Positions 1-35,853 are shown, counted from the stretch's first letter. The stretch is DNA of 35,853 nucleotides from Lenisia limosa (GCA_001655205.1 LPNZ01010012.1:1-35853); one strand, 5' to 3'. Made by a program: numbers and translations. Notes: generated from the sequence alone by a model not told the origin.

Positions 1-16
1 CCCCCCCCCCCCCCAG

Positions 17-2437
17 GATCCAGCAGCTCGTTTTCGGATATCTCAATGTGCGTAACTTGCCCGAAGAAGTCGTGAACGTCATCGCCGACAAGTCCAATGG
101 CAACCCCTACTACGCCCACGAGCTTGCGCTTGACATGAAGCAGAGCGGTGTGCTGACTATTAATGAGGCTGACCAGTCCGCTGAGCTCAGCGAAACCGCC
201 GGCGACCTTGAGGAGACTGATTTACCTTCTTCACTGCAGGGCGTAATTTCTAGTCGAATTGATCAACTGAGCGCTTCCACTCTGCTAACCCTCAAAATCT
301 GCTCGACCTTCGACCAATACGTGGGTTTTAGCTTTGTATGGATTATGTTGCCTTCTTCATTTCACTGATACATTTACTAAAGTTCTGGGTGCACGCTTAA
401 ATGTCTTCTGTAGCACCTCTTCCAACCGCCGTGACTGCTTACACCCTAGATTGACACTGATATTCTCTCTGCCGTGTACCCTGTCAAGGGTGTCACACTC
501 GATCAGCTGCTTGCAGATCTCAAGATCCTCGTCAAGGTGAGTTGCGGTGGGAGCTGGGGTTCCCGTTAACCTCATTTCATCCGCATCATAACAGGTCACC
601 AAATTGTGCTGGAAGTATTTATGAGGTATTTTGCACCTTATTATGTGATATGATGTCGCACGTGACATTGCCAGACAAGCTTCATTGAAGAAGTCGAAGG
701 AGGAGAAACCCCCTACAGTGTTTCCGAGAACAACCACAGATACAGATTCTCCCATACTCTTACCGTGAGTCTTTTGACCTTTCACTTTTTCATTGTCAAA
801 AAATACATATTCTGACCCCCCAGGTAAACGTTGTCTACAACCTGCTTCTCCGTAAGCATAGACAGGAAATCCACGAGGCCATTGCGCTCTATCTTGACGA
901 GGCTATTCCGATTGAGAGGCGGACGGAGCTTGATGTTCTTATTCCCCTTGCCAGGCACTGGTGGGACTGGACTAGTCTTAAAGTTGATTCTTACTATGAA
1001 TTCCGGCTTTGGCCAGCTACAACCTTGTTTTATTTCTCATCTCTGTATATATTATGTATAATATCATATCAATGCTATTAAAGGCAAACACCTTGTCAAC
1101 TCACATACATAGGGGCGAGACTAATGACGACGTAAAGGGCTGTCACTACAATGAGAAGCTTGCGTACACCCTGGTTAAGGTGGGCCCTTTCATGACTGCG
1201 AGATGGGATATTTCAAGTGCTTGATTTATAGTTGAAGGCTTATTGCTAATGGTCTAGGTCCACGACTATTCCAATGCCATTTCTGCTGGTTCCCGTGTGT
1301 TTGAGATCATTGAAGAAACTGACAGCAAACTTGACCTCTACCGACGAGGCAAGGTTGGATGGATCAAAAATCTGGAATTTTATATGTACCTAATGCTCTC
1401 ACTGTTGTTTGGAGGGTTCGAGCTTCCGTGTTCCTGTACTGACCCCCCCCCCCCCCNNNNNNNNNNNNNNNNNNNNNNNNNNNNNNNNNNNNNNNNNNNN
1501 NNNNNNNNNNNNNNNNNNNNNNNNNNNNNNNNNNNNNNNNNNNNNNNNNAAGGAGTTGAGCAAGACTTATCTCACTCGTGCCTTGGAGGTAAACAGGATT
1601 CCTTTTGGTTCTTTTTTTTTTTTTTGCTCTTTTGCATTCCTAAAATATTGACCGGCTATTCTTTTGCTACAATATTGACTGGTCATCCTTTTGCGACAAT
1701 ATTGACCGCCATCCTTTTGCTACAATATTGACCACCAGTCATTTGGAGAACCTTCTTCAGTGACAAACCCTCGGCAACATGTTTTGCGGCAGATGTGCTA
1801 CAAAGCTGAAGTAGTGGCGCGAAAGACGCGCAAGGACGTCAACAACAAGCGCAAAATGATTCTGCCTGCCCTCCTTGCGGCGACCGGCGGTGACGGCGAG
1901 ACAATTGCGGACACCTCAGATGTCGAGGGTTTGTCATTGAATGTTACCCCCTATTATGATCATCTTTGTCTTGTTTTGTTCTGTTTAGTAACTCAATATT
2001 ATTTTCCAGTTATGATTGTTTAGTTATGATGGACGATGATGAAGACGTCTGCTTTGCACCGGATGATCTTAAGCAGCCACCCCCGGCGGCGTAGGCATGG
2101 CCATCTTTTTAATTCAACATGTCACATACCATTGCTCTACCCTACTTCAGTTTCTATGGTAAAACCAAATCATACCTATCTTAGAACAATCCGGCCCGAC
2201 CTAATTTCCTCAGAGAAACACCGCAACGAGTGCGTTCGAGAACAAATACTGCGCGTCCGCGTAGCCAAACACGTTCAGCCTCCACCTCCAGTACTCAACA
2301 AGGTACTTTTACCCTCAGCGGAAACGTGTTCTTTTTCCAGAGATAGAGTGCTTACCTTTGTAGCTCCAGTAGAGCCTATGATTGTGGAGGAACCACCTAA
2401 AGAGGAGAAGAAGGGAGGATGCTGTGTTGTCATGTAG
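17..2437 (+). CDS. 5'-partial multi-exon ADCY10 (soluble adenylyl cyclase)-like STAND NTPase/winged-helix/TPR protein, C-terminal half, ending in CaaX
   Basis: Spliced reading: ..IADKSNGNPYYAHELALDMKQSG..LPSSLQGVISSRIDQLSASTLLTLKICSTFDQY|IDTDILSAVYP..|..YRFSHTLT|VNVVYNLLLRKHRQEIHEAIALYL..LARHW|..|..PPKEEKKGGCCVVM*. The GNP, ISSRIDQL and YRFSH motifs are typical of ADCY10/MalT-type STAND proteins. The cyclase and P-loop would lie upstream of the window; one exon is in a gap. Confidence 0.75.
1644..1738 (+). repeat. Degenerate intronic tandem repeat (units 27, 27, 26 nt plus a partial unit) ending at the 3' splice site
   Basis: AATATTGACC..CTTTTGC(T/G)AC starts at 1644, 1671, 1698 and 1724. 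The last partial copy ends in the acceptor AG at 1737-1738. Confidence 0.9.
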
Positions 2438-2669
2438 TTGCCATGTGTGTATGTTGTGTATGATCTTTTCTTAGAAGGTGGTTTGTATTGTCTGTTTTCT
2501 GTATTGATGTATTTTCTTCGCATATTTCTATGGCCCTCCATTACCATCTTGCGTTCTTTACCTTGACCAAAATGGTTTCATCTTTCAATATCACCCCAAA
2601 TAGCTCTCAAAATGATAGAACGGGAAACATAAATAGGACAAGATAAAAAAAAACGAAACCATAAATAAA

Positions 2670-3834
2670 CTACATGTGGTGGAGGGAGGTTGTGAAGGAA
2701 TCGGAATATCGATACACCTTCGACCTGATTGGTGAAAGATAGCAACATTTTCCGCTCCTTGAGCTCCGCTCATTGTCCAAATAAACAATGATATGTTCAC
2801 CCCTCTGACAAACAAATGAAGGTGTACGGCATTCTGAGAAGGAAGAAAGCGGAAGACGGGGCTATCAATGAAATCAAGATATCACCCAACGCAAGACTTC
2901 CGTATATGAACGCGAGTCGTGGTTTTGTGCTCAGGCAAATCACTGAAAACTGTAACATACAATCTCATACTGTTTGAATTTTAACCAATAAGTCCTCCAA
3001 CCAGCAATAGCAGTGAAGAAAGCGCAATACAAAGCACGGGCCCAAAGAAACCATTGAGAATGCCTCTCAACATCGCTTTCCTGAGCTTCATGCACTATAA
3101 GGTTAATAAGCTGCTGAATCAAGCAGAATAAAAGACAATCTGGGGATGGCATCCACTTACATGGGACTAAAAGTGCTAATAAGCACCAACAAAGGTCGAT
3201 GAGCACCAATGTGATGAGGGTTTTCGGCTTGGCTCTTTGAATCCGAGCCGCGTTAGCTACACGGTCAAAGACAGGGAGGCCGGGTAACAAGTAGGGCTTC
3301 ACTTTGGTTCTAAAAATCCCGGGAAAATATCGATAGTTTTCGAGGATTTATCGAGAAATTCAGTCTTTTTTTGAACCGAAATGAAGCCCAAGTAAAGAGC
3401 ATTGATAAATCTAGCACAAAAATTATTCCTCAAGATTGACACAAATCCCCACATACTCAACAGGGGCTCCGAGAGAATGTAAAAAGGCCGAGGGGGGAGG
3501 ACATACTCTGAAATCACTGCAACAAATAAATTTATGTCATGTGCATGTTAAAACCCTGGAAGGCAAATGATTGGGAGAATAACAAGCTTCTCTGTCAAAG
3601 AAATAAGTCACTTTCTGAAACGCCAAGAGAAATTTTCAATTCTGCAGCTCAAATTCATCACCAACACACCTTCATTTTGCTCGAGTTCTTGGGGTAATCT
3701 GCCAACTTTTACCTATAAGTGTCAGAAATGTAAGAGAAAAAATATGGCTACGAAAAACGAGTTAATACTGATCGTCATCAAATAGGTACGGGCTTGATGT
3801 ACCCTACCTGCCCTCTTAGATATGTTTTAAACAT
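2670..3834 (-). CDS. Hypothetical multi-exon membrane protein (about 3 hydrophobic segments); ends uncertain
   Basis: Exon-like segments bounded by GT/AG: VKVGRLPQELEQNEGVLVMNLSCRIENF; KPYLLPGLPVFDRVANAARIQRAKPKTLITLVLIDLC; MLRGILNGFFGPVLCIALSSLLLLVGGLI; ICLSTKPRLAFIYGSLALGDILISLIAPSSAFFLL. No family recognised. Confidence 0.5.
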
Positions 3835-4773
3835 AATTTTACTTTATACAGTATTATAGCACATACTATATCATACTATACGTATATAGCAATGAGAAAT
3901 AAAAAAAACAGGTTGTATGTGGCCGAANNNNNNNNNNNNNNNNNNNNNNNNNNNNNNNNNNNNNNNNNNNNNNNNNNNNNNNNNNNNNNNNNNNNNNNNN
4001 NNNNNNTTACAACTCAGCTTCTACGTGCCTCCCCATTATAAGGACAATAGCCCCTACATAATAATAACCCAGGTAGGCCCTCCTATATCCGTCTTATGCC
4101 ACAGATTCAGGAGGTGCCAGAGAGGTAGCAGAATATACACACATTTAGTGAGGCCTCTACAACAACCCAAAAGAGCAATACCGTAATGTGATATTCATAT
4201 AAAACAACCACTATTCCAGCACTAAATTCAAGTTAAATTATAAAGCACCACCAACCTCCTTGTCCGGACCCTTGACGATGACTGGTATAGGGTCAGGCCT
4301 TTCATGTGGTTTAGTTTTGAATCGTTGAAGAGGCTGGAAAGTAGCCATTCTAGGGGTATAAATGTAAACAAGTTTACATTGGCTGCTAGACTTGTTATCT
4401 GCAATACGACGTAGGTTAATGATATTATCGTAATGTTATCATCTATCTAAATAATAACACAACAGCAATTGAGAGCCGGGCAGTGAGATGGAAGTAAGTT
4501 ACCAAATCGTTGCTGGGGCGGGATTCTACTTATTATACTTTCACCAATTCACAGATTCACAGCAGCAAGAGGGAAAGAGGGAAAGGCTGTGGGCGCAGGA
4601 TTAACAATTTCTCTGCGCCTCGCGCAAACTCCACGCCACTTGTATTGCCCTCTAATGTGGCTGTGGCTGGCCTCTTCCGCCTCTTCCACCTTTCGCTCAA
4701 TTATATATTTATTTAAATATTTAATCAAATAATAAATAAATATATTTTATATATTAGAAGTGCATCCTTGACT

Positions 4774-7040
4774 ATGACAAAAGAAGAGCTCTACAAGGAT
4801 TGGGGTTCCACCCTTACCTCTTTCAAATCAAGCTTAGTCAGCCTTGTCACTGATGTAAGCAGTCATCGTTGATTTTTATTTGTTTTGTTATTGACTACCT
4901 CTTCTTTATATTTGGTTCTTCATACCCATTTTCCCCTTTCAGATACTAAGCCATATAATTGTTATCTTCATTGTTAATGCTTCATATTTCCCCCACATCT
5001 ATACCGCCTTTGTCAGAGTTGGCAGGAGTTAGCAATACCACCGCTCAGCTTTTATTACACCCCAGGTTCCTAAGGAGGCCCGAGCCCCTAAGCAGGTTAT
5101 CCGAAGCGCTAATGATACCTACAAAGCCGCCCAAGCCCTGTACAATGCTGATGCAACGCAGGAAAGTTGGAGGGGGTCCAGGCTGTTCAATCAGGGAACC
5201 AGCGCTGTTATAGAATTACTTATTCTTGAAACTGTATTAAGGGAAATTCCTTCAAATGGGACCCACCCGTCTAAGCTCTTATCAATCAATAAAAAACCGT
5301 TGTATATTTTGCTTCTCCATTTCGTTGCTGTTTTCATAGAGCCCACTTATTTTCAAATTTATTTTTTTCCATTTTTTGTGCAAATGCCCTTTTTATCACT
5401 TTTTATTATGATTGCCATTTTCTATCAGCTGACCTTGCAGACACTTATGATGTTCTCCAAGCCTGCATCCGAGCCGCCTTAGACGTCTCATATGCCATGG
5501 AAGCCACGGCAATTGCAGCGGTCGAGGGCTTCTACTCCGTCGCTGCTAACAGGAACATTACAAGTAAGTGATTTTCTTGGCCGGAGCAGCTTTGTCTTTT
5601 GTATTTCTTTTGGAGCTTCAATAATACAAAATATCTCCCTCGTCTCCCTTTTTCGGTTTTAAAGCTCATGTCAGATGTGTGTAAGAAGATGGTTTTACAG
5701 AGTTTATCGGCCAGATACTATCTTATTTTTTATTTCTCATTGCTACATTATATATCAGTCATCATACCGCTTTACCCACCCTCAGTCATCATACCGCTTT
5801 ACCCACCCTCAGAAAAGACACCAGGTTGTGATACCGAAATTCTGGCCATTCTCTCTATCATTGAGCTCGTCACCAAATGGGCTGAAATGTTTTCTACTTT
5901 TGGTCAGCTTCCATGGATGGTGGTGTTGATGAATACGTTTGTTATTTCTCTTTCTTTTCTATTTTTTTTTTCTGGAGAAGCGTTTAGGTAGATGGGTGTA
6001 TGAAATAACCAGTAGTATTCAATATCCTTTCAGGTGACTTTCAACAGGATCAGCTTTTCTCGTATTATCTCACTGTTTCCTAACCCCCTAGGCGAAATAG
6101 ATCCTCAAAAGCCGCTCATGACCTCTGACGTTCTTGAGTCCATTTGCTATAGGTTCGATCAAAGGAAATATAATTATTAAAAAAAAAATCTGAAAATGGG
6201 ACCCTCCCCACATTTCCCTGTCTAGAACTGCATCTTTGCGCTACATGTACGCGCACAGTGTTTATGACTCTGAGGAGAATGACATTTCTCTTATTGCACC
6301 GCCAGTCGTGGGATTGGCCAATGGTGAGCTTTGGGGAGGCTACTCTTTCAATATTTCATATGGTATAATACTCTATCTTCAATAAAGGTCACCTCTTTAG
6401 TTGAGTTTTTACAAAGCGCAATTGAAGACTACGAAATGCTGCCAACTATCCGGCAAATGAGCCCTGGTGGGCTCCTTCAACATTTTTATCGGATAGAGAG
6501 GAAATCAAACATCACTACTCTCTTGAAGCGAATTCTCTGACCCCTGACAGAGGACATCGCGTCAACACCAGAAACAGCACATTTAGTGGCATTAGTTAAA
6601 GAAGGAGGTTTGTACTCTGTTTGATTGCAATTGCGAAGTAATACTGTTCTTATTTGTCAGTTTTTGGGACAGCACATTTGCTTGCCGTCGCATACCGTGG
6701 GGAGCTAGGCTTTTGGGTGGCGCGGATGCTCGAAGGAGATGCCCGAAATGTTGGTGATGGTATAGCACATTGACTTGTATTTATCATCCATAATCTTATG
6801 TTCAAAACTGGCGTGTAATTACTCAAACAAAACCATCATCTCTGGGAGATACGATGGGCCCGAAGGGAAAGTATATCATGCTGTACCTTAGAAATATTTT
6901 TTTTATTCTAATATTACAATCGTGACTAGGAGGAGAAAAAGAACGCTATTGAAGCACTTCAGAAGTACATCCGTCTAGTGAGCTCCATACCCGAACTCAG
7001 TAGGCGAGTTGAGTGTGTGAAGATAGTATGCGAAAATTGA
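4774..7040 (+). CDS. Hypothetical multi-exon, predicted mostly alpha-helical protein
   Basis: Exons: MTKEELYKDWGSTLTSFKSSLVSLVTD|VPKEARAPKQVIRSANDTYKAAQALYNA..|DLADTYDVLQACIRAALDVSYAMEATAIAAVEGFYSVAANRNIT|KKTPGCDTEILAILSIIELVTKWAEMF..|..|EEKKNAIEALQKYIRLVSSIPELSRRVECVKIVCEN*. Most have canonical splice sites. Confidence 0.65.
5755..5812 (+). repeat. Perfect 27-nt tandem duplication at an intron 3' end (three in-frame AGs)
   Basis: TCAGTCATCATACCGCTTTACCCACCC occurs at 5755-5781 and 5782-5808, followed by TCAG. Confidence 0.95.
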
Positions 7041-7362
7041 TATGTATCTGTGGTGTAATATCATTACGTGTCTAGCATGGTAACTCAAAACAAAAGATGA
7101 ACTTTCAGAACAATATCACATTGTAACTTACTTCAGAACAATGGCAAACAAGTCGGTGTCGGAAGTTCTTGGAGGCGACTGAAAAGTTGTAATGTTTTGG
7201 GTTTGGGATTGTTGGTGTGAGGTTTTGAATTTCTGTTGGTAGAATATACATTATAAGGTATTTGAAATGGCCTCCAGTCGTAATAGATTATTGCAAAAGC
7301 TTTTAAATGAGAACAGGTACCCAATACCGCCTTATTTGAGAATGTATTTTAAAGTCACAAGG

Positions 7363-9784
7363 TTAGATTTTCGCAAATTGTTGTTCAAGCTGATCTAATT
7401 GTTCGGTCATGGCTTGCTCAATGGACTGTTTTGGTTAGAAAAAGGATGGGCACTGTTTTGGTTAGAAAAAGGATGGGCAAAGGAGTAAAGAAGAAAAGGC
7501 CCCACTTGTGTGAATAAACAATAAGAGTATTTTGCAGAACATACCACGTAGCCTGGCTTGGAGGGGTGGAACTTTTCGGGAACAGGAGAACGTTCTTCAA
7601 GAATTGCCATGGCAACGTCCTCTCCCACCTAAAACAAATGTGAGACCTCTCATCCCCAAATTTCTGGTTCATATGACCCTCATACAGCCTCAGATAGCTC
7701 CTCATGAAGATGCAGGTAATTCCCTTGAGCCGCACTTAGCACTCTAAAATGTCACGTGATCATTGGAAATTCAACCATGCTCCATTTTGCCCAGTCAACC
7801 TCCTTTGTTTGACCTTGGCTTGGTGTTCTATTTGACGTAGCACTTTTCTTAAACGTTATTCCGCTGTTAAAGAAGCTTTCATTTCATAAAGACAAGATGA
7901 AACGTCAAAACTTGTTCAATCTTCAAACTTCATTTCTTCATGATGATCGAAAAGCCTGGTTTCAGCTTGTTCGGCCTTGTGCTTGTAATGCCACTGCAGG
8001 TTATCGACTTGATCGTCGGTTGTCTGAACGAATTACTGAAATAAAGGCATTTGAAATGAGAATTCACATGGAATGTTAGAAGTGGTCTCTATCAAAGACA
8101 ATTTGGTGACCACAGCTATTTTATCCAACAGGCTTCTCCTTATAGTTTGTTTCACTTTCACCAAATATTTGAAATACACGTCATTGTACATTGGTAAGAC
8201 TTCAATATCTCTTGATGCTATACCTTTCTGAGGTCTGACAGCTTGTGCATGAAGTCTGCTTTCGCCTCACTGATAATCTCTTCATTGGATTCTGAAATTG
8301 TTTGTGAAACACATAATAATAAATGTTCTCAGTCAAATACATGTTACTATATCCAAGCAGTACACAAAGCGATAAGGTAAATGCAATTTCGTATCGATAT
8401 TATAACAGAAACCTCTACCACTCACTGGCAATGCCAAGGTATCGCTCAATTTCCTGGAAGACAATTGGACGAATGACGTTCTCAACAACATAGTCTCGGA
8501 AGGCATTTCTTCCGAGGTTCAATTGGCAACTCAGAACTGGCTGATGGGAGCAGGTGAATAATGGGCTTACAGTTCCGGTTCCGCTAAAGCCCTCGAATTT
8601 GAACGATAAATCATCAAAATCGAATATTTATTTAGAAATCTAATGTATGAACGCAAAGAAGCCCTGGCACAATAAATTCGTGCACAATTCCCACATTTCT
8701 TCCCATTGCCTGGACATGGTCTAAATAGGTCCGTTCAGCCTTGCCTTCGATAACTGATCTGTGGGCAAGCGCCTAAAAGATAGGTCATTTGGGGTAATGT
8801 TGTTTCTACTATGTACCTTGTGGCAAAAAGTGGCAAATATGGTGGTATTTTTGTTTCTAACCTTTGAATAGAGTAAATTCAAATCCTTTGTTCGTGTTTG
8901 GGCTTCTGTAACCATGAGCAGCAGAACAAATAAATTAGTGGACAAACGTGTTCCATACTTCATTATTCAAATTTAACTGATCCACCAACTATGAATAAGC
9001 GATCTTTTTACAAAAGGCCTTCCCAGCATGAAGTTTTGCTAATTGATTATTTGAGGATTGAATTGTGTAGATATTTCCAATAAGTACGTAACTGTAATAT
9101 AATAAACAATGAATATTAATGACATTGGAAATCCTTCTTAATACCTTTGTTTCGGTTTCACTAGCAGAAGTCTCTTCATCTAAATACAGTTAAGATATAC
9201 TGGATGATGGATTACAAAATCATAAATCATGGTTGCCTCTTCTGACCATTATTGGAATTTGAGGCAAATGTATCCTCATCATCGTTTTCCATAACGCGCT
9301 GCCACGCTACATCAAACATGGCGTAAACATCACATTCATCAAATTCTACATGAAGATCCAAGTCATCTGAATGGTGATATTATGAAAACATGTTCTCCAT
9401 TGGTACTTTTCAAACACTGTCATGGTCCATAAACTAACAGTTTGCGTAAGAGGCTTCAAATTGGTCATTAGGTGAAGTCAGATCCTCCTGAATCATAGGA
9501 AAAACGCAAGACAATTCAGCACAGAAAATGTGACAAAGTATTGATTAATTTTGCACAAACCCAAGTCTCTTTACAAACTTCTGAATCACTTTTGTTAATG
9601 ACAAATAGGAAAATATGATCCACAGTAGTGGAGTATAACAGTGTCTCAAGTGTTGAATGTGACACAATAGTTTTCCATGTCATGTTAGGCTGCTGACATT
9701 TAAACATGTAAACACACAAACTTACTGATACCTCTATTTCCACGTGCAAAAGCTTACCGATGAGGTGTCTTCATCACGTTGCAT
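7363..9784 (-). CDS. Hypothetical multi-exon protein with acidic N-terminus and coiled-coil C-terminus
   Basis: Exons: MQRDEDTSS|EDLTSPNDQFEASYAN|DDLDLHVEFDECDVYAMFDVAWQRVMEND..|..PVLSCQLNLGRNAFRDYVVENVIRPIVFQEIERYLGIASEW|..VQTTDDQVDNLQWHYKHKAEQAETRLF..|GEDVAMAILEERSPVPEKFHPSKPGYV|SIEQAMTEQLDQLEQQFAKI*. Internal structure is partly uncertain. Confidence 0.55.
7425..7478 (-). repeat. Perfect 27-nt tandem duplication of a complete 3' splice signal (pyrimidine tract, CTAAC branch motif, AG)
   Basis: Plus-strand ACTGTTTTGGTTAGAAAAAGGATGGGC occurs at 7425-7451 and 7452-7478. Confidence 0.95.
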
Positions 9785-10113
9785 CGTTAAAATACTGCAG
9801 ATCAAATATAATCAAGAAATGAAACGAAGAAGGGTAAGTGTGGAAAGATTGAAAGGAGTGGTAATTGGTAACTGGATAAGCTCACTATTATAAAATTTAC
9901 AAACTGCTAAAGGCTGATAGGATCGGATAGGATTAAGTGAGAGATACCTCATCATTGAATAACAACATACAGGCAAATTACTATATATGGCAAGTTGAAT
10001 CTGTATAAATTATATGACCCTGGTACAACTTTTAGCCGATTTTTTTTTTTGCCTCTCTGCCACTTGACTCACTATTAACCTATTAACTGATTACTTAACT
10101 TAATACTGGCACA

Positions 10114-12112
10114 ATGGCCACAAAGAAGGATCAACAGTTTCAAAGTGACCTCCAGGCGGTTTTAGACTACCTGAACACAGTAAGAGGCTATTTATCCTGT
10201 CTTTCTAACTATTTCAGTGTAATAGACCCCATTCCACGCAGTCACTTGTCGACTCAATGCATGGGAAAATCAAGAAGACTCAAATGCAGAAATGCCTTGA
10301 TTGTAAGTCTTCTACTCCCTTCTCTCAAAAATACTTGTAAATCTGGTGTAAATATTCATTTGGAATCACTGAAACGCCTGTTCTTATTTTTCTGTCAGCT
10401 CTTGTCGTTGACCAGAAAATCATCCTCAAAGAGTGGGGCAAGTCCAAGATCTATGCCTGTCGACAGGTAAGCCACGGTTCTAGGAGTACTTGCAAGTTTA
10501 AGAAAATTATCTTCTGTCACCTCTTTTTATTAAGGATGGCTTACAATCATTATTCTATCAGAGCAAATCTGTTTTTTTTTTCTTTAGCTCTATCTTTGCC
10601 AAGTGATTAAGTCATTCCACACTCAGTCCTAACTGCCTAGGACCAATTTCCTAAAGTCGCTCCTGAGCAGATGGCATCTATTGATGAGGTTGGTGTATTC
10701 ACATTAGGGTAGTCATTTAATAAGAGAGGCGGATTGTGTATCACTAACCTCAACAGACAATAAAGAAGGTAGCTGAAGAGGCATCCCGAATTGCTAAAGA
10801 AGTAGCTGTACTTAAAACTGGTGAGCATGGAGTAAAGGTCCCAATAGATACTGAGAAAGTGGGAAGGGAATTGTTACGATTGGTTGGATATTCCTGAGTA
10901 AGCTGATTTCCTCAGAGTTCCAACAGCTCACTGCCAAGCCTGTTTTGGAGAACCTCAAAAGCCTGATGGAAGATCTGCGCAAAGAAGTGGGTAAAATGGT
11001 CCCCCGAGAACCATTGAATATCATAAAACGGAGGGGAGAGTGTGTTCTTCTGAAGTGGATAAATCAGTACATTTCAGCAAATATCATTGTTTATACATTT
11101 TCGCTTTGACTATTGATTTTCAAAGAGAAGATGTATATTAACCACATAATATGAAGCCCCCCATTATATTACTTACAATTCCTTACATCGTATTTTTCTG
11201 ATATTTCAGCTTGATACAAAGACAGAGTCCCTAAAAGACCTTCGAGAGAATGCAACCGTTATTTCTGTGGGAAGGGGATCGTATTTGAGAAACACTTTGA
11301 GAATTTAAATTTGTTTTTTTTTATCTCCTTGAGAAAAAAGAGTGGGCATTGAGGTTTTTGGGATTATATATAATTACATATCATATAATATTAGCATATA
11401 ATAAACGAAATAGACAGGTTTCTTTTTCTTTTTAAAAGACTATTGTCAGGTGTACTGTGTAAATCTCTAACTACTCAGGATGAAGACCAAGTAAATGTTA
11501 AAACTAAGCTGAAGAACAATGTTGTAAGTGGGAATTTTTCATCTATTTCGATCCTTTTCTTTTAAAAATACTATTCTCACGTATTAGGCTGCCTGGAGGA
11601 AAAGAAAGCGCACTGTTTGTGGGCAATAAGAGAGCTATCAAATTCATGTGCATATTGGGTTGTTCTTTCTTTATAATGAACTTATTCTACATTCAATCCT
11701 CTTACATGTACCACAGGGGGAACGAGTTGTGGATAGCTTATACGATATCATATGATCACATATTACTTTGTTTTTTTTTGTTTTTTTTTATGTTGCGCTT
11801 AAGTTGGGGTTTTGATGATTCATTTTTCGGAATAGTACCTGAGGCAGGATTCCCCAAATTTCTTGCGTTTTACCTCCACACAGGTCAACGACATGGTTGG
11901 AGCTATTTCAGAAGCCTCAGGGAAGAGGCCAAGAGAGCTTCATGTTGGGGGATTAGGCGACATGAGGATTGTGATGATTTGGTTGCGGCTTTTTGGAGCC
12001 CCGTATCCACTATCTTGGCTGGTGTCTGACCGAGCAGGAGGACATTGGTATTGAGACAGATGAAGAAGCTAAGGTTGACTTAAAGGAGTGTGACAGTCTT
12101 TTGAAGAAGTGA
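10114..12112 (+). CDS. HOP2: Hop2/TBPIP meiotic recombination factor (winged helix + coiled coil)
   Basis: Spliced: MATKKDQQFQSDLQAVLDYLNT|CNRPHSTQSLVDSMHGKIKKTQMQKCLD|..IILKEWGKSKIYACRQ|DQFPKV..|..|AAWRKRKRT|VNDMVGAISEASGKRPRELH|EDIGIETDEEAKVDLKECDSLLKK*. Matches the Hop2 motifs YL..NRP, K.wGK.KIY..Q, WrKRKR and GiEtDE. Confidence 0.9.
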
Positions 12113-12505
12113 TGTGGTTAATGTTTGGTTGTTTAGTTTCTTTTGACTGAAGAGAGGTCTGATTGTTGTTATTTATTGTACTTGTCTTTCTCTTCTTCCT
12201 TGATATAATCGAATCTCCCTGGAGATGGGTGTGATCTTCACTGCATAGGAATTTGATGTGGTCCCCTTTTGTCTTCATTATCACTTTTATTACCTTCTGT
12301 CTCTTCCCTGAGGCTTCTCAAATTGGAACGAAGCACTTGACAATGCATAGAAGATCATGTTATTTTTTCATTTTTTTTCTACATTCAATGATAATTGGGA
12401 ACACTAGATGTGGATGTGATTATTTGGCAGGGAGTCCGACAAAATTGGAAAAGAAATTAATGAACTAGCAACAATACAAGAAACAAACAAAACGTTGAAA
12501 AAAAA

Positions 12506-13928
12506 CTAAAGAACACGCATGATGTAGATGGCGTGATATGTGGGAGGAAGATGCTCAGTCTATAAAGGTAAGAAGAAGGTACGTCAGTCACACTAGATTT
12601 ATGGTAAAGCCACGTAGCCTCAAAAATTGCGCAGATGAATGCAAACAATGCATCAAAACAACATTCGGATAAAATGACTCCCAAAGTTTGTAATGTAATA
12701 TGACATAAACACTATCTATCTTCTGTCTTCCATCAGGTCCTAAAAATGCCATCATAAAAGCCGTTTATTACCCTCCCCCCCTCGCACCGGATCAGATTCC
12801 AGAACCTTCTGAGGTTCAGCAGTCGTTGTGCCGTTGAAATCAGTGACGTTGAGGCGCATGGCGTGGGTGTGGCCGCCGTTGTTACTAAAGAGTCAGATGG
12901 GACACAATACAAAAAACAATGAAGGAAAAGGGACTTACTCAGTATCAATGTACTTCATGGACTTGTCACGAATTCTGAAAGACAGCGGAAAATATCCCTA
13001 CAAGCAATAGTTACATGATATGACATTTTGGTCCTTTTTTGTACAATTGTGAAAGCCCCCCCACAGAGCCACCTGCGTTGACACCATTGATCCAGTTAAT
13101 GAGTCGAGAGTATTCATTACTGAACTTAGTTGCGGTGACATAGCTGTACCTGGGGAAATGAACTTTGAAAAAAAACCTTCAAAAAAAACAGTTCTAGCTT
13201 GTAGAATATCTGTTGAAACCAGTTAGTAGGTTTATCCAACCCTTTTACCAATCGCAAAGACTGTTGACGATGGTGGTATGGAAGTGGTCATCGACTTCGT
13301 TAGTTTCCATCTCTTGATCAGGGTGTGAGTGAGAATAGCTGAAAGGTGACATACACGACTACTGAGAGCAATAAGAAACATGGGGCCAGTGAAGAATGAA
13401 AAAAAGTAGAAACGGAAGTTCACTCACTCATGCTCGTGTTCCTTAATGGTGTATTCGTGGGTATGCTCAGTCTTGACAGCGCGTTGCCCGGCAGTGGTCA
13501 CATCACCACCCATAGGGTATACGTCACGAAGGTCTGGGATGACTTGGCCATGATACTCACTGCAGTCATGTTAAGACTGAAGAAAAAAGCCAAAACAATC
13601 ATCATATCTGCGCTTCACCTCAATTTATATTGAAATTGTAAATAATATACCAAAATCCTCCAAAAGAAAAGTAAATGAAGGAGAACCCCTGCCCTTGCTA
13701 CCTTGAAGGCATGTTCAGCACGAGACCGTTGCAAATCGCCCATCCGGTGGGTGGTTCACTCTCAAATGTTGACGGCGTCCACGCCACTATCGCTCCGAGG
13801 GGGGGAACTGCGGCGTTAATGGAATAAAGGGCGAAAATGAAAATAGTGTAGCCCCCCCCCCCACGAAGAGTGTCAATTCTTGTGCCGTTTTCCCGGACTT
13901 CTCCCTTGAGAGATGCAGTACAGCCAAC
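12506..13928 (-). CDS. Phage tail-collar domain protein with HxH-repeat fibre; at least 8 exons; start codon probably in the gap 13929-13999 or upstream
   Basis: Phase-consistent exons 13928-13865, 13807-13702, 13559-13428, 13338-13249, an exon from 13149, 12974-12939, 12884-12788, 12559-12506. They give LPPLGAIVAWTPSTFESEPPTGWAICNG..IPDLRDVYPMGG..TEHTHEYTIKEHEHDYSHSH..DDHFH..NNGGHTH..TEHLPPTYHAIYIMRVL*. The junction after the 13149 exon is ambiguous. Confidence 0.85.
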
Positions 13929-14379
13929 NNNNNNNNNNNNNNNNNNNNNNNNNNNNNNNNNNNNNNNNNNNNNNNNNNNNNNNNNNNNNNNNNNNNNNNA
14001 ATTTCGATAAAATATTAAACGGGGAACAACCACACGAAACTGTTGTGAACACATGGTTGCATCAAGAAAGAAAAAACTCTAAATTCTAGAGCAATTCTCG
14101 GAAACAGAAAACAGTAGCCCAGCGATTAGTGTTTTTAAACCAACAACAATAATAATAAACTGGATAAAAGCATGTAATGCATTGAATAATAATGCAAAAG
14201 AAGGACTGAACAAAACTGAAAAAAAATAAAGAAGAACTGGGTGACCATGACTAAACTATCAAGCGTATCTTTCCAGCGTAAAAGAATCAAGAAAATAGTA
14301 CTATTAGACAATGAAATAACACAATATTATTGGAAGAAGAGGATTTGAACAAGGTACTGGAAATTAAGCTTATCAAGTA

Positions 14380-17300
14380 ATGTGTCAGAACTCAAAGAGT
14401 GGAGAAGCCGGCTCACCAAAGTTCATGCTGTCATCTTCCTCAAAAACTATTGACTTTCCGAAGACGGAAGCGACAAGAAGAAGCCCCAAAAGTCCTAAAA
14501 GGCGCATATTTGGAACTGCTCTTGACAATGCGGTATTTTCAGTTTGATAACAAAAGACTCAAAGACGCAACGACTCAAACTGTTTATAAATGGTTACAAA
14601 ACGGGACAAACGGACGGCAACGGCAGCAATGGCGCAATGGCTGGCCGACATAAATCAATAATATTCTGGGGTTGCATATGGAAAATTCTTATCATGGCCA
14701 AGTCATCCTAGACCTTCTCAAATTCTTATTTAGTATTATTTAATCATGGAAAGCTAATCGTAAATCCTTGGTTGACCAGTTTTGGATTATATTTTGTCTT
14801 TGTGGGCGAAATGTGGGGTAGCTCCTATCATAATCATGAAGCTGATGGCTATAAATTCCATATTGCTAAGCTAGAAGCCGAAAAAAAGGTTGGTCTAATT
14901 TTTTCTTTGTCTTCTAGTGGTCTTCTTCATCTTCCAGGCTTTGCAACAACATTTAAATGTTGCTAATCGTCAGAATAGAGATTTAAAACAGTCAATTTTT
15001 GAGATATCGCAGCAATACTCGAAGGCAACAGCTTCGCTGGGTGTCAAGCCAGAGCCTCTTAAAATTGAAAACTGTAAGCCTTTTGGAGCTATGTGTTTGA
15101 TTTTGCTTTTTTAAGTATCTTACTCTATAGTGTTGAAGGAATTAGACAATGTCACACCAGAGGTCAGGGAAATTGCTGTTTCTGCCGGTGGGAATGTGGA
15201 CTTCTGTCATATTTGATTATTTGCCCATAGGGAGAGAAGAGGAATGCAGGAGGTTCTTTGGCAATACATTATCGATATGATATGATTTATGATACAAAAT
15301 TTATTGTATATATGTGACATATTACACTCAATATCATATACAACCGTGTTAAGTCTTGTCTGTTGGTCAAGTCTTACCACAGTCACTGTATAGATAGTTT
15401 ATGTATTAATTTGATTAGAGCTTGACGATGATGAGAACCGTGATTCAAGGATCTTCTATTTGAAGCATACTTTCAAGGTTTGACAGGAAGCCGTCCGATC
15501 AGTGAATTTTTCTCCTAGGAGTGGCGTTTGAATGTTCTCACCACACCAGAGCGTTGTTTTACAGTATTAGGGACACAGCTCAGCGGCTTACCACAGTTCA
15601 TTCAATCGCAACGGCTCGCTTTTGGCTTCATGCTCCATGGACAAAACCGTCAGAATATGGGATGTTCGCAATCGCAAAGAAGTGAGGCTTGATTTACATC
15701 TTCAATGGATGCTGACAATGTAGAAATACACCTTGACTGGACATAATCTGACAGTTAGTGATGCTGCCTTCGCTTCAAACAGTGAAATGGTTGGTAGTAA
15801 AAAGTGAAATATTAGTGAACAGGTAAATTGAGCTATTTAGCTTTAAAAGCAAAATGTGTAGGATTTTGACCAGAGAATTAAGTTTCCATTTCACTTTGTT
15901 TTATTTTCTTCAGACCGGTAAGAATCGAGTTATACAGATTTTTATTGTTTTCACCCCCCCCCTCCCCAAAGTAGTTGGACTGTTAAGGCTGTTTTGGGTT
16001 ATTTATTTATGTTAGTGTTTTTTTTTAATTCGGTCATATTTCTGCATTCAATGTTTAGTGTTTATGTTTGTGTTTGGAGTTTTGTATTATTGATTTGTGA
16101 TAAGTGCTTCACTCCAGCTCGGTTCGGTTATAACCGAAACCGACAAATAATTTTCCATTTATCCGAACCAAACCGATAATCATCGTATTTTACAAAACTA
16201 ATAATAACTGAAACGAACGGATAACGGAACCGATAACCGACATATAACCGACATTTACCACCCCTTTTGCAATTGAGAAACATACTTGTATTTCTTACCC
16301 TCTCCCCCTCAGATGACAACAGGTAGTTACGATCGCACCGTTCGATTGTGGCAACTTGGAGAACGTGCCGGGGACCAAGTTGGGCTGGTGGCATTCATTG
16401 CAAAGGAATCTCAATATTTAAAACAGATATGAAATAGTTTTGCATTAGAATATGCAGCATTATTTGATCACTCTTCATTACCCTTTAGTTACGAATCTTA
16501 CGAGCCTCTTTCACCTCACCTGGGTGCTTTCTTTGTGAATTCCTGTATTTTGTCATTCATAACATGTTAAGATTTGCTCATCACAAGTGGAAGGCTTTGT
16601 GCAGGCAGTCAGTTTCTCCCCAACCTGTTTGGGGTGTCTCTATCTTCCGGATTTTCGTGCCACTACTTTTCTCGACTTCGATATATCTGACCTAAAAAAA
16701 ACCCTTGTCTCGCTGCTTCATCTGTATTCACATCATCCATTCTTACACTAAAGCGAACGAGCTGTATTATGCGGGTACAACGGCAGGTAACATTGAGTGT
16801 TTTGACACACGGCATGGACCAAAACAGGTCAACACCATTGCCATCGGTGCCATGTGTAACACTTTGTGAGTGATGTTAAAATATCTTAAATTGACTCGTT
16901 GCACCTCCTTTTTTGTTATCTTGTTTTGAAATAACTTATCTGCTTCTCAATGATTCTAAATTAAGCTTTTCTTTCTATTCTTGAAATCAATATTTCTGTG
17001 TCATTTCATACGCAATTAACCAGGTAGTCACATGTACAACAATGGTGTGCTTGTTATCTGTGGTGACTCGGAAGGCTGCATACAAACATTTGATTCTCGA
17101 AAGACGAACACTTGTCTTGTCAGATTCCAGGTGGCAAATAAGGACGCTCTTTCCAACTTGGTAACCTCTACACCATCCGCTGGTGGGTTGGATTTGCCTC
17201 TCTTACCTGAAAGAACTTAATTTGTCAATTATTTTTTAAAAAAAAACTGATCATATTTGTCATTTAATTGGTCAATTAATTGCCAAGTTCTACGAATAGG

Positions 17301-18114
17301 CTGGGTTGGATGTTTGTACCTTTAGTATGTGTTATTTGTCGAGTTAAGTTTGTAATTGAACTTATATTTCACAGTGCCATATGTTTATGTCTTATGGCTC
17401 CTAGATGAAGATGAGGGGCGCTATCTTGTTGTCAACTCCTATGACAACATCATTCGTCTATACGACAGAGAGTCAATTCACCTTCCAAGGTTGGCTGAGT
17501 TGAATCACGTCACGAAGGCAGGCTAGATTATGATTATGTAGGTACCCGAAAGATGGCCCTGTGACGGATGAGCCGGATCTTCTTCATCGCTGCATCGGAC
17601 ACAAGAACCGCGGGTGGCCAATCAAATCTTCAATCTTCAGAGGAAGAGATCGTGGGAATGGACCTCACATGGACCTGTTCTTAATTGAGATATAATTATT
17701 TTAAATTGTTTCTATTCCTTTTTTTTTTGGCTCACGTAACTGAATGGTGTCTGTTTTGAAGTTTCAGTTTCTGATGGTTTAGATAAGCGAAACACAGAAG
17801 ACAATGAGACGACATCCTCCATCCACAGCACTGTTCTCATTGCATCAGGTTCCGCCAATAACATGGCTTATATCTATGATATGGGAAGTGATGATGTAGG
17901 AGGGGAGGGGGAGCTATGATATTATGTTCATGAAAAGAGATAGAAATGACAAAATCAGAAAACTATCCATCCTGTGCAGACTCTCGTTCACCCCAACTGC
18001 CAACGAGTATATTCGGCCAACTTCCACCCGCTGGACCCCCTGGTCGCCACCACAGCTTCAGATGGTTGTGTTCGTCTGTGGGCTGCGAGGAAGGCTAAAA
18101 CAGCATTCTCCTGA
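14380..18114 (+). CDS. WD40-repeat protein with N-terminal coiled coil; start uncertain, first well-supported exon ~14820
   Basis: Exons: SYHNHEADGYKFHIAKLEAEKK|ALQQHLNVANRQNRDLKQSIFEISQQY..; GHSSAAYHSSFNRNGSLLASCSMDKTVRIWDV; GHNLTVSDAAF; TGSYDRTVRLWQL; VNSYDNIIRLYD; GHKNRGWPIKSSIF; VYSANFHPLDPLVATTASDGCVRLWAARKAKTAFS*. Confidence 0.85.
16118..16266. mobile_element. AACCG/CGGTT-rich intronic element resembling the subterminal repeats of a non-autonomous hAT-type DNA transposon remnant
   Basis: Perfect 16-bp palindrome TTCGGTTATAACCGAA at 16123-16138, then many AACCGA/AACGG copies to ~16252 and a terminal CACCCCT. It lies in an unusually long (~510 nt) intron. No left TIR or target-site duplication identified. 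Confidence 0.45.
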
Positions 18115-18346
18115 GCCATGGTTTTCTGGGTGGGGGGGGGGGGGNNNNNNNNNNNNNNNNNNNNNNNNNNNNNNNNNNNNNNNNNNNNNNNNNNNNNNNN
18201 NNNNNNNNNNNNNNNNNNNNNNNNNNNAATGTAGTTGTTGTACAGTTCAATGTGGTCCTCGGATAATCCCAAGCATTTCGCCATCATTTTTCCAAGTTTA
18301 GCTAAAATGGGTAATAGAGTTTCTATCCCAAGACAAAAACCTTAAT

Positions 18347-19010
18347 TTACAATTGGGGGAGGGGAGGGAAGATCAGGCATTTGAGTGAGGCGGATGTCTT
18401 TGAACTTATCAGAAGAGTCATAATTGACAAACTCCGCCTCAATTTCCTCTTCCGCCTGTTGTCGAATCATTTCAAAAGACTTCAGGGGGAACGGGGACTT
18501 GTCATGCACTAATTCTCGAACTCGTTTCTCAAACTGCAGTGTGAGCAGAACCGGGTAATCAATTTCTTACGTATTATAATCTAAACCCGCTTTCTCAGAG
18601 GCATTTACACAATAAAATGACTTATTCCTTATCAATATTTAGCGTCAATTGATAAGCATCGTTCAGCCTCGGATGCCTACCTCAATCATTTTGTAGTCTG
18701 TGTCATCCGGATTCTCCCATCCGAACCAAGTATTGACCGGGTAATAGTGATCAGGATTCCACGGGTCATTGAAGAAGTCCTGAATGATTATATGTGTTGG
18801 GTAAAAGGCAAATATACACCCCTTATTAATATCGGAAGCCAGAAAGGCAAATTCGTTGCAATATAGAAACCTTTCTTTTGCCTTAGAAATACCAAGAGAA
18901 CTGGATTTGGTGAGTCATACCCATTTGAATGGGCGAGTTATTAGAACAAAAGATTCATCATACAATACCAAGACGTGCAAGAGGCCCAGAGCATAATCGT
19001 TGTGGAGTGT
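18347..19010 (-). CDS. Small hypothetical spliced protein; 5' end unresolved
   Basis: Two clean exons: DFFNDPWNPDHYYPVNTWFGWENPDDTDYKMIE|FEKRVRELVHDKSPFPLKSFEMIRQQAEEEIEAEFVNYDSSDKFKDIRLTQMPDLPSLPQL*. Confidence 0.5.
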
Positions 19011-19674
19011 GAGCAAAAATTGTAAAAAAAGGGAGTGAATAGAAAAGAGAATTAGTGAAGGGGCGGTTGATTTTTATTTTCGGATAAAAATAGGTTAAAA
19101 TTTATTTTTTTGAACAAGAGTAATAATATACATTAACAATCTAGGGAAACAAATAAATACATAGGGATACCATCAACAAATTACCATACCTCCACACCCA
19201 TTAATTTTATTTATTATTTTATTAAATGTTTAAGTGAGCGATTGATAAAATGTTTTAATGGCGGTGTTGGGCGGTTTGGAGGCAATGTTTTGGAGACCGG
19301 GGAGATGAAATACTAAAACCATTTACTGGTACAACTTTATTATAATGAAATTTTATCTACCTCCTCTAAAAAAAATTAAAATTATATTATTTAAATCGCT
19401 CACTTACAATTTTTAACTATTTTGAACTAAAAAATAAAAATCAATCGCGCCCTAAGAGTTGTGGAAGCAAAGAAATAAAAGACTACTATAATATCTTCTT
19501 CAAAATATTTTCAACTCCAGAATATTAAACATACGAAAACAGCAAACCGTGAAAGAAGTATATCTGTTTCCAAAATCGGCCAGCGCTCGAGGAATCCTAG
19601 GCTTGTTATCGCCGTCTAATAACACAAGAAACGATCATTTTTTTAAAAAAACAAATCTCAATCCGGGACCCCAT

Positions 19675-20826
19675 TTACTGGTTGTCTCTCTTGACAAACT
19701 GACCAATTGACCCAGGTCCCATGTAGAACCCAACAATAATTATCAAGCATAATAAAGCTATTCCATCAACGAGATTGCGATAACGCTTCAGCCGACGGAA
19801 TCCATGCCAAAACACATCTTTGTACCTGAAAAAGTGAAAAGAGAGCTCTGAAACACAGAAAGCTGAAGAATTTCCCCTTGCCTTACTCTGAATAGTGCAC
19901 CAAATTAGCCCAAGCATTTTCAATCCTCATGTCAAGTTCTAATTGCTTTACGCGATCCTGGAAGTTGAGAAATCGTAAACACAATTCGAAAAATGCTAAA
20001 ACGCAAGATAATATGTACAGTCGGATTATTAAACAAATGCACACCTGAACTGATACTTCAGGTGCAACAACTTCTTGAACAGAATTGACCAGAGGAACTT
20101 CACTGATATCACTCCTCTGTGTGCTGTTATTCAAAGACAAGTGTCGATTATGAGACTAAAAACAACAACAAGTGCTTTGAAGATAACTCAACATACTGTT
20201 TCAAGTTCATCATGATTCAGAGCAGCTTCTTTGATGTTTGGGAATACGATACTGTCATTGTCGCCATCAATGGAGTCAACTTCTTCCACAGCTGACAGCT
20301 CAGGAGAATCCATACTAACTAAGATGTCAAAAGAGAACAAATAGCGTATTGAATCTTACAGTTTCTCCTCCGGGCTTGTCTTTGGGGGGTGTTTCGCAGA
20401 GAATATCTTGAAAAATAAGGAGCAAATTTTGTTTTCAAACAATATCATCACGGTCCCCAACCTGGACCCTCTTGAAGCAACACTTTCAACAACGCTGTCA
20501 GTGTCTGAGTATTCTTCCTCAACTTCAATGTTGTTTTCTGACATTGGAAGAGCCTTCTCCACCTCAAGAGCAGCCTTCGCCTCCGGATCTAGAGGACATT
20601 TTTCGTCCAGCCAAACCACAATCAAGTACAAAAATATCAGGAAGTAGCAAACAGAGTCCCAGTCCATGATGAACTGGAAGGTATAGGGGTATACTGCACA
20701 AGGATTTCTCAGGTTTCTTTCTTCATTACACAGTTATAATTAATCAGAATACTAAGTTTTACGCATGAAAGGCAGCAAAAGCAAAAAGGCAAAAATAACC
20801 AGGAAGCATAGGTAAATTGGGTCCAT
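19675..20826 (-). CDS. Hypothetical protein with N-terminal and C-terminal hydrophobic segments and an acidic/Ser-rich middle
   Basis: Exons: MDPIYLCFLVIFAFLLLLPFM|..WLDEKCPLDPEAKAALEVEKALP..|..DRVKQLELDMRIENAWANLVHYS|YKDVFWHGFRRLKRYRNLVDGIALLCLIIIVGFYMGPGSIGQFVKRDNQ*. Confidence 0.6.
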
Positions 20827-20982
20827 CGTCACCCTATTTCCAATATATGTAGATCCATTTTTTCCAAATCATTAAACAAAATTATTAGAAAGGAAAATGG
20901 GCAGAAAACTGTAAAACATCAGAAATATAGGATTGATTATTTGAGTTTGGACCTTCAATGATACAAATTTCTTCGGAATAAG

Positions 20983-23900
20983 ATGCATAGAACGCGACAA
21001 CCCCGTAGTGGCGATACATATGGACCTAATAATGGATTTGAACCAAGATCATCGAAGAGTACTCATGGATCTAGCCAGGGCAGTCGAGGGCAAAGTCGCC
21101 CAATGTCTCTCTCTGAAGCTGCGGCTTTCACCCCTTCTCAGTCTGCAAACAGAAGAAGATACCACCACAGCACTCCCAGTGCCAATATGTCACCTTCACG
21201 ATACTCCTCTTCGCCACAACAGCAAGAACCAAGCTATGACTATTCGACATACTACGAGTCGGTCTCGCCCGTCCACCAGAACTATGCTTCGTCGGAAGAA
21301 GAAGCCTACCCCAGTTTTCAGCCCCAACGCCATGAGGCACGACCTGAACCGCTCCGTCGAGATGAGTTCGGTGGGTCATCTCGATTTGCCCCCGTCCCCG
21401 ACCATGTCCGAATGATTTCGCCAAGCCGAAGAACCAGGAGCCAGAGGCAATTCGACGACCGCGACCGAGCAATGCCTCCTGTTGCACGTGAGCGTGAAAG
21501 AGAGCGGCCGAGAGAGCGAGATGACAGACAAGTGCGGCAGCAGCCACGTTCGGTAGCCAGACCGGCGCGTCAGTCTGAGATCCGAGGCCAACAGCCCTTG
21601 AGACAATCCAGACCCATTCGACCAAGTAGAAACAGGCCAATCAATAAGCCAAGTGGACCTCCCTATACTTTCAAGGTTTGTCTCATCCAAGTTTTGGAGA
21701 GTTGCATCTGAATTGTTATTTTTCCATTGCACTTTTTTTTTTTCACAGAGAATAATCCTAAAATTGACAAAGGTTAAAGAACTGTAGCAATAATAATAAA
21801 GCTTTCTCTTGGATATTTCTGAATTTTAGTCTGACGGCCAAGCAACAAGGTTCCAAGATTTGGTGTCTTCGAGGGATAGTGTTGTCGAATTATTCCATCA
21901 AGGTTGGTGAAGGATTGATGTTGACAATTTTGGTTTGAAAGGTTAATGAATCTAGCTCTTGCGGACCTCTTTGAAGAATCCAGATGGCCCCGAGACCCTT
22001 TCCCGTGGGTGGATGTTTGATAGATGTCATATTGGTCAAAACTGAGATACTTGTTAAAATGTTATGCGTCCTGTAAGGTTTCATGATATAATATTTATTG
22101 TTTTTCAACAAATACCTTTTTTAGTTTGACAAAAATAATGAATTTGAAGGTAATGATTTTTTTGTAATATAAAAAAATCCTTGTTTCTTGATATCAAATA
22201 CTCTTATCGTATTATGGTTTTATTTACAATAATTCAAACGATTTTCACATGTTACACTTTTAGAAAAAAACAAGTCCAACAAATAATCATCGTTTCATTT
22301 CCAGCTTTTGTTATTGGGATTCAAAGAGAACCTGTGACTGTCAGAAAATGGACATTTTTATTTTGAGTTGTTCTCGATGACGTCCTTTTGAAGCGTAGTT
22401 GACCTTTCAAGGTACCTTCGAGAGAAACTTGGTCTTGGTAAACGAACAGACGAGGAATTGGATCTTGAAATGGCCAATAACGATCTTGCTGATGAAATTG
22501 AAGTTGCCCAATGGAAAGTTGACGAACTTGAAGCCCAGGTTTGTTGAAGAGAAGTTATGATTTATGTTAACTGTAGCTTTTGTGTGTGTTTTTTTTTTCA
22601 TTTTGGTCATAATTGATGGTTATTCCCTGCTCACAGAACAGATTCTTGAGATTGAAAGACAGCGCAACTATGAGCGGTCACAGGTCCAAGACGAAATGGC
22701 CCAGGCTAGGTCTTCTGCCGTATTAGCTGCATTCTCTGGGGAGGTCACTGGAGACCAGGAGACAAACCCTGCCCTCTACGCGAGCGCCAGCGCCATTGCT
22801 GCTGCTCTCGGCTCGGCTGCTCTTTCAGTTCGGAGGGAACCCCGCGCTCGCATGTCGGAGCGGACCTCTCGTCGGCCTGTTGTTGCAACACCGGCCGCGC
22901 CAGCCGCTCCACAGAGAACACCAGAGGAAATTCGAGCCATGTCGGAGCGATTATCCCAAAGACGTCAGAACCCCGAGCCTGTGCGAAGAGTGAGGTGGTT
23001 GTGAATGATTACTTGAAGGAGGGGACGTTGGAGATGGCTTTGTTTGATTCTGTTAACTTGTCAGGGTGCGTCAACTCGTACAACAAGTACTTCAAGACCA
23101 AGTCAAGGGAGAGCTTCAAACCGAACACAGCAAAGGAGCACTCCAGCCAAGGTTTGGTTTGAAAGTGCGGCATCTGTTTCCCTTCAAAAATACTCTTTTA
23201 TTAAGAAAAACGCCAATTAGTCCTTGATCATTCAGTCATCTACAAGATCCTCAGGCACGTCACAAGCCTCAGAAGATGACGTAAGTCGAGATGAGGAAAT
23301 GAAAACGTCTCAGCCAGAGCCGATGTCAAAACACGAACTGGAGTGCTCTACCCAGGGTGAGAAGAGTGATGCTGAGGTTAAGGAAGAAAGCAAAGAGCAA
23401 GGCAAGAGTGATGAAGAAAAGGATGAAGGAAAAATCGAAGAAAAGGATGATAACAGTGAAGTAAAGTCTGAGGAAGAGAAGAAAAAGGAAGAGGAAACAG
23501 AGAACGAGAATACAGTAGAGAAAGAGGTGGGAAAAGAGGAGAAGGTAGAAGAAGAGGAGAATGAAGAGAAGGTAGAAGCTATAGAAGAGAAGAAAACTGA
23601 AGAGCAAGTGACAAAGTCAGATTCAGCAGAGGATTTGGAGAAAAAGAAGGCATTAGCTAAGAGACAAGAAAAAAAAAAAAAAGAAGANNNNNNNNNNNNN
23701 NNNNNNNNNNNNNNNNNNNNNNNNNNNNNNNNNNNNNNNNNNAAAGAAGAAGAAAGGAAGAAGAAGATTGCTGATCAAAAAAGGAAAGAAGAAACAAGGA
23801 AGAAAATTGAGCAAAAGAAAAAGATTGACGATGAAAAGAAGAAAGAAGAAGAGTTGAAGAAGAAGGAAGAGGAGAAGGAAAACAATAAAAAGGATAAGGA

Positions 23901-24987
23901 GAAGAGAGCAGCTTTTGCTGAAAAAAAGAAGAAGGATGAAGAAAAGAAACAGTTGGAAATGGTAGAGAAGAATAAGAAAGAGCAAGAAGAAAAGAAGAAG
24001 AAGGAAGAAGAAGAAAAGAAGATGGAAATGAGAGAAAAGAAGAAAAAGGAGGAGGGAGAGAAAAAGAAGAAGGAAGATGAAAAGAAAGAGGGTGAGGAAG
24101 AGGAAGCAAAAAAGAAAGAGGAAGTTATGAAGGAAGAAGAGGAAAAGAAGAAGCAAGAAGAAAAGAAGAAGGAAGAAGAGAAGAAGAAGGAAGAAGAAAA
24201 GAAGAAAGAAGAAGAAAAGAAGAAGGAAGAAGAGAAGAAGAAGGAGGAAGAAATGAAGAAGGAAGAAGAACCGAAAAAGGAAGAAGAAAAGAAGGAGGAG
24301 GAAGAAGAAAAGAAACAGAAAGAAGAGGAAGAGAAGAAAAAGGCTGAAGATGTAAGCAAAGAGGAAGGAAAGAAGGAAGAAGTAAAGGAGGAAGATAAGC
24401 CTTGTGAAGAAGCTAAATCAGATGAACCCCAATCTCAGCTGAGGTGTGTGAGTCGCAATATAATCTGACAGTTATGATCAAGTTCACAATTTAACACGTG
24501 TAGCGAACAGCCGGCCCCAGTTCGTTCCCATAGTCTTGCCTACATCAACATACCAAATGACTTCGGCGAGCTTCAAGGAGCCACTAAGATGGCTTTGGCG
24601 GCAGGTATGTCCCAGTATTGGTTCTTTTGCTTTTTTATTTTTTTTTTATCATAAAAACTACTACATATTTAAATGATATGATATTATTATCACCAATTCT
24701 ATCGTACTGTGTATTTGATAAATAATATCCACGAACGTTGTTCACCATGCAGCAAACGCGGCTTTGGCTGAAGAAGACCAGGCCCTTTCTGCTGCTTCTC
24801 TGCAAAAAGAGAAAATCTTTCTCCATGTTGGAGGGTTTTTTCGCTGTTTCGAAGAGGTTCTTATTTACGCTTCCAGAAAGGCTTGGCGGCATTCAAACAA
24901 ATGCGCACAGATGGGGCTCCTGATACCCAGGTTAACTTTGTGAAAGGACAACTTGGCATTGTCCATGCTAAGTGGGAGCTTGGTTAA
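20983..24987 (+). CDS. Large low-complexity protein: Arg/Ser/Pro-rich N-terminus, MYCBP/AMY-1-like module, long Glu/Lys-rich region, helical C-terminal domain
   Basis: Long open exons (20983-21676, 23236-24448) joined by short GT-AG exons. Internal SDGQATRFQDLVSSRDSVVELFHQALADLFEESRWPRDPFPYLREKLGLG..; terminal ..KGLAAFKQMRTDGAPDTQVNFVKGQLGIVHAKWELG*. Confidence 0.75.
24140..24300 (+). repeat. Coding tandem repeat (KKKEEE)n, ~18-nt unit
   Basis: Translation reads KKKQEEKKKEEEKKKEEEKKKEEEKKKEEEKKKEEEMKKEEE. Confidence 0.9.
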
Positions 24988-25384
24988 TGTTTTTTTTTTT
25001 TTTNNNNNNNNNNNNNNNNNNNNNNNNNNNNNNNNNNNNNNNNNNNNNNAGTTTGATGAAATTGGGGGGGCTTAAGTTTTCTTTTGTCTTGGTATCATAT
25101 TTTATTTGTAAAAAAATCTTTCTTTTTTCTTAACTAGTAATTATTTGCTGTAATGTATATTCGTACTATGTATTCACAGGGATTTCTGCATGTCTTCAAA
25201 CAGGTTAAGGGATACACAAATTTCACGTAAATTTACGTAAAAATAAATTGAAAATAATTTACGTTTTTTAAGTACATACTCAAGAGGATTAACAATTTGT
25301 AAATGTACATAATAAACCCAAATGCGAACTGTTAAATTCGTGTACCCGAACGATCCCTAAGGCTACAAATAAAAGAAGGATGTA

Positions 25385-27884
25385 TTAGAATTGTTTACCC
25401 AGGTCGATCTTCGCACGCAAGCTGTTGATACTATAGAAGACAAAGCTGTCCAAAATACCCATGACAGCAAAAACTCCTCCAAGAATTGCGAAAAGTTCTA
25501 AAAGGTGAAAATGAAAACAGTACATCAAGCACTATGACTGCAAGGGCATGAGTTAGAAATTCCTCCAGCAAACCAGTGATGAAGTGAAGGAAGGAGCGAG
25601 AGGTTTCTACCATTGTCACCTTATAAGGCGCAAGGTCATAGACAAAGAAAACGCCTGGGTGATGAATGCGATCAAGTCTGTCACATTTATATATGATATG
25701 CTCTGATATAATAAACTATATGCATATCATATGGCATTCCTTTCTATTGTTCAGCTACCTTCAGTCCATCAATCAGGAAGAATTCGCAGAAGCCCTACCA
25801 GGAAGTGAATTTCCTTGAGTTTTGACAGAAGAGGAAGTGTAGGAGTATTGGTTGGTTTCAATGACATCTCGACGGCCACTGGGATTTATGAAAAAGGCAA
25901 CAAAAAAAACAATCTCTCTCATGACGATATTAGTGGAAGAGAGAAGATATAGAGTGGACAATATATGTAGCTCCCCACAAACTGATGATACTCAGTCGGA
26001 ACAACCTTTAAGAAGTATTTGTACATCATGTTGCCTAGGGAGTGAGGAGCAGTTTATATCTTTCCGAATCAAAACCAACGTCCAATACCATACCAGTTGG
26101 AGAAGACACCTTATGGTTATCCAGAGGGTACTCTTGGTTCGGGTACTCCTTGCCGAAGGAAAGATGGTCAATGGTATGTGTGAAGTTGAAGACTGAGTGG
26201 TCAGTGCTGTTAAAACGCAGAAAAAAAAAGAAGAAAAAAAACTCAGTGAATATCGTAGCAGGCCTATTTCTTTCCACTCCATGGAAAGTTGTCAGGTGCC
26301 GAGAGATATTTTGATTGGCTTTATCACATATAATATGTGGAAATGCGGGAAAAATAAAACATGTGAATGCTCGTCGCCATCCACAACATCACGCTTCAAA
26401 GCTATTGGATTATAATTAGCTTCCTTTCAGTCCCAAAAAGAATTTCTCAATAAATCCTTGATAAATATTGATATTTTACCGGTCTTTTTAGACCGTACGG
26501 AAGCACTAATTATAGAATTTTAATTCAAAAACAATACTATTAGTGTCAATTTTTGCCTCGAAAAGACTCATACCTTCACCGTGGAACATGCTCATGTCAT
26601 GAGTGTGCCCGCGTCCAGACATGAAGGACTTTCCAGGGGCAATGTGGAAGGTACCTTGGACTTTATTCACCTGGGAAGCGAGTGAATATTGAATCTCATA
26701 AATTACAAACAGACCCAGAGTATGACTATAACGGACGAGGTGGGGGGGGGGGGGNNNNNNNNNNNNNNNNNNNNNNNNNNNNNNNNNNNNNNNNNNNNNN
26801 NNNNNNNNNNNNNNNNNNNNNNNNNNNNNNNNNNNNNNNNNNNNNNNNNNNNGACATGATTGCAGTGCTGAGTCCAAGAAAAACAAACCTCAAAGAAGCC
26901 ATAAAGATGGCAGCCCTCATGACGATGACGCTCCATATCAGGTGAATAGCCATCATCACTATAAAAGTAATAGAGGACAATATACTATCAACAATCCACA
27001 TTGCTATCACGCCATACCTGCACTGTTCAATGCTGGTTCCGAGGGTGAAGGCCCATCCTTTCCTGCGGTAGGCGGCACGCACCTCATTACACGTGTTGCA
27101 GCACTCATTATCATCCATTTCCGCTCCGTAGCAACTAAAAAGTAAAAGAGTCTTGATAGTGAAACAATAATTCAAGGGCTACCCCCCCCCCCACGATCCA
27201 CAATAGGCACCAGGCTTGGGGATGGGGGCGCCTCCTGGGGCCTTTCCCTCAGTTTCTGACTCCTTATTCATGTCGTCAAAGAGCTTTTGGGTGTACAGCT
27301 CTTGAGGGTAAGCAGAAGCTCACAATACGGAATAAAACGAAAAAGATTCACCCCTCCCCCGCACCAGAGTTGACAACGGCAGCGCCAAGGGGACGGCCAC
27401 GACGGTCAAGGCGACGACGATAGATGGAGTGGAACACGTCCATCTGGGTCTCTCCAGTCACATCCATCGCGTCAATGGAAAGATCTATTTTAATTACATT
27501 GTCAAAGAAAAAGCCGGTGCTTACAGACACAAGGAACTTTGGGGAAAATCATATTCATATTGATACGAACAGTCTGGTTTCCTGATCCAACGTCGACATC
27601 AATGGATTTCTTGACGATAGGTTGCATAAAGAGATAGAACTCTCCAAAAAACAGGTAAGTCATGAAGAGAAAGGCACATACAGAGACTAAAATGGTTAAA
27701 GCATTTCCAAGAAAGAGGACCCAGGTTATTACCTTTCCTGAATTAAATGCCTCCATCCCTCTTACCAACTGCCCCACTGAAGGTCTTCTCTTTGAAGTCT
27801 TCCAAAGTTTTGGGGAAAAGATCAATCTGTATAATAAGCTGTGGTTGTGCAATATTTTGATATTACCTGGCTAAGGAGCCCCAT
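25385..27884 (-). CDS. ERGIC3: ERGIC3/Erv46 ER-Golgi intermediate compartment cargo-recycling protein
   Basis: Motifs: DLFPKTLEDFKEKTFSGAV; SCYGAEMDDNECCNTCNEVRAAYRRKGWAF..IEQC; EGCHLYGFFEV; NKVQGTFHIAPGKSF; HLSFGKEYPNQEYPLD; PGVFFVYDLAPYKVTMVETSRSFLHFIT; AILGGVFAVMGILDSFVF..KIDLGKQF*. Confidence 0.93.
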
Positions 27885-28652
27885 TGTACACAACACTTCA
27901 GCGTTAAAGCCAATCTGCAGGATTCACTAAATTGAAATGATTCCAAATGACTATTTCTGCCTGAAAAAAATGCTATATAGTTATATTATATATCCTATTC
28001 ACACAATGCGTACAAAACGAAAACGAGGCAACGCAGCAACAACGGCGGGTCTAACTCCGATTTCAACCAAGAGGTGGACCCGGCGGCGGATCAGGAACAT
28101 GGAAAATGATGGGATAGTATACAGTGGGGGTCCGACCATCATCCAAGCTATCTTTTCATATATTTCTCCAATTCTCAAAAAAATACACTATTCAATTATT
28201 GGCAGTTAATTGGCAGTTCATGGTGCTTCAGGGAGTCAGGGAGAACAGACTTTTTCCGACCCCTGACCGAGGAGGTACTTGAAATGTCCACAGTTTTTCA
28301 AACCGTGGAGATCTTGTAACGATCCCTGGCGATCCTAAAAATCACTCAACAATCTACAATCCTGATACAATCAACATACATACACAAAATCAATACAAAA
28401 TTACAAATCTAAAGATATTACAATACACCACATTGCACTCCAATTGCACTCTATGTTATTCAATGATGCATCTAGGATAAATATAAGATAACTCCAGGAT
28501 GCTCTGTATCTGAATATTGCATATTACATTGTCATCATTAATACTGAGTCAGCTTTTGAAAATCCATTGAAACCAGCAACATCTCCACAACATCGCCAGA
28601 ATACTCAGGCTACAAAGAAAAGAAAACACCTATCAAATCATCATTGCATGCA

Positions 28653-30414
28653 TTAAGTTTCAACAATAAGGGCATGTCTGATTTGCGAGATTTCGAACAG
28701 AATGTCATCCACTTTCTTGAACTGTGAAAAGGGGTCTCAAACTAACCTCTTGAGAATAGTTATTTGCCCATTCCACAGCAACATCAAATGGTGCCTTCTT
28801 CCTGTTCTTCTTCTTCTAGTACGTCAGCCACATTCCGATTAGAAATAACCTCAATATATCACAGTACTCCCATACCTGTATTTTGTTATAACAGTCATCA
28901 GACATCTACAAGGTAAGATATTTTGACCTCTCAGGCAAAACCAACAAAATAATGCAAACCTGCATGAGAAGACGAGCTGGTAAATGCATACCACCACGGG
29001 CAACAAGAACACGTCGGAGGCAGTGAGGGGACAATTGGATATACTGTGGTGTCACTATTTTCCAGATCATGTCAAATAATACAGTCTTTCAGGATGTATT
29101 TAGAACAGAACACCCTTCACCCACTCACTCTACCGGTAATTCCATCAGTTACCCAGAGGGAACAAAGTTGGCCACAGTTTCGAACACAAGCAGCACATCG
29201 ATCATCTTCACACTCGGAAAATTCCTGAATGATTGTGAGAAAAGTCTGACAAAAGTAAATATCTTCGCTTACCTCTGTGTAGGGGCCATCAAGAGGGTAT
29301 CGTTTCACAACTTCCTAATATAATAAGACAACTTTGAAAGGATCAAGTCACAGTCATAAAATCGAAAAAAAAGGGCAGACCAAAAACTCGGGTCTCCATC
29401 TTCCCATGGCTTTAGAGCTGAGAGAGCTGATTTCCCATTTATTGCCTTCCACCCAGGCTGATAAATCGAATTCCTCTGTGTCACTCTTCTCGACGCCAAG
29501 TTCGTAATCCGCTTGCTCCATAAGTGCCGAGAGGCCTTGGTACTCCCCTTCCTAAAAATAGGTAACACTTGGCTGTCGGTACCTGTATCTTCTTTTTGGC
29601 TGGCTTCTTTTTCCACCATTCTTGCGGGTTGCCTTCTTTTTCATCGTTGGATTTATATTTTTCTTTTGACTTCCTCTAAATAAATTAAACTACCAAAGGT
29701 CATGGTTTTGGGAATCTTCCCTCCCACCATCACGATTTCGTCATCACTACTTTCACTATCAAGAGAAATCAAAGCGGAGGGCTGAGCCGCTTTCAGTTCC
29801 TTTCCTCCACTTTGATTCTTGAGATCTTGTCTTTTCTTCTTCTTCAAGCCATACTCATCATCAGACTCGTGGTCGCTGACTTCGCCATCAGATGACTCAT
29901 CGCTGTCACTTTCAACAACTCGTTTATTTTTCTTTGGGGTGGGAGGTGCTGGTTCTTCTAAACGGTGACAGTAATATGAAATATTGATACATCCCTTTAT
30001 AATATGGTGTGTGTGTTTATTGCATTTTTATGGCATTGTTTTAGAAAAAAATCAAACCATCTTCATCATTTATTGAATTCTGCTTCGTCTTACGTGCGGA
30101 TTTACTTGATTTAGGAGTGGTTTCTTCATCTGTCCAGATTAATATGATATGTACTAAGTGTAAAAAAGAAGTGTTGAAAACAGAACCATTTCAATTTTGT
30201 TTCTGTTGAAACAAAATATCTCACCTTCAGAAGACTCATAGTCGTCATCAACGATGAATACAGAATCATCATTTGAGTCAAAAGCCGCAGTAGGCTCTTC
30301 TGGCGTATAATATTCATCATACATATCCAAAAGGTCTTGAGAGAGACTCTGTTCAAGCTTGTCCTCACCCTCTACACTATTAGTGAACCAGAATATCAGC
30401 GGATCTAAACACAT
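28653..30414 (-). CDS. Acidic/basic low-complexity protein with a Cys-containing C-terminal domain, tentatively CCDC82/DUF4211-like
   Basis: Exons with D/E/S-rich and KKK-rich tracts, followed by KAMGRWRPEFL|EVVKRYPLDGPYTE|EFSECEDDRCAACVRNCGQLC..PHCLRRVLVAR..FKKVDDILFEISQIRHALIVET*. Confidence 0.55.
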
Positions 30415-30576
30415 TTTTTGGTGATAAAAAGCCAAAAATCGAAAATTGGCACATTTAAAATTTATATTTACTAATAAATATCATAAATACTATAGTATAC
30501 ATGTAATATATCGTATGTATAACATATACTCTAGATGCATATGATATGTAATTACAACTTCGTTTCTGACAATTAA

Positions 30577-32760
30577 CTAATTGTGTGGTACCCACAGACC
30601 GGTCCACTGCACAGTTGCTTCCAAAACAGCATCAATAAGAAAAGGACCTTCAGGTTTACGGATGATAGGTGGCTCTAATTCATAAAACAACCTCAAAGGT
30701 AGATTGGGTTCGCAAACCTTTATGTAGCATTTTCTTTAATCCTTTAGGTGCAATTCTTTTCCACGAGGATAATGTCTCTTCTTGGTTTATATGGAAACTA
30801 TACCAAATTAAAATGTGAAATTGTCATAAAGAAGATATCATATTTAATGATCATATCATGTGGTCTCTTGTTACTCCCTCAATATATCAAATAGTATATA
30901 GTATCTGGTTTCGGATAAAAATAACACATGAGAGAAATCGAGAAGAGTTTGTCGAATTATGTCTTTTTATCAGTCCGCAGGAAATCACAACTTATGATTG
31001 ATATGATTGGTATATTATATAATTCGAACATAAAGAAAATATGAGACCTGCTTGTCTGGATCTATTGTATATAGTACAAATATATGATATATATTATTTA
31101 CATATCATATATATATTATATATCATAAGTAAATAGCATCATGAACTATGATATGGGTGGTATTTAATTAAGAATTGTAATCTAAAAATACCAAGGAACA
31201 AGTTTTTTTTTTTCACTAGTAAAGTAATTCAATGATTTTGGGTCCTCATTAACCTTATATATTTCCAACCTTCTTTGCATGTACTCTTCCATGGTGAAGA
31301 CCTTAGAGACACCAATTAATCCAGAAGGAATCCAAGCTCTTTTTTTTCTGAATAAAAATAAAATCTGTCACAATACCACATTACTTTTGATAATAAAAAT
31401 GAATGGGAGTAATGGGAAAGAGATTACAAACTCACGATTTCTTACGGCCACCTTCATTTTCAATTCTTGAATGTTCCTCAGCCTCCTGGTAATTACCAAG
31501 AACTAAATCATAGTCCTCTTCATGTTCCTAAATTGTAAACCTTTAAGAATAAGAAGAGAAAGGCAATTCAAAAAAAAACGGAAATGTCACTGCAAGATAA
31601 ACATACCATTTTCACGCCAATTACTCGAGGGTTCAAACGGGGTCCAAGGAGGCCTGAAAAGGTAAAGAATGGATGAAAAATTAAAGGTTAAATAAAATAA
31701 TTTCGTTTCATTTACCGCATGTTCTACGCACATTGCTTCCATTTTTCCTCAATATCAACATTTCACACTACGGATATTAAAGGCTCGTCCCTTTCAAGGG
31801 CCTCAATAGTTTCAGAACAAAGAATTGAGGATATGGGTACACAGATCACAGAAGTAAATCAACGTGTGTGTGTGAGCAACATGCTATCAGTTTGATACAG
31901 GATAAAAGGATATAATACACACAAAATGCGCGTACTGAGAGGCTTTGCATAATCCACTTATTGACGCGTCCAAAACCATTCCAATTAGAGTTGTGAAAAC
32001 CTCTCACCATCATCATTTTCACTTGATGAATCGTTCCCACTGAAATCCATGCGTACAACAGGTTTACCAACTGTGAGTCCTAAAAGGCATTTAGATTGGT
32101 AGGGATGAATAGAAATATGCCAAACGTTTGATAAGGAATGGAAGGAAACATCCCTCCAAACCTCCAGATGTATGAAGTGGGTCAATACTCAAATGCCTTG
32201 CGTCAATTCTTTGCTGCTTGGGCTTTCGTTTGAATTGCTGTCTCAGTCTCTTCTTAACAGGGGGGTTCTTTTTTTGTTGTTCTCGCGAGGTTGGAAAGAA
32301 GTCACACATTCGCCGCTGCATTGTATCCTTGGTTGAGTAAACAGCTGAAACTGTTCTATAATTATAGTCCCAATATCTCTACCCTAAACTTTCAACTAAC
32401 TTCTTTCCGAAAAAAAAAATGTCGAGGGGGGGGGGGGAGGGANNNNNNNNNNNNNNNNNNNNNNNNNNNNNNNNNNNNNNNNNNNNNNNNNNNNNNNNNN
32501 NNNNNNNNNNNNNNNNNNNNNNNNNNNNNNNNNNNNNNNNNNCACAAGTGAACCACAAGCAAGAGAGGAGTTTAGTTTTGGGGAATCTTCAGAATGTAAC
32601 CTTTGATGGAACTGTGGATTGTACACGATCTCAAATGAGAGTCAAATCACTGGCTTCCATTGAAGGCATGTGCAAAGCCCCGGTCATACGACCGCAAACA
32701 GATGCAAGAATCTATTGTCGCTGTAACACTCGAAACAAGGTTAACATACAATGCCAAGCT
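30577..32760 (-). CDS. Hypothetical multi-exon protein; boundaries uncertain, spans a gap
   Basis: Exon-like blocks: QRRMCDFFPTSREQQKKNPPVKKRLRQQFKRKPKQQRIDAR; GLTVGKPVVRMDFSGNDSSSENDD; AWIPSGLIGVSKVFTMEEYMQRR; ETLSSWKRIAPKGLKKMLHK; EPPIIRKPEGPFLIDAVLEATVQWTGLWVPHN*. It may be more than one gene. Confidence 0.45.
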
Positions 32761-33060
32761 GACTTAGCAACAAAAAAGAGTTAAATGTTTGCGAGAAAAA
32801 GGTTTAATAGTCAATGAACTGAACTGTGATTATTTTTATGTCCATCCAGTTTCCCTTTATTTTCATTTTTTTCAAATAATCTTCCTCTTTTATTGATTTA
32901 GTTCTAAACTCTAGCAGAGCATTAAAAATGAGTTACACTCGCCGTACTTCTGGCCTCAGTAAGCAGGTTTATGCACTTCTTTTTTTCCTATCGTTCTCTA
33001 AGCTTGCTGTTGCCTGATTAATATCCCGATTTACCAATTTCTAACAAAATTACGTTGATT

Positions 33061-34970
33061 ATGGCGGGTTATCTTATTTGAGAGTGTTTGTTCACTCTTT
33101 TTTTGTAGATGCTTTTTTGGACAGGGATTCTCACCTTACTATGACGGGTTTAGTTATACACACCTAGTTCTTGAGTCAAATGCTCATTTTTTGTAGAGGA
33201 TGAAGGCGCAGTTTTCGAAACCTCTAAGGAGATTAAGGTCCTCACCAGCTTCGATGATATGAATCTTAAGGACGATCTTATTCGCGGAATCTACGGATTT
33301 GGTGGGTTTTTCACAAATGTTACTTCTTTGTGTTTTTAGGGGACAAATTGTCGAATAAATGCTCTTTTTGTTTTTAATGATGGTATTGACTGCTTGTTTA
33401 GGTTTTGAAAAGCCTTCTGCTATCCAAGCAAGAGCTATCAACCCTATTTGCCGTGGAAGAGATGTTATTGCTCAAGCCCAGGTTGGTTTTGCATGGATTG
33501 CGTACCACTTCCCTTAAGTTACCAGTTGATCTTTTGGCTTTTTGCTCTTTTCTATCCCCTTTGCTCATCACTTAAGTCTGGTACCGGTAAAACCGCTACT
33601 TTCGCCATCAGTGCTCTCCAGAGCATCGATACTCAGAGCAACCAATGCCAAGTTCTGGTGCTTTCCCCCACCCGCGAACTTGCCCAACAGATTCAGAAGG
33701 TTGGTGACTCTTATTGTTTAGGGAATGAAATACACATCATGACCTTTGTTTATGAAATTGGTCTGATTACTCAGGTTATTGTCTCTCTTGGAGAGTTCAT
33801 GTCCGCTCGTGTTTGGTGTTGTGTTGGTGGTAAGTCCGTCGGCGAAGACATCCGTCGCCTCGAGCAGGGCCAGCAGATCGTTTCCGGTACCCCTGGACGT
33901 GTGATTGACATGATTCAACGCCGTGCCCTCCGCACTCGTGACATCAAAATGTTCATCCTTGATGAAGCTGACGAAATGCTCAGTCTTGGTTTCAAGGAAC
34001 AAATCTATGACGTCTACAGATACCTTCCCCCTGCCACCCAGGTTTGTTTAATTCCTTTGTTGGGTCTTTCTCATTGTTCAGGTTATCCTTCTTTCCGCCA
34101 CCCTCCCTGTCGAAGTCCTCGACATGACCAGCAAATTCATGAACAAGCCCATGCGCATCCTTGTCAAGCGTGATGAACTTACCCTTGAGGGTATCAAGCA
34201 GTTCTTCATTGCCGTTGAGAAGGAGGAGTGGAAGTTTGATACTCTTTGCGATCTCTACGATTCTTTGACCATCACACAAGCTGTTATCTTCTGTAACACC
34301 AAGCGCAAGGTTGGTACTCTCACAAATGACTAACTTCTTGAAATATCTTCTTACTTTGCAGGTTGACTGGCTTGCCGAGAAAATGCGTGAGGCAAACTTC
34401 ACTGTTTCCTCCATGGTGAGAATCATCACAAATTCACTTAGCATCACACTAAAGCGATAACAAGACTAACAATGCAGCATGGCGAGATGGTTCAGAACGA
34501 GCGTGAGGCTATCATGCGTGAATTCCGTGACGGCAAGAGCCGTGTTCTCATCACTACTGACGTGTGGGCCCGTGGTCTTGATGTCCAGCAGGTGTCTCTC
34601 GTGGTCAACTACGATCTCCCCAACAACCGTGAACTTTACATCCATCGGTAAGCCTGCGCAGCTGTTTGAACCAGTGTTTTGTTCCCTTCTGACCTTCATA
34701 GTATTGGTCGGTCCGGTCGTTTTGGACGCAAGGGTGTGGCTATCAACTTCGTGAAGAATGAGGATATCTCCATCCTCCGCGATATTGAGCAGTACTACTC
34801 AACCCAGATCGACGAAATGCCAATGTAAGCCCCACCACCCTTTCCACATCTTTCAATTGACCTGACACCTTTTTTTTTTTTTTTTTTTNNNNNNNNNNNN
34901 NNNNNNNNNNNNNNNNNNNNNNNNNNNNNNNNNNNNNNNNNNNNNNNNNNNNNNNNNNNNNNNNNNGTAA
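33061..34970 (+). CDS. EIF4A3: DEAD-box RNA helicase eIF4A-III (exon junction complex core); last exon in N gap
   Basis: [165 protein letters not shown]. The [14 protein letters not shown] and [10 protein letters not shown] variants favour eIF4A-III over eIF4A-I. Confidence 0.95.
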
Positions 34971-34989
34971 TTTGTATACTAGTTTTTGG

Positions 34990-35580
34990 ATAATGAATGG
35001 TTTTACACCATAACAACAGAGCATTATTATTCAGTAATTTTGCCATTTCAGAGTTCTTGCTCTCAACTAACTCAGTATTCGTATCGGCAGTCTTCCGTAT
35101 TCTTCTAGAAACCATTCTCAGAGCACTCTAACTAAAACTCATTTTTGACAAAAAAGGGTATTTTCAGAATAGTATTATTAACTGTGAAAAAGATATTTAT
35201 CACCCTTCAATATAGCTAATATCTCACAGAATAATCTTTGTGTCGTTGATATCCTTGTGATGCCATTATATTGAAAGCAAGCAATTCCCCCCGCTCTTCT
35301 TTTCGCCTAAACTGAGATAATATGAAACGTTCTTTCATTCTACTCCTAAATATAACACTAGGCCCAATTGATTTCGAACTAGAATACATAAATTCCTCAT
35401 TATAGACTCAAAACGAGCCAGCAAACCCAACAAAAACGTCTTAGGATTCCAGACTTTCTTGAACCAAAGACAAAAACCTGGCAGTGATCCCGGGGTCGGC
35501 TGCCTCACCCTAGATAATCAGAGAGAGATAAAGACGAGAGGGATGGAAACTTAGAAAGAAAAGGAGCATACCTTATCAAA
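34990..35580 (-). CDS. Possible 3' part of a further spliced gene
   Basis: Minus-strand open stretch SALRMVSRRIRKTADTNTELVESKNSEMAKLLNNNALLLW plus nearby exon-like blocks. No family recognised and no firm model. Confidence 0.25.
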
Positions 35581-35853
35581 AGCGNNNNNNNNNNNNNNNN
35601 NNNNNNNNNNNNNNNNNNNNNNNNNNNNNNNNNNNNNNNNNNNNNNNNNNNNNNNNNAAAGCAGCTGCAACCGCTGATGATTGTGTGTTTTTCAACAACT
35701 AAAAAAAAACGTTAACCAGTAGAAAATAATATCAAGAATGATGCAAAAAGATTAGATAGCAAACCTTCGAAAGGGCGGGATAAACATGGGACTGAAGAAC
35801 CTGCTTTCTAAACAAATTAGTAGATTCACACAAGACATAGGGAACAAAAGCGA

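What the first reader, a model, noticed from the sequence alone, without database searches (positions are those of the whole stretch)
12506..13928. Intron-containing eukaryotic gene encoding a phage tail-collar / tail-fibre protein
The spliced product has the collar signature P.GAIVAW..P.GWAICNG..PDLR..PMG and the closing motif HLPP.Y.AIYIMR. These are typical of phage short tail fibres and bacterial tail-collar ('microcystin-dependent') proteins. The gene has at least 7 spliceosomal introns like those of its neighbours and sits between Hop2 and a WD40 gene, with no other viral genes nearby. This argues against contamination or a fresh provirus. Inference: a horizontally acquired, domesticated receptor-binding fibre, possibly used for prey or bacterial recognition, adhesion or defence. 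This is the best candidate for an undescribed system here.
Basis: partly seen in the sequence, partly recalled or inferred. Interest (0 to 1): 0.85.

Follow-up and report, generated by a model that had tools for sequence, protein, structure and literature searches.

The report
Phage tail-fibre tip gene in a protist
A nuclear gene of the anaerobic protist Lenisia limosa, with eight introns and a secretion signal, encodes the receptor-binding tip of a bacteriophage tail fibre; it may be a captured viral part that the protist now uses to recognise bacteria.

Summary
On the minus strand lies a nine-exon gene. A 901-nt intronless cDNA-type contig (L045) matches it at 100% in nine blocks, and every visible intron is GT-AG. 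Its 262-aa product (P0001) is a EukProt transcript ORF of the breviate Lenisia limosa.

The finding's range holds exons 2-9. Exon 1, with the ATG and signal peptide, lies at 14507-14417, beyond an assembly gap.

Pfam Collar is below threshold (14 vs 24 bits). The homology is still solid:
- PHROG 'tail collar fiber protein' E=6.6e-9 over residues 57-260.
- A profile of 68 relatives built without P0001 scores it 77 bits; shuffles reach 4.9 at most.
- The family profile hits T4 gp12 and gp37 tips in the PDB.

All 87 relatives found come from metagenomes or bacteria. The five whose contigs I inspected sit in phage-like gene modules. The neighbours here are cellular: Hop2, WD40, ERV, DEAD-box.

Best reading: an old horizontal acquisition, now a secreted, probably trimeric, HxH metal-stabilised fibre tip without a shaft. 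A role in binding bacteria (prey or the Arcobacter epibiont) is inference only. I rate it a new variant of a known kind.

The parts
14417..14607 (-). Exon 1. It holds the 5' UTR (14607-14508, at least) and the start of the CDS (ATG at 14507-14505; residues 1-30 plus one base). It encodes the signal peptide (about residues 1-17).
   Evidence: cDNA contig L045 nt 1-191 matches at 100%. The translation equals P0001 residues 1-30. The donor GT follows at 14416-14415.
13929..14416 (-). Intron 1, including the assembly gap 13929-13999. The gap hides the acceptor and the first 11 nt of exon 2.
   Evidence: L045 nt 192-202 have no match in the window, and the next block starts at the gap edge 13928. 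The N run was located.
13865..13928 (-). Exon 2, visible part. It encodes the linker between the signal peptide and the collar (residues 35-55).
   Evidence: L045 nt 203-266 match at 100%. GT follows at 13864.
13702..13807 (-). Exon 3. It encodes the first half of the collar domain. The homology to phage fibres begins at the start of this exon (residue ~56).
   Evidence: L045 nt 267-372 match at 100%. This piece hits Pfam Collar profile positions 1-24. The exon alone gives tblastn hits to tail-fibre genes of phages.
13428..13559 (-). Exon 4. It encodes the second half of the collar (to residue ~115, window ~13487) and the first two HxH motifs (residues 123-125 and 132-134).
   Evidence: L045 nt 373-504 match at 100%. 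An exhaustive search with this exon found only P0001. H132 and H134 fall in columns that are 97-99% His in the relatives.
13249..13338 (-). Exon 5. It encodes HxH motifs 3 and 4 (residues 138-140 and 153-155) and the start of the lineage-specific 'head' segment.
   Evidence: L045 nt 505-594 match at 100%. H153 and H155 fall in columns that are 91-93% His.
13065..13149 (-). Exon 6, part of the head/tip segment (residues ~156-215). This segment has no detectable similarity to any relative.
   Evidence: L045 nt 595-679 match at 100%. The region is unaligned and below pLDDT 50.
12939..12997 (-). Exon 7, the continuation of the head/tip segment.
   Evidence: L045 nt 680-738 match at 100%. The true 6/7 junction is 13065|12997, not my first hand-made guess.
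12788..12884 (-). Exon 8. It encodes the fifth HxH motif (residues 218-220) and two N-x-T sequons.
   Evidence: L045 nt 739-835 match at 100%.
12494..12559 (-). Exon 9. It encodes the C-terminal closing strand (residues 246-262), followed by the stop at 12508-12506 and at least 12 nt of 3' UTR.
   Evidence: L045 nt 836-901 match at 100%. The closing motif aligns with the C-terminal ends of the relatives' open frames and of gp12. pLDDT is 85-90.
14690..14717 (+). A 28-nt inverted copy (27/28 identical) of the start of exon 4. It lies about 85 nt upstream of the cDNA's 5' end. Whether it belongs to the gene's regulation is unknown.
   Evidence: blastn E=1e-7. The similarity does not extend. The local score is 26, against a maximum of 17 in 200 shuffles.

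Best explanation
This is a nuclear, spliced and expressed gene of the breviate Lenisia limosa. It descends from the C-terminal receptor-binding module of a bacteriophage-type tail fibre and was taken up by horizontal transfer long enough ago to look like a native gene.

Shown:
- Nine exons and eight introns, with 100% cDNA support.
- Cellular neighbours.
- Coding GC like the neighbouring genes.
- Significant profile homology over residues ~51-261 to phage tail-collar fibre proteins.
- Retention of 25 of the family's 30 most conserved columns, including two conserved HxH pairs and the closing strand.
- No phage-type shaft: the N-terminal 55 residues are a hydrophobic signal-like leader (exon 1) plus an acidic linker (exon 2).

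Inferred mechanism:
- The protein enters the secretory pathway and the leader is cut at about residue 17.
- Three chains intertwine as in T4 gp12 and gp37. The collar (residues 56-115) and the C-terminal strand (246-262) pack together at the base.
- An ascending segment with four HxH motifs and a descending segment with one form a short needle, held by metal ions that are each bound by six histidines.
- The lineage-specific segment 156-215 forms the distal head, which contacts a ligand.
- The most likely ligand is a bacterial surface polysaccharide. The protein would then act as a soluble or coat-bound lectin or agglutinin, for catching prey bacteria or for holding the Arcobacter epibionts known for this protist.
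For: Gene structure and expression: L045 matches at 100% in nine blocks; GT-AG at all visible junctions.

Organism: EukProt EP01086 Lenisia limosa.

Homology:
- phrog_1800 'tail collar fiber protein' E=6.6e-9, residues 57-260 against profile positions 390-544 of 545; phrog_5795 E=5e-8.
- Leave-out HMM 77 bits, or 35.8 bits with the search motif masked; shuffles at most 4.9.
- tblastn to cyanophage fibres over residues 56-261.
- Family profile against the PDB: 9nxk 7e-29, 9qgo 3e-27, gp12 1pdi/1ocy 1e-13 to 2e-12, gp37 tip 2xgf 8.5e-8.
- Foldseek against BFVD: 12 hits at E<=1e-3, those with a name being tail-fibre, collar or MdpB proteins or an uncharacterised phage protein. The top PDB hits are gp12 and gp37, but only at E~0.01-0.03.

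Conservation: 25 of 30 conserved columns are kept, against a mean of 89% and a minimum of 77% for family members. There are five HxH motifs.

HxH motifs bind iron in gp37: PMC11705849.

Model: the collar and the C-terminal strand are confident (pLDDT 77-91 and 85-90).

Phage context of the five relatives inspected.

Cellular neighbours.

Composition: CDS 50% GC (GC3 53%), against 48-54% in neighbouring coding pieces; introns 39% GC.

Arcobacter epibiont of Lenisia: PMC12453579.
Against: - Pfam Collar is below the gathering score (14 vs 24 bits) and NCBIfam gives nothing.
- No single relative scores above 35 bits pairwise, so no donor can be named.
- The monomer model is poor overall (mean pLDDT 58.9). 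The needle and head are below 50, so trimer, metal sites and head fold are inferred by homology only.
- There is no membrane anchor or known cell-wall tether, so how a secreted tip would stay on the cell is open.
- The signal peptide was judged by eye, not with a predictor.
- There is no expression data across conditions and no second species, so selection could not be measured.
- All three records of the protein may stem from one culture.
Confidence: 0.6

Rival explanations
1. The gene reached the protist through a virus of eukaryotes (giant virus or virophage) that already carried a collar-domain fibre protein, not directly from a phage or bacterium. What remains is a single domesticated gene of an otherwise vanished viral insertion. 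This concerns the route, not the present function, and is compatible with the best explanation.
For: Collar-domain proteins occur in viruses of protists. Cafeteria roenbergensis virus and Orpheovirus proteins are among the Foldseek hits (E~4e-3). Virophage OLV18/19 and the DSLV2 tail proteins carry PF07484, and the DSLV2 proteins are proposed, from modelling, to bind cyanobacterial LPS.
Against: The best sequence and fold matches are to tailed-phage proteins. The five relatives inspected sit in phage-like modules. No other viral gene was seen next to the gene, and the four neighbours tested are cellular.
Confidence: 0.2
2. The gene is a transcribed but functionless passenger. It would be a neutral relic of horizontal transfer whose open frame has merely not decayed yet.
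For: Only one species and one copy are known. No relative was found in other eukaryotes in the searches run. No protein-level evidence was available here.
Against: An ORF intact across nine exons, eight introns and host-like composition point to a long residence, during which an unconstrained frame should have broken. It keeps 83% of the family's conserved columns, within the range of functional phage members. It has also gained a separate leader exon.
Confidence: 0.12
3. The protein is secreted and trimeric, but it is used for something other than binding bacteria. It could be a building block of the protist's own cell coat, or a metal-binding (iron or zinc) protein.
For: Five HxH motifs fall within 98 residues. 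Phage fibres with such motifs have been proposed as iron ligands (PMC11705849). The head segment is unlike any known receptor-binding head.
Against: In the phage members with known function, including gp12, gp37 and the Pa223 fibre, this module is a receptor-binding tip, and there the metal is structural.
Confidence: 0.07
4. The gene is contamination or a chimeric assembly: a phage or bacterial gene wrongly joined to a eukaryotic scaffold in a metagenome.
For: The window is a metagenome scaffold (ERZ3820729 NODE_215) with ten N gaps and poly-G/C artefacts at the gap edges.
Against: Eight GT-AG introns are removed exactly in an independent cDNA-type contig and in the EukProt Trinity ORF. The relatives' reading frames checked are uninterrupted. 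Flanking genes on both sides are eukaryotic and lie on the same gap-free stretches.
Confidence: 0.01

Closest known systems
Bacteriophage T4 gp12 short tail fibre, C-terminal receptor-binding domain (PDB 1ocy, 1pdi, 5iv5); PHROG 1800 'tail collar fiber protein'
   Same: The order of parts is the same: collar motif, HxH-bearing segment, variable part, and a closing strand that ends the protein. phrog_1800 matches residues 57-260 at E=6.6e-9. The family profile hits 1pdi and 1ocy at 1e-13 to 2e-12, with the alignment running to the last residues. These are also the top Foldseek PDB hits, though weak.
   Different: gp12 is 527 aa, with a long N-terminal shaft anchored in the baseplate. The Lenisia protein has 55 N-terminal residues, which are a secretion leader and a linker. 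It is encoded in a eukaryotic nucleus with eight introns. Direct pairwise similarity is not significant.
Bacteriophage T4 gp37 long tail fibre tip (PDB 2xgf): collar, iron-binding needle, head
   Same: Both have a collar followed by repeated HxH motifs and a return of the chain to the collar. The family profile matches at E=8.5e-8 to 2.5e-8. HxH pairs bind iron in gp37 (PMC11705849).
   Different: There are five HxH motifs here, against the seven iron ions reported for gp37. The head segment is unrelated in sequence. The trimer and metals are not shown here.
Small (230-240 aa) fibre proteins of uncultured podophage-like contigs (P0002, P0003; loci L041-L043)
   Same: They are similar in size, and similarity runs over almost the whole mature protein (82-95% coverage, 23-25% identity). 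They share the same start and end motifs.
   Different: They sit in dense phage structural modules beside SU10-type adaptor and Peptidase_S74 genes. They have no introns and no signal peptide.
Tail fibres of Pseudomonas phage Pa223 (PDB 9nxk) and PDB 9qgo; Bizionia argentinensis C24 protein (PDB 6ov6)
   Same: These are the best solved-structure matches of the family profile: 7e-29, 3e-27 and 4e-18. C24 shows that stand-alone cellular versions of the module exist.
   Different: They come from a phage or a bacterium. Only 9nxk gives any direct hit to P0001, and it is not significant (E=0.96).
Collar-domain proteins of viruses of protists (virophage DSLV2 tail proteins and OLV18/19; Cafeteria roenbergensis virus E3T4R8; Orpheovirus)
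   Same: They are phage-type collar modules working in a eukaryotic setting. The DSLV2 proteins are proposed, from modelling, to bind bacterial LPS. They give Foldseek matches at E~4e-3.
   Different: They are virion proteins of viruses, not host genes. No sequence comparison could be made here.
Secreted 'Phage Tail Collar Domain' protein listed for Plasmodiophora brassicae (191 aa, PMC9530463)
   Same: It is a protist-encoded protein with a predicted secretion signal and a collar domain. So a eukaryotic collar-domain protein has been listed before.
   Different: It is known only as a table entry. It was not compared here, because it is a candidate effector of a crop pathogen and no tool fetches it. 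It did not appear among the profile hits, so a close relationship is unlikely.

Membership tests
Pfam PF07484 (Phage Tail Collar Domain) | Score at or above the curated gathering cut-off (24 bits) over the 57-position profile | tested here: not met
   14.0 bits, E=0.051, with only profile positions 1-24 matched. Exon 3 alone gives 15.1 bits. Several relatives pass (P0004 35.8 bits, P0028 31.2 bits), while others, including the closest full-length ones, also fail.
Phage tail-fibre C-terminal collar/needle module (gp12/gp37 type; PHROG 1800) | Significant profile similarity over the whole module | tested here: met
   phrog_1800 E=6.6e-9, residues 57-260 against profile 390-544 of 545. A profile of 68 relatives without the query gives 77.1 bits over residues 51-261.
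Phage tail-fibre C-terminal collar/needle module (gp12/gp37 type; PHROG 1800) | Conserved core positions, including the HxH pairs and the closing strand at the very C-terminus | tested here: met
   25 of 30 columns conserved at 80% or more are kept. H132, H134, H153 and H155 lie in columns that are 91-99% His. P250, P251, I258 and M259 are kept. The protein ends 3 residues after the motif, as the relatives do.
Phage tail-fibre C-terminal collar/needle module (gp12/gp37 type; PHROG 1800) | Intertwined homotrimer with metal ions bound by HxH histidines | not testable with these tools
   Only a monomer could be predicted, and the needle and head are below pLDDT 50. No multimer or metal prediction was on hand.
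Complete phage tail fibre | N-terminal shaft and virion or baseplate attachment region | tested here: not met
   Only 55 residues precede the collar: a hydrophobic leader and an acidic linker. The PHROG match covers only the last ~155 positions of a 545-position profile.
Horizontally acquired gene resident in a eukaryotic nucleus | Spliceosomal introns verified by transcript, and eukaryotic genes on both sides | tested here: met
   Eight introns are removed in L045 at 100% identity. TBPIP/Hop2 lies downstream and WD40 upstream, with ERV and DEAD-box genes further on.
Horizontally acquired gene resident in a eukaryotic nucleus | Relatives confined to the donor domain, with the gene nested among them in a tree | tested here: inconclusive
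   P0001 is the only eukaryote-sourced protein among 88 hits, and the only hit of its own word search and of the exon-4 exhaustive search. These searches would miss orthologues below roughly 40% identity, or outside 144-458 aa. No tree was built, because pairwise scores are at most 35 bits.
Provirus or endogenous viral element | Other viral genes adjacent | tested here: not met
   The neighbours tested are cellular. No ORF of 90 aa or more in the window looks viral on inspection. That list was not scanned exhaustively against viral profiles.

The most novel reading that the evidence does not exclude
The protist uses a captured phage receptor-binding tip as its own symbiont or prey receptor. 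The secreted trimer would recognise a surface glycan of the Arcobacter epibiont (or of food bacteria) and hold the bacteria on the cell. That would make a domesticated phage host-recognition part a determinant of a eukaryote-bacterium partnership.
Probability: 0.15. Interest if true: 0.85.

Novelty: new variant of a known kind. Interest (0 to 1): 0.6.

Why it matters
Phage receptor-binding proteins are highly specific binders of bacterial surfaces. A eukaryote that has kept one, fitted it with a secretion leader and eight introns, and expresses it would be a clean case of a viral host-recognition part reused by a cell that eats bacteria and lives with them.

Lenisia limosa is known for a hydrogen-based partnership with Arcobacter bacteria attached to its surface. 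How the partners recognise and hold each other is an open question. This gene is a concrete, testable candidate.

It also adds a well-documented case to the short list of phage-type structural genes in eukaryotic nuclei: exact exon map, cDNA support and cellular neighbours. No paper found here mentions it.

Tried and rejected
Searches with single exons:
- Pfam, the PDB and tblastn against phages gave only sub-threshold hits or none, because intron 3 splits the collar.
- The search for homologous proteins with the 126-aa open frame around exon 3 found nothing.

Hand-made splice model:
- All junctions were right except one. To keep the frame open between exons 6 and 7 I chose a 40-nt GT-AG stretch myself.
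- The cDNA later showed the real junction (13065|12997, a 67-nt intron). That guess was wrong.
- Its translation is still in /scratch/model2.fa.

Alignment A1 (P0001 plus 18 open frames from fetched loci):
- I did use it afterwards as the query of the search for homologous proteins, whose description accepts such sequences.
- The structure was then predicted from A2, which holds only proteins returned by the protein searches.

Other dead ends:
- P0001 alone against the PDB gave no significant hit, and NCBIfam gave none.
- The search for related loci with A2 failed for lack of a conserved stretch. With P0001 it found only two remote bacterial loci in genome contigs, so no donor was identified.
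- The Hamann et al. 2016 paper on Lenisia (PMC4900452) is not held.
- The 28-nt inverted copy upstream is not a decayed paralogue, because the similarity does not extend.

Full report
WHAT IS THERE

The finding lies on the minus strand. Three-frame translation shows pieces of a collar-type motif, several His-x-His motifs, and a closing motif followed by a stop at 12508-12506. The window has ten N gaps. One of them (13929-13999) abuts the upper end of the finding.

The window itself is a metagenome scaffold, ENA ERZ3820729 NODE_215.

GENE STRUCTURE

An exhaustive HMMER search of 1.84 billion representatives with exon 4 alone (43 aa) found one protein, P0001. It is 262 aa and 100% identical over the exon. 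P0001 is a complete Trinity ORF of the breviate Lenisia limosa in EukProt (EP01086). It also sits on a 901-nt intronless contig of another ENA assembly, L045.

L045 aligns to the window at 100% identity in nine blocks:
- 14607-14417
- 13928-13865
- 13807-13702
- 13559-13428
- 13338-13249
- 13149-13065
- 12997-12939
- 12884-12788
- 12559-12494

Eleven nt of exon 2 fall in the N gap. Every visible intron starts with GT and ends with AG. Intron sizes are 57, 142, 89, 99, 67, 54 and 228 nt, plus intron 1, which holds the gap.

Its range misses exon 1, which carries the ATG (14507) and the leader.

The neighbours are as stated. TBPIP/Hop2 lies downstream, above Pfam's cut-off. WD40 pieces lie upstream on the other strand. 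A COPII ERV gene and a DEAD-box helicase lie further on.

WHAT THE PROTEIN IS

The curated libraries alone are not convincing. Pfam Collar gives 14 bits against a cut-off of 24, matching only the first 24 of 57 positions. NCBIfam gives nothing. P0001 alone finds no solved structure.

Viral family profiles and custom profiles are clear:
- phrog_1800 'tail collar fiber protein' E=6.6e-9, with residues 57-260 on the last 155 positions of a 545-position profile; phrog_5795 E=5e-8.
- tblastn against phage genomes aligns residues 56-261 to fibre genes of Microcystis and Synechococcus phages at 24% identity. The best E is 4e-4, to a cyanophage tail-collar protein.
- Pattern scans gave 39 related loci in metagenomes and viral contigs, at 25-44% identity. 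The match lies in the C-terminal part of the open frame. In the full-length matches it runs to the stop, or to one codon before it.
- A profile search gave 87 further proteins. Many carry PF07484 or PF21939 (gp10 C-terminal domain), and some are named 'microcystin-dependent protein'.

A profile of 68 of these, built without P0001, scores P0001 77.1 bits over residues 51-261. With the eight residues that served as the scan pattern masked, it still scores 35.8 bits. Shuffled copies reach at most 4.9 bits.

The family profile hits several solved structures (similar):
- Pseudomonas phage Pa223 fibre, 9nxk: 7e-29
- 9qgo: 3e-27
- Bizionia C24, 6ov6: 4e-18
- T4 gp12, 1pdi and 1ocy: 1e-13 to 2e-12
- T4 gp37 tip, 2xgf: 8.5e-8

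An AlphaFold2 monomer model built on alignment A2 is confident only for the collar (pLDDT 77-91) and the last 13 residues (85-90), with a mean of 58.9. Foldseek with it gives 12 BFVD hits at E<=1e-3. Those that carry a name are tail-fibre, collar or MdpB proteins of phages, apart from one uncharacterised phage protein. Against the PDB, gp12 and gp37 come first, but only at E~0.01-0.03.

ANATOMY

- Residues 1-17 are a hydrophobic leader with small residues at -3 and -1. This was read from the sequence; no predictor was run.
- Residues 18-55 are an acidic linker. Both parts are encoded by exons 1-2.
- Phage homology starts at the first codon of exon 3.
- Residues 56-115 are the collar.
- Residues 116-155 carry four HxH motifs (123, 132, 138, 153).
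- Residues 156-215 have no similarity to anything and are modelled with low confidence.
- Residues 216-245 carry a fifth HxH (218) and two N-x-T sequons.
- Residues 246-262 are the closing strand.

P0001 keeps 25 of the 30 columns that are at least 80% conserved in the relatives. That compares with a mean of 89% and a minimum of 77% for the relatives themselves. The kept columns include His 132, 134, 153 and 155.

In gp37 such HxH pairs bind iron ions (PMC11705849). That three chains together supply six histidines per ion is from my own knowledge of the gp37 structure.

ORIGIN

P0001 is the only eukaryote-sourced protein among the hits. The five relatives whose contigs I inspected sit in dense phage-like modules, with SU10-type adaptor, Peptidase_S74 and endolysin-type genes. 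Only two remote loci turned up in 185,579 bacterial and archaeal genomes by pattern scan.

No relative scores above 35 bits pairwise, so the donor cannot be named.

The coding sequence has 50% GC (GC3 53%), like neighbouring coding pieces (48-54%). The introns have 39% GC, like the rest of the window.

Eight introns, host-like composition and a separate leader exon point to a long residence. Contamination is excluded by the spliced cDNA.

A route through a virus of protists remains open. Giant viruses and virophages carry collar proteins.

HOW IT LIKELY WORKS

Shown: the gene is spliced and expressed, and it encodes a fibre-tip homologue with a leader and no shaft.

Inferred, by homology with gp12 and gp37: secretion, trimerisation, a needle stabilised by metal at the HxH pairs, and a distal head made of residues 156-215 that binds a ligand.

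More speculative: the ligand is a bacterial surface glycan, and the protein serves to catch prey or to hold the Arcobacter epibiont described for Lenisia.

COMPARISON AND NOVELTY

The protein works like, and is homologous to, the C-terminal receptor-binding module of gp12/gp37-type fibres. It is not a complete fibre, and it fails Pfam's own threshold for the Collar family.

Eukaryotic collar-domain proteins are not unheard of: one appears in a secretome table for Plasmodiophora brassicae. I found no paper that mentions this gene or any breviate homologue.

I rate it a new variant of a known kind, of moderate to high interest.

LIMITS AND SLIPS

- The searches for eukaryotic relatives were limited by word filters, a length window and a short exon query.
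- The trimer and metal sites could not be modelled.
- The key Lenisia paper is not held.
- One junction in my first hand-made splice model was a stretch I chose to keep the frame. It was wrong, was superseded by the cDNA, and is disclosed as a slip.
I disclose that too.

Noticed in passing
window 14690-14717 (+) versus 13555-13528 (-): A 28-nt inverted copy (27/28 identical) of the start of exon 4 lies about 85 nt upstream of the cDNA's 5' end, between this gene and the divergent WD40 gene. The similarity does not extend, so it is not a decayed paralogue. Its meaning (chance duplication, antisense pairing, shared element) is unknown.
   Followed up: partly
window 13852-13862, 13056-13062, 12775-12781; also 27182-27192: Three of the gene's eight introns begin with GT followed at once, or within five bases, by a run of 7-11 G on the sense strand. 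A near-identical 'CGT + G run' lies beside the ERV-like gene on the minus strand. Four of the window's twelve G/C runs of 7 or more fall in this 1.4-kb gene. This may be a feature of Lenisia introns, or partly a sequencing artefact.
   Followed up: partly
window 1443-1456, 18132-18144, 26742-26754, 32426-32437 and window start 1-14: Poly-G/C runs of 12-14 bases abut the N gaps or lie within a few bases of them, and one sits at the scaffold end. They look like assembly or sequencer artefacts, so bases next to gaps should not be trusted.
   Followed up: no
window 23224-24468 (+): A 414-aa open frame made almost entirely of Lys/Glu repeats coincides with the strong GC and AT skew at 23-25 kb. It is a low-complexity coding or repeat region of unknown role.
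   Followed up: no
loci L041-L043 (relatives P0002, P0003): The closest full-length relatives share a conserved five-gene order in uncultured phage contigs: a 52-aa gene, a SU10-type adaptor, a 512-aa protein, the 230-235-aa fibre, and a 100-aa protein. In the longer contigs a Peptidase_S74 protein follows. The small downstream gene could be a fibre assembly helper. The Lenisia gene has no such partner nearby.
   Followed up: no
window 10114-12112 (+), Hop2/TBPIP gene: The neighbouring Hop2 gene also has many short introns (about 47 nt upward), so the fibre-tip gene looks as intron-dense as its native neighbour.
   Followed up: partly
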